Shown here: positions 1 to 32,000 of the stretch, piece by piece | Numbering within the stretch: the stretch's first letter is position 1 | How the letters are laid out: each line of letters opens with the position of its first letter | Origin: Patescibacteria group bacterium | GTDB taxonomy: Bacteria; Patescibacteriota; UBA1384; XYA2-FULL-43-10 | Assembly: GCA_041674405.1 (NCBI GenBank) | Contig: JBAYVT010000001.1 | Coordinates: 180,001 to 212,000, forward strand | Direction: 5' to 3' | Length of the DNA stretch: 32,000 bases | Position numbers and translations under genes: made by a program | Notes under the pieces: model-generated | Told to the model about the DNA's origin: nothing | The model's database searches: none | The model's input: the letters and a program-made list of their open reading frames with translations, nothing else

Positions 1-1517
1 GGCTGTTATTCGCATATTTTTCGGTTGTGGACGCAGATCTAACAAGAGCAGCAATTTGGGCAAAATTGAATTTTGCATCTGTAACAATTTTTATCATTCT
101 TTCATATTTTTTTGTAATTAATTTCTTTAAAAAGACTAAAACCACGAGAGCTGTCGATTATGCCATCGTGGCTTTTGGAACTGTATTATTATTTACTGTC
201 ACATTTTCTCGTCTGATAATTGACAGTACTAGCTCGGAAACATGGGGGAATCAAATCAATTATGGTCCTTTGTGGTTATGTTACGTACTTGCCATTAGCC
301 TGATTGGCGGATATTCAGTATTTATTCTGCTCCAAAAATATAAGGATCTCGACACTGAAGGAAAAAGCAAATTAAAGTATTTTCTTGTTGGTGTATTTTT
401 ATTTTTTCTTGGCAACCTAATTTTTAACGCTTTGATAAATTTGATAGTCGATTCAAATAAATTTGACTCTTTCGGTGACTACTCAATCCTTATATTTCTG
501 GGATTTACGGCGTACGCAATTATTAAAGACAAACTTTTTGATATCAAGTTGATTGCAACCCAAATTATTGTTATCGCGCTTTCGGTTTCATTATTGATTG
601 AAGTATTTATTTCCAACACGCTGAGCGAAGGAGCGATAAAGGCTATTATTTGGGGATTGGCAACTTACGGTGGATATTTATTAATCAAGTCAGTTCAGGT
701 TGAAATCAAGCAGCGGGAAGATTTGGCGGTTTTGGCAAAGAAACTTGAAAAGGCAAACGATGATCTTAAAAAAATGGATCAGCTCAAGGATGATTTTATA
801 TCGATGGCATCGCACGAGCTCAATACGCCTGTTTCAGCTATTAAGGGGTATATGTCCATGATCTTGGAGGAGGGGCTTGGCGGCAAAATCCCCGATCAGG
901 TGCGAAGCTATCTCGAGAAGGTATATTCTTCTTCGCAAAGGTTGGCATCCATGATCAAGGATCTTCTCAATGTTTCACGTATTGAATCTGGCAGAATACA
1001 CTTGATCTATGAGCAAAAGCCAATAGAAGAGCTGATAGACCAAGCCATTGGCGAGATTATGTCGAAGGCAAAAGAAGCCAATCATACCCTTGTGTTTAAT
1101 AAACCAGAAAAGGCGTTGCCGCTTACCTGGTTTGATGTGACAAGAATTATGGAAATCCTCATCAATATTATTGGCAATTCAATCAAATATACTGATCCGG
1201 GTGGCAAGATCGAAGTTTCGGCATCAGCCGAGGACAAGCTTATCACTGTTGCGATCAAAGACAATGGCCGCGGTATCCCGAAAGAAAAGCAGGACCAGGT
1301 ATTCTCCAAATTTACTCAGGTTGACGTACTTAAAGATGAGGTCAAAGGCACAGGCCTTGGCATGTACATTTCAAAAGAATTTATTAATCTCCACAAAGGC
1401 AAAATTTGGTTTGAGTCTGATGGCGAAAATAAAGGCACGACGTTTTACTTTTCACTGCCAATTTTGAAGGAGAAACCTCTCGACCCTCACGAAGGAGAAG
1501 GAGCCGTTTTGCACTAG
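1..1517 (+). CDS. Sensor histidine kinase with polytopic membrane N-terminus; probably 5'-truncated by the window edge
   Basis: ORF track 27..1517. The frame stays open back to nt 3 and there is no SD before GTG-27, so the gene likely begins upstream of the window. It has about 6 hydrophobic helices, then a coiled coil, a HisKA H-box 'MASHELNTPVSAIKGY', an HATPase N-box 'IGNSIKYT', G1 'DNGRGIP' and G2 'GTGLGM'. Confidence 0.9.
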   Translation, partial: LLFAYFSVVDADLTRAAIWAKLNFASVTIFIILSYFFVINFFKKTKTTRAVDYAIVAFGTVLLFTVTFSRLIIDSTSSETWGNQINYGPLWLCYVLAISLIGGYSVFILLQKYKDLDTEGKSKLKYFLVGVFLFFLGNLIFNALINLIVDSNKFDSFGDYSILIFLGFTAYAIIKDKLFDIKLIATQIIVIALSVSLLIEVFISNTLSEGAIKAIIWGLATYGGYLLIKSVQVEIKQREDLAVLAKKLEKANDDLKKMDQLKDDFISMASHELNTPVSAIKGYMSMILEEGLGGKIPDQVRSYLEKVYSSSQRLASMIKDLLNVSRIESGRIHLIYEQKPIEELIDQAIGEIMSKAKEANHTLVFNKPEKALPLTWFDVTRIMEILINIIGNSIKYTDPGGKIEVSASAEDKLITVAIKDNGRGIPKEKQDQVFSKFTQVDVLKDEVKGTGLGMYISKEFINLHKGKIWFESDGENKGTTFYFSLPILKEKPLDPHEGEGAVLH

Positions 1518-1525
1518 CAAAACGG
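1504..1525 (+). terminator. Hairpin spanning the kinase stop codon (weak terminator candidate)
   Basis: Perfect 9-bp stem CCGTTTTGC-acta-GCAAAACGG. The TAG stop lies in the loop/stem. No U-tract follows, so terminator function is uncertain. Confidence 0.3.
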
Positions 1526-1729
1526 AATGACAAATTCCTAATATCAAATGTCTAATAAATTGGATATATTTCCGTATTAGTCCTAGGTAAATTGAACTAA
1601 GCTAGAACTTAGATGTCTTTCGATTGCACTCGGGATCAATGCCCCTGTCATTTAATGAAGTATTTGGGAATTATTAGCTTCTGTAAAAGATAATTCTGCC
1701 AAGTACTTGTGCCGAGCGAAGTCGAGGCA

Positions 1730-1758
1730 TTGACATTATGTAAAGTATACTTTACATT
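1730..1758 (+). promoter_or_regulatory. Candidate sigma70-type promoter of dnaK
   Basis: TTGACA (1730-1735), 17-nt spacer, TACATT (1753-1758). It lies about 225 nt upstream of the dnaK ATG. Confidence 0.5.
1739..1756. promoter_or_regulatory. Perfect 18-bp palindrome (operator candidate) overlapping the dnaK promoter spacer and -10
   Basis: TGTAAAGTATACTTTACA equals its own reverse complement. It sits between the -35 and across the -10 of the candidate promoter. It is not a CIRCE or HAIR consensus. Confidence 0.55.
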
Positions 1759-1784
1759 TATAAAGAAGGTCAATTTGCCGGCCT

Positions 1785-1936
1785 GGCTCCTTACCAAGGA
1801 GTTGCCTACCCCCTCCGGGCGGCTCCTTGGTAAGGGGTCGGGTCACCATAATCCAAAGCAGATTGGCCTTCAGCCAAACACAACCCGACTAAAGAACCAA
1901 AGAACGCAAGAACAAGTATTCAACAAAGTGGTTCTT
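1785..1936 (+). promoter_or_regulatory. Highly structured 5' leader of dnaK (three consecutive stems); function unknown
   Basis: Stem A pairs 1789-1801 CCTTACCAAGGAG with 1823-1835 CTCCTTGGTAAGG (13 bp perfect, extendable with G:U pairs to 1785/1839). Stem B pairs 1837-1843 GTCGGGT with 1883-1889 ACCCGAC and encloses the TTGGC-cttca-GCCAA hairpin. Stem C pairs 1892-1899 AAGAACCA with 1929-1936 TGGTTCTT. Confidence 0.45.
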
Positions 1937-1981
1937 GGGTTCATTAGTCCATAAGTTCTTAAGTTTCTACGAAGGAGAAAA

Positions 1982-3880
1982 ATGGGTAAAATTATCGGAA
2001 TTGACTTGGGTACGACAAACTCTGCCGTTGCCGTAATGGAAGGCGGAGAAGCCAAAATTATTACGACTGCCGAAGGCGGGCGCACTTGTCCATCAATTGT
2101 CGCCGAGACTAAAAAAGGCGATCGCCTCGTTGGGCAACTGGCCAAAAGGCAGGCTGTGACCAATGCAGAAAACACGATTTTTTCAGTAAAGCGCTTCATC
2201 GGCCGCAATTTTGACGACAAGGAAGCACAGGCTGACCTTAAAAAAATGCCTTACAAAACAATGAAGGCCTCCGACGGTTCAATCCGCGTTGTCATGAATG
2301 GTAAGGAATATAGCCCGCAGGAAGTTTCAGCTTTTACCTTGCAAAAATTAAAGACAGATGCCGAAACATATCTTGGCGAGAAGGTCACAGACGCCGTAAT
2401 CACCGTCCCAGCCTACTTCAATGATGCACAAAGACAGGCTACCAAGGATGCGGGCAAAATCGCTGGTCTTGACGTGAAACGAATTATCAACGAACCTACT
2501 GCCGCTTCGCTTGCTTATGGCCTCGATAAGAAAAAAAATGAAAAGATCGCAGTTTATGATCTCGGTGGTGGAACTTTTGATATTACCATCCTTGAGCTCG
2601 GCGATGGCGTTTTCGAAGTCAAGGCGACCAATGGTGACACTCATCTCGGTGGTGATGACTTCGATCAACGCATCATGGACTTTATTATCGATGAGTTCAA
2701 AAAGGATCAGGGGATCGATCTTCACTCAGACACGGCTGCGCTTCAGCGTATAAAAGAAGCCGCAGAAAAAGCCAAAATTGAGCTTTCTTCGACAACCGAA
2801 ACTGAAATTAATCTGCCATTTATTACTGCCGATGCTTCCGGCCCGAAGCATCTGACGATGAATATTACCCGAGCCAAACTCGAAGATATCGTCGGCGAAT
2901 TAATCGAAGCAACTCTTAAGCCATGTGAAACTGTGATGAAAGACGCCGGCGTTACCGCCAAGGATATCAATGAAGTGATTCTTGTGGGTGGTATGACCAG
3001 GATGCCTAAGGTTCGCGAAACAGTGAAAAAGTTTTTTGACAAAGAGCCAAACCATTCCGTAAACCCGGACGAGGCTGTGGCAATCGGCGCTGCAATTCAA
3101 GGTGGAATCTTGGGCGGTGAGGTTAAGGACCTTCTTCTTCTCGATGTCACTCCCCTATCTCTCGGAATTGAAACACTCGGTGGCGTGATGACCAAGCTTA
3201 TAGACAAAAACACGACTATTCCGACTTCAAAATCACAGATTTTCTCAACAGCAGCAGACAACCAGACACAAGTTGATATCCATGTCCTTCAGGGCGAGCG
3301 CGAAATGGCTGCTGACAACCGCACGCTTGGCCGATTTGTCCTCGATGGCATTCCTCCAGCTCCACGAGGCATCCCGCAAGTTGAAGTCTCCTTTGACATT
3401 GATGCTAATGGCATAGTGAATGTGAAAGCAACGGATAAGGCCACTAACAAAGAGCAAAAAATTACAATCACCAGCTCCTCCGGCCTTTCCGACGAAGACA
3501 TCGAGAAAATGAAGAAGGATGCTGAACTTCACGCCGAAGAAGACAAGAAGAAAAAAGAACTTATTGATGCCAGAAATATGGCTGACAGCTTGATTTTCAC
3601 TGCCGAGAAGACTATCAAAGATGCCGGAGAAAAAGCTGACTCGAATCTAAAGAGCGACGTTGAGAGCAAGATTGAGGCCCTAAAGGGAGTAAAAGAGAGC
3701 GACAACACAGAAGAAATCAAGACTCAAACCGAATCACTATCAAAATCGCTTCAGGAACTGGGCGCAAAGATGTACGAACAGGCTGGACCGCAACAAGCCC
3801 CTGAAAAACCGGAAAATGAAAGTAAAGATGGTGCTAGCAAAGAGGAAAAGCCAGACGACAAGGGAGAAGAAAATAAATAA
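1982..3880 (+). CDS. dnaK: Molecular chaperone DnaK (Hsp70)
   Basis: 632 aa with hallmark motifs '[13 protein letters not shown]', 'DLGGGTFD' and '[11 protein letters not shown]', plus an acidic C-terminal lid/tail. SD GAAGGAGA lies just upstream of the ATG. Confidence 0.98.
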
Positions 3881-3896
3881 ATTTTGGCGAATTGGC

Positions 3897-3925
3897 CCCG
3901 ACCTTGCTGGTCGGGCCGATTCTTG
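3897..3925 (+). terminator. Candidate intrinsic terminator after dnaK
   Basis: Stem CCCGACC (3897-3903) / GGTCGGG (3909-3915) with loop ttgct, followed by a T-containing but weak tail (ccgattcttg). Confidence 0.45.
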
Positions 3926-3983
3926 ATAGAATTGCAATAAGCTAACAGCGATAAGTTAAGGATGTAAGCTTATAGGAGGGGCA

Positions 3984-4676
3984 ATGTTGGATATCTTCAA
4001 AAGGCCAATTACCGTCATTATCATTGTTGGGGCGATTGTGATCGCCCTTATCTGGTCATATGTTGACAAGAGAATTCAATCCAATAAGGAAGCTGCGGAA
4101 GCTAAAAAAATTACCGATGCCGCTCAGATCATTACCAATCTTACCAATATAGATCCCAAAGATTACGATGAATTAGTGAAGGCTGAATATCAGAAAGCAG
4201 TTACGAATGCGACAGCAGCTGATCCAAATAATGCATTTTCGGCGTTGGTGGTAGAATTGCCAGGCGACCTTGCCTTAAACTCGGGAAATGACAGATTTGT
4301 TTTTACTTCTCCGGACAATGCTGCAAATAACTGGACCATCACATTTTCTGAGCTTACCGGCAACTTTATTCGGGCAATAATTCCCAAAAGCGATTATTTA
4401 GGGGAACTGAAGCCGGTAAATACAAACCTATGGAAATTCCAATATGTGACGGCAATTCAAATTGCCGAACAAAATGGCGGAAAGACTTTTCGTGAAAACA
4501 ATTCTTTGACCGGAGTTACACTTACCCTGAAGCACGGAGACCCGAATAATTGGCTGGCATGGACAGTCGAATACAACAGCAAGGATAATAAATTTGTAAA
4601 ACAGGTTGATGCCAATTCCGGAAAAACGATTGATTCAATTTCAACTACCGGAGATCAAGCATCTTCTGTCCAGTAA
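3984..4676 (+). CDS. Membrane-anchored hypothetical protein with PepSY-like C-terminal region
   Basis: SD AGGAGG lies before the ATG. There is an N-terminal TM helix (ITVIIIVGAIVIALIW). The C-terminal pattern 'YVTAIQIAEQNGG...VTLTLKH...WTVEY...VDANSGKTI' resembles PepSY; this is a by-eye call. Confidence 0.7.
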   Translation: MLDIFKRPITVIIIVGAIVIALIWSYVDKRIQSNKEAAEAKKITDAAQIITNLTNIDPKDYDELVKAEYQKAVTNATAADPNNAFSALVVELPGDLALNSGNDRFVFTSPDNAANNWTITFSELTGNFIRAIIPKSDYLGELKPVNTNLWKFQYVTAIQIAEQNGGKTFRENNSLTGVTLTLKHGDPNNWLAWTVEYNSKDNKFVKQVDANSGKTIDSISTTGDQASSVQ

Positions 4677-4769
4677 TTCAAATCTCAAATTTCAAATCTC
4701 AAAAATAAGGAATTAAATATTTAAATATTTGAGATGAAATTTTGACTTTTGAAATTTAAGTTTTGAGAT
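4677..4769. repeat. Intergenic word repeats: 2x TTCAAATCTCAAA (direct) and 2x TTTGAGAT (inverted)
   Basis: Direct copies at 4677-4689 and 4691-4703. Inverted partial copies at 4728-4735 and 4762-4769; the last sits immediately 5' of the dnaJ-like start. The palindrome AATATTTAAATATT lies between them. Confidence 0.7.
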
Positions 4770-4774
4770 ATATC

Positions 4775-5437
4775 ATGTCCAAGGATTACTATAAAATTCT
4801 AGGAGTGGACAAGAGGGCTTCCGCCGACGAAATCAAAAAAACATATCGGAAGCTTGCTTTGGAATGTCATCCGGATCGAGGCGGAGGAGACAAAGCGGAA
4901 GAGAAATTCAAAGAACTGAACGAAGCTTATCAAGTTCTTTCGGATTCACAGAAACGGGCACAATACGATCAATTTGGCTCAACATTCGCAGGCGGACAGG
5001 GCAGCGGTGGATTTGGCGGTTTCGATTTTGGCGGATTCCAAGGGCAAGATTTCGGTGGATTCGGTCCCGAAGGGGCCCACTTTGGGGGCTTTGGCGGCGG
5101 CGGGCTTGGCGATATATTTGATGATTTCTTTGGTGCTGCTTTTTCATCCGTGTCTGCTGAGATTGAGATTGGCCCCGCGCAAGCTGTTCTCGGTGAAAAA
5201 ATTTCGATCAATGTTAGTGGTGAAAATATTGAACTAAATATCCCACCTGGCATTCAGGATGGAACTACTTTTCGGTTTCTTGGCAAGGGTCGCGCATACA
5301 ACAAGTCGGGTAAGAAAGGCGATCTCAATGTGATAGTGCACATAAAAATGCCTCAAAGAATCACACCGGAGCAAAAGGAGCTATGGGAGAAGCTTAAGGA
5401 AGCCGAATCAAAGAAGAAATCTTGGTGGCAACGCTAG
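4775..5437 (+). CDS. J-domain co-chaperone, DnaJ-like but lacking the zinc-finger domain
   Basis: J domain 'DYYKILGV...HPDRGGG' (HPD motif), a G/F-rich linker, and one C-terminal DnaJ-type segment ('[17 protein letters not shown]...[12 protein letters not shown]'). There are no CxxCxGxG repeats. ATG-4775 gives the canonical N-terminus; the track's TTG-4763 adds 4 aa. Confidence 0.88.
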
Positions 5438-5453
5438 CTGCGCTACGCGCTAG
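5434..5453 (+). terminator. GC-rich hairpin at the dnaJ-like stop codon
   Basis: CTAGC-t-GCG-cta-CGC-GCTAG. The TAG stop (5435-5437) lies inside the stem. No clear U-tract. Confidence 0.3.
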
Positions 5454-5456
5454 TCT

Positions 5457-5529
5457 AAAGAGAAAAGATGAAAGTGTAAAGACAATTAATTTGTTTTTTT
5501 AAGCTTTTCTCTTTCCACTTTACACTTTC
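5457..5529. repeat. Interleaved inverted repeat (two words, order swapped) between convergent genes
   Basis: W1 AAAGAGAAAAG (5457-5467) and W2 GAAAGTGTAAAG (5470-5481). Their exact reverse complements are at 5504-5514 (W1') and 5518-5529 (W2'). The order is W1-W2...W1'-W2', not a nested hairpin. Confidence 0.7.
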
Positions 5530-5536
5530 CACTAAT

Positions 5537-5902
5537 TTATGCTGCCTCCGGCATTTGATCTTGCGATTCTAGAAATCTTAAATCATCTTCATCTGCGGCC
5601 GTGTCTTGACCCAGTGAACGCTCATTTTCAATCTTTCTTTGAAGAAAATGCTCGATTTCCCGCCGATCTTTGCCTTCTCGGAGAATTTTAATCATATTCT
5701 CCAGCGTTTGGATCTCGCTCTCGTTGATATGATACAGGCCGCCCTGTTCTCCATGAAGGGCTCGATCAACTTGCTGTTCACGATCGATTCTTCCCTTTAC
5801 CCGTTCAATTTCGCTCTCGAGATCCGAGATTAGCCGGTTACAGATCGACCGCTCCCGATCCACAGTTTCTTCTTCTGGAGCGGCTTCTGTTTCAATCGCC
5901 AT
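5537..5902 (-). CDS. Acidic coiled-coil hypothetical protein (121 aa)
   Basis: ORF track 5537..5953. I prefer the internal ATG at 5902 because it is preceded by GGAGGG (aaggaaaaaggagggatcATG) and avoids overlap with the obg 3' end. No family recognised. Confidence 0.6.
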   Translation of the reverse strand: MAIETEAAPEEETVDRERSICNRLISDLESEIERVKGRIDREQQVDRALHGEQGGLYHINESEIQTLENMIKILREGKDRREIEHFLQRKIENERSLGQDTAADEDDLRFLESQDQMPEAA

Positions 5903-5918
5903 GATCCCTCCTTTTTCC

Positions 5919-7322
5919 TTATAATTTGTCAATTTTAGAACTGATTGAAGCAAAATAATCTTTGATATTTTGATAATTTAAGTTTTCTTTGACCTCATTC
6001 AGCAACACCCAAACAGGAATTTCGTCGGTTTCTTTTTCTCCAAGATCCACTTTCTCTGATCTAAAAAGAAACATTTTACAGGTGATTCCTTTCGGGTTCA
6101 TTTTATTTACATACTCGAAATCGGGCAGATCAGTTCCATCAGACACTACAACCCCGGTTTCTTCAAATATCTCTCTGATAGCCGCTTTCTTTTCATCTTC
6201 TCCAGGCTCTAAGTGGCCTTTTGGAAATGAAAACTCATTGTTGTGACGCGGCCGCTGGATCATCAGAACATATTTTTTGCCTTGGCGCTCCAACACAACT
6301 ATTCCGCCTGATTTTAGAGTGTGCCCTGCTGGATTTTTTACTTTATTTGGATGATTCAGCTCCGAAAGAATAACTTTTATTAATTCTTCTATACCTTTAT
6401 TAGCTGCGGCAGAAATCGGAATAGCAACCACGCTAATTTCTTCAAATTGCCCGATTTTTGACTTGATGTTTTCTGAAGATTCAACATCGGTTTTATTTAA
6501 TACAACAATTTCATTTTTGCTGCTTAAGTTTTTTGAAAATTCCTCAAGCTCCTTGCGAATTGTTTTGTAATCACGAATCACATCGTCACTCATCGAATCA
6601 ATCACATGCACAAGCAAATTGGTGCGCTCGATATGTTTTAGGAATCGATCGCCAAGCCCACGTCCAGCCGATGCTCCTTCAATCAAGCCAGGGATGTCGG
6701 CGACAATAACATTGCGATCTATACCCTTAATAACCCCTAGATTCGGCGTAAGCGTAGTAAAGGGATAGTCGGCAACTTTCGGCCTAGCATTGGAAATAAC
6801 CGATAAGAGAGTTGACTTACCAGCATTTGGAAGGCCGATGAGCCCTACATCTGCGATCATTTTAAGTTCCAGGTTTAAACGTTTTGATTCTCCGAATAAG
6901 CCCTTTTTTGACCATTTTGGAGCTTGTTTGATCGAGGTGGCAAAATGTACATTTCCCCAGCCGCCTTGCCCCCCACTTACTGCGACGTATGAACCGGCAT
7001 CACCCGCTAGATCAGCTACCAATTTATCATCTTCAAATATTTGTGTGCCTAGGGGCACATTCAATTTAAGATCATCGCCGTTTTTGCCGTGCATTTTTTT
7101 ACCCATTCCATTTTGGCCATTTTCCGCACTGAATTTTCTGATGCGGTTAAAATAAGACAGATCCGATGTGTGTGAATCGGCAGAGATGATGACACTGCCA
7201 CCATTTCCTCCATCTCCCCCATCGGGCCCACCTTTTGGAACATATTTTTCATGGCGAAAAGAGGCAGACCCATCTCCGCCATTGCCGGCTTTCACATAAA
7301 TTTTCGCTTCATCAAAAAACAT
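5919..7322 (-). CDS. obg: GTPase Obg/CgtA fused to a C-terminal Nudix hydrolase domain
   Basis: Glycine-rich Obg fold ('GGDGGNGGSV'), G1 'GLPNAGKST', G3 'DIPGLIEGA' and G4 'NKTD'. The C-terminal ~130 aa carry a perfect Nudix box 'GHLEPGEDEKKAAIREIFEETGV' (6150-6218). The canonical N-terminus MFFDEAKIY starts at ATG-7322; the track start at 7355 adds 11 aa. Confidence 0.92.
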   Translation of the reverse strand: MFFDEAKIYVKAGNGGDGSASFRHEKYVPKGGPDGGDGGNGGSVIISADSHTSDLSYFNRIRKFSAENGQNGMGKKMHGKNGDDLKLNVPLGTQIFEDDKLVADLAGDAGSYVAVSGGQGGWGNVHFATSIKQAPKWSKKGLFGESKRLNLELKMIADVGLIGLPNAGKSTLLSVISNARPKVADYPFTTLTPNLGVIKGIDRNVIVADIPGLIEGASAGRGLGDRFLKHIERTNLLVHVIDSMSDDVIRDYKTIRKELEEFSKNLSSKNEIVVLNKTDVESSENIKSKIGQFEEISVVAIPISAAANKGIEELIKVILSELNHPNKVKNPAGHTLKSGGIVVLERQGKKYVLMIQRPRHNNEFSFPKGHLEPGEDEKKAAIREIFEETGVVVSDGTDLPDFEYVNKMNPKGITCKMFLFRSEKVDLGEKETDEIPVWVLLNEVKENLNYQNIKDYFASISSKIDKL

Positions 7323-7327
7323 GACTT

Positions 7328-7432
7328 TCACAGAATGGTTATCACAGAATTTCACAGAATTGATTGCAGCATGGATTCATGAGATTCACAGAAATGATAT
7401 TTTTCTGTGTCTTTCTGTGTGATTTTTCTGTG
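7328..7432. repeat. Array of 7 copies of an 7-8 nt word in the obg leader (4x TCACAGAA, 3x TTCTGTG on the plus strand)
   Basis: TCACAGAA at 7328, 7342, 7352 and 7386. The inverted TTCTGTG at 7403, 7413 and 7426. On the obg (minus) strand this reads 3x CACAGAA followed by 4x TTCTGTGA. Confidence 0.8.
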
Positions 7433-7467
7433 CAGTAATTTCCTATTATTATATTCTATAATAACAC

Positions 7468-7495
7468 AAAATCCCTCATGAAGCTAGGGATTTTT
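7468..7495. terminator. Bidirectional intrinsic terminator downstream of the LysM-CHAP gene
   Basis: AAAATCCCT-catgaagct-AGGGATTTTT: a 9-bp stem flanked by an A-run and a T-run, so a U-tract is present on either strand. Confidence 0.7.
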
Positions 7496-7532
7496 GCATT
7501 TATACTACAGACTAAGGACTACAAACTACGGA

Positions 7533-8633
7533 CTAATATATGAATCCTCGAATCGCGCCTTCACCGGCAGATATTGTGCGGCGGCTGACTACACCCCATC
7601 CGGCATAATTCATCTCGGAAATCGTGAGTGAGTTTCCATTTACACTTTCGACATATGCAACATGTCCCCACCAAGATTCAGAGGTAACTACAATCGCGCC
7701 AACAGCCGGGGTTGAACCAGTAGACATTCCGCGTGATCGAGCCGAAGAAAGCCAGTTCTTGGCATTTCCCATGCTGGTCGGCATTGACCGGCGAGTTGCC
7801 ACATAATATGTGCAGTATCCATAAGGATAGCCGTTGTTTCGGCTGCCGGCTGGATGGCTAATCGAGGTTGTTTTACTTCTGCTTGAGCTCGAGGAACGAT
7901 TAACGGTGCTTCTGGAAGCTACGGCAAGCTTTGCCTGCTGAGCCGCATATGCGGAATCGGAAACCTCATAACCGGCTTGTGGAATTTTGATGGTTTGGCC
8001 AGGCTTAATAAGGTCGGAGCTACCCATATTGTTTACATATTTAATTGAAGCTAACCTAACACCAAATTTCCAGCCCAAACCAGTAAGTGTATCACCGGAT
8101 CGAACGGTATATTGCACAGATCCACTTGAGTTATCAGGCAAAGGTTCTTCTCGAGCAGTGATATTGGTATCAACGGTGGTTTTTACTTCTGTAAACGATT
8201 GGCTTGATGCCAAATACGCTTTTTCCACATTGACATGCCCGTCTGGAATCAGCGGCGTATATTGATCTACAGAAGCAGCTACAGCGATTTCTTGCTCCGG
8301 TTCAGCAGGAACAAGGGAATCGGAATTTTTTGCCCTTGCTTGCACCACAAAGTTTGAACCAACCACGATTAGAGTAAGAGCAGTTACAACAGCGTGCGGA
8401 AGATATTCCGAAATTATTCCGGTTTTCTGCATTTTTTTGAAAGCAGAAATATTCTGCCCACAAAAAATAGCAGTAGCCTTGTAACCGGTCGCTGCTAGCT
8501 TTTTGGCTTTCGCCAATTCGTCAAAATATTTATTTAAATGGTTTTTAGTTTTGGAAAGTTTTAAAGTAAAATTTTTGATTTTTGAGTTTCCGCTACGTTT
8601 ATGCGGCGGTTCTACGTCATCTTGTAAAATCAT
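7533..8633 (-). CDS. Peptidoglycan hydrolase with TM anchor, LysM domain and C-terminal CHAP domain
   Basis: LysM 'YTVRSGDTLTGLGWKFGVRLASIKYVNNM...IKPGQTIKIP'. CHAP-like C-terminus 'GYPYGYCTYYVATRR...GHVAYVESVNGN' (catalytic Cys/His pattern). SD AGGAAA lies before the ATG. Confidence 0.85.
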   Translation of the reverse strand: MILQDDVEPPHKRSGNSKIKNFTLKLSKTKNHLNKYFDELAKAKKLAATGYKATAIFCGQNISAFKKMQKTGIISEYLPHAVVTALTLIVVGSNFVVQARAKNSDSLVPAEPEQEIAVAASVDQYTPLIPDGHVNVEKAYLASSQSFTEVKTTVDTNITAREEPLPDNSSGSVQYTVRSGDTLTGLGWKFGVRLASIKYVNNMGSSDLIKPGQTIKIPQAGYEVSDSAYAAQQAKLAVASRSTVNRSSSSSRSKTTSISHPAGSRNNGYPYGYCTYYVATRRSMPTSMGNAKNWLSSARSRGMSTGSTPAVGAIVVTSESWWGHVAYVESVNGNSLTISEMNYAGWGVVSRRTISAGEGAIRGFIY

Positions 8634-8656
8634 TGTGTTTTCCTACAACGTTAACC

Positions 8657-8684
8657 ATTATATACAAGCCTCGAATTTTGTCAA
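8657..8684 (-). promoter_or_regulatory. Near-consensus promoter for the LysM-CHAP gene
   Basis: Minus strand: TTGACA (8684->8679), 16-nt spacer, TATAAT (8662->8657). It overlaps the hairpin CAAGCCT...AGGCTTG that may terminate cdaR. Confidence 0.6.
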
Positions 8685-8704
8685 GGCTTGAATAAAAAGT
8701 TCTA

Positions 8705-9934
8705 TTATTTGTTGGCTAGCACAACAGAAATTGAGGAAGGAGAAACTGAATTTACCGTCACTCCCTGTGGAACTTTTATATCAGAAGCATTAATATCATA
8801 AGAATATGTGCCGGAGGGTTTGCCTGAAAAATCGATAGACAACGACACGTCACCCGCACCGAGATTATTGATCTCCGACTGAGGCCCAGAAACGACCGCA
8901 TTTATTGCTTGGGGCGTAAAACTAAAATTCAGATTGTTTAAGTTTAAGGGAATAATTGTAACCGGCATTTGCCGTGTAATTATGTTTTCTGATGCAACAA
9001 TATTTACCTTAACAGAGGCGACCTGTCCGGGATCAAGCGCGATTCCATCAGGAATCACAATACTTGCGGTTTTATCCGTTGACCCGTTAAGCCCGCTAAC
9101 ATCTATCAGGCTGGTCTCAAGAAAACTTAAGGCTAGAAGGGCAGACTCTGACCCCGTTACATCCACCGTGTTTGGGAGAACGCTCACCTTTGAGATATAA
9201 AAACCATCTTGCGGATTTCCGATAATTTTCGGCCTTATGCCTACGGTTTTATTGTTTCCAGCCCTTACCATAGACACGGAAACTTTGATATCCATCGGAT
9301 TGAATACAACATTTGTAATTTCATTGCCCTGGTCGTCAAAAGCCTGGACTTTGATGGTTTTTTCAAAATTATTTGCTTCCCCAGAAAGCCCAATGACTAC
9401 AACTCCCTCTGAGATCCCTTCTACAATGCTCTTCGGGCCAGAAACAACAACACTTTCGGGATCATAAGTAACATCACCCACAACCATGCCCTCGGCCGGA
9501 GAACCTTGAATTTTTCTATTTACATTGATGGTTTTATTGATGGATGGTTCTAGGCTGACCATAATTTTGTCGGGTGTTTTTTTGACAATTTGAACTCCCT
9601 CCACCGTGCTGATCACACTTATGGGTAGGTTGTATGTTCCCTCAGACAAGCCGGTTAAATCCACGGTGGCGCGGAAAGAATCAGCAGAAAGCTTGTTCCA
9701 AACAGCTGGTTCCGCAGATATTTGAATCTCAACTTCTTTTTCATCATATATGGGTATGAGCCCTGTCTGAATATTTTCGGCTTTGATCGAAATTTTTGAA
9801 GGAAATTTGCCGGTGGTGCTTTGTCCTGACGCAACATAAACCCACAGCACCAGCGCGGCAAGAATACATATTAGCTTCACCGGCCAATCTGATAGTATAT
9901 ACCTTTTGATAAATTTTCGAGGTTTGAATTTCAT
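8705..9934 (-). CDS. cdaR: YbbR-domain protein, CdaA regulatory protein CdaR
   Basis: 409 aa with an N-terminal TM helix and repeated beta-rich YbbR-like modules. The start ATG abuts the cdaA stop (TAGATG), which is the conserved cdaA-cdaR arrangement. Confidence 0.8.
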   Translation of the reverse strand: MKFKPRKFIKRYILSDWPVKLICILAALVLWVYVASGQSTTGKFPSKISIKAENIQTGLIPIYDEKEVEIQISAEPAVWNKLSADSFRATVDLTGLSEGTYNLPISVISTVEGVQIVKKTPDKIMVSLEPSINKTINVNRKIQGSPAEGMVVGDVTYDPESVVVSGPKSIVEGISEGVVVIGLSGEANNFEKTIKVQAFDDQGNEITNVVFNPMDIKVSVSMVRAGNNKTVGIRPKIIGNPQDGFYISKVSVLPNTVDVTGSESALLALSFLETSLIDVSGLNGSTDKTASIVIPDGIALDPGQVASVKVNIVASENIITRQMPVTIIPLNLNNLNFSFTPQAINAVVSGPQSEINNLGAGDVSLSIDFSGKPSGTYSYDINASDIKVPQGVTVNSVSPSSISVVLANK

Positions 9935-10744
9935 CTACTTTCCACTCCTCAGAAGTGATCTTAAACGATTTTCTAGCCGGTCGCTGCCGATTCTTCTCTC
10001 AATCGCCCCATCCGCAGCAAGTGAAACATTGCCAGTTTCCTCCGACACAATTACAGATACCGCATCAGAATTTTCGGTTATTCCAAGACCAGCCCGATGT
10101 CTTGTTCCCATTTTTGATGATGCCTCAAAATCGGATACTGGCAGGGTAACCGATGCGGCAACTATTTTCGATCCGGAAATTATGACGGCTCCATCGTGCA
10201 GCGGGGATCGAGGAAAAAATATCGAAAGGAGTAACTCGGCGGATACTACGGCATCTAGCTCGGCCCCTCGTTCAATATATTCCCGAAGACCGGTTTTGCG
10301 CTGAAAAACGATCAAAGCGCCAATTTTTTGTTTGGACAAAATATCTACCGCCGCAAGAACTTCGTTCACTACATTAAGCTGTGTACCGCGGCCAAAATCT
10401 TTGATAAATCTGGTCCGGCCAAGCCGCTCAAGGGCGTTTCGAAGCTCGGGCTGGAAAACAATTGGAATTGCAACAACAAGCATCGCCATAATATATTGGA
10501 GAATCCAATTTAATAGTACCAGATTCATTAATCTGCCAATCAACATAAGAGCTAGGAGAAAAAATAGGCCATAGAGGATTCTCATCGCTCGCGTTTCTCG
10601 CAGAAAAATATAAGCCCAATAAAAAAGAACCGTCACTATAAACACATCGAGAATTATGAGAGGCCACGAAGTAGCATGGAGGTTCTCAAAAAAATAACTA
10701 GCCTTTGATGTAACACTTAGGACTTGACCAGACATTGAATCCAC
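9935..10744 (-). CDS. cdaA: Diadenylate cyclase CdaA (DisA_N/DAC domain, 3 TM helices)
   Basis: DAC motifs 'LHDGAVII' and 'GTRHRAGLGITENSDAVSVIVSEETGNVSLA', with three N-terminal TM helices. GTG start at 10744 with AGAGGGA 7 nt upstream; an alternative ATG is at 10735. Confidence 0.93.
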   Translation of the reverse strand: MDSMSGQVLSVTSKASYFFENLHATSWPLIILDVFIVTVLFYWAYIFLRETRAMRILYGLFFLLALMLIGRLMNLVLLNWILQYIMAMLVVAIPIVFQPELRNALERLGRTRFIKDFGRGTQLNVVNEVLAAVDILSKQKIGALIVFQRKTGLREYIERGAELDAVVSAELLLSIFFPRSPLHDGAVIISGSKIVAASVTLPVSDFEASSKMGTRHRAGLGITENSDAVSVIVSEETGNVSLAADGAIERRIGSDRLENRLRSLLRSGK

Positions 10745-10782
10745 TGAAAAATCCCTCTGTTGTAATAAATGAATACACTATC

Positions 10783-10810
10783 ATTTTACCACAAGCAGAA
10801 TTTGATGCAA
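10783..10810 (-). promoter_or_regulatory. Candidate cdaA promoter (extended -10)
   Basis: Minus strand: TTGCAT (10810->10805), 16-nt spacer ending in TGG, TAAAAT (10788->10783). It starts 13 nt after the 3' end of the ribozyme motif. Confidence 0.5.
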
Positions 10811-10823
10811 AAAATACGGGTAG

Positions 10824-10878
10824 ACCCCTTTCGTCGTAATTTTCAACGACTCATCAGAACACTTATGTGTTGAGGGGT
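10824..10878 (-). ncRNA. Type III hammerhead ribozyme motif
   Basis: Minus strand 5'-ACCCC UC^AACAC AUAA GUGUU CUGAUGA GUCGU UGAAAAUU ACGAC GAAA GGGGU-3'. Both conserved core strands are present, along with G10.1:C11.1, A15.1:U16.1 and an NUH triplet (CUC). There are three perfect helices: I and II are capped and III is open. Predicted cleavage is between 10872 and 10871. Confidence 0.8.
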
Positions 10879-10910
10879 GGACGAACAGCAAATGTCCGCC
10901 CCGGGCAGGC

Positions 10911-11402
10911 TTAGGCCTCCTCCATGACCTGAGCCAGAGTCAGAAACTCCTTGTCCCGACTAAACGACTCGAATCCCATCGGGACATCATTCTCCCGCCG
11001 CAGCTTAAGTACGCCGTGGCGTTCGAGAGCCACACCCATGGTGACGGCAAGGTCGCACAAGGCTACGGCATCTTCCCCCTTGCAAACCCCGAAGTCCACC
11101 ATGAAGCTTCTCGTGACCAGCTCACACAGCGTGAAGCAGCACTCCGTGCTTGGCTGGCCCCACTCTTCCAGTGTCGGCCTCGGATGTTCTGCCGCCGCCT
11201 CCGGCTTTTGCACCTTGTGGCGTGCTGCAAAATCATCGAGGATTCCGACAATCTTCTCCCAGTCTGCCACATCTTCCGCACGGGAAGATTCTTTCAGTGG
11301 CAGAAGTGAGAGATAGATACTTGCCAGCAGCCCCTCGAACTCTTCATACCTGAAGTCGGTGTGGGGCATCGTCCCGACATTCAGTTGGGCTTCTTCGCCC
11401 AT
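10911..11402 (-). CDS. Orphan acidic protein, 163 aa, 5 Cys, no recognisable family
   Basis: ORF track 10911..11423. I prefer ATG-11402 because AAGGAG (11417->11412) lies 9 nt upstream. It is the longest ORF in the island, its composition is protein-like (E/L/A/D-rich), and G/C-ending codons (for example CTG Leu) contrast with neighbouring genes. Confidence 0.7.
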   Translation of the reverse strand: MGEEAQLNVGTMPHTDFRYEEFEGLLASIYLSLLPLKESSRAEDVADWEKIVGILDDFAARHKVQKPEAAAEHPRPTLEEWGQPSTECCFTLCELVTRSFMVDFGVCKGEDAVALCDLAVTMGVALERHGVLKLRRENDVPMGFESFSRDKEFLTLAQVMEEA

Positions 11403-11439
11403 TGGGCACCACTCCTTTATCACTCGAGTTTCGCACTAG

Positions 11440-11468
11440 ACAATACAAGATTTATCCTTTAATGTCAA
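11440..11468 (-). promoter_or_regulatory. Near-consensus promoter driving the GC-rich ORF
   Basis: Minus strand: TTGACA (11468->11463), 17-nt spacer, TATTGT (11445->11440). The predicted 5' UTR is about 30 nt and contains the SD. Confidence 0.55.
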
Positions 11469-11493
11469 GGATCAATCAGTAATTCAGACTAAT

Positions 11494-11521
11494 AAAAAAG
11501 ATCGAGAACTCGATCTTTTTT
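11494..11521 (-). terminator. Intrinsic terminator of infB (bidirectional form)
   Basis: AAAAAAGATCG-agaact-CGATCTTTTTT lies 26 nt downstream of the infB stop, with A/T runs on both sides. Confidence 0.75.
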
Positions 11522-11546
11522 ATTATTTCCGAAAAGATATTATTTG

Positions 11547-13448
11547 TTATTCTATCGTTCTGGGTTTTTCGATAGTTTTGAAAATGATAATTTTATCACC
11601 TACAGCAATCTTTGCTCCGGCATCCGCACCAAATCCAAACTCAATTCCGGCATCAACTTCTTTAACCTCGTCCTTTTCTCTTCGCAATGAGAGAATTTTT
11701 CCTCGCCACTTTTCATTGTCATTTTGGAAAACCTTGATTTCATTTCCAATGGCAGCTTTTCCACCATCAAGCCTTGCGCCAGCAACTACACCTTTCTTGT
11801 CATCACGGAATATTGCCAAAATCTCGCCGCCTCCAAGCTCATCTTCAATAATTTCTGGAGGAAGCATACCAGAAAGTGCCCCCTTAACATCTTCAATAAG
11901 TTTATAAATAACATCATACAGCTCTACTGGGATCTTTTCTTTTTCAGCAATTTTTAGAGCTGCCTGAAGCACTTTGACTCGAAAACCAATAATGATTGCT
12001 TTGGTCGCCTTAGCAAATGTAATATCTGATTCTGAAATCGTGCCAATTCCTTCGGATACGACATTCATTTTAATTTCTTGGGTATCGATTTCGTTAAATG
12101 ACTTCTTGATTGCTTGTAGCGATCCGTTTACATCTGCCTTTAGAACAATGTTTAATTCCTTGGATTTTCCAGTGGCAATATCGTCCGCCACCTCCTCAAT
12201 TCCAACTTTTTGTGCCGTAGCAACATGAGCAATACTTATGCTTTCTTTGATCTGCGATGCTGCTTCCCTTGCTTCTTTTTCATTGTCGTAAGCAATTAAT
12301 TTGTCACCAAAAGTCGGCAATGATTTTAATCCGGCAACTCGGGCTGGAAAGCTTGGTGGAGCTGATTTGATTGGCCTTCCTTGATAATCTTCCAATATTC
12401 TAACCTTACCCCATGACGAGCCTATCTGGACGGGATCACCGACTTTCAAGGTACCATTTTCGATAAGCGCAAGCGCCAGTGCTCCGGCTCCTTTATGCAT
12501 ATGTGATTCGATAACCACTCCGACAGCCTTGTCAGAAGGATTAGCTTTTAGTTCCATAAGATCAGCTTGCAGTAAAATAAGCTCAAGTAAATTATCAATG
12601 CCAATGCCAGTTTTCGCTGAAACCTCTACCATCGGTGTTTTACCGCCCCATTCCTCTGGAACAAGTTCATATTCGGAGAGCTGTTGTTTAACTTTCATTA
12701 CATCAGCATCAGGCAGGTCAATCTTATTGATGGCGACAATCACCGGCACATGATGAAGCTTGATTTGTTCGATCACTTCCTGCGTTTGCGGCATAACTCC
12801 GTCGTTGGCCGCAACAATAAGAACGACTATGTCCGTAATTGCCGCTCCATGGCTTCGAAGGGCCGAAAAGGCTGCATGTCCAGGAGTGTCAATAAATGTG
12901 ATAGTGCGATTTTTAATGCCACTTTTTACCTTGTTTAGCGTGACTTGATAAGCAGAAATGTGCTGGGTAATTCCGCCTGATTCACCCTCGGCGACATGTG
13001 CCTCTCGGATTTTATCCAAAAGTGAAGTCTTGCCATGATCGACATGTCCCATAATAGTTACGACTGGTGGGCGAATTTCGGATCCCTCGGATGAGATTTC
13101 AATCTTTGCCTTTTCTTGCGATTCTACCGGGTTTTCTTCTTCCTTTTCCTTCACACTGATTCCAAGATCATCCGCAATGATAGCCGCTGTTTCAAAATCA
13201 ATTGTTTGGTTAATATTGGCCAATATGCCGTTTTTCATCAGTTCAGAAATAATGCTAGTTACAGGCAAGCCGGTTACGACGGCAAAATCTTTAACCGTAA
13301 TGACCGCAGGAATTAATATTTCTCCCCTACTCTCCCTAGTGGCTGTTTCCTGCATTTCAGGAATATTATTTTGGGTAGCAAAAGAGCGGCGATTCTGCGC
13401 CCGCTTTTTTTTGTCGCTCTTTTTTTGTGGATATCGTTTCTTTTGCAT
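11547..13448 (-). CDS. infB: Translation initiation factor IF-2
   Basis: 633 aa with a basic N-terminus, a GTPase domain 'GHVDHGKTSLLD', 'DTPGH' and 'NKID', and the C-terminal IF-2 domains. Confidence 0.97.
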   Translation of the reverse strand: MQKKRYPQKKSDKKKRAQNRRSFATQNNIPEMQETATRESRGEILIPAVITVKDFAVVTGLPVTSIISELMKNGILANINQTIDFETAAIIADDLGISVKEKEEENPVESQEKAKIEISSEGSEIRPPVVTIMGHVDHGKTSLLDKIREAHVAEGESGGITQHISAYQVTLNKVKSGIKNRTITFIDTPGHAAFSALRSHGAAITDIVVLIVAANDGVMPQTQEVIEQIKLHHVPVIVAINKIDLPDADVMKVKQQLSEYELVPEEWGGKTPMVEVSAKTGIGIDNLLELILLQADLMELKANPSDKAVGVVIESHMHKGAGALALALIENGTLKVGDPVQIGSSWGKVRILEDYQGRPIKSAPPSFPARVAGLKSLPTFGDKLIAYDNEKEAREAASQIKESISIAHVATAQKVGIEEVADDIATGKSKELNIVLKADVNGSLQAIKKSFNEIDTQEIKMNVVSEGIGTISESDITFAKATKAIIIGFRVKVLQAALKIAEKEKIPVELYDVIYKLIEDVKGALSGMLPPEIIEDELGGGEILAIFRDDKKGVVAGARLDGGKAAIGNEIKVFQNDNEKWRGKILSLRREKDEVKEVDAGIEFGFGADAGAKIAVGDKIIIFKTIEKPRTIE

Positions 13449-13573
13449 TTTTAAAAGCGAAAATTACCCTTTTACGCTCACTAAGAATAGCACACTTAAC
13501 CACTCTTCGCAACGAAGAGCAAACACAACATGTTTAGATCCTAGTATCGAGTAAAATAATTAGATATTTGACA

Positions 13574-16500
13574 CTAGTTATACAACCCTTTTTGCTTACC
13601 CCAGTAGTTTGGCTCATCATCCTTTTTTATTGAAGGAACCTTTTTGATCGTAAACCCAGCTTCAACTGATTTTTCCTCGTTTTTTTCTTCCCTTACTTTC
13701 ACCTCTGCTGTTTCTTTGTAATTATGGATTTCTGGAATAATTGTTTTCGAAGAATTTGATTTTTCTTCTGGCTGTTTTGTTGATTTTGTCTCCGGCACTT
13801 TTGGCTCCTTGTAGGATTTAATCTTTAATTCCGCAGCCGGATCATTCTTTTCATCTTTTTCTGCAGCTCTTTTTTCAACACTTTGCGAATTGGCAACTTC
13901 TTTTGAAGAATTATTTTTCGACTCATCGGATGATTTTGTTTCTTCTTGTGGCTTAATATCTAATTTTGGCGGTTTTCCATTATCCAGCGGAAGCTGACTG
14001 CTATCTCCTTCGTCTTCATCATTCGGCAAAATCAGGGCAACAGACGCAACCTTATCTCCTCCCTTTAATCTCATGAGCGTAACGCCCTGAGTGTCTCGGC
14101 CCAAACGTTTAATATCTTTAAGTGCCATTCTTATAAACTGGCCTTTGTTTGAAGCAAGGACAACATCTCCTTCATCAGAATAGGTAATATGCATACCGAT
14201 TACGTTACCAGTTTTCGGAGTGCAGTTAGCGGCTTTTATTCCCATTCCTCCGCGTTTCTGCAAGTGGAAATGTTTCAGCATTGTGCGTTTTCCAAATCCA
14301 TTTTCAAGAACAATTAGCATATCCGGCCCAGTATATTTGGTGATTGTTTCGTCAAATATACCCGCAAATTTGCTATGAATAACATCCATCGACATCACAT
14401 TATCGGAAGCCTTGAGCCTCACTCCGGTTACGCCGCTTGCAGATCGTCCCATTGGCCTGGCATCAGTTTCGTTATAGCAGATTGCAAGGCCTTTTTCAGA
14501 GACCTCGACAATCGTGTCGTTGCCAGAAGTTGCCTTAACCCATTTAAGCTCATCGCCAGATTTCAAGCCGATTGCAACAATGCCGGTTTTTCTTATATTG
14601 TCATACTTTTCAATTTCTGTACGCTTGATTTGGCCGTTTTTGGTCCCCATGACAAAGAATTTCATGCCGTCTTTTACTTGCGGGACAGTCAAAATTGAAG
14701 TTACTTTTTCAGTTGGACCAAGCTGGATTATGTTTACTACCGGTGTGCCTTTTGACTGGCGTGAAGTTGCCGGAAGTTCATAGACCTTACTCTTGAACAC
14801 GCGCCCTTGGTTGGTAAAAAAGTATATATCATCATGAGTATATGAGCACACCAGATAATCAACAATATCCTCTTCCTTGGTCGTCATCCCAACTACACCA
14901 ACACCGCCACGGACTTGTTTCCTGTACGTCCCAACCTCTTGGCGCTTAATGTAGTTGCCTCGGGAGAGAGAAACAATTACTTGTTCGTTCGGGATTAAAT
15001 CTTCAGCAGAGAATGATCCGAGGGCATGCGGAACGACAACTGTTCTTCTGCCGTCGCCGTATTTTTCTTTAACTTCAGAAAGATCATCTTTGATAAGCCC
15101 AAGAATTTTTTCGGGATGAGCAAGAATATCCTCAAGATGAGCAATCCTCTTCATAATTTCGGCAAGCTCATCTTCGATTCTCTTTCTCTCAAGAGCTGCT
15201 AATGCCGAAAGCCTCATGTCCAGAATAGCGTCAGCTTGTTTTTCGGAAAGCTCAAACCTTTTTATCAAATTTATTTTTGCCGCATCACGGGTTTCGGATT
15301 CTTTTATTGTCTTGATAACCTCATCGATATTATCAAGAGCAATTTTCAAGCCTTCTAAAATATGAGCCCTATCTTTGGCACGATTAAGCTCATATTCACT
15401 GCGCCTAGTAATTACTTCTTTCCGGTGTTCAATATAATAACCAAGCACATCTTTGAGTGACATCACCCTTGGTTCAAGATCGGGAGTTAAGGCAAGCAAA
15501 TTTACATGAAATGCCGTCTGCATGCTTGTAAGCTCAAATAGGCGGTTTAAAACCTTATTTGGATAAGCACTGCCCTTGAGCTCAACCACAACCCTGACCC
15601 CGCGGCGGTCTGATTCGTCTCGAAGGTCAGAAATTCCATCAATTTTTTTCAGCTTTACAAGTTCAGCAATTTTCTCGATCAAAGTTGCTTTATTTACCTG
15701 ATATGGAATTTCCGTGATCACGATACGGAAGCCGCGCTTCGCTTCTTCGATCTCAGCTTTTGCCCGCATCATAATGCGGCCCTTGCCGGTCGCATATGCT
15801 GTTTTGATATCTTCAATATTGTAGATATTTCCGCCAGTTGGAAAATCTGGCCCTTTTATAAATTCCATGAGATCATCAACAGTTGCTTCAGAATTATCAA
15901 TCAAATGTATGACACCATCACACAATTCTCCCAAATTGTGAGGTGGAATATTGGTTGCCATGCCAACGGCAATTCCCATGGAACCGTTCAACAATAGTTG
16001 CGGAATTCTTGCCGGTAATACCATTGGTTCCTGTGTCGAGCCATCATAGTTATCTTGCCAGTTGACGGTATCTTTATCGATATCAAGAAGCATTTCTTCT
16101 GCAATTGCGCTCATACGGCACTCAGTATATCGCATTGCAGCAGCAGAATCGCCATCCATAGAGCCAAAGTTTCCCTGGCCATCAATCATAGGATAACGCA
16201 TTGAAAAATCTTGAGCTAAACGCACCAAGCTATCATAAACCGCTAAATCGCCGTGTGGATGAAAATTACCAAGTACCTCACCCACGACTTTTGCCGATTT
16301 GCGGTATTTCACATTGTGGCGAAGCCCCGTTGAATACATGGCATATAATACGCGGCGGTGAACCGGTTTCAGGCCATCGCGAACATCAGGCAGTGCCCGA
16401 GAAACAATAACACTCATAGCATAATCGAGATATGAGACTTGCATTTCTTCTATCAATGACCGCGGTTTTAAAAGGCCAAATTCACTCTTGATTTCTTCCT

Positions 16501-16690
16501 CGATTACTTCGTCAGGAATTGAATCAATGTTTTCAGCTTCATGAACTTCGCCGGTATCATCAGACATATGATGAACAGGTTCAATTTCTTCGGGCTCTTC
16601 TTCAGATTCTGCTATCGAGTTATCGTCTTGTCCGGTTTGGTCTTCAGAAACATCATTGTCGTTCTTGTTTTGGTCTTTCTCTTCGTCCAT
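13574..16690 (-). CDS. gyrA: DNA gyrase subunit A with acidic N-terminal and long Lys/Glu/Ser-rich C-terminal extensions
   Basis: '[31 protein letters not shown]' and the active-site 'AAMRYTE', plus C-terminal beta-pinwheel repeats. About 65 extra acidic aa precede the conserved N-terminus and about 149 low-complexity aa (13577-14023) follow the pinwheel. SD AAGGAA. Confidence 0.97.
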   Translation of the reverse strand: [1038 protein letters not shown]

Positions 16691-16711
16691 ACTAGTTCCT
16701 TGTCATTTATG

Positions 16712-18826
<2,115 letters not shown>

Positions 18827-18923
18827 TCAAACTAATCCAAAAACAATAACCGTTGCAATTAATTACTTAATGTTTGCAATTTTGGCTTTGAAATTTTGAT
18901 TTTGAATTAATTATTACGTATAT

Positions 18924-18952
18924 ATTTTATCACTCGACTCCAGATTTGCCAA
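18924..18952 (-). promoter_or_regulatory. Candidate gyrB-gyrA promoter
   Basis: Minus strand: TTGGCA (18952->18947), 17-nt spacer, TAAAAT (18929->18924). It leaves an AT-rich leader of about 130 nt. Confidence 0.5.
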
Positions 18953-19066
18953 GCACAAAATGAATCTAAAATTCCAGAATTTACCCTCTGGAAGTAGCAA
19001 AAAGCATCACCAATTATTGTGTATAATTAGTAGGCCCATACTTGAGAATTGCTTGTTTAAAATATA

Positions 19067-21139
19067 CTATTTCCGTTGCAATTTGATTGATATGTTTTTG
19101 TCAGAAATTAAGTCAAAATTAAAAGTTGCCGAATTTGTCTCCGCATTGTACTCTTGTAGATTTATCGGTACTAAATTTTCTGGAAAATGTAGCGTATAAG
19201 TAATTCTGTCGGCGTTTGCACCTGGCTGGCGTTGAAAAACAGCGGAGTAAATCAATCCATTTTGGTCAAAGTTATTTATTGGAAAAGAATAATTGATGGT
19301 AGCCTTACTTTCCTCTTTTGGTTTGGTGTTGATCCAAAAAACCATTTCGGGATTACCCGCCTCTTCGCTTGCCCAATAGGGCTGGCCATTTTTATAGCCA
19401 GAATTGCTATTTTGCTCAAAGTTACCGACAACCGGATCAAAATTTGTAACTTTCGAATTTGCTGGCAAAAGAACCCGTAAAAGGTTGATGTTGTATCCGT
19501 CTGGCCATTCATTCGATCCGTTATGAATGCGATTGATGATAAGAGAATTGTTTACTATTCCATCGCTACCAATAGTGGAATCTAATGATAAATTTTCCAA
19601 AATGTTTGAGCTTGATTTGAACCCATTCAAATTTGAATTATTAACATATAAATAATCGTTTCCCGTATTCAAGACCTTTCCGGCGATATTGTATTTTTCC
19701 AAGTCAGCCTCAATGTCTTTGTCAAAAGCGTAGAACATCATGTGCTTCTGGCTGAAAGAATCCGAGAACGTTTTAAATAAGTTTACAATTTCTGTTTTGT
19801 CGGAAAGTTTGGAAATCAAACGATCGACTACAGCCGGCATCATATCCGCAAGCATTTTTTTGGGCTCATTTTCCTCTAGTGCACCCGATTTGTTGAAATA
19901 ATCTTGGTGTACTTCTTTTTCTGTTTCCATTTCAAAATTATTTGCATCAATTATTTTCTCATAAGCCGGCAAATCAACCGGGCCAATTAATCGTAATATA
20001 TCCACGAAAGCAGATGTGTCCAATTCAAACACTCCATCAATCTTCTGTCCTGTTTCAGCTTCATAAAACCATTTAATTTTCTCAAATGCCTCGGGTCCGT
20101 CAACAGCCCATCCGGAATCCTTTAGTGCCCATGTCCCATCTCTGACAACCCACGAAAGATCATCCGGCGGTGCAATTTTTGTTGTGGCCTCAAATGCATG
20201 ATCGATTTTGTAAATATTCGTGCCAAAATCAATTCCATTGAACTTGCCATTTTCAAAATGTGCTACCCCAAAAGAACCAAAGGACCCGCCACTTCCACCC
20301 CTAAGTTCCGCATTGTTTTGAAAAATTATCAGAAAATCACGTTTTTGCCCATCTTTTGCCGAAATCCAAGGCAAGTCTGTAGAAACAAGTTTTTGAGAAG
20401 ATTCGATCGACTTTTTTGCCGAGGAAATTGCCGCTCGGGCTTTTTCTATACTATTTTTGAAGGATCCTAGCTGACCAAGATTTATTCTATTTAAAATTTT
20501 TTCACAATCCGATAATCTATCGGACGAATCTGAAATGGTTTTTGAAAATGCTTCTGACACAGCGGCAATATCAACAGCAAAATTGACGTTTTTGTCCTTT
20601 TTATCTTTAGCAAACTCTTCGGAAATTATTGCTTCCAAACTTTTTTGCGAGTCGGTAAGCGTATTTAAAATAATATTTGCTGCATCGAGCGTCATTTCCA
20701 AATTAACCGTGTCGGAATGTTTGTTGGAGATCAAACTTAAATAACTTAAATCCTGCCCCCAAGATTGGAGATTGAGTTTTATTTCAGAAATATTTGCTCT
20801 GGCTTTTTCAGCTTCGGACAGCGCCTGATCGATTTCGCCCTTGTTTAAGCTGGAAAACGCATTGTCTAAATAAATTTTAGTGTTTTCAACTAAGATTTCT
20901 ACTTTACTTTTAGCATCAAATGCTCGGGCAAGTGAAAAAGCTAAAAGAGATGTTAAAATTGCTACAGCAATACTTCCTCGTGCAATCGCCATTTTCAGTT
21001 TATCGCTCAGAATTGGCTTCTTTTCAAAATTTTCGGAACCATGCCAAAAACCATCATCGTAGCCGTCTCTATTTTCGTAAGATACGGCAATCGGTTTTTT
21101 TCTATTAGTCCTGATTTTGATGTCGTGAATTTTCCTCAC
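19067..21139 (-). CDS. DUF4012-like membrane-anchored extracytoplasmic protein
   Basis: 690 aa with an N-terminal TM helix. The motif 'FLIIFQNNAELRGGSGGSFGSFG' matches my recollection of the DUF4012 signature (QNNAELR..GG). It is adjacent to glycosyltransferase genes. The GTG start is uncertain. Confidence 0.7.
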   Translation of the reverse strand: MRKIHDIKIRTNRKKPIAVSYENRDGYDDGFWHGSENFEKKPILSDKLKMAIARGSIAVAILTSLLAFSLARAFDAKSKVEILVENTKIYLDNAFSSLNKGEIDQALSEAEKARANISEIKLNLQSWGQDLSYLSLISNKHSDTVNLEMTLDAANIILNTLTDSQKSLEAIISEEFAKDKKDKNVNFAVDIAAVSEAFSKTISDSSDRLSDCEKILNRINLGQLGSFKNSIEKARAAISSAKKSIESSQKLVSTDLPWISAKDGQKRDFLIIFQNNAELRGGSGGSFGSFGVAHFENGKFNGIDFGTNIYKIDHAFEATTKIAPPDDLSWVVRDGTWALKDSGWAVDGPEAFEKIKWFYEAETGQKIDGVFELDTSAFVDILRLIGPVDLPAYEKIIDANNFEMETEKEVHQDYFNKSGALEENEPKKMLADMMPAVVDRLISKLSDKTEIVNLFKTFSDSFSQKHMMFYAFDKDIEADLEKYNIAGKVLNTGNDYLYVNNSNLNGFKSSSNILENLSLDSTIGSDGIVNNSLIINRIHNGSNEWPDGYNINLLRVLLPANSKVTNFDPVVGNFEQNSNSGYKNGQPYWASEEAGNPEMVFWINTKPKEESKATINYSFPINNFDQNGLIYSAVFQRQPGANADRITYTLHFPENLVPINLQEYNAETNSATFNFDLISDKNISIKLQRK

Positions 21140-21183
21140 ACCCCTCGCCTCATATTAGTTTCTGACTTTTAGTTTTTGGCAAC

Positions 21184-22287
21184 TCATTTTGAATTAGTAT
21201 TAGTATAGCTAGAAACTAATTTATCAATCGTTGTCTTGAATTCGTTCCTGAATCTTTCCGATGAGAATTTTTCGGCATGCTTCCTGATTTTTGTAGTATC
21301 GTATTTCTTTGGGTCAAATGCTTTGACTGCAGCAATTAATGAGTCTGTTGTTTGTTCGGTAAAAAATTCGCCTGTTACACCGGGCACGATTGTTTCCGCT
21401 GCACCGCCAATCCCATAAGCAATCACAGGCCGGCCGGATGCCATCGCCTCTACTGGCACGATTCCAAAATCTTCTTCGGCCGCGAAAATGAACGCTTTCG
21501 CTTCACAATAGTATTTTTTGATCTCATCATCACTCAAAAAACCCAGAAACTCAATATTTTTATTTGCCTTTTTTGCCAACGCTTCCTTCTCTGGCCCGCG
21601 GCCGATAACCTTGAGCGGAAGCCCCAACTTATTGAAAGCATCAATAACAAGATCACATCGTTTGTACCCGACAAGCCTGGAAACAAACAGGAAATAGTCT
21701 CCGGTTTTGCCATTTTTGTCTGGTGAAAATTTTTCAACATCAACCGGCGGATATACGACCACACTATCTCGATGGTAAAATTTTTTGATTCTTTTAGCTA
21801 CATAATGTGAATTTGCAATGTAATAATCGACTCGTTCAGCAGCGGCGATGTCCCAGATTCTATTTTTGTGCGCCACTTTTTTCCGAAGACCCGACAGGAA
21901 CCCTTTACTAGCCCTGGGATCTACCTGTGGTTCCCACAAATACCGAGATGGCGTATGACAATAGCATATGTGTACGGTATTCGGCTTTGTAATTATGCCC
22001 TTTGAGGGAAAACTCGTGGATGAAACCACAACATCGTACTTGGAAAAATCAAAGGACTCAAATGCAAGTGGGGTGTATGGGATCAGAAGTTCTCTTTTTG
22101 ATTTAAAAAACGGCCAATTATTTAAATAGCTGGTTTTGATATCAAATTTTGCAAATTCTTTGGCACCAACCGGATCAAATACCGAAGTATATATCGGAGC
22201 GTCAGGATAAATCTTTTTGACCTCAAAAAGAACTCTTTCTGCTCCAGCCATATTTGTGAGCCAATCATGGACGAGTGTGATATTCAT
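21184..22287 (-). CDS. Glycosyltransferase, GT4 (GT-B fold) family
   Basis: C-terminal 'EDFGIVPVEAMASGRPVIAYGIGGAAETI' (E-x7-E region). The N-terminus 'MNITLVHDWL' is typical, so I prefer ATG-22287 over the track start at 22308. It overlaps the upstream gene's 3' end. Confidence 0.88.
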   Translation of the reverse strand: MNITLVHDWLTNMAGAERVLFEVKKIYPDAPIYTSVFDPVGAKEFAKFDIKTSYLNNWPFFKSKRELLIPYTPLAFESFDFSKYDVVVSSTSFPSKGIITKPNTVHICYCHTPSRYLWEPQVDPRASKGFLSGLRKKVAHKNRIWDIAAAERVDYYIANSHYVAKRIKKFYHRDSVVVYPPVDVEKFSPDKNGKTGDYFLFVSRLVGYKRCDLVIDAFNKLGLPLKVIGRGPEKEALAKKANKNIEFLGFLSDDEIKKYYCEAKAFIFAAEEDFGIVPVEAMASGRPVIAYGIGGAAETIVPGVTGEFFTEQTTDSLIAAVKAFDPKKYDTTKIRKHAEKFSSERFRNEFKTTIDKLVSSYTNTNSK

Positions 22288-23686
22288 ACTTTCCGCCGAA
22301 TATTTCATAAATTATTAAACCGATCGTTTTAATCACAATTTTCATATCAAACCACAAGCTCCAATTTTCAATATAGAACATGTCATATCTCACCCTCTCC
22401 GGAATAGAGGTGTCTCCTTTTAAACCATTGACTTGCGCCCAACCGGTAAGGCCTGATTTGACCCTGTGTCGCTTATAATATTCAGGAATTTCTCTCTCAA
22501 ATTTTTCTACAAAGGTTGGTTGTTCCGGACGAGGCCCAACAAAACTCATATTACCTATCAATATATTCCAAAACTGGGGCAATTCATCAATGTTTGTCTT
22601 CCGAATTATTTTACCAAGAGGAGTAATTCTGTTCTTTTCATCTTCGGCCGTAGTCCATTTGGCGCCGCCATCTTTAAAATCACATTTATCAATGTACATC
22701 GATCTGAATTTATAAACTTTGAATTTTTTTCCATCGCGGCCAATACGATCATGAGAATAAAAGATTGGACCCCTTGAGGTCAGTTTTTCCAACAGCACAA
22801 TTATTAGCAAAATCGGGGACAAAACGATAAGTAATAAAGCAGAAAAGATAATGTCACAGATTCGCTTAATGATTCTACCCCAGCCGTCCAGAGCAATCGT
22901 TTGGACATCAAGAAGTGGCATCGACCCGATTGTGTCGTTTTTGACGCTTATGGTCATTGCGCCAAATATTGAGGGAACAAAGCTCAAAGCTATAGACCTA
23001 TCGCTGCAAGTTTCTATAATTTGCGCGATTTTAGTTTGTGAGAGTTTAGATTCCGATGCGATGACTTGGTCGATTTGTTTTTCAGAAATAATTTTTGAGA
23101 GCTCAGACAGATTGCCAAGATATTTCAGGGCCTCACCAGATCTTTCATCGTCTGATGCAACCCCAGCCACCCGCATACCTAAGGAAGGATTTTTTCTGAT
23201 TTCATTTGCCACAAACGAAGTGACATTATCTGCACCAATTAAAAGTATATTCCGGCGCCCGATTCCAAATTTTAAAAGATAAATTTGAAGCTGGTCTAGA
23301 AGCATTCTGCCAAATGAAATCAAAATTATGCTAAATGCCCAAGTTAAAAGCAAAATTATTCTTGAAAAAAATGTGGTTTTCGAAAAAAACAAAATCATGG
23401 TCAAAATAAGTATAACCACAGAACTTGAAATAAAAATTTTGAATAAATCGGAAAACGGGTTTCGGTCTGCTCTTTTTCTATACAAACCAAAGGCGGCAAA
23501 AATAATTATCCAAATGGGAATGAGATAGAGTGCATACTGAAGGTATTGCCAAAATCCATTGCGATTAAACGTTTCGCCAATTTCAAGGTTTATTCGAAGC
23601 AAGTAAGAAAATGCAAAACCAGCGATTATCATCGCGATATCCAAGGGAAGCAAAACGAATATAAAAAATAATTCGGCTTTCTTCAT
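22265..23686 (-). CDS. Polyprenyl-phosphate sugar phosphotransferase (WbaP/WcaJ-type bacterial sugar transferase)
   Basis: 473 aa with multiple N-terminal TM helices. The C-terminal domain reads 'KRICDIIFSALLLIVLSPILLII...GPIFYSHDRIGRDGKKFKVYKFRSM...DELPQFWNILIGNMSFVGPRPE'. Confidence 0.9.
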   Translation of the reverse strand: MKKAELFFIFVLLPLDIAMIIAGFAFSYLLRINLEIGETFNRNGFWQYLQYALYLIPIWIIIFAAFGLYRKRADRNPFSDLFKIFISSSVVILILTMILFFSKTTFFSRIILLLTWAFSIILISFGRMLLDQLQIYLLKFGIGRRNILLIGADNVTSFVANEIRKNPSLGMRVAGVASDDERSGEALKYLGNLSELSKIISEKQIDQVIASESKLSQTKIAQIIETCSDRSIALSFVPSIFGAMTISVKNDTIGSMPLLDVQTIALDGWGRIIKRICDIIFSALLLIVLSPILLIIVLLEKLTSRGPIFYSHDRIGRDGKKFKVYKFRSMYIDKCDFKDGGAKWTTAEDEKNRITPLGKIIRKTNIDELPQFWNILIGNMSFVGPRPEQPTFVEKFEREIPEYYKRHRVKSGLTGWAQVNGLKGDTSIPERVRYDMFYIENWSLWFDMKIVIKTIGLIIYEIFGGKYEYHTRP

Positions 23687-23769
23687 AAATGTAACTTGAT
23701 TCTAGCTTATATGATACCATTATTCAATAATTCGCCGATAATTGGACGATCGTCGATATTTCGACGATA

Positions 23770-23828
23770 GCTGAAATGAAAAAAGCTCGCGTCTCACAAC
23801 TTTTTCATTAGGCTGAAATGAAAAAAGC
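23770..23828. repeat. 17-bp perfect direct repeat GCTGAAATGAAAAAAGC (2 copies, 42 bp apart)
   Basis: Copies at 23770-23786 and 23812-23828. Each forms the 5' arm or flank of an A/T-rich hairpin. A separate 8-bp hairpin ATCGTCGA-tatt-TCGACGAT lies at 23749-23768. Confidence 0.75.
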
Positions 23829-23846
23829 CTTATTCAGGCTTTTTTC
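23821..23846. terminator. Bidirectional intrinsic terminator after the zinc-ribbon gene
   Basis: AAAAAAGCCT-tattc-AGGCTTTTTT, 34 nt downstream of the stop at 23880. Confidence 0.7.
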
Positions 23847-23879
23847 ACTATCAAAAACAAAAATTAAAAGAGTCTTTGA

Positions 23880-24026
23880 TTAGGCGGCTTTTCCGATTCG
23901 GAAAACCTTAGTACCACATGCTGGGCAGACGCCTCTTGTTGCTGGCTTGCCATTCTTCATGGTAATTTGCTCAGCTGACTGCATCTCAACCTTTTTGCGG
24001 CATTTAACGCAATATGCTTGTGCCAT
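23880..24026 (-). CDS. Small zinc-ribbon protein (DUF5679-like), 48 aa
   Basis: 'MAQAYCVKCRKKVEM...GVCPACGTKVFRIG' has two CxxC pairs. A strong SD, AAGGAGGTGA, precedes ATG-24026; the track's upstream start at 24080 is unlikely. Confidence 0.8.
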   Translation of the reverse strand: MAQAYCVKCRKKVEMQSAEQITMKNGKPATRGVCPACGTKVFRIGKAA

Positions 24027-24078
24027 TTTCTTCACCTCCTTCCGTGTGGGATTTTTACTTATCTTACGTACATAAACC

Positions 24079-24108
24079 ATTGTATTAGGCGTGGATCACG
24101 CTTGTCAA
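24079..24108 (-). promoter_or_regulatory. Promoter of the zinc-ribbon gene
   Basis: Minus strand: TTGACA (24108->24103), 18-nt spacer, TACAAT (24084->24079). Confidence 0.55.
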
Positions 24109-24250
24109 GCACTTTTTCAAAAGAAAATTTTACTTTTTTGCCACAGAAATATTCCAAGATATAATATTGGCTCTCATATTGGCTAATTACGATTAAGATA
24201 TAAAATGCATATAGCTACAATAAATTTACTACCATTGTTGTTCCCGACAG

Positions 24251-24279
24251 AAAAACAAAAATGCAGCAAGAGCCGCATT
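24251..24279 (-). terminator. Intrinsic terminator of the three-gene exported-protein operon
   Basis: Minus strand: AATGCGGC-tctt-GCTGCATT (one mismatch) followed by TTTTGTTTTT. It lies 25 nt after the stop at 24304. Confidence 0.7.
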
Positions 24280-24303
24280 CTTGAATGTTGCACAATATTC
24301 TGT

Positions 24304-24747
24304 CTATTTCTGATTATATCCGACAATATTTGCCAGTTCCTGCAAAGATTTATCACCGGAATATTTTGTTCCGTTGTAAATCCAGGTCGGGTATCCCTCT
24401 ATGCCCTTGGCGACACATTCGTCTGGATTTGCATCCGGTCCTGAAGCATCACACTCTACATAATCAACATATTTAAAGGCATCTCCGAATATTTCCTTCT
24501 GGCTTTTGCAATGAGGGCACCAATATGCCCCATACATTACCATTCCTTGAGCTGTCATGTATTTTGCAAGTCCAGTGGCGAAATCCTGATCCTCTGTGGT
24601 CACCCCTGCTACATTACCTTCGCCGGAATTGTCCGAATTTGCTTGTTCGCTGCTAGATTTTTTATTGGAATAAAACAAAATAACCAACCCAATTATTACA
24701 ATAATCACTGCGATAAATACGAATAGATATAGTGGTTTGTTTTTCAT
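24304..24747 (-). CDS. Membrane-anchored thioredoxin-like protein (CPHC active site; VKOR-associated Trx-like type)
   Basis: N-terminal TM helix, then 'YGAYWCPHCKSQKEIFG...VDYVEC...CVAKGIEGYPTW'. SD AAGGGAGA. Confidence 0.85.
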   Translation of the reverse strand: MKNKPLYLFVFIAVIIVIIGLVILFYSNKKSSSEQANSDNSGEGNVAGVTTEDQDFATGLAKYMTAQGMVMYGAYWCPHCKSQKEIFGDAFKYVDYVECDASGPDANPDECVAKGIEGYPTWIYNGTKYSGDKSLQELANIVGYNQK

Positions 24748-24769
24748 ATTCTCCCTTTCTGAATAAAAT

Positions 24770-25381
24770 TTATATGCTGCTACCCAAAACTATATCGCTG
24801 GTTTCAACAAATGTAAATACGCCATTTCGGTATCTATAAGTGGTGCGCAAAGCGTCGGATAACGGATCAAGTTCATAATTTCTATTATCAACATGAATCA
24901 AGTTTAAATCATGGTTAATAGCAAAATTCGGCTCATCCGACACCATATTTGCGGTTTCCCCACTCTCAGTTTTGAATTTAACCACATCAATTTTTCTGTC
25001 TTTATATGCCACAAATTGAATATTTTGGCTATGAGCGCCAACATTTCCAATCAGGCACAATAAGTTATCGTCGGAAAAATTATACGACACTGGATCACAA
25101 AATTTCACCTCATCCTGAAAACCGCTTAGTGAAACTGACTGAGCAAGAAACCATGATTTCGAAATGGTAAGAATAAATATCGTATTGTCGCCCTCTTTGT
25201 AGCTTTTCAAGCTGACCGATTCATCTTTCTTGTCTTGATCCAGGTTAAGATGGATAATCTTTTCTGAAACGATATCTCCCTTTGGTACATTTCTGGAAAG
25301 ATCGCCCCTGAAAATAAAAACTAGCGAGGCTACCCCCGCCAAACATATGATAAACGCCAATAAATATATTTTTCTATTCAA
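24770..25381 (-). CDS. Hypothetical exported/membrane-anchored protein (203 aa)
   Basis: N-terminal hydrophobic helix. The TTG start overlaps the upstream stop (TTGA), implying translational coupling. No family recognised. Confidence 0.65.
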   Translation of the reverse strand: MNRKIYLLAFIICLAGVASLVFIFRGDLSRNVPKGDIVSEKIIHLNLDQDKKDESVSLKSYKEGDNTIFILTISKSWFLAQSVSLSGFQDEVKFCDPVSYNFSDDNLLCLIGNVGAHSQNIQFVAYKDRKIDVVKFKTESGETANMVSDEPNFAINHDLNLIHVDNRNYELDPLSDALRTTYRYRNGVFTFVETSDIVLGSSI

Positions 25382-25884
25382 AATTGCCCTTCCAAAATTA
25401 CAACTCCCGCTGCTTCCCCCATATTGTTTTCGCGATATACATATATATGATCATAACTACTCATGTCTTCACCCTTGCGATATTCTAGGTAGTACGTGCC
25501 ACCATCATCATCCAATTTTCCAAGAAACAAAGGTTCGGACGATTCATTGGCTGATTTGTATGCCCATCCTTCATATGACCACCCTTGTTCTAAATTTGGC
25601 AACTGGGCATTGATAGTCAGTATAAACTCACTGTTTGCATAAACCCTTCCAGATATTCCACTCGCTTCAGTCCCCACCGCTTTTAGATTTATTTTTTGGG
25701 GAGAAGGAGCTACATTTGTTTGGTCTTCGTCTTTCGAATTATCTTCGTCTGATGAAACTGGACCATTTGACACTAGGGATCTCTCATTTGAAGTCTTCTG
25801 GTCATAAAGATATAGCCCACCCCCCAAAAGGAGTGCGATTATTGCGACTGCGAGAGCAATATTTGATGATTTCATTTTAACCAC
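25378..25884 (-). CDS. Hypothetical membrane-anchored protein (168 aa); weak resemblance to RskA-type anti-sigma extracellular domains
   Basis: N-terminal TM helix and an acidic linker. The C-terminal pattern 'LPNLEQGWSYEGWAY...LFLGKL' is reminiscent of anti-sigma-K C-domains; the similarity is by eye only. Confidence 0.6.
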   Translation of the reverse strand: MVKMKSSNIALAVAIIALLLGGGLYLYDQKTSNERSLVSNGPVSSDEDNSKDEDQTNVAPSPQKINLKAVGTEASGISGRVYANSEFILTINAQLPNLEQGWSYEGWAYKSANESSEPLFLGKLDDDGGTYYLEYRKGEDMSSYDHIYVYRENNMGEAAGVVILEGQF

Positions 25885-25992
25885 ACTGATTTTTAATCTA
25901 GCCAGATAACGATTGATGAATTTTATTTGTGATAATTTTTATTTAATCATCGATCTTAAGACTCTTCAGTGAGGGAATCTGAGACAAAAATA

Positions 25993-26187
25993 CTATTTAT
26001 TATCTTTATCTTCTTCGTTTTTCTCAGCGCTAACAATAATTTTCTTGTCCTTTTTGAGGAGGATTGAAATTCCAAGAAGAATTATGAATGCCGGCCATAC
26101 GATATTCCAGACCTCACCAGTAACATATCCAAGGTTTTGCAGAAGAAAAACAACTCCAACAACGATAAGCACAATTCCGAACCACAT
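25993..26187 (-). CDS. Small 2-TM protein (DUF5668 / LiaI-LiaF-like TM type), 64 aa
   Basis: 'MWFGIVLIVVGVVFLLQNLGY...VWPAFIILLGISILL'. GGAAGGAG lies 6 nt before ATG-26187, so the track start at 26226 is probably too long. Confidence 0.7.
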   Translation of the reverse strand: MWFGIVLIVVGVVFLLQNLGYVTGEVWNIVWPAFIILLGISILLKKDKKIIVSAEKNEEDKDNK

Positions 26188-26324
26188 ATTCGCTCCTTCC
26201 GGGTAGTGAAAATTTGACCGCCGCATACGGCTAACTACCCACTATTTTATTATTAAAAATTGTCAAACTTCTGCTAACAGGCTTTTGCCTTCAACATGCT
26301 TCAGCTACATAATAGAATATATTC

Positions 26325-26930
26325 TCAATTATTAAAAGTTATTTTCTCATAAACAGCTCTTGTAGCTTCAACATCACGCTTACAATACTCAATAATTTCA
26401 TCGCCCTTACCAGAGAGGAAATAATCATAAACTTTTCCGCCATCAATCCCCTGCTCTTTCGGCGAAGCAATTCCCAAGATTAAGCTTAGCTTGTGCAGAC
26501 TTGTGCATCCATTGCTCCATTTTTCCCACTCCTTCATCGTGTCAAAGATCGGATTATTGCGATAACGGGCAAACGACAAATCCTTAGATGGTTTCACGCC
26601 AAGAATGATCGAGCGCTTATAAATAAACCTCAAATCAAAGTCTATAATGTTGTGCCCGATGAATAAATCAGCATTCTTTGCAAGTTCCCAGAACTTAATA
26701 AGAATTTCCCTTTCTTCGCCAGAAACACAATCCGTCGGTTTGTCATCGGTGGCATAACCGATGCAAAAAATTCTGCCAAACTCTCCCGAAAGTGAAGTTA
26801 AGCGAAAATAATCATCAAATGATATTTTTTCTTTTGTTGATTTTCTGCTCGTTTCTTCCCAAAGTTTTTTGAGAAGTTCTAATTTATCGCCGGCTGCCGG
26901 CAAAGTCTCGATGTCCAAAAATAGTTTCAA
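26325..26930 (-). CDS. Stand-alone DEDD 3'-5' exonuclease related to the PolB exonuclease domain (RNase H-like fold)
   Basis: ExoI 'LFLDIETLP', ExoII 'GHNIIDFDLRFI' and ExoIII 'YCKRDVEATRAVY'. Confidence 0.8.
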   Translation of the reverse strand: MKLFLDIETLPAAGDKLELLKKLWEETSRKSTKEKISFDDYFRLTSLSGEFGRIFCIGYATDDKPTDCVSGEEREILIKFWELAKNADLFIGHNIIDFDLRFIYKRSIILGVKPSKDLSFARYRNNPIFDTMKEWEKWSNGCTSLHKLSLILGIASPKEQGIDGGKVYDYFLSGKGDEIIEYCKRDVEATRAVYEKITFNN

Positions 26931-27117
26931 AAGGCACCTTTCTTGTCTATTATGTAATATGTAACAACTAAAAACGAATAACCATCCGAAAATCAGTTTT
27001 GTTGATTAGTTATCAGTTTTGTTATGTTTATATTAATATAGCGCAATTTTTCTGCGATTGTAATATTATGTGTATATCCTGGTCTTTACTTAATAGTTAT
27101 TAGTTTTAAGTTTCATT

Positions 27118-27675
27118 ATGAAAACCGAATCTAAACAATTTTTGTTAAAAATCGCTCGAAAATCGCTCGAGAATTACTTTAGGGGCAAAGGAAAATTGAA
27201 AGTTGATGAATCTAATGCTCCGGCCGAAACAAATAAACTAGGAGCAACATTTGTTACGTTAACAAAAGATGGCGAATTGCGTGGCTGCATCGGTTCACTG
27301 ATCGCGAAGAAAAAAATATATGAGGACGTAATTAATAATTCACTCAATGCCGCTTTTTCCGATCATAGGTTTCCACAGCTTGCTGAGTCCGAACTTAATG
27401 AGATTAAAATTGAAATTTCGGTCTTGGGTGAGGCAAAACACATGCAAATCAAATCGCCTAAAACGTTTTTGGAAGAAATCGAAAGGAATAAGCCAGGTTT
27501 GATCCTACAGGTTGGAATGAACCAAGCAACTTATCTACCCCAGGTCTGGGAAGATTTACCGGAACCAAATGAATTTATGTCGACCCTCTCCCAAAAAGCT
27601 GGCCTTCTGGCTGATGCGTGGGCTCGTCCGGATGCCGAAATCTTTACATATAATGTCGATGATATTCAAGAGTAG
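27118..27675 (+). CDS. AMMECR1 domain protein
   Basis: Signature 'GELRGCIGSL' with 'ATYLPQVW' and a length of about 185 aa. Confidence 0.88.
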   Translation: MKTESKQFLLKIARKSLENYFRGKGKLKVDESNAPAETNKLGATFVTLTKDGELRGCIGSLIAKKKIYEDVINNSLNAAFSDHRFPQLAESELNEIKIEISVLGEAKHMQIKSPKTFLEEIERNKPGLILQVGMNQATYLPQVWEDLPEPNEFMSTLSQKAGLLADAWARPDAEIFTYNVDDIQE

Positions 27676-27695
27676 TAAAAGATTTGAGATGCCAA

Positions 27696-28040
27696 TTATT
27701 TTTCCCAAATCGAGATCGTAATACATGTGCCGGCAAGAAAAAGCCAAGCCGGGATTATATATAGTACCCAGTACGTCCCTTGAACGATCGAAGTTGCAAG
27801 AACAAGAGCAAATAATACTCCGTAGGCAATGGCGCCTGCTTTTTTTGAAAACAATGCAACAATCAAGCCCGCAAGAAATAAAATTGTTGGAATAATTACA
27901 AGTCCGGAAAAAGCCGCATCATGGGTAGCCACATAAGATGCAATTACATACCAAATAGATACGGCAACAAGTAACGCACCGAGAAAAATGCCGAGCCAAA
28001 AAATTATCCCCTTTTTGCCTTTCACATTTTTTGAAGGCAT
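27696..28040 (-). CDS. Small integral membrane protein (4 predicted TM helices)
   Basis: 114 aa, almost entirely hydrophobic helices. SD AAGGAG lies inside the end of the upstream small ORF, and the start is 1 nt after that ORF's stop. Confidence 0.7.
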   Translation of the reverse strand: MPSKNVKGKKGIIFWLGIFLGALLVAVSIWYVIASYVATHDAAFSGLVIIPTILFLAGLIVALFSKKAGAIAYGVLFALVLATSIVQGTYWVLYIIPAWLFLAGTCITISIWEK

Positions 28041-28041
28041 A

Positions 28042-28203
28042 TTACTCCTTCGTGTAGATTGCCCAAACGCCGAAGACCACCGCCACTATCAACCATGAAG
28101 AGGCTGATAGCCAGACTCCGACTCCAAGCGCATCTAGAAGCGCTAAAACCGCAGCGATTACCGACAGCACGATAGCTGTCATTGAAAGTCCTTTGCTTTT
28201 CAC
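28042..28203 (-). CDS. Unannotated small membrane protein (53 aa, 2 TM), below the ORF-track cutoff
   Basis: My translation is MKSKGLSMTAIVLSVIAAVLALLDALGVGVWLSASSWLIVAVVFGVWAIYTKE*. The GTG start is preceded by AGGGAGGA (an alternative ATG is at codon 8). The TAA stop at 28044-28042 sits 1 nt before the next gene's ATG. Confidence 0.55.
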   Translation of the reverse strand: MKSKGLSMTAIVLSVIAAVLALLDALGVGVWLSASSWLIVAVVFGVWAIYTKE

Positions 28204-28216
28204 ATTTCCTCCCTTT

Positions 28217-28230
28217 CCGCCAGCTGGCGG
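28217..28230. promoter_or_regulatory. Perfect 14-bp GC-rich palindrome between tsaC and the small membrane ORF
   Basis: CCGCCAGCTGGCGG is self-complementary and can form the CCGCC-agct-GGCGG hairpin. It lies immediately 5' of the small ORF's SD on the minus strand. Confidence 0.4.
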
Positions 28231-28254
28231 ATTAACATAACTATCTACATTATA

Positions 28255-28836
28255 TCAAATTCCTGCAATAATTTCTTTGGCGGTATCGAGACTTGCTCCT
28301 TTGCGAAGTATGGATTTTGTTTCCAGATCGATCAATGTAGACGGAATCTTGATCGTGCAATCGCCCGATACGATAAAATCTACCAGTAATTTCAAGTCAT
28401 CACTTCGAACTATATCCGGGTCACCAGAAATATTCGCGGACGTTGTGATTATCGGTTCACCCAATTCCTCAATAATTTTTATGATAAGATCATATTTTGG
28501 TATTCTTACACCAACCTTACCAAACCCCGCTGTGATTTTCTCACTAACCAAATCGTTTTTTGGAAGGAGAAATGTGTATGGCCCAGGCAGATATTTACGT
28601 AAGATTTTCTCATACTCTTCCGGCAATTTAACATACTTCTTAATCATTTCAACAGACGAAAACGCCAAAGACATCGGCTTTGAAAAATCTCTCCCTTTCA
28701 ATTCAAAAACTTTATCGACGGCGTCTAAGTTGGAAACCACACAGCCTATGCCATATGTTGTATCCGTCGGATATCCGATAACTCCACCAGAACGAAGTGA
28801 CTGAACGGCTTTTTTGATAATTACAGCGTCTTTCAT
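28255..28836 (-). CDS. tsaC: L-threonylcarbamoyladenylate synthase, TsaC/YrdC type (t6A biosynthesis)
   Basis: 'GGVIGYPTDTTYGIG', 'KGRDFSKPMSLAF' and 'TTSANISG'. At 193 aa it is the short YrdC-only form. Confidence 0.9.
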   Translation of the reverse strand: MKDAVIIKKAVQSLRSGGVIGYPTDTTYGIGCVVSNLDAVDKVFELKGRDFSKPMSLAFSSVEMIKKYVKLPEEYEKILRKYLPGPYTFLLPKNDLVSEKITAGFGKVGVRIPKYDLIIKIIEELGEPIITTSANISGDPDIVRSDDLKLLVDFIVSGDCTIKIPSTLIDLETKSILRKGASLDTAKEIIAGI

Positions 28837-28892
28837 TGTTTATTTGTAGCAATTTCACCGCGGTCGCGGAAGAATTACTACATTTTTCATAA

Positions 28893-29984
28893 TTATTTAG
28901 TTAGGTCTATCTTTATAGAATCATCTGCAATTTTTAATGAGTTAAATTCTTCATCGTCAGGGAAAATGGCTTTGATCCTAGCTAATTTTGTACTCCCGGT
29001 GTCAAGGGCTGGTTTTACATTTGTCGAGGTGAATGGGGAAAATTTCAATGTCATACTTGATTCATCTATGTCTCCAGAAATTATAAGCCCTTGCTGGGTT
29101 TCGGGCGAAAAAAATTGATCAAAGACAAAATTTCCGAGAGAGTAAATTATCGGTCGGTTATTATAGACTTGTACATCTTGTACAACATGCGGATGCCCCC
29201 CGATAACCATTGTTGCTCCGGCATCAATCCAGGATTTGGCCATGTTTTCTTGTGTTTTATTGTGAATACTTTGATATTCGACCCCCCAATGCGGGATGAT
29301 AATTACGCGCTCGCCCTTTATAACTTCGGCTTTGATTGAATTTACAATTTCAGAATTATCCAAACCGACTAGAATGTCGGCTGTAATAATTGCGATTGGA
29401 ATTTTAGTCTCAAGCTCGACAATATTTGTGGAGTCAAAATCATTTTGGCTGCCGGAATACTTTATTTCAGACTCAGAGAGAACTTTTTTTGTGTTAGCAA
29501 ACCCATTTGTGCCAGCATTCATCGTGTGGTTGTTGGAAAGCGAAACAATATTCAAACCAAGATATTTTAGCGTATCGATAGTTTCAGGCGGAAAGTTAAA
29601 ATTCATGCTGCCGGAAAGATAATCATCGTTGATTTCGCCTGCCGAGATCGGCCCCTCCAGATTTGCAAATGCGATGTCGGAATTTTTAAAAATCGCAATA
29701 TCTAAATTATCAAAAATCCGGTTTAAACCGATATCCTTGTATTTGTGCCAGACATTCCGGTCGAACATCAAGTCGCCACCAAAAGCAAAGGTGGTCTTGG
29801 CAATCTCCGCAGGTTTTGATTCTTGTGGAGTCTCGTTGGCAGAATTCGTCTTAATTTCTGTCGCGCTAGCGGGTTTATCGCTTGTTCTGCTTTTTGAAAA
29901 GTAATAAAAACCGCTTGCAACAAGAAGGATCAAGGCGATAAAAATTAGCAGGCGAATTAATTTTGGTTTTCTTTTTTGTTCCAA
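28893..29984 (-). CDS. CapA/PGA_cap family metallophosphatase-like protein, membrane-anchored
   Basis: N-terminal TM helix, then 'FGGDLMFDR', 'ANLEGP', 'SLSNNHTMN', 'IPHWGVEYQ', 'GGHPHVVQ' and 'YSLGNFVFDQ'. TTG start; overlaps the upstream gene by 28 nt. Confidence 0.85.
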   Translation of the reverse strand: MEQKRKPKLIRLLIFIALILLVASGFYYFSKSRTSDKPASATEIKTNSANETPQESKPAEIAKTTFAFGGDLMFDRNVWHKYKDIGLNRIFDNLDIAIFKNSDIAFANLEGPISAGEINDDYLSGSMNFNFPPETIDTLKYLGLNIVSLSNNHTMNAGTNGFANTKKVLSESEIKYSGSQNDFDSTNIVELETKIPIAIITADILVGLDNSEIVNSIKAEVIKGERVIIIPHWGVEYQSIHNKTQENMAKSWIDAGATMVIGGHPHVVQDVQVYNNRPIIYSLGNFVFDQFFSPETQQGLIISGDIDESSMTLKFSPFTSTNVKPALDTGSTKLARIKAIFPDDEEFNSLKIADDSIKIDLTK

Positions 29985-30238
29985 AAATCCTCCGCTTCTG
30001 CTTCTAATTTTTCGAGCCGGTCATAGTAATCAGGATACTCATTAAGATGCGCCAAAGCGATTTTTCCGGTTACAAGAGAATCATCACTGGTTACATTCGT
30101 GGCTTCATCGCGATTGCCATGTTCTAATTCAACACCCATCCCCTTGCGATACTGCTCAATATCAAAACGCGACCAATCGATGCCCAATCTTTCTCCAATT
30201 TCTTTTGCCTCTTCCGCAGAAAATGATTCCTTTGGCAT
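29957..30238 (-). CDS. Small cytoplasmic protein, DUF5661-like
   Basis: 93 aa with 'GMGVELEHG...TNVTSDD...KIALAHLNEYPDYYDRL'. The family name is recalled from memory. Confidence 0.65.
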   Translation of the reverse strand: MPKESFSAEEAKEIGERLGIDWSRFDIEQYRKGMGVELEHGNRDEATNVTSDDSLVTGKIALAHLNEYPDYYDRLEKLEAEAEDFWNKKENQN

Positions 30239-30264
30239 AATTTCTCCTTCATGGACTTTATAAA

Positions 30265-30840
30265 CTATTTAAATAATATCATATGAAGATTTGACCAATT
30301 TGAGACTATTAATGATATTAAAATAATATTGGCAACAGGAAAAATAATTAGATTTTCAAACCAATGCCCGGTTTCGATTCTGATTCCATCAAATGGCTTA
30401 GGCGGAATGCCGAAAAAGCGTTTCCAAGGATAGAACAATGGGATTCCCTCAACCGTAAACATGTCGGCTAAAAGATGGGCCAGATAAGCAAGCCCAAAAG
30501 CTATGATGACCGGAGCCGGTAAAACACCCCAATACAAGGGAAGCGAATTCAGCAGTAAAATTATCAAAATATTAAAGATTGCATAACCAAGAATTGAGTG
30601 TGTGATATTACGATGTTTGATAAACGGATCAACTAGATGGCCAACCGCGTGCCCTGAACCAAATGGTAATTTATCCCAAATTTCCGAAGCCGGCTGGTCG
30701 ATATCAGGCAAAAGCGCACCAAAATAAGAGAACAATAAAACCGCTGCAAATGTCGCCGGCATATAGCTAGCATCTTGCATTGCAATAAAGCTTCCCATTC
30801 CTATTGTGATACCAATTGCTTTATGGGTTTTTCCGGTCAT
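30265..30840 (-). CDS. Membrane-bound metal-dependent hydrolase, YdjM/DUF457 family
   Basis: 'MTGKTHKAIG', 'LLPDIDQPAS' and 'HRNITHS', with multiple TM helices. Confidence 0.8.
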   Translation of the reverse strand: MTGKTHKAIGITIGMGSFIAMQDASYMPATFAAVLLFSYFGALLPDIDQPASEIWDKLPFGSGHAVGHLVDPFIKHRNITHSILGYAIFNILIILLLNSLPLYWGVLPAPVIIAFGLAYLAHLLADMFTVEGIPLFYPWKRFFGIPPKPFDGIRIETGHWFENLIIFPVANIILISLIVSNWSNLHMILFK

Positions 30841-30920
30841 TTACATCCCAAATAAATAATATGGAAACAATCCAGCATTCCCGATAAAATAGATTATGAG
30901 AAAATTATATCAAACCTTTT

Positions 30921-31595
30921 ATGAGACAGAAATTACTCCGAAAATATTCAATTATTATTATTGCGATAGCCGCCACGCTTTTAGCAATTTTGATCTACCT
31001 TGTGTACTATCATCCAATTTCACACATTGATATTGCCTTTTCCCGAGATTTGCAATCGGAAGGTGACACAGGTTTGAGCCGAACGCTTTTTTTTAGCATA
31101 TTTAGGTCCATCAGCTTTTTGGGGATACCAGTCGTTGCCGGAGTTATGATTGTGCTTTCTGCTCTCTTATTCTGGTTTTTCGGCTATTTCCGTGAATCAA
31201 TTTATATATTGATAACTGTTGTCGGTACTCCAATTGAAGAACTAGCAAAACTGATCATCGGCCGGCCGCGGCCTCCAGCTGATGTCGTCAAAATAATCGA
31301 CCAGCAATCCTCTCCGAGTTTCCCTAGTGGGCACGTAGTTTTCTTTACAATTTTTTTCGGATTTTTGATAGCTGCGATGATTATAAATAAAAAAATAAAA
31401 CTCTGGATTAGAGTTGCATTAGCATCAATTTCTACAATTTTGGTGGTTTTAGTTTCTTTTTCGCGGGTTTATCTCGGATCACATTGGATATCCGACGTTA
31501 TCGGAGGCTACCTTGTAGGAATAATCATACTTTGTATGATTTTGTATTTTTATCTAAAACCAATATTTAAAATATCTGACCGAATTAAAATTTAG
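30921..31595 (+). CDS. PAP2 family phosphatase (undecaprenyl-diphosphatase-like)
   Basis: The three PAP2 motifs are present: 'KLIIGRPRP', 'PSGH' and 'SRVYLGSHWISD'. There are 5-6 TM helices. Confidence 0.88.
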   Translation: MRQKLLRKYSIIIIAIAATLLAILIYLVYYHPISHIDIAFSRDLQSEGDTGLSRTLFFSIFRSISFLGIPVVAGVMIVLSALLFWFFGYFRESIYILITVVGTPIEELAKLIIGRPRPPADVVKIIDQQSSPSFPSGHVVFFTIFFGFLIAAMIINKKIKLWIRVALASISTILVVLVSFSRVYLGSHWISDVIGGYLVGIIILCMILYFYLKPIFKISDRIKI

Positions 31596-32000
31596 CTAAA
31601 ATAAAAGCAGCCAGAAATCCTAAAACGGTAATTATTCCGATCGAAAATCCACCCTCCTCATATGCTTCCGGCATCATCGTGTCCGCTAACATGGCGAGAA
31701 TTGCACCGGCCGCAAACGCTTCGATAATACCAATGTTGTTCGGATCGATGTCGGTAAGAAATATGTAACTCAATATTGTTATCACTAGAGTTGTGATCGC
31801 TACGATCGCCCAGGTGGTGAATATTTTTTTGTTGGAATAGCCCTCTTTCTTAAGCCCAGTAATGGATGAAATTCCCTCCGGGAAGTTGGATATAACGATC
31901 GCCATTGCCATCAGGAAGCCCCTGCCATGCCCCGCAAACAAAGATATGCCGAGAGCTGCCGATTCGGGTATTCCATCCAGAATTGCCCCCAGAGTGATTG
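31585..32000 (-). CDS. ZIP family metal transporter (ZupT-like), 5' part beyond the window
   Basis: The frame is open to the window end (upstream translation ...ITLGAILDGIPESAALGISLFAG...). 'ISNFPEGIS' resembles the ZIP HNxPEG region, with hydrophobic helices. The 3' end overlaps the PAP2 gene convergently by 11 nt. Confidence 0.8.
   Translation of the reverse strand, partial: ITLGAILDGIPESAALGISLFAGHGRGFLMAMAIVISNFPEGISSITGLKKEGYSNKKIFTTWAIVAITTLVITILSYIFLTDIDPNNIGIIEAFAAGAILAMLADTMMPEAYEEGGFSIGIITVLGFLAAFILAKF

Follow-up and report, generated by a model that had tools for sequence, protein, structure and literature searches.

An orphan gene with a 3' hairpin-hammerhead module between infB and cdaA of a Patescibacteria group bacterium: a probable self-contained expression cassette

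The region that separates infB from cdaA in a Patescibacteria group bacterium (assembly GCA_041674405.1) was analyzed within a window of 32,000 nucleotides (contig JBAYVT010000001.1, positions 180,001 to 212,000), to which all coordinates given here refer. Following the minus strand, the locus comprises a promoter, a Shine-Dalgarno sequence, an open reading frame (ORF) for 163 amino acids, a 9-bp hairpin, a type III hammerhead and the promoter of cdaA; the remainder of the window consists of housekeeping genes. Except for the hairpin, in whose place a GC-rich spacer had been noted, this architecture had been proposed in a preliminary description, and all elements listed there were recovered in place or a few bases away. 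Directly after infB, a perfect 17-nt inverted repeat with A/T runs (11490-11525, no strand assigned) forms a bidirectional terminator-like hairpin, which is missing from the empty spacer of the relative L269 and may be owned by the host or have been brought in by the insert. The sigma70-like promoter TTGACA-17-TATTGT (11468-11440, minus strand, 10/12 matches) precedes a predicted short 5' leader (11433-11403, minus strand), for which the transcription start was deduced from the position of the -10 element, and the Shine-Dalgarno sequence AAGGAG (11417-11412, minus strand) is located 9 nt ahead of the ATG at 11402.

The orphan protein gene (11402-10911, minus strand) has a GC content of 57% and a GC3 of 0.67. 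The codon usage of the cassette cargo is nearer to that of high-GC organisms than to that of the carrier. A homologue search yielded relatives of the 163-aa protein in 106 representative clusters. The structure model (pLDDT 93.9) consists of a helical bundle and a beta hairpin, and no fold match was found for it in the PDB. Also, no confident family match was obtained for the protein, the best being a sub-threshold hit to Pfam PA2201_N (E 0.0019). The mRNA of the ORF is unusually folded, with z -4.6 compared with synonymous-codon shuffles; for the cassette RNA in the window z ranged from -3.8 to -4.6, and in relatives it was as low as -8.

The 32-nt spacer between ORF and hammerhead (10910-10879, minus strand) holds a stable hairpin of 9 bp with the loop UUUGC (10901-10893 / 10887-10879), which abuts helix III directly. 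The type III hammerhead (10878-10824, minus strand; RF00008, 45.3 bits) has a full core, and in the Rfam alignment three helices surround this core, with helix I (10871-10867 / 10862-10858) and helix II (10850-10846 / 10837-10833) capped and helix III (10878-10873 / 10829-10824) open. The minimum-free-energy fold likewise gives the hairpin and a three-way junction. The catalytic core residues are complete with CUGAUGA at 10857-10851 and GAA at 10832-10830 (C3-U4-G5-A6-N7-G8-A9; G12-A13-A14), and A10829 pairs with U10873 (A15.1-U16.1). Based on the predicted cleavage triplet CUC (10874-10872), the RNA would be cut between C10872 and A10871, which is the site that had been claimed before. After cleavage, GGGG at 10902-10899 is predicted to be able to pair with CCCC at 10877-10874, leaving 2 free nt at the 3' end. 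The 5' leader could also pair with the 3' region of the unit (10/12 match), but the minimum-free-energy fold does not use this match, and it was treated as chance.

Downstream of the hammerhead, the junction to host DNA is formed by CUACCCGUA and a following six-T run (10823-10809, minus strand); it represents the 3' edge of the insert and overlaps the -35 region of cdaA. The host promoter of cdaA, TTTGCA-17-TGgTAAAAT with an extended -10 (10811-10783, minus strand), begins 12 nt past the ribozyme, and its -10 region is common to relatives without the insert. The cassette has the same orientation as cdaA and ends 78 nt upstream of it; cdaA (9935-10744, minus strand), encoding a diadenylate cyclase, is a host gene outside the cassette and is followed by cdaR/YbbR. 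In agreement with the preliminary description, a terminator scan detected no canonical terminator between the ORF and cdaA; the six T (10814-10809) come after a weak GGG/CCC hairpin 9 nt past the ribozyme, where some termination is possible.

The hammerhead was visible only in the E-value mode of the Rfam search, with E 1.7e-8 in a 1-kb search and 9.5e-7 in a 56-kb search, values that chance would hardly give. A default scan of the window gave no match because the score of 45.3 bits lies below the curated gathering cut-off of 48.5; this is a threshold issue, with no feature missing. Hammerhead relatives score 36-41 bits, and since all of them stay under the cut-off, standard Rfam annotation overlooks these ribozymes. 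Support for the structure came from 72 distinct related type III hammerheads, in which position 4 of helix I pairs in 72/72 and position 5 in 67/72, with five pair types each, and these two positions had played no part in the detection of the 72 sequences. H17 was C, A or U and never G among them, as the detection filter itself demanded non-G there. Within the subfamily, L261 and L268 carry double (compensatory) helix changes; helices II and III are without independent covariation evidence at this level because helix II and part of helix III were fixed in the family search pattern. As the MAFFT alignment of 17 ribozymes misplaced members with short loops, pairs were counted by a structure-aware parse. 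Judged by these sequence features, the ribozyme in the window, which is the only hammerhead in the whole 32 kb, looks real.

For the origin of the unit, base composition and the spacers of related genomes were informative. The cassette is the sole GC outlier across the 32 kb, with a GC3 of 0.67 versus 0.36-0.40 in host genes. In two relatives with 84% identical CdaA (L269, L270) the infB-cdaA spacer is empty and comprises 203 nt, in a third with 84% identical CdaA (L271) it contains a different gene, and in a relative with 67% CdaA identity two other genes are located between infB and cdaA. Composition and neighborhood show that the unit is foreign, and it was probably acquired horizontally and placed into a variable spot between infB and cdaA. 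The cassette is likely to extend over about 660 bp of the minus strand (10812-11470). Exact insertion boundaries were not obtained from the comparison, as the spacers are too diverged at 84% CdaA identity and only the -10 region of cdaA could be matched; a look-up for a cassette-free strain gave only the known contig. Flanking direct repeats or a target-site duplication were not found at the cassette, nor was an attC-like inverted repeat in the window. Three assemblies made independently of each other (ENA, JGI, Logan) have identical cassette junctions; the source samples are recorded as ENA ERZ27247358, JGI 3300037067 and SRR6484325. The Logan assembly breaks within the ribozyme, with a 21-nt overlap inside a 32-nt core that every cassette contains, which is what a repeated k-mer should cause.

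The same module was found behind unrelated orphan ORFs at 17 distinct loci including the window, that is, at no fewer than 16 other loci of CPR bacteria. The family is characterized by an own promoter, a GC-rich orphan ORF in an AT-rich genome, a hairpin 0-3 nt before helix III, and the hammerhead, whose helix II reads GUCGU-UGAAAAUU-ACGAC. All four features are present in the window and are common to L044, L076, L081 and L253-L268. Wherever a cargo ORF could be identified, it has its own promoter, and this promoter lies in an AT-rich stretch immediately preceding the GC-rich part. The GC content of the cargo is mostly 52-64% and that of the hosts 31-44%. Pfam searches with the cargo proteins of ten further cassettes gave no family above threshold. 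For 72 type III hammerheads from CPR genomes, GC content is higher in the 400 nt upstream than in the 400 nt downstream (p 2.5e-7), and a set of 18 non-redundant loci showed far more structure in the upstream 400 nt (mean z -4.9 versus -0.9, p 0.001). The hairpin 5' of the hammerhead is present in 15/16 family members, each time with a different sequence; its mean dG of -16.0 kcal/mol compares with -9.3 and -7.1 kcal/mol in control windows (p 8e-4 and 9e-5), and the predicted 5' cleavage products of the family end in a stable hairpin with 0-8 unpaired nt. This recurrence of structure argues that the hairpin belongs to the module.

Most other family members possess an ordinary intrinsic terminator 20-100 nt after the ribozyme, and in many of them an element of about 40 nt (AAACAA..AGTTCTAAC..TTCGCTAT..CTCCGCCA) plus a terminator follows the ribozyme. 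The AGTTCTAAC-type downstream element also occurs alone, without a ribozyme, and the window has neither this element nor a canonical terminator behind its ribozyme. A AGTTCTAAC...TTAGAACT element is a candidate recombination site of the cassettes. An attC- or MITE-like element is present in other loci of the family. In Saccharibacteria, a larger family shows the same layout behind the Rfam RAGATH-10 leader, which precedes the type III hammerhead by 450-600 nt (present in L050, L121, L031 and L022), and between related Saccharibacteria the cargo differs at the same locus. A sister cassette (locus L073) is carried by the cultivated Saccharibacteria strain Nanosynbacter TM7-053. RAGATH-10 was not found in the window at E <= 1, and neither this nor, besides the hammerhead, any other Rfam motif was found in the window cassette and its subfamily. 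A search of the literature collection used here for hammerheads in Saccharibacteria, Patescibacteria or CPR gave nothing relevant, and we could not find an earlier description of the cassette family.

The preliminary description had treated ORF homologues that are never associated with a ribozyme as an argument against a ribozyme-processed module. Such homologues were what we found among the relatives examined: no hammerhead is located near the ORF in six relatives on seven contigs. This leaves the module unrefuted, because the ribozyme is tied to the type of cassette rather than to the 163-aa protein family. Contigs of about 1 kb carrying ORF relatives were also considered as Obelisk-like RNAs. 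This was rejected, as they contain neighboring genes and terminators, have the GC content of the flanks and lack a hammerhead; these contigs are ordinary DNA.

Taken together, we regard the locus as probably a self-contained, acquired expression cassette in which hairpin and hammerhead serve as a portable 3'-end maker and insulator. The sigma70-type promoter of the unit would drive synthesis of a GC-rich, strongly folded mRNA for the 163-aa protein, and the last 78 nt of the unit would constitute the portable 3' module, with the hairpin stacked on the hammerhead. By cleavage at C10872/A10871, the ribozyme would release a monocistronic upstream mRNA in which the hairpin is followed by a 2-nt tail bearing a 2',3'-cyclic phosphate. 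The freed helix III strand CCCC would refold onto GGGG; therefore, the cut would be irreversible, and 3' exonucleases or poly(A) polymerase would find little grip. The downstream product, including read-through into cdaA-cdaR, would begin with a 5'-OH and the ribozyme body and would be uncoupled from the cargo mRNA. Since such a module should work independently of its context, cassettes could function wherever they are inserted. The analysis itself shows how the unit is built, that it is foreign, that it belongs to a family and that its structure is conserved; cleavage in vivo, the stabilizing effect and this fate of the 5'-OH fragment are what we infer from the sequences. Insulation is meant here at the RNA level only, because cleavage does not halt RNA polymerase. 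Also, the terminators behind the ribozyme at other loci could make 3' ends by themselves; therefore, cleavage must add something further, and candidates are the cyclic phosphate, the loss of the U tail and the liberation of the downstream fragment. The first hypothesis of the preliminary description held, in part, that the hammerhead defines where the orphan mRNA ends and thereby uncouples cdaA, and the comparison with at least 16 other genes and the predicted hairpin-ended products now favor this part best, as far as sequences allow. The other part, a re-ended cdaA message, would be at most a side effect because cdaA keeps its own conserved promoter.

With more reserve, the family might be viewed as an exchangeable class of CPR cassettes defined by its RNA, namely a hyper-structured GC-rich mRNA, the hairpin and the hammerhead. 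Self-cleavage would then be an obligatory maturation step leading to exonuclease-resistant, cyclic-phosphate-capped mRNAs, as an alternative to intrinsic termination; this wider proposal is tentative, and we hold it to be possible rather than probable. More boldly still, the matured RNA itself may be the mobile or exported entity.

Several other explanations have to be weighed against a 3'-end maker and insulator. The ribozyme could act as an expression damper that removes the downstream terminator hairpin and U tail, shortens the life of the cargo mRNA, much like the mammalian CLEC2 hammerhead in its 3' UTR, and keeps a possibly harmful foreign protein low. The cargo genes are indeed foreign orphans, and in most family members there is a terminator that cleavage could remove; however, the conserved stable hairpin immediately upstream of the cut would remain on the mRNA and selection has favored strong folding in the cargo RNAs, which both point to stability and make damping unlikely. 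The conserved element and terminator behind the ribozyme in many members suggest yet another role, in which the 3' fragment of ribozyme body, element of about 40 nt and terminator would be a functional small RNA. As the element also occurs without a ribozyme, we regard this as very unlikely, and for the window it fails because this copy lacks the conserved element. A role in c-di-AMP regulation, with read-through from the strong cassette promoter, re-ended with a 5'-OH, as a second source of cdaA-cdaR mRNA of altered stability, would be in line with the co-orientation 78 nt upstream of cdaA and the absence of a canonical terminator between both genes. Close relatives run cdaA without a cassette, though, cdaA has kept its conserved own promoter, and elsewhere the module adjoins unrelated genes, terminators or convergent genes; we therefore give such a device a very small chance.

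The cassette could also be, or stem from, an RNA replicon or retro-element, either viroid- or Obelisk-like, of which the unit had been proposed to be a DNA copy, or retrozyme-like; the hammerhead would then make unit-length RNA for circularization or reverse transcription. The presence of a small ORF beside a type III hammerhead, the exceptionally structured cassette RNAs, the coincidence of the GC-rich stretch with the transcribed unit and the varying cargo at the same locus among related Saccharibacteria are compatible with this idea. It is nevertheless quite unlikely, because there is a single ribozyme without direct repeats or target-site duplication, one hammerhead is not able to produce the two ends for ligation, and the unit is chromosomal DNA with a DNA promoter. 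The predicted folds are branched, forming strings of local hairpins and not rods, and in the window unit only 14% of pairs lie on one axis. Furthermore, none of the ORFs examined was noted as a reverse transcriptase, the ribozyme subtype had no matches in IMG/VR, and relatives of the ORF occur without ribozyme in ordinary DNA. An artefact or engineered insert had been considered as well. It could be a hammerhead-like sequence that arose by chance, a chimera of the assembly or an engineered piece of DNA, and the Rfam score below the gathering cut-off, the abrupt GC jump and the Logan assembly break within the ribozyme might suggest such an artefact. The E-value of 1.7e-8, the same junctions in the ENA, JGI and Logan assemblies and the many natural relatives of the module in many metagenomes make it extremely improbable; presumably, the cassette sequence is also not among the usual synthetic insulators (RiboJ and related parts).

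Hammerheads are thought to be the commonest self-cleaving ribozymes in bacteria, and we know of no cellular function shown for them over a decade after their discovery there. If true, obligatory maturation of cassette mRNAs would be the first defined cellular role for bacterial hammerheads. The fixed and simple architecture of the cassette leads to a clear, testable prediction: a hairpin-protected mRNA end with a cyclic phosphate, by which the foreign gene would be isolated. Beyond this, the locus indicates that CPR bacteria exchange a stock of orphan genes that are foreign and strongly folded.

Among known systems, hammerheads flanking genes in bacteria and prophages were reportedly described by Jimenez et al. 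in 2011 and by de la Pena & Garcia-Robles in 2010. The preliminary description knew of no bacterial gene-plus-ribozyme layout, but such a layout has been reported for prophages, where hammerheads flank single genes and processing into single-gene mRNAs was proposed (Perreault et al. 2011, PMC3088659). As in these prophages, the cassette hammerheads are located between genes on one transcript, the flanked genes vary, and a transcript-cutting role is proposed. Prophage hammerheads are mostly of type II or clustered, and near integrases, whereas the window contains a single type III hammerhead amid the housekeeping genes of a CPR bacterium; the cassette hammerhead is, moreover, always 3' of a promoter-bearing GC-rich orphan gene and after a stable hairpin (15/16 members). 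RAGATH-10 is a catalogued motif of unknown function (PMC11061315), and because it leads the Saccharibacteria cassettes of the same layout, part of the cassette world has already been catalogued; unlike in these cassettes, the leader is short and plain in the subfamily of the window, and helix II carries another loop. Viroid and satellite hammerheads of RF00008, such as PLMVd, share the core and topology and have a similar loop 2 (UGAAAAUU here, UGAaAuA in the consensus), but the window has a single chromosomal DNA copy, no rolling-circle context and a sub-gathering score.

Obelisks and viroid-like RNAs are circular RNAs without a DNA counterpart and with a genome-wide rod-like fold, Obelisks encoding an Oblin-family protein, and retrozymes are units between two hammerhead-bearing direct repeats with a target-site duplication. 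What these elements have in common with the cassette is a type III hammerhead combined with a small ORF in RNA that is highly structured. In contrast to Obelisks and viroid-like RNAs, the unit in the window is DNA-encoded with a promoter and one ribozyme, and has neither repeats nor a rod fold; unlike a retrozyme, it has one hammerhead in 32 kb and no flanking direct repeats. An integron cassette consists of a promoterless ORF followed by an attC site and is part of an array near an integrase, whereas the unit in the window has its own promoter and no attC-like inverted repeat. The glmS ribozyme is located in a 5' UTR and depends on a metabolite, and the mammalian CLEC2 hammerhead in a 3' UTR lowers expression. 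Like these two, self-cleavage inside the mRNA would set the fate of the message through new ends; unlike for glmS, a ligand pocket or switch is not evident in the hammerhead of the window. At intrinsic terminators and REP-type hairpins, a G+C-rich stem-loop at the mRNA end blocks 3' exonucleases. The mature cassette mRNA would also end in a G+C-rich stem-loop, but, unlike at an intrinsic terminator, this end would come from self-cleavage and carry a cyclic phosphate without a U tail. In RiboJ and its relatives and in ribozyme-assisted polycistronic expression, a self-cleaving hammerhead with a hairpin isolates an expression unit from its neighbors. These engineered insulators occupy the 5' UTR, and their hairpin follows the cut, while the module in the window is natural, located 3' of the gene, and has its hairpin upstream of the cut.

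The window is a run of housekeeping genes in a Patescibacteria (CPR) genome and carries on its minus strand, in this order, gyrB, gyrA, infB, the cassette, cdaA, cdaR/YbbR, a LysM-CHAP gene and obg. All elements listed between infB and cdaA in the preliminary description were found again by sequence inspection, promoter and repeat scans, Rfam matching and folding. These are a 17-nt perfect inverted repeat bordered by runs of A and T 3′ of infB (11490-11525) and, on the minus strand, a sigma70-like promoter (TTGACA-17-TATTGT; 11468-11440), a Shine-Dalgarno sequence AAGGAG 9 nt ahead of the ATG at 11402, an ORF for 163 aa (11402-10911), a 32-nt spacer, a type III hammerhead ribozyme and, 12 nt past the ribozyme, an extended -10 promoter of cdaA (10811-10783). 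Scanning for terminators from the ORF to cdaA detected nothing; a weak GGG/CCC hairpin and six T (10814-10809) directly follow the ribozyme.

The suggestion that the cassette is an artefact or an engineered insert can effectively be excluded. Its infB-ORF-ribozyme-cdaA junctions match exactly in the ENA assembly, the JGI assembly and two overlapping Logan contigs, which were assembled separately, possibly from related samples. The JGI assembly shows one difference in 6,114 nt, located within infB. In the Logan assembly of SRR6484325, the two contigs part within the hammerhead core and overlap there by 21 nt (end of L012, start of L002; window 10855-10835). Such a break is typical of a repeated k-mer, and a 32-nt core is identical across all cassettes later found; this suggests that the core is present more than once in this sample.

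Judged from the sequence, the cassette is a foreign insert at a variable spot. It alone deviates in GC content within the 32 kb, reaching 0.61 versus a mean of 0.41 (sd 0.047), and the ORF has a GC3 of 0.67 versus 0.36-0.40 in five host genes. In the two nearest relatives by CdaA (L269 and L270; 84% identity), the infB-cdaA spacer is AT-rich, 203 nt long and otherwise empty, while a third (L271; also 84%) has a 23S-rRNA-IVP family gene there and a 67% relative (L272) two different genes. One of the latter is a GC-rich (54-63%) orphan (L272 4664-5197, minus strand) in the opposite orientation relative to the cassette and with an ordinary terminator; foreign GC-rich genes have thus landed in this spacer more than once. 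As the cdaA -10 region is recognisably common to the window and the relatives, host sequence is back by about 10806. Obg also differs among these genomes, having a C-terminal NUDIX hydrolase domain in the window (467-478 aa; 5919-7355, minus strand) versus no fusion in the 84% and 67% relatives (322-325 aa). Elsewhere, a 60-67% GC gene adjoins a hammerhead cassette on the opposite strand (L256 3050-3750, minus-strand coordinates); its product, with the translation judged by eye, is a candidate protein with a prepilin-type N-terminal helix of a kind common in Planctomycetes, which again points to CPR genomes importing genes of high GC.

The 163-aa ORF belongs to a real, small family. NCBI lists an identical protein as hypothetical, from the MAG of a 'Patescibacteria group bacterium' (ENA contig of 395,669 bp), six relatives with 32-56% identity were obtained from 5.8 billion proteins, and a profile search yielded 106 representative clusters. 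The N-terminal motif GxMPxTDFRYEEFEGLL is invariant in the family. Family libraries gave no usable match, and the AlphaFold model (pLDDT 93.9), a helical bundle with a beta hairpin, had no significant match in the PDB. The relatives lie in ordinary low-GC DNA with a composition like their flanks, and no hammerhead was found beside any of them; the ribozyme is thus not linked to this protein family. The only relative on a viral contig (L274 4010-4525; 81 kb, IMG/VR) lies near four tRNA genes and directly upstream of, with a 4-nt overlap, a 419-aa gene that is leucyl-tRNA synthetase-like, as judged by eye from the translation. Another hammerhead-less relative has on both sides a structured element that is repeated, CCTGTTAGTTTC ... 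GGATTTTAGTGCAACG ... AAGCGGGCGAGCG (L004 1-184 and 680-900; L005 180-380), with the reverse complement of AAGCGGGCGAGC downstream of the gene; this element had no Rfam match at E ≤ 1.

The hammerhead matched Hammerhead_3 (RF00008) with 45.3 bits (E 1.7e-8 in a 1-kb search, 9.5e-7 in 56 kb). Because this falls below the gathering score of 48.5 bits, scanning the window with Rfam defaults gave no match, and none of the hammerheads of ten related loci reached the gathering score. The core nucleotides are complete, the cleavage triplet is CUC and the predicted cut lies between C10872 and A10871. At minimum free energy, 10915-10815 folds into a three-way junction and a 9-bp hairpin (10901-10879) that borders directly on helix III and would thus be free to stack on it. 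Helix I shows compensatory double changes inside the module subfamily (L261, L268), and among 72 distinct type III hammerheads from related loci its positions outside the detection pattern are paired in 72/72 and 67/72, with five pair types.

A helix II-core pattern, scanned against one genome per species, gave more than 120 matches, chiefly in Saccharibacteria and other Patescibacteria; three loci (L044, L076, L081) have both the ribozyme and the upstream hairpin in common with the window. A more specific pattern matched 16 metagenome loci and nothing in IMG/VR. The hairpin-hammerhead module is found at 17 distinct loci including the window. Those with an identifiable cargo ORF share one layout: in an AT-rich host genome of 31-44% GC, a sigma70-like promoter precedes a small ORF rich in GC (mostly 52-64% GC, GC3 up to 0.82; two are close to host GC), which is followed by a stable hairpin 0-3 nt ahead of helix III and the type III hammerhead. 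The hairpin is present in 15 of 16 members with a sequence that varies by locus, and its mean dG is -16.0 kcal/mol versus -9.3 and -7.1 kcal/mol in GC-matched windows within the same cargo (p 8e-4 and 9e-5). Cargo proteins differ at every locus, none scoring above threshold against Pfam. The module, not the cargo protein, is the conserved part.

In most family members an ordinary terminator lies 20-100 nt past the ribozyme. Most also have, 3′ of the hammerhead, a conserved element of ~95 nt (AAACAA..AGTTCTAAC..TTCGCTAT..CTCCCGCCA, a terminator hairpin, then GGCAGACCGGACnTAGAACT), whose ends, AGTTCTAA / TTAGAACT, are inverted repeats and which elsewhere stands alone after neighbouring GC-rich ORFs. 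It occurs in L076 (2231-2330, 5586-5690), L256 (3934-4030, minus strand) and L253 (515-620, 1292-1353, minus strand), and past the hammerhead in L264, L267 and L268; a MITE, a recombination site akin to attC and a small RNA are possible identities for it.

A larger, very abundant type III hammerhead family with several copies per genome was found in Saccharibacteria. Its helix II is capped by a tetraloop (GUCG-GAAA-CGAC) and its plan matches: GC-rich ORF, long hairpin containing the helix III strand, hammerhead (L013-L132, e.g. L050 1581; L073 7334; L031 791; L022 1286 (minus strand)). This module often lies right at the stop codon of a conserved host gene that runs towards it, and the same locus bears different cargo in different genomes. 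In four of these loci RAGATH-10 (RF03147) lies 450-600 nt upstream as a 5′ leader; RAGATH motifs were defined by association with genes accompanying twister and hammerhead ribozymes, and most are without known function (PMC11061315; PMC5737381). In L079 and L121 the leader TGACAAGCAG is complementary to CTGCTTGTCA just 5′ of the cleavage site, which could bring the transcript ends together.

The predicted window transcript (11433-10872) folds much better than its dinucleotide shuffles (z -3.8 and -4.2 in two runs). Against synonymous-codon shuffles, which preserve protein and codon usage, z was -4.6 for the window ORF, -0.6 to -3.1 for other cassette ORFs, +1.6 to -2.9 for ORF relatives without ribozyme, and +0.2, +2.1, -2.9 and -0.4 for four host gene segments. 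As the -2.9 belongs to a gyrA segment (14939-15499), the signal is not exclusive to the cassette, though the cassette is more extreme. In a non-redundant set of 18 CPR loci, mean z was -4.9 for the 400 nt ahead of the hammerhead versus -0.9 downstream (p 0.001), and the upstream region is GC-richer (72 loci, p 2.5e-7).

Taken together, the module looks like a portable 3′-end maker and insulator for cassettes landing anywhere. The ribozyme would cut the nascent or finished transcript at 10872/10871, leaving the cargo mRNA as 5′ product, whose last 35 nt would refold: GGGG (10902-10899) is predicted to pair with the released CCCC (10877-10874), with 2 nt left unpaired. Across the family the predicted tail behind the stable hairpin is 0-8 nt. 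Bacterial 3′ exonucleases require a single-stranded tail of ~7-10 nt and poly(A) polymerase requires a 3′-OH; for these reasons a short 2′,3′-cyclic-phosphate tail behind a hairpin would probably be a durable mRNA end. The 3′ product would bear a 5′-OH and take everything downstream, thereby uncoupling the cargo message from its surroundings, in the window the cdaA-cdaR operon with its own promoter retained. Where a terminator lies downstream, what the ribozyme adds may be the cyclic phosphate, loss of the U-tail or the freeing of the fragment behind the cut.

The conserved hairpin upstream of the cut and the strong folding of the cargo speak against a CLEC2-like role of the ribozyme in damping cargo expression. 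Extreme RNA structure would suit an RNA-level mobile or circular element, such as the viroid- or Obelisk-like unit considered earlier; a single ribozyme, a lack of repeats, a DNA promoter and a branched fold contradict this reading, cassette folds being chains of long local hairpins, not rods. Regulation of cdaA is likewise disfavoured, because relatives lack the cassette and the module adjoins unrelated genes elsewhere. The idea that cleavage frees a small RNA downstream cannot hold for the window, from which the ~95-nt element is absent.

The claim that no such gene-plus-ribozyme layout had been described in bacteria was overstated, since bacterial hammerheads placed around single genes, and the idea that they process transcripts, had appeared in print in 2011 (PMC3088659) and self-cleaving ribozymes tend to sit near particular gene classes (PMC5737381). 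Our literature search found no hammerheads described from Saccharibacteria, Patescibacteria or CPR, no account of the fixed order that runs from promoter through foreign orphan gene and hairpin to type III hammerhead, and none of hyper-structured cargo RNAs. The cassettes make the long-standing question of bacterial hammerhead function accessible to direct experiment.

What the first reader, a model, noticed from the sequence alone, without database searches (positions are those of the whole stretch)
10811..11470. Compositionally foreign single-gene cassette inserted between infB and cdaA
G+C jumps from about 40% to about 52-62% within a few nucleotides on both sides. Hand counts: 25/60 in cdaA and 24/60 in infB, against 31/60 and 37/60 inside the cassette. 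The 163-aa ORF uses G/C-ending codons (CTG, GAG, GCC, GTG), unlike every neighbouring gene. It is acidic and mostly helical-looking. It carries 5 Cys, including a 'TECCFTLCE' cluster, and matches no family I can recognise. The AT-rich promoter (TTGACA-17-TATTGT) and AAGGAG SD are nonetheless well formed. I found no integrase, no terminal inverted repeats and no target-site duplication by eye. This is either a recent horizontal acquisition of an orphan gene into a housekeeping intergenic gap or an assembly/construct artefact.
Basis: seen in the sequence. Interest (0 to 1): 0.75.

Follow-up and report, generated by a model that had tools for sequence, protein, structure and literature searches.

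The report
Foreign gene cassette ending in hammerhead ribozyme

Summary
orfX (10911..11402, minus strand, 163 aa) has GC3 0.67, against 0.39 +/- 0.04 for 26 other ORFs (z = 7.7). The best G+C-rich segment of the window is 10872..11415.

It is not an assembly artefact. The same junctions occur in three assemblies, one of which differs by a SNP elsewhere.

It is an insertion. Relatives keep gyrA-infB-[spacer]-cdaA-ybbR. The spacer is empty in one relative (203 bp), and two closer ones show only AT-rich DNA upstream of cdaA. Two others carry unrelated genes there, so the spacer is a variable hotspot.

The new finding is a complete type III hammerhead ribozyme motif at 10823..10879, starting 31 nt after the stop codon. 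Its 29-nt core plus stem-loop II is identical to 30 hammerheads in uncultured phage contigs. Helices I and III covary with phage type III copies.

The protein belongs to a small unnamed family (about 106 clusters). Named members are from Patescibacteria, two archaeal and one gammaproteobacterial MAG, and one phage contig. It has a confident fold with no match in PDB or BFVD, no conserved gene partner and no conserved cysteines.

Best reading: a recently acquired, moron-like transcription unit whose mRNA 3' end is cut by a phage-class hammerhead. Protein function is unknown. Interest is moderate.

The parts
11547..13448 (-). infB (IF-2), the conserved upstream neighbour. It is context, not part of the insert.
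   Evidence: ORF list. Pfam IF-2/GTP_EFTU on the identical gene in L001. 75-76% nucleotide identity to relatives up to the stop codon.
11490..11525 (.). Perfect 17-nt inverted repeat with A/T runs on both sides. It is a terminator-like hairpin after infB and is AT-rich like the spacers of relatives.
   Evidence: Inverted repeat I1. The simple terminator scan did not call it, because it requires at least 3 G-C pairs in a short stem.
11440..11468 (-). Promoter-like site for orfX: TTGACA-17-TATTGT (10 of 12 matches). The -35 region 'TTGACATTA' aligns with a repeated motif in the empty spacer of relative L009, so it may be native DNA rather than imported.
   Evidence: Promoter scan. Spacer alignment.
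11412..11417 (-). Shine-Dalgarno AAGGAG, 9 nt before the ATG at 11402.
   Evidence: Read from the sequence. The G+C-rich segment begins here, at 11415.
10911..11402 (-). orfX, 163 aa (stop codon included in the coordinates). It is a member of a small unnamed protein family and has foreign composition.
   Evidence: GC3 0.671. Homologues. AlphaFold2 pLDDT 93.9, pTM 0.89. No hit in Pfam, NCBIfam, PADLOC or PHROGs beyond one weak sub-threshold match.
10874..10902 (-). Hairpin in the orfX 3' UTR (GGGGCGGAC...GUCCACCCC). Its 3' arm is also the 5' strand of hammerhead helix III, so it is an alternative fold. It would be the terminal stem-loop of the cleaved mRNA.
   Evidence: Minimum-free-energy folds of 10872-10925 and 10780-10915. 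Its role is inferred.
10823..10879 (-). Type III hammerhead ribozyme motif. Helix III is ACCCCU/AGGGGU. The cleavage site follows C at 10872 (between 10872 and 10871). Helix I is AACAC-AUAA-GUGUU. The core is CUGAUGA. Stem-loop II is GUCGU-UGAAAAUU-ACGAC, followed by GAAA.
   Evidence: Rfam RF00008 scores 45.3 bits against a gathering score of 48.5, with E = 5.4e-7 for the whole window. The minimum-free-energy fold gives the three-way junction. The 29-mer is identical to 30 phage hammerheads. Covariation with phage copies is seen.
10783..10811 (-). Promoter-like site for cdaA (TTTGCA-17-TAAAAT with an upstream TG). It corresponds to the conserved 'TGTGTTATAAT' of relatives and is native DNA that marks the left limit of the insert.
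   Evidence: Promoter scan. Alignment with relatives.
9935..10744 (-). cdaA (diadenylate cyclase), the conserved downstream neighbour. It is context, not part of the insert.
   Evidence: ORF list. Pfam DAC/CdaA_N. Homologues.

Best explanation
The interval holds a recently acquired insert of about 0.62-0.64 kb, running from roughly 10812-10823 to 11437-11455. It landed in the infB-cdaA spacer of a Patescibacteria genome, a spacer that carries different cargo in different relatives. The unit is self-contained and resembles a phage 'moron'. It has a sigma-70-type promoter (whose -35 may be native), a strong Shine-Dalgarno, one ORF of a small uncharacterised family, and a type III hammerhead ribozyme where a terminator would normally be. 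The hammerhead belongs to a class that is abundant in uncultured phage genomes, where it sits between co-directional genes.

Proposed mechanism, inferred rather than shown: transcripts from the orfX promoter run into the hammerhead. The RNA cleaves itself after C10872, 38 nt past the stop codon. The 5' product is a gene-length orfX mRNA ending in a 2',3'-cyclic phosphate. Its last 29 nt before the terminal UC can refold into a stable hairpin (10874-10902). The 3' product carries the cdaA-ybbR message with a 5'-hydroxyl and a structured 5' end. The ribozyme would therefore define the mRNA 3' end and uncouple the imported gene from the c-di-AMP operon downstream, which also keeps its own promoter.

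The protein is a cytoplasmic helical bundle with a beta-hairpin. It has no catalytic signature and no conserved gene partner. Its function is unknown. My guess is an accessory protein that acts by binding another protein and is exchanged among these bacteria and their phages.

Confidence by step: horizontal insertion about 0.9; genuine hammerhead-class element about 0.85; active 3'-end processing or insulation role about 0.5.
For: Foreign composition.

Insertion: synteny gyrA-infB-[spacer]-cdaA-ybbR-LysM/CHAP-obg is conserved. The spacer is empty in L009/L010. L127 and L128 show only AT-rich DNA upstream of cdaA as far as their contigs reach. L011 has a PF05635 gene there and L012 has two other ORFs.

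Not a chimera: three assemblies agree.

Hammerhead: all core nucleotides and three helices are present. E = 5.4e-7 in 32 kb. The 29-nt core plus stem-loop II is identical to 30 viral-contig copies, and 31 more carry a compensatory U-A to C-G change. In an alignment with 8 phage type III copies, 97.8% of cells are paired, 8 of 15 pairs show changes on both sides, and 0 of 500 shuffles reach the observed value.

Phage context matches the window. In phages the copies are mostly intergenic and co-oriented with their neighbours, a median 18-45 nt after the upstream stop. Here the motif starts 31 nt after the stop.

Literature: bacterial and prophage hammerheads flank single genes, cleave in vitro, and are proposed to cut long transcripts into gene-length mRNAs (PMC3088659; PMC6765202).

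No terminator-like site lies between orfX and cdaA. The 3' hairpin is predicted.

The family is real and accessory. It has 106 clusters. It occurs in Yanofskybacteria and Azambacteria MAGs and an 81-kb viral contig. It is often directly downstream of tRNA genes or at the edge of a methylase/recombinase block. Its neighbours are otherwise diverse.

The closest homologue in full-length alignment, P0015 (50% identity), also sits in a 53-55% GC island next to 34-45% GC DNA and has its own TTGACA-17-TATGAT promoter.
Against: Self-cleavage was not tested. The Rfam score is 3.2 bits below the curated threshold. In a longer context the minimum-free-energy fold prefers the upstream hairpin over helix III, so the ribozyme could be slow or inactive in vivo.

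None of roughly 25 other loci encoding family members has a hammerhead. None of the 107 hammerhead-bearing viral stretches encodes a family member. The gene-ribozyme pairing is therefore unique to this locus and might be an accident of which DNA fragment was captured.

No donor was found. The nearest homologue by BLAST is only 56% identical over 77% of the protein.

No insertion mechanism is visible: there are no repeats and no recombinase. The exact insert ends cannot be fixed because the spacers of relatives are poorly alignable. Expression of orfX is unknown.
Confidence: 0.6

Rival explanations
1. The gene was acquired horizontally as described, but the hammerhead is a passenger relic. It would be a piece of phage intergenic DNA that came along on the captured fragment and has no present role. 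On this view orfX transcripts simply read through into cdaA or end elsewhere.
For: The gene-ribozyme pairing is unique to this locus. A competing upstream hairpin sequesters the helix III strand in longer folds. cdaA keeps its own promoter downstream of the ribozyme, so the host does not need the cleavage.
Against: Every core position and all three helices are intact. The stem-loop II module is identical to the phage consensus. There is no alternative terminator for orfX. The composition shows the insertion is recent, so intactness alone cannot separate a relic from a functional element.
Confidence: 0.22
2. orfX is an orphan immunity-type or antitoxin-type protein, related to PA2201/PoNi-like immunity proteins of polymorphic toxin systems, kept to protect against a competitor's toxin.
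For: There is a weak Pfam match to PF20734 PA2201_N (E = 0.0019, 18.5 bits, residues 37-94). The protein is small, acidic (pI 4.6), helical and encoded by a stand-alone gene in variable spots.
Against: The match is below the gathering score of 27 and is seen in only 1 of 7 family members. A profile search of the family against all PDB sequences finds nothing at E <= 0.1. Foldseek against PDB gives no hit at E <= 0.001. No toxin or effector gene is adjacent in any locus examined. Acidity is not conserved, since some members have pI above 9.
Confidence: 0.05
3. The gene is ancestral at this position and was lost in relatives. Its composition would then reflect selection or amino-acid content rather than foreign origin.
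For: Only a handful of relatives were available, and none is closer than 90% CdaA identity. The spacer is clearly dynamic.
Against: The excess is at third codon positions: GC3 is 0.67 while GC2 is 0.39, the same as in host genes. Other family members match their hosts' low GC3 of 0.20-0.57. All four relatives nearest by CdaA identity (84-90%) lack it.
Confidence: 0.04
4. The cassette is an assembly chimera or laboratory-construct contamination joined to a Patescibacteria contig.
For: The composition boundaries are abrupt. Ribozyme insulators are used in synthetic constructs (my own knowledge). One Logan contig ends inside the hammerhead, at window position 10835.
Against: The junctions are identical in ENA, JGI and Logan assemblies, and the JGI contig spans both junctions and carries an independent SNP. 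Homologues occur in environmental genomes. The hammerhead sequence matches environmental phage copies rather than the sTRSV-derived RiboJ sequence, which I compared from memory.
Confidence: 0.02

Closest known systems
Hammerhead ribozymes of bacteria and prophages that flank single genes (Perreault et al. 2011, PMC3088659; Rfam RF00008 for the type III architecture)
   Same: It has the same catalytic core and three-helix junction. It is intergenic, co-oriented with the flanking genes and lies just after a stop codon. It is next to an accessory gene of unknown function. The same stem-loop II module (GUCGY-UGAAAAUU-RCGAC) occurs in 61 uncultured-phage copies found here.
   Different: It is a single ribozyme, not a flanking pair or cluster. 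It lies in a chromosomal housekeeping locus of a Patescibacteria genome with no phage or integrase genes nearby. It scores just under Rfam's gathering threshold. No paper in the searchable library mentions both hammerheads and Patescibacteria.
Phage morons (Hendrix and colleagues; criteria as summarised in PMC2920897)
   Same: It is inserted between two genes that are adjacent in a relative. It has its own promoter. Its nucleotide composition differs from its surroundings. It sits at a hotspot where relatives carry different cargo.
   Different: The host replicon is a bacterial chromosome, not a phage. No intrinsic terminator is present, and a self-cleaving ribozyme occupies that position instead.
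Engineered ribozyme insulators such as RiboJ
   Same: A hammerhead sits between transcription units. Cleavage separates the upstream RNA from the downstream message and leaves a structured 5'-OH end.
   Different: This is a natural sequence unrelated to the sTRSV-derived part. Here it follows an ORF rather than a promoter, and its function is inferred rather than shown.
Small accessory genes in variable intergenic spots of reduced genomes, for example the PF05635 (23S rRNA-intervening-sequence protein) gene in the same spacer of relative L011
   Same: Both are single short helical-protein genes occupying the same infB-cdaA spacer.
   Different: hhalign finds no sequence relationship (probability 0.1%). 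The L011 gene has host-like composition on inspection of the sequence and no ribozyme.

Membership tests
Hammerhead ribozyme, type III (Rfam RF00008) | Conserved catalytic core: C3 U4 G5 A6 N7 G8 A9, G12 A13 A14, the A15.1-U16.1 pair, and H17 (not G) at the cleavage site | tested here: met
   The sequence contains CUGAUGA, GAAA, an A-U closing pair of helix III and C17 at 10872.
Hammerhead ribozyme, type III (Rfam RF00008) | Three helices around the core, with helices I and II closed by loops and helix III open | tested here: met
   The cmscan alignment covers model positions 1-54 of 54. The minimum-free-energy fold of the isolated element gives the same junction: helix III 6 bp, helix I 5 bp, helix II 5 bp.
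Hammerhead ribozyme, type III (Rfam RF00008) | Score at or above the family's curated gathering threshold | tested here: not met
   The score is 45.3 bits against 48.5. E = 5.4e-7 for the 32-kb window and 5.1e-9 for 301 nt. This is a curation threshold rather than a biological feature.
Hammerhead ribozyme, type III (Rfam RF00008) | Helices supported by compensatory changes among related copies | tested here: met
   In alignment A6 (window plus 8 viral type III copies), 97.8% of cells are paired. 8 of 15 pairs change on both sides. The covariation score is 0.578 against 0.178 for shuffles (0 of 500 reach it). Slid controls pair in at most 59% of cells.
Hammerhead ribozyme, type III (Rfam RF00008) | Site-specific self-cleavage giving 2',3'-cyclic phosphate and 5'-OH ends | not testable with these tools
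   This needs in vitro transcription or end-specific RNA-seq.
Hammerhead ribozyme, type III (Rfam RF00008) | Tertiary contact between loop I and loop II (or a pseudoknot) needed for fast cleavage at physiological Mg2+ | not tested
   Loop II (UGAAAAUU) is the conserved module of the phage class. Loop I (AUAA) recurs in L043, and L079 has AUUA. No three-dimensional or pseudoknot analysis was done.
Phage moron | Inserted between two genes that are adjacent in related genomes | tested here: met
   infB and cdaA are separated by only 203 bp in L009/L010.
Phage moron | Own transcriptional signals (promoter and factor-independent terminator) | tested here: inconclusive
   A promoter-like site with 10 of 12 matches is present. 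No terminator-like site was found, and a hammerhead occupies that position.
Phage moron | Nucleotide composition different from the surrounding genome | tested here: met
   GC3 z = 7.7. The best G+C segment of the window lies here.
Phage moron | Resides in a phage or prophage genome | tested here: not met
   The flanks are gyrB, gyrA, infB, cdaA, ybbR, obg, dnaJ and dnaK, all syntenic in relatives. It is therefore 'moron-like', not a moron.
PA2201_N / PoNi-type immunity protein (PF20734) | Domain match above Pfam's gathering score, shared by the family | tested here: not met
   The score is 18.5 bits against 27, and only 1 of 7 members matches. There is no PDB sequence or fold support.
PA2201_N / PoNi-type immunity protein (PF20734) | Encoded next to a cognate toxin or effector gene, at least in some members | tested here: not met
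   The neighbours are diverse housekeeping genes. One Fic-domain gene lies 486 bp downstream in L004 only.
Integrase-mobilised genomic island | Integrase or recombinase gene and flanking direct repeats (att sites or target-site duplication) | tested here: not met
   There is no such ORF in or next to the insert. No terminal direct or inverted repeats beyond chance were found.

The most novel reading that the evidence does not exclude
Promoter-ORF-hammerhead units may be a recurrent, portable form of gene cassette exchanged between phages and ultra-small bacteria. On this view the ribozyme replaces the terminator and makes expression of the imported gene independent of where it lands, acting as a natural insulator. 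That would give bacterial hammerheads a concrete role in making horizontally transferred genes 'plug-and-play'. The protein would be a new-fold phage-host interaction factor.
Probability: 0.12. Interest if true: 0.7.

Novelty: new member of a known kind. Interest (0 to 1): 0.45.

Why it matters
The biological role of genome-encoded hammerheads in bacteria is still largely unknown (PMC6765202). This locus offers a clean natural before-and-after comparison. There is an empty site in a relative and a filled site carrying one gene plus one ribozyme. The ribozyme lies directly upstream of the c-di-AMP synthase operon (cdaA-ybbR). The cleavage site, the two RNA products and their effect on the downstream operon can therefore be predicted exactly and tested with metatranscriptomes or in vitro transcription. 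The locus also places this phage-class hammerhead in a Patescibacteria genome, a combination not mentioned in any paper in the library searched. It flags an unnamed protein family with a confidently predicted fold that has no match in PDB or BFVD. If the ribozyme proves inactive, what remains is an ordinary small horizontal insertion.

Tried and rejected
(1) Obelisk or viroid-like RNA origin. Several homologues sit on contigs of about 1.0-1.1 kb, which suggested circular RNA elements. I rejected this because the contigs carry host-type neighbouring genes and terminators, come from DNA metagenomes (for example Hainich groundwater, coverage 3), have host-like GC3 and contain no ribozyme.

(2) A second ribozyme upstream of orfX, which would give a flanking pair or a circular RNA. 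Nothing was found in the window at E <= 1.

(3) A conserved gene-ribozyme pairing. No hammerhead was found in about 25 family loci, and no family member was found in the 107 hammerhead-bearing viral stretches.

(4) A conserved operon partner for the protein. None was found: the neighbours are a CCA-adding enzyme, SpoU, DsbA/thioredoxin, L25, SmpB, sigma-70, RecG, M3 peptidase and others.

(5) DNA-mimic anti-restriction protein. Acidity is moderate and not conserved.

(6) A metal- or redox-binding Cys cluster. The cysteines are not conserved.

(7) A relationship to the PF05635 cargo gene of relative L011. hhalign gives a probability of 0.1%.

(8) Curated libraries. Pfam, NCBIfam, PADLOC, PHROGs, GenBank phages (tblastn) and PDB sequences gave nothing significant.

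(10) The hammerhead in cultured-phage GenBank records. Only chance-level partial matches were found.

(11) Terminal repeats or a target-site duplication. None was found.

(12) The diverse alignment A2 could not seed the locus scans. The narrower A1 motif was used instead, so divergent family members were not sampled.
Full report
OBSERVATION

The window comes from a 395,669-bp contig of an uncultured 'Patescibacteria group bacterium' MAG (NCBI locus tag WC080_01070; ENA ERZ27247358). The ORF at 10911..11402 on the minus strand (orfX, 163 aa) has GC 0.571 and GC3 0.671. Six neighbouring genes have GC 0.41-0.45 and GC3 0.36-0.40. Against 26 other ORFs of at least 100 aa in the window (GC3 0.387 +/- 0.037, maximum 0.504), orfX lies 7.7 standard deviations out. 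A maximal-scoring G+C segment runs 10872..11415 (544 bp, 58.3% GC, score 50.4). The next best segment in the 32 kb scores 19.7. The flanking spacer DNA is 26-30% GC. The excess is at third codon positions, because GC2 is 0.39, the same as in host genes. The scan finds the promoter-like TTGACA-17-TATTGT site, and the AAGGAG Shine-Dalgarno lies 9 nt before the ATG. No integrase, terminal repeats or target-site duplication were found.

NOT AN ARTEFACT

The identical protein lies in the same infB-orfX-cdaA arrangement on a JGI contig (3300037067, 6,114 bp). That contig spans both junctions and differs from the window only by one SNP in infB, at window position 12471. It also lies on a Logan contig from SRR6484325. 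Reads could not be mapped. I could not establish that the three assemblies come from independent samples.

AN INSERTION INTO A VARIABLE SPACER

I used CdaA to find relatives. The order gyrA-infB-[spacer]-cdaA-ybbR-LysM/CHAP-obg-dnaJ is conserved in them.
- In L009/L010 (CdaA 84% identical) the spacer is 203 bp of AT-rich DNA with no gene.
- In the two closest relatives (90% and 88%), the 89 and 170 bp available upstream of cdaA are AT-rich and contain neither a ribozyme nor G+C-rich DNA.
- In L011 (84%) the spacer holds a 124-aa PF05635 gene.
- In L012 (67%) it holds two unrelated ORFs.

The spacer is therefore a hotspot, and orfX is specific to the window's own lineage. Spacer alignments suggest two limits. 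The cdaA extended -10 region (window 10783-10811) is native. The -35 'TTGACATTA' of the orfX promoter matches a repeated motif of the empty L009 spacer. This puts the insert at roughly 10812-10823 to 11437-11455. The ends cannot be fixed more precisely.

THE HAMMERHEAD

Reading the minus strand downstream of the stop codon shows ACCCCUC|AACAC-AUAA-GUGUU-CUGAUGA-GUCGU-UGAAAAUU-ACGAC-GAAA-GGGGU. This is a complete type III hammerhead. The Rfam match starts 31 nt after the stop codon.
- Rfam RF00008 aligns it end to end at 45.3 bits, with E = 5.4e-7 for the whole window. The curated threshold is 48.5, so the default search missed it.
- The isolated element folds into the three-way junction.
- A pattern for its core plus stem II (CTGATGAGTCG-N6-14-CGACGAAA) hits 107 stretches of IMG/VR viral contigs.
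- The window's exact 29-mer occurs 30 times among those hits. A variant with a compensatory U-A to C-G change in stem II occurs 31 times. Many of these copies come from closely related phage contigs.
- By a simple structural classifier, 83 of the pattern matches are type I and 18 viral copies are type III. Several type III copies share the 5-bp helix I and an AUAA or AUUA loop with the window.
- In an alignment of the window with 8 viral type III copies, 97.8% of cells pair and 8 of 15 pairs show changes on both sides. No shuffle out of 500 reaches the observed covariation, and slid controls collapse.

In the viral contigs these ribozymes are mostly intergenic and co-oriented with both neighbours. 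They lie a median 18 nt (type I) or 45 nt (type III) after the upstream stop codon. The window matches this geometry. Perreault et al. 2011 reported hundreds of bacterial hammerheads, many near integrases and prophages. They often flank single genes, cleave in vitro, and were proposed to cut long transcripts into gene-length mRNAs (PMC3088659). A later review still calls the function unresolved (PMC6765202).

HOW IT MOST LIKELY WORKS (INFERRED)

No terminator-like site lies between orfX and cdaA. Transcripts from the orfX promoter should therefore reach the ribozyme and be cut after C10872.

The 5' product ends in a sequence that can refold into a stable hairpin, 10874-10902. The 3' arm of this hairpin is also the 5' strand of helix III. 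This could protect the new 3' end and prevent religation. It could equally compete with ribozyme folding.

The 3' product carries cdaA-ybbR with a 5'-OH. cdaA also keeps its own promoter downstream of the ribozyme.

The left end of the G+C-rich segment coincides with the cleavage site. This may only reflect the ribozyme's own AU-rich loops.

THE PROTEIN

A search of 5.8 billion proteins returns 7 sequences. The best is 56% identical over 77% of the query. A profile search of 1.84 billion cluster representatives gives 106 clusters, 30 of them at E <= 1e-30.

The N-terminal motif G-x-M-P-x-T-D-F-x-Y-E-E-F-E-G-L-L is the most conserved part. The cysteines and the net charge are not conserved. AlphaFold2 gives a confident model (pLDDT 93.9, pTM 0.89) of a helical bundle, a beta-hairpin and a C-terminal helix.

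No annotation could be attached:
- Foldseek finds nothing at E <= 0.001 in PDB or BFVD.
- Profile-versus-PDB, Pfam, NCBIfam, PADLOC, PHROGs and GenBank phages give nothing. The one exception is a sub-threshold PA2201_N match that the rest of the family does not share.

Named genomes with members are Candidatus Yanofskybacteria, Candidatus Azambacteria, two short contigs binned as Methanosarcinales and one contig binned as Gammaproteobacteria. One member is on an 81-kb viral contig next to a tRNA array. Sixteen more loci came from JGI metagenomes.

The neighbours are diverse housekeeping genes with no recurring partner. Several members lie directly downstream of a co-oriented tRNA gene: 48-82 bp in L143, L137 and L132, and 270-400 bp in L017 and L130. 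One sits at the edge of a block holding a DNA methylase, a DUF559-like gene and a serine recombinase.

In most other loci the gene's composition is close to its host's, with GC3 0.20-0.57. In L007 it is moderately raised (0.51, against 42% G+C for the rest of the contig). The closest homologue in the full-length alignment (P0015, 50% identity) is the clearest exception. It lies in a 53-55% GC island beside 34-45% GC DNA and has its own TTGACA-17-TATGAT promoter. It comes from the same assembly as relative L012. This hints at a G+C-richer sublineage of the gene moving among low-GC genomes in that habitat.

COMPARISON WITH KNOWN SYSTEMS

The RNA element meets the sequence, structure and covariation criteria of a type III hammerhead. 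Activity is untested, and the Rfam score is just under threshold.

The cassette meets three of the four moron criteria summarised in PMC2920897. It is inserted between genes that are otherwise adjacent, it has its own promoter, and its composition is deviant. It is not in a phage and it has no terminator. It works like a moron but is not one.

It is not an integrase-borne island and not a demonstrable immunity gene.

VERDICT

It carries a previously unnoticed phage-class hammerhead ribozyme at its 3' end. Both kinds of element are known, so this is a new member in a new host lineage and context. The gene-ribozyme pairing is so far unique to this locus. The protein's function remains unknown. 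Interest is moderate (0.45).

Noticed in passing
window 5919..7355 (-): Obg GTPase is fused to a C-terminal NUDIX hydrolase domain, with the Nudix box GHLEPGEDEKKAAIREIFEETGV (467-478 aa). Relatives L009/L010 and L012 have a plain Obg of 322-325 aa with no NUDIX hit. This is a lineage-specific fusion of a (p)ppGpp-binding GTPase with a nucleotide pyrophosphatase fold.
   Followed up: partly
window 10872|10871 and 10872..11415: The left end of the maximal G+C-rich segment falls exactly at the predicted hammerhead cleavage site, and the right end falls in the Shine-Dalgarno. The G+C-rich stretch therefore equals the predicted mature mRNA body. This may be a coincidence caused by the ribozyme's AU-rich loops.
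   Followed up: partly
window 10874..10902 (-): A stable hairpin in the orfX 3' UTR shares its 3' arm (ACCCC) with hammerhead helix III. In a 136-nt context the minimum-free-energy fold forms this hairpin instead of helix III. It could gate cleavage or cap the cleaved mRNA.
   Followed up: partly
L003 (Logan SRR6484325), end at window 10835: The Logan contig is 100% identical to the window but stops inside the 29-nt hammerhead module (10829-10857) that is shared with many phage genomes. The break may reflect a graph branch or low coverage. It was not examined.
   Followed up: no
L009 1690-1760; L127 1-35; window 11455-11470: The infB-cdaA spacers of relatives contain short repeated motifs. L009 has TTGACATTAG twice and TTAGACATT twice. 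L127 has TTAGGTCAATTA twice, roughly the reverse complement. The window keeps one copy, TTGACATTA, as the -35 of the orfX promoter. These could be regulator or recombination sites in the hotspot.
   Followed up: no
L011 893..1267 (+); L012 4664..5914: The same spacer carries other cargo in relatives. L011 has a 124-aa PF05635 (23S rRNA-intervening-sequence protein family) gene. L012 has two ORFs (177 aa and 206 aa) with no Pfam match.
   Followed up: partly
L014 1..309 (-) and 4360..5115 (+) (Cand. Yanofskybacteria; same region in L130): Two further strongly G+C-shifted ORFs (GC3 0.84 and 0.75, in a 46% GC contig) lie within 3 kb of the family gene. The 251-aa ORF has no Pfam match. This suggests a cluster of foreign insertions around a tRNA-rich region.
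   Followed up: no
L132 7781-7853, L143 7870-7953, L137 1571-1643, L017 7009-7119, L130 2410-2568: Family genes recur immediately downstream of co-oriented tRNA genes (Glu, Ser, Gln, Arg/Ala), with gaps of 48-400 bp. This fits integration or variable hotspots at tRNA 3' ends, or co-transcription with tRNA processing.
   Followed up: partly
L019 / L138 (IMG/VR UViG_3300025121_000038, 81 kb): This viral contig carries a family member directly upstream of a 419-aa class I aminoacyl-tRNA-synthetase-like gene (MetRS-type Pfam hits). An array of tRNA genes lies about 1-7 kb upstream.
   Followed up: partly
L020-L126 (viral contigs): The hammerhead stem-loop II module GUCG(Y)UGAAAAUU(R)CGAC is nearly invariant across type I and type III architectures in uncultured phages: 61 of 108 pattern matches, with Y-R covarying. 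The loop may be a conserved tertiary-contact or protein-binding element. Many copies come from one IMG dataset (3300045988).
   Followed up: partly

Follow-up and report, generated by a model that had tools for sequence, protein, structure and literature searches.

A type III hammerhead ribozyme next to a hairpin at the 3′ end of a horizontally acquired gene between infB and cdaA in a Patescibacteria genome

Plant retrozymes and viroid-like RNAs carry hammerheads of the type III topology, and in mammals the discontinuous hammerhead of CLEC2 constitutes a self-cleaving ribozyme of the 3′-UTR. For hammerheads that flank variable genes, a function in mRNA processing has been proposed (PMC3088659). 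Ribozymes residing in 3′-UTRs can influence expression, and for most bacterial hammerheads no biological role has been settled (PMC6765202). The examples of Perreault et al. 2011 (PMC3088659) from Clostridium scindens, Agrobacterium tumefaciens (ardA), and Azorhizobium caulinodans lie beside foreign, inconstant genes, and so does the hammerhead of the present study, found in a 32-kb stretch of DNA from a Patescibacteria group bacterium (the entire stretch is hereafter called the window). However, whereas the prophage arrays of that report carry several ribozymes on a polycistronic transcript, the window holds one ribozyme, which closes a monocistronic unit on the 3′ side, the unit having a putative promoter of its own, and no integrase or phage genes are present within its 32 kb. 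A phage origin of the ribozyme subfamily was also considered and rejected, as two subfamily-specific patterns gave 0 matches in IMG/VR.

The minus strand from 10878 to 10824 reads ACCCC-UC^AACAC-AUAA-GUGUU-CUGAUGA-GUCGU-UGAAAAUU-ACGAC-GAAA-GGGGU, the caret marking the predicted cut (Table 1). A complete type III hammerhead had been claimed here in an earlier note on this DNA, and the claim is base-exact with respect to the core strands, G10.1:C11.1, A15.1:U16.1, the CUC triplet, and the perfect helices. Specifically, the core of the hammerhead class (C3 U4 G5 A6 N7 G8 A9 and G12 A13 A14) is present, A10829 pairs with U10873 and G10850 with C10833, and nucleotide 17 is C10872, not G. Helices I and II are closed by loops and both ends lie in helix III, which is the type III topology. 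All core nucleotides and 16/16 base pairs of the three helices are intact. The motif is on the coding strand of the preceding ORF and starts 32 nt past its TAA, as the note had it. Equally, the other CUGAUGA heptamers of the window lack such helices, and the model of the family described below matches only 10824-10878.

Table 1. Features of the acquired unit and its ribozyme (window coordinates)
Feature	Position	Strand	Description
Intrinsic (bidirectional) terminator of infB, as read	11490-11525		perfect 17-nt inverted repeat, 100% complementary, flanked by A/T runs
Putative sigma-70-type promoter	11440-11468	minus	TTGACA (11468-11463), 17 nt, TATTGT (11445-11440); 10/12 consensus matches
Shine-Dalgarno AAGGAG	11412-11417	minus	9 nt ahead of ATG 11402
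GC-rich gene, 163 aa	10911-11402	minus	ATG 11402, TAA 10913-10911; alternative GTG 11423 gives 170 aa
Accessory hairpin	10879-10901	minus	GGGCGGACA / UGUUCGUCC, 9 bp (two G-U), loop UUUGC; from the precursor MFE
Type III hammerhead ribozyme	10824-10878	minus	helix III open, helices I and II capped
Helix III	10878-10873 / 10829-10824	minus	6 bp including A15.1 (10829):U16.1 (10873)
Predicted scissile bond	10872/10871	minus	C17 (10872) / A1.1 (10871); hammerhead numbering on the RF00008 alignment
Helix I	10871-10867 / 10862-10858	minus	loop AUAA
Core CUGAUGA	10857-10851	minus	
Helix II	10850-10846 / 10837-10833	minus	G10.1:C11.1 = G10850:C10833; loop UGAAAAUU
GAAA	10832-10829	minus	GAA (G12 A13 A14) at 10832-10830
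3′ tail CUACCCGUAUUUUUUG	10808-10823	minus	weak GGG/CCC hairpin (3 bp) and U-run 10814-10809; from the fold of the 3′ product

The position of the cleavage site is read from established hammerhead numbering, and the scission after C10872 predicted by the earlier note fits both this numbering and the RF00008 alignment. Cleavage there would yield a 5′ product ending in ...CCCCUC with a 2′,3′-cyclic phosphate, and a 3′ product starting with 5′-OH-AACAC. The three-way junction is the RNAfold MFE structure of 10885-10815; the fold energy by itself is unexceptional (z = -1.6). Loop 1 is A/U-rich and loop 2 (UGAAAAUU) is common to hundreds of prokaryotic and phage copies, features compatible with a tertiary contact of the kind that links loop/helix I to loop/helix II in this class and allows fast cleavage at physiological Mg2+. 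Judging from its sequence, the motif is a genuine type III hammerhead and probably an active one.

The window ribozyme shares with the type III class of Rfam (RF00008) the same catalytic core (C3-A9, G12-A14, A15.1:U16.1, and C17), the capped helices I and II, and the open helix III, and its loop 2 resembles the consensus of the model (UGAaA..uA). RF00008 matched it over the full length (1-54/54) with 45.3 bits and an E-value of 1.9e-8 on 1.1 kb, the best of the models in hammerhead clan CL00010. This score is 3.2 bits under the RF00008 gathering score of 48.5. Consistently, the default Rfam scan of the window, run at the gathering cut-off, reported nothing at the hammerhead, which appears only with an E-value threshold. 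Therefore, routine annotation passes over it. No other ribozyme family was detected by the latter scan in 10600-11700. The gathering score, reached by 0/20 related loci scanned, is an annotation threshold; falling short of it lowers the claim that the motif would be annotated automatically, not the claim that it is a hammerhead. The earlier note had named a cmsearch score below the model threshold, together with a lack of Mg-dependent self-cleavage, as a point against the ribozyme. Formally, the part on the score applies (45.3 < 48.5), but the shortfall amounts to no refutation because of the E-value of 1.9e-8 and the 78.5 bits obtained with a family-specific model.

The missed gathering cut-off could also be taken to mean that the motif resembles a hammerhead by chance and has no ribozyme function, particularly as the expected number of bare cores (CUGAUGA..GAAA) in a window is about 1.3 (2 found in the window for 1.27 expected, not significant). 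We regard this as having practically no probability. The RF00008 E-value stands against it, and a lenient descriptor (≥4 bp per helix, G-U allowed), which has 1 match in the window, has only 1 match in 3000 random 32-kb Markov-1 sequences. Furthermore, 25 additional loci keep the motif, with covariation, and by these family data a chance origin can be considered already refuted.

These loci (at least 25 distinct ones with a near-identical ribozyme) come from CPR/Patescibacteria genome bins and untyped metagenome contigs. Counting the window, there are 26 distinct hairpin-bearing loci, with bins assigned to Saccharibacteria, Berkelbacteria, and 'Patescibacteria group'. The alignment holds these loci and two unrelated type III hammerheads also picked up by the search pattern, 28 sequences in total. 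None of them deviates in the core, 91.6% of the cells are paired, 7 pairs show double changes, and 0/500 shuffles were as high. Compensatory changes occur in helices I and II, the inner pairs of helix II switching between G:C and C:G in 8 sequences and between U:A and C:G in 6. The pairs of helix III are invariant in the family and so are uninformative. RNAalifold independently predicts the same three-way junction as the consensus. Thus, conservation and covariation in related loci, which the earlier note had proposed to inspect, favor a ribozyme. The family covariance model has a single match in the window, the second best of 40 matches. The window ribozyme is a real hammerhead of an ordinary class.

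In contrast to RF00008, helix III of the CPR subfamily consists of just one A:U and three G:C pairs (6 bp in the window copy), an additional hairpin invariably adjoins it, all members tested score under the curated cut-off, and the hosts are Patescibacteria. We define the subfamily by a stable hairpin whose end lies 0-3 nt ahead of a short helix III (CCC/GGG plus U:A), a helix I resembling AACA(C)/(G)UGUU, and a GC-rich ORF with its own promoter; hairpin, helices, GC-rich ORF, and promoter are all found in the window copy. The members share one architecture, i.e., a consensus promoter, a GC-rich gene, the stable GC-rich hairpin, and the hammerhead, and no relationship exists among their cargo genes. 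A literature search on hammerheads in Patescibacteria, CPR, or Saccharibacteria found no relevant paper; this is a previously unannotated CPR subfamily of a known ribozyme class, in an undescribed context. The class itself is less exotic than the earlier note assumed when it called bacterial hammerheads mostly type II and a type III copy unusual, since type III is common in bacteria and phages. The helix II/loop 2 pattern of the window, GUCNNUGAAA..GAC, is common to hundreds of Firmicutes, archaeal, and phage hammerheads; among the copies found with it, prokaryotic genomes had 32 of type III and 58 of type I, and phage contigs had 9 and 103, respectively.

An equivalent hairpin, differing in sequence and ending 0-3 nt ahead of helix III, precedes the ribozyme in 25/25 testable family members. 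The family hairpins have a mean of -16.9 kcal/mol, as against a background of -6.5 kcal/mol, and in 18/25 cases form the most stable segment of the upstream 400 nt. The signal is weaker for the window hairpin (-12.8 kcal/mol, about the 5th percentile of the local background). In the MFE structure of the precursor, this hairpin and the 6-bp helix III are immediately adjacent, no nucleotide separating the hairpin from the first helix III pair. A 'product trap', in which the CCCC released by cleavage (10877-10874) would lengthen the hairpin through pairing with GGGG (10902-10899), holds true in the window; it was rejected as a family feature, being possible in only 8/26 members.

Downstream of the ribozyme, 20/26 members have an A-rich linker, a 'GTTCTAAC...' module of ~100 nt, and a strong terminator, which in most members lies 60-110 nt past the ribozyme. 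The window copy has neither this module nor the strong terminator. A nhmmer search with the module profile returned nothing in the window, where the ribozyme is trailed only by GUCUACCCGUAUUUUUU, and the window copy could be a truncated one. As an integron attC site the module is a doubtful candidate; its outer repeats are inverted (GTTCTA/TAGAAC) but match the RYYYAAC/GTTRRRY cores imperfectly. For an attC or a tRNA-derived att site, no integrase was seen in the array DNA examined; a radical-SAM/SPASM gene lies beside the array. In the Berkelbacteria cassette array, 2/6 neighboring cassettes without a hammerhead have a hairpin with a U-tract at the same position, and it is only through these two that hairpin plus ribozyme is seen to stand in place of hairpin plus U-tract.

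The ribozyme of the window closes an insertion between infB and cdaA, and its neighbors in the 32-kb window are dnaK, dnaJ, obg, a LysM-CHAP gene, ybbR, cdaA, infB, gyrA, and gyrB. The genes around the unit are all on the same strand, and cdaA forms an operon with ybbR. The infB stop codon (11549-11547) and the inverted repeat at 11490-11525 provide the context of the upstream boundary. In the closest relatives (CdaA 84% identical), infB and cdaA are separated by a 200-nt AT-rich spacer with no ORF or ribozyme, and other relatives have different inserts at this site; the spacers are too diverged to be aligned at the nucleotide level for exact insertion boundaries. The GC content of the ORF is 0.57-0.61, compared with 0.41 for the window (>4 SD over the window mean), and that of the 500 nt upstream of the ribozyme is 0.58 as against 0.41 for the locus. 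The match at 11468-11440 would serve as promoter, and in other family members, too, a comparable consensus promoter lies ahead of the GC-rich ORF. The unit is thus a self-contained, horizontally acquired transcription unit of promoter, gene, hairpin, and hammerhead.

The protein is 100% identical to 'hypothetical protein WC080_01070 [Patescibacteria group bacterium]' (P0001). The earlier note considered the ORF an orphan; it has, in fact, six clusters of homologues (47-59% identity) with invariant motifs in other CPR assemblies, and its product is a conserved, CPR-restricted protein. Its confident AlphaFold2 model (pLDDT 93.3) had no Foldseek match in the PDB at E < 1, the sequence matched no PDB chain, Pfam gave only sub-threshold matches (PA2201_N, 18.3 bits vs a cut-off of 27), and PADLOC found no match for the ORF family. 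Co-conservation of ORF and ribozyme was examined and rejected. Near the six homologue clusters (L001-L010) there is neither a hammerhead nor any other ribozyme, and these loci are not GC-enriched; therefore, the ribozyme is tied to the cassette and not to the gene family. These homologues use ordinary terminators, and hence the gene family as such does not require a ribozyme.

The identity of the motif, the conservation and covariation of its family, the conservation of the hairpin, and the status of the unit as an insertion were computed here; catalysis in vivo, coaxial stacking, and an effect on mRNA stability or expression are what we infer. We consider it fairly probable that the hammerhead, as the probably active 3′ end of the acquired unit, determines where the foreign mRNA ends on the 3′ side and insulates this mRNA from the neighboring operon, self-cleavage at the mRNA 3′ end being its likely role. 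Transcription from the promoter of the unit would pass the gene, the hairpin, and then the ribozyme. The hairpin at 10901-10879 would not terminate it, being without a U-tract. The ribozyme would fold with the hairpin stacked end-on against the short helix III, and the RNA would be cut between C10872 and A10871. The mRNA would keep a stable hairpin ~7 nt from its 2′,3′-cyclic-phosphate end, which is the same kind of end as that made by an intrinsic terminator. The ribozyme body would remain on the downstream RNA, which would begin with a 5′-OH and be either just a short tail or a transcript that reads through into cdaA.

Like an intrinsic terminator, the unit would thus place a GC-rich hairpin, soon past the stop codon, at the mRNA 3′ end. 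Unlike it, this end would arise by self-cleavage after the passage of polymerase and would carry a cyclic phosphate and a CCCUC tail, with no U-tail. Ribozymes of 3′-UTRs (the CLEC2 hammerhead and the engineered twister constructs of PMC6765202) likewise lie past the stop codon, detach the 3′ part, and can tune expression. In those cases, expression is lowered through the removal of the poly(A) or a stabilizer, whereas the window unit keeps the conserved hairpin upstream of the cut, which suggests that the mRNA end is protected and not exposed. The 2′,3′-cyclic phosphate and the lost U-tail could, nevertheless, destabilize the mRNA rather than stabilize it.

Alternatively, the hammerhead may belong to the biology of a mobile cassette (its transfer, or processing of the ~100-nt module) and be a leftover in the window, cleavage-competent or not, that serves neither the host nor the gene. 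The absence from the window copy of the downstream module of 20/26 members fits this, and so do ORF homologues that live without the ribozyme. Moreover, the cargo genes are mutually unrelated, so that the ribozyme travels with the vehicle and not with the gene. Such a neutral leftover would be expected to decay in an AT-rich, streamlined genome, yet every core nucleotide, all 16 base pairs, and the accessory hairpin are intact, and the family-model score is the second highest of 40. We hold this alternative to be possible but unlikely.

Slightly less likely still, in our view, is that the ribozyme acts on the downstream side, i.e., as an operon insulator or maker of the cdaA 5′ end. Read-through into cdaA-ybbR would then give a 5′-OH end capped by the ribozyme body and altered stability or translation of the cdaA mRNA. 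The genes do share one strand, the type III topology leaves the ribozyme body on the 3′ product, and a terminator scan between ribozyme and cdaA found none at its threshold, only the 3-bp hairpin and U-run being present. That 3′ tail (10823-10808) may act as a weak terminator. A promoter scan placed a promoter-like site for cdaA at 10811-10783, its -35 overlapping the tail; this site speaks against a need for read-through, as does the expression of cdaA from a similar spacer in cassette-free relatives. In most members, a strong terminator follows the ribozyme; therefore, read-through into the downstream gene is not the general design of the family.

Finally, the hammerhead might excise and circularize an ORF-bearing RNA, as in a retrozyme-, viroid-, or Obelisk-like element, to which the earlier note had alluded. 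The type III topology of plant retrozymes and viroid-like RNAs is the only likeness, together with tandem copies ~800-1350 nt apart at two other loci (L069 and L249), where the tandem units, however, have their own terminator and promoter between the ribozymes. Such elements need two copies or a multimeric template, and Obelisks are without a chromosomal DNA copy, whereas the element of the window is single-copy DNA between housekeeping genes. With one hammerhead in 32 kb, no unit-length RNA is excisable there. Around the ORF, ribozyme models and a repeat search found neither another ribozyme nor repeats on its flanks, so the circular-RNA reading is rejected for the window, and the ORF family is represented by ordinary chromosomal genes as well. 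This origin is very improbable and, for the window, close to refuted.

For the window itself, the meaning is modest: one foreign gene with a 3′-UTR predicted to be self-cleaving, beside the operon of a c-di-AMP synthase. Beyond it, an entire Patescibacteria clade escapes the Rfam type III model by a few bits, and GC-rich islands ending in the motif mark recently acquired genes in these genomes. The clean, repeated layout of a gene with its own promoter, a hairpin, and a ribozyme makes 'mRNA processing' a concrete and testable hypothesis, in which a hairpin-capped 3′ end would substitute for a terminator. Single cassettes are found at hotspots such as infB-cdaA, and arrays also exist (Berkelbacteria bin-4476, ~9 cassettes in 10 kb). 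It is conceivable, albeit doubtful at present, that they are autonomous, exchangeable units across the CPR, each with a strong promoter, a mostly orphan GC-rich gene, and 'hairpin plus type III hammerhead' replacing the intrinsic terminator, the ~100-nt inverted-repeat module (GTTCTA...TAGAAC) being perhaps a recombination site. If true, this would represent a new system of cassette exchange in Patescibacteria and would give bacterial hammerheads a defined job, namely, ribozyme-made mRNA 3′ ends.

The hammerhead in the window is real. Its minus-strand sequence from 10878 to 10824 (ACCCC-UC^AACAC-AUAA-GUGUU-CUGAUGA-GUCGU-UGAAAAUU-ACGAC-GAAA-GGGGU) agrees exactly with the reading and coordinates of the earlier note, as does the 32-nt distance at which it follows the TAA (10913-10911) of the GC-rich 163-aa ORF. 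All invariant hammerhead positions are found, with five perfect pairs in each of helices I and II and six in helix III. With loops closing helices I and II and helix III left open, the motif has the type III topology claimed for it. Judged by its sequence, the element is a type III hammerhead with every defining feature of the class, and it falls short only at the annotation threshold of Rfam. RF00008 (Hammerhead_3) was the best-scoring hammerhead-clan model at the site, aligning over its full length (1-54/54) with 45.3 bits and an E-value of 1.9e-8 when an E-value threshold replaced the default Rfam cut-off. A default Rfam scan of the window reported no hammerhead because this score is 3.2 bits under the gathering score of 48.5 (Rfam's curated annotation cut-off). 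In the Rfam comparison proposed earlier, the best model and its E-value speak for the ribozyme, and the bit score misses an annotation cut-off without refuting it. None of the family members scored attained that cut-off.

With two occurrences in the window where 1.27 are expected, the bare CUGAUGA..GAAA core is not significant, unlike the complete motif. A deliberately permissive descriptor, which required only 4 pairs in each helix and accepted G-U, matched once in the window and once across 3000 random 32-kb sequences with the window's dinucleotide composition. Chance resemblance was rejected as an explanation. The three-way junction is the RNAfold minimum-energy structure, and its energy z-score of -1.6 is by itself unremarkable.

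A broad scan with the helix II/loop 2 of the window ribozyme (CTGATGAGTCNNTGAAAN{3,9}GACGAAA) matched 97 stretches of GTDB genomes and, in IMG/VR, at least 120; by our estimate, chance would give about 0.5. The genome matches comprised 58 type I and 32 type III hammerheads, and those on phage contigs, among the matches listed, 103 and 9, respectively. Therefore, type III hammerheads are ordinary in prokaryotes, and the rarity attributed to this copy was mistaken. The scan also included a tight group nearly identical to the window copy, from Saccharibacteria, Berkelbacteria and 'Patescibacteria group' bins, with 5 copies in one Berkelbacteria genome. A second pattern leaving helix I and inner helix II free (CCCTCN{12,20}CTGATGAGTCN{10,16}GACGAAAGGG) gave 23 more metagenome stretches and none in IMG/VR. 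After duplicate removal, the family consists of the window copy and 25 further loci. L094 and L247, which also matched, are type III hammerheads outside the family and have neither hairpin nor GC-rich ORF; together with the family they form an alignment of 28 sequences. In this alignment, 91.6% of cells are paired and seven pairs show changes on both sides, values matched by none of 500 shuffles. Inner helix II swaps G:C for C:G in 8 sequences and U:A for C:G in 6, and helix I shows A:U to U:A switches as well as fully different helices. The conservation and covariation asked about in the earlier note are thus found in related loci, with the compensated changes falling in helices I and II, and RNAalifold arrived at the same junction independently. 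With a covariance model of the family, the window copy reached 78.5 bits (E 2.6e-18), the second highest of 40 matches, and no second hammerhead appeared in the window.

In every family member tested, a stable GC-rich hairpin of 8-13 pairs precedes helix III, with 0-3 nt between them. Since these hairpins are unrelated in sequence, it is their structure that is conserved. The 34 nt before CCCUC average -16.9 kcal/mol versus -6.5 for other windows of the upstream 400 nt, and are the most stable upstream window in 18 of 25 loci. In the minimum-energy fold of the precursor, the window's own hairpin directly adjoins the 6-bp helix III. Its energy of -12.8 kcal/mol corresponds to roughly the 5th percentile of local background, a weaker signal than the family gives as a whole. 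In the predicted fold of the cleaved 5' product, GGGG (10902-10899) could capture CCCC (10877-10874), a rearrangement possible in only 8 of the 26 members. Type III hammerheads unrelated to the family, mostly phage ones, also show a hairpin ending exactly at helix III, in about 8 of 30 cases. L108, L127, L133, L168 and L198 from IMG/VR and L062 and L106 from genomes share the same helix II/loop 2 with a strong hairpin up to helix III; thus, the layout is not confined to CPR.

Features of the inserted unit and its flanks, in minus-strand order, with the ribozyme positions
Feature	Position	Placement	Basis
infB stop	11549-11547	first in minus-strand order	
Palindromic terminator, perfect 17-nt	11525-11490	after infB, before promoter	repeat search
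Promoter TTGACA-17-TATTGT	11468-11440		consensus scan
SD AAGGAG	11417-11412		sequence
163-aa ORF	11402-10911	then hairpin, hammerhead, U-run	
Accessory hairpin	10901-10879		precursor minimum-energy fold
Pair A15.1:U16.1	10829:10873		sequence
C17	10872		sequence
Scissile bond, predicted	10872/10871		hammerhead motif
Core C3-A9	10857-10851		sequence
Pair G10.1:C11.1	10850:10833		sequence
Core G12-A14	10832-10830		sequence
Promoter-like site	10811-10783	between U-run and cdaA	
cdaA-ybbR, then LysM-CHAP gene	beyond promoter-like site		gene calls

The unit of promoter, ORF, hairpin and hammerhead is an insertion. In the closest relatives (CdaA 84% identical), the infB-cdaA spacer is 200 nt, AT-rich and contains neither an ORF nor a ribozyme. 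Different inserts occupy this spot in two other relatives, and a hammerhead is missing there from all relatives compared. The site looks like an insertion hotspot. The insert is a 23S_rRNA_IVP-family ORF at L253 893-1267 and two unannotated ORFs at L254 3664-4914. The remainder of the window holds housekeeping genes (dnaK, dnaJ, obg, gyrA, gyrB). Its Obg GTPase (5919-7355, minus strand) is a fusion with a C-terminal NUDIX domain, an extension missing from the Obg of relatives L251 and L254 (about 322-325 aa).

Within the 32 kb, GC content is highest in the ORF (0.61 versus 0.41, more than 4 SD), whose product is identical to 'hypothetical protein WC080_01070 [Patescibacteria group bacterium]'. 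The ORF is not the orphan it was taken for, since six clusters of homologues (47-59% identity) with the invariant motifs MPxTDFxYExFEG, VQKP and SFxxDFGV exist in CPR assemblies. Those homologues lie in other contexts, with ordinary terminators, no GC enrichment and no ribozyme beside them. For this protein family of seven sequences, AlphaFold2 gave a very confident model of a helical bundle with a beta-hairpin (pLDDT 93.3). No PDB match was obtained by sequence or by Foldseek (best E about 1), Pfam gave sub-threshold matches only, and PADLOC no family. The modelled protein may represent an uncharacterised fold restricted to CPR.

Across the family, a GC-rich block always lies upstream of the hairpin (GC of the upstream 500 nt 0.45-0.65 versus 0.37-0.54 for the locus), each block holding one ORF behind a near-consensus sigma-70 promoter. 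ORF GC is typically 0.51-0.63, with a single ORF at 0.44. No homology was found among these ORFs, and 8 of 10 tested have no Pfam domain, the remaining two being a histidine phosphatase and a cupin. Though mutually unrelated, genes preceding the hammerhead are usually 5-20 GC points above host DNA, as at L236, L238 and L244 (0.62-0.63 versus 0.45-0.50). They may stem from a shared donor pool of higher GC.

In 20 of the 26 members, the ribozyme is followed by an A-rich linker, a repeated module of about 100 nt (ACAAAAAGTTCTAAC...GCCA...terminator...GGCAGACCGGATGTAGAAC) and a strong terminator. Individual modules span about 95-120 nt, with a pyrimidine-rich stretch and 'GCTRT..CGCCA' ahead of the terminator hairpin, and their outer parts, GTTCTA...TAGAAC, are inverted repeats. 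The module is also found without hammerheads; candidate identities are an attC-like site, a MITE and a small RNA. It closes each of about nine small cassettes (600-1000 bp, variable GC) arrayed in two adjoining 8-kb stretches of Berkelbacteria contig CAINNR010000032.1 (L028, at 2224-7510, and L069, at 1-2700), and recurs at L249, L245, L232, L057/L250, L228, L244 and L093. A radical-SAM/SPASM-type protein (CxxxCxxC; L028 1-1300, minus strand) directly adjoins the array, and no integrase was seen in the DNA examined. L235 also encodes a LOOT RNA (RF03000; 7581-7698, minus strand) that passes its gathering score with 73.9 bits; it is found on the strand opposite the family hammerhead (7218-7272) and some 300 nt downstream of it. 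The module is absent from the window, where only CUACCCGUAUUUUUUG follows the ribozyme. This absence would suit a hitch-hiking relic of a cassette vehicle, an explanation we consider improbable, as the window copy is perfectly intact.

Since the hairpin lacks a U-tract, RNA polymerase would pass through it, and the hammerhead would then fold, its short helix III stacking against the hairpin, a mechanism supported by the unrelated type III hammerheads with a hairpin at helix III. Cleavage after C10872 would leave an mRNA that ends in a cyclic phosphate about 7 nt beyond the retained hairpin, and a downstream fragment beginning with a 5'-OH and keeping the ribozyme body. Most likely, then, cleavage mimics the product of an intrinsic terminator and would insulate the foreign gene from cdaA. 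This reading is supported by the Berkelbacteria array, where 2 of 6 neighbouring cassettes without hammerhead have a hairpin and U-tract at the corresponding place. The lack of a strong terminator after the window ribozyme could instead point to a ribozyme whose main effect is on RNA reading through into cdaA; however, cdaA has its own promoter-like site and a terminator follows most family hammerheads, and we hold this to be somewhat less probable even than a relic. A circular-RNA element was rejected for the window, which has a single ribozyme in chromosomal DNA with no flanking repeats.

The window ribozyme would probably work like the prophage gene-flanking hammerheads (PMC3088659) and 3'-UTR ribozymes (PMC6765202). 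In contrast to these, it stands alone at the end of a monocistronic unit with its own promoter, and its subfamily has a conserved abutting hairpin, is hosted by CPR bacteria and is absent from viral contigs (IMG/VR). Elsewhere, L080 (Firmicutes bacterium CAG:95, 2095-5616) carries three type III hammerheads on one strand, spaced by 1-2.5 kb. A short motif, GTCCTGAGCAAGACGTTAAACTGC, recurs ahead of each, and the layout resembles the triple arrangements described for Clostridium scindens. Our literature search found no paper linking hammerheads to Patescibacteria, CPR or Saccharibacteria. The ribozyme class itself is already known; it is the undescribed architecture of this subfamily that is worth following up.
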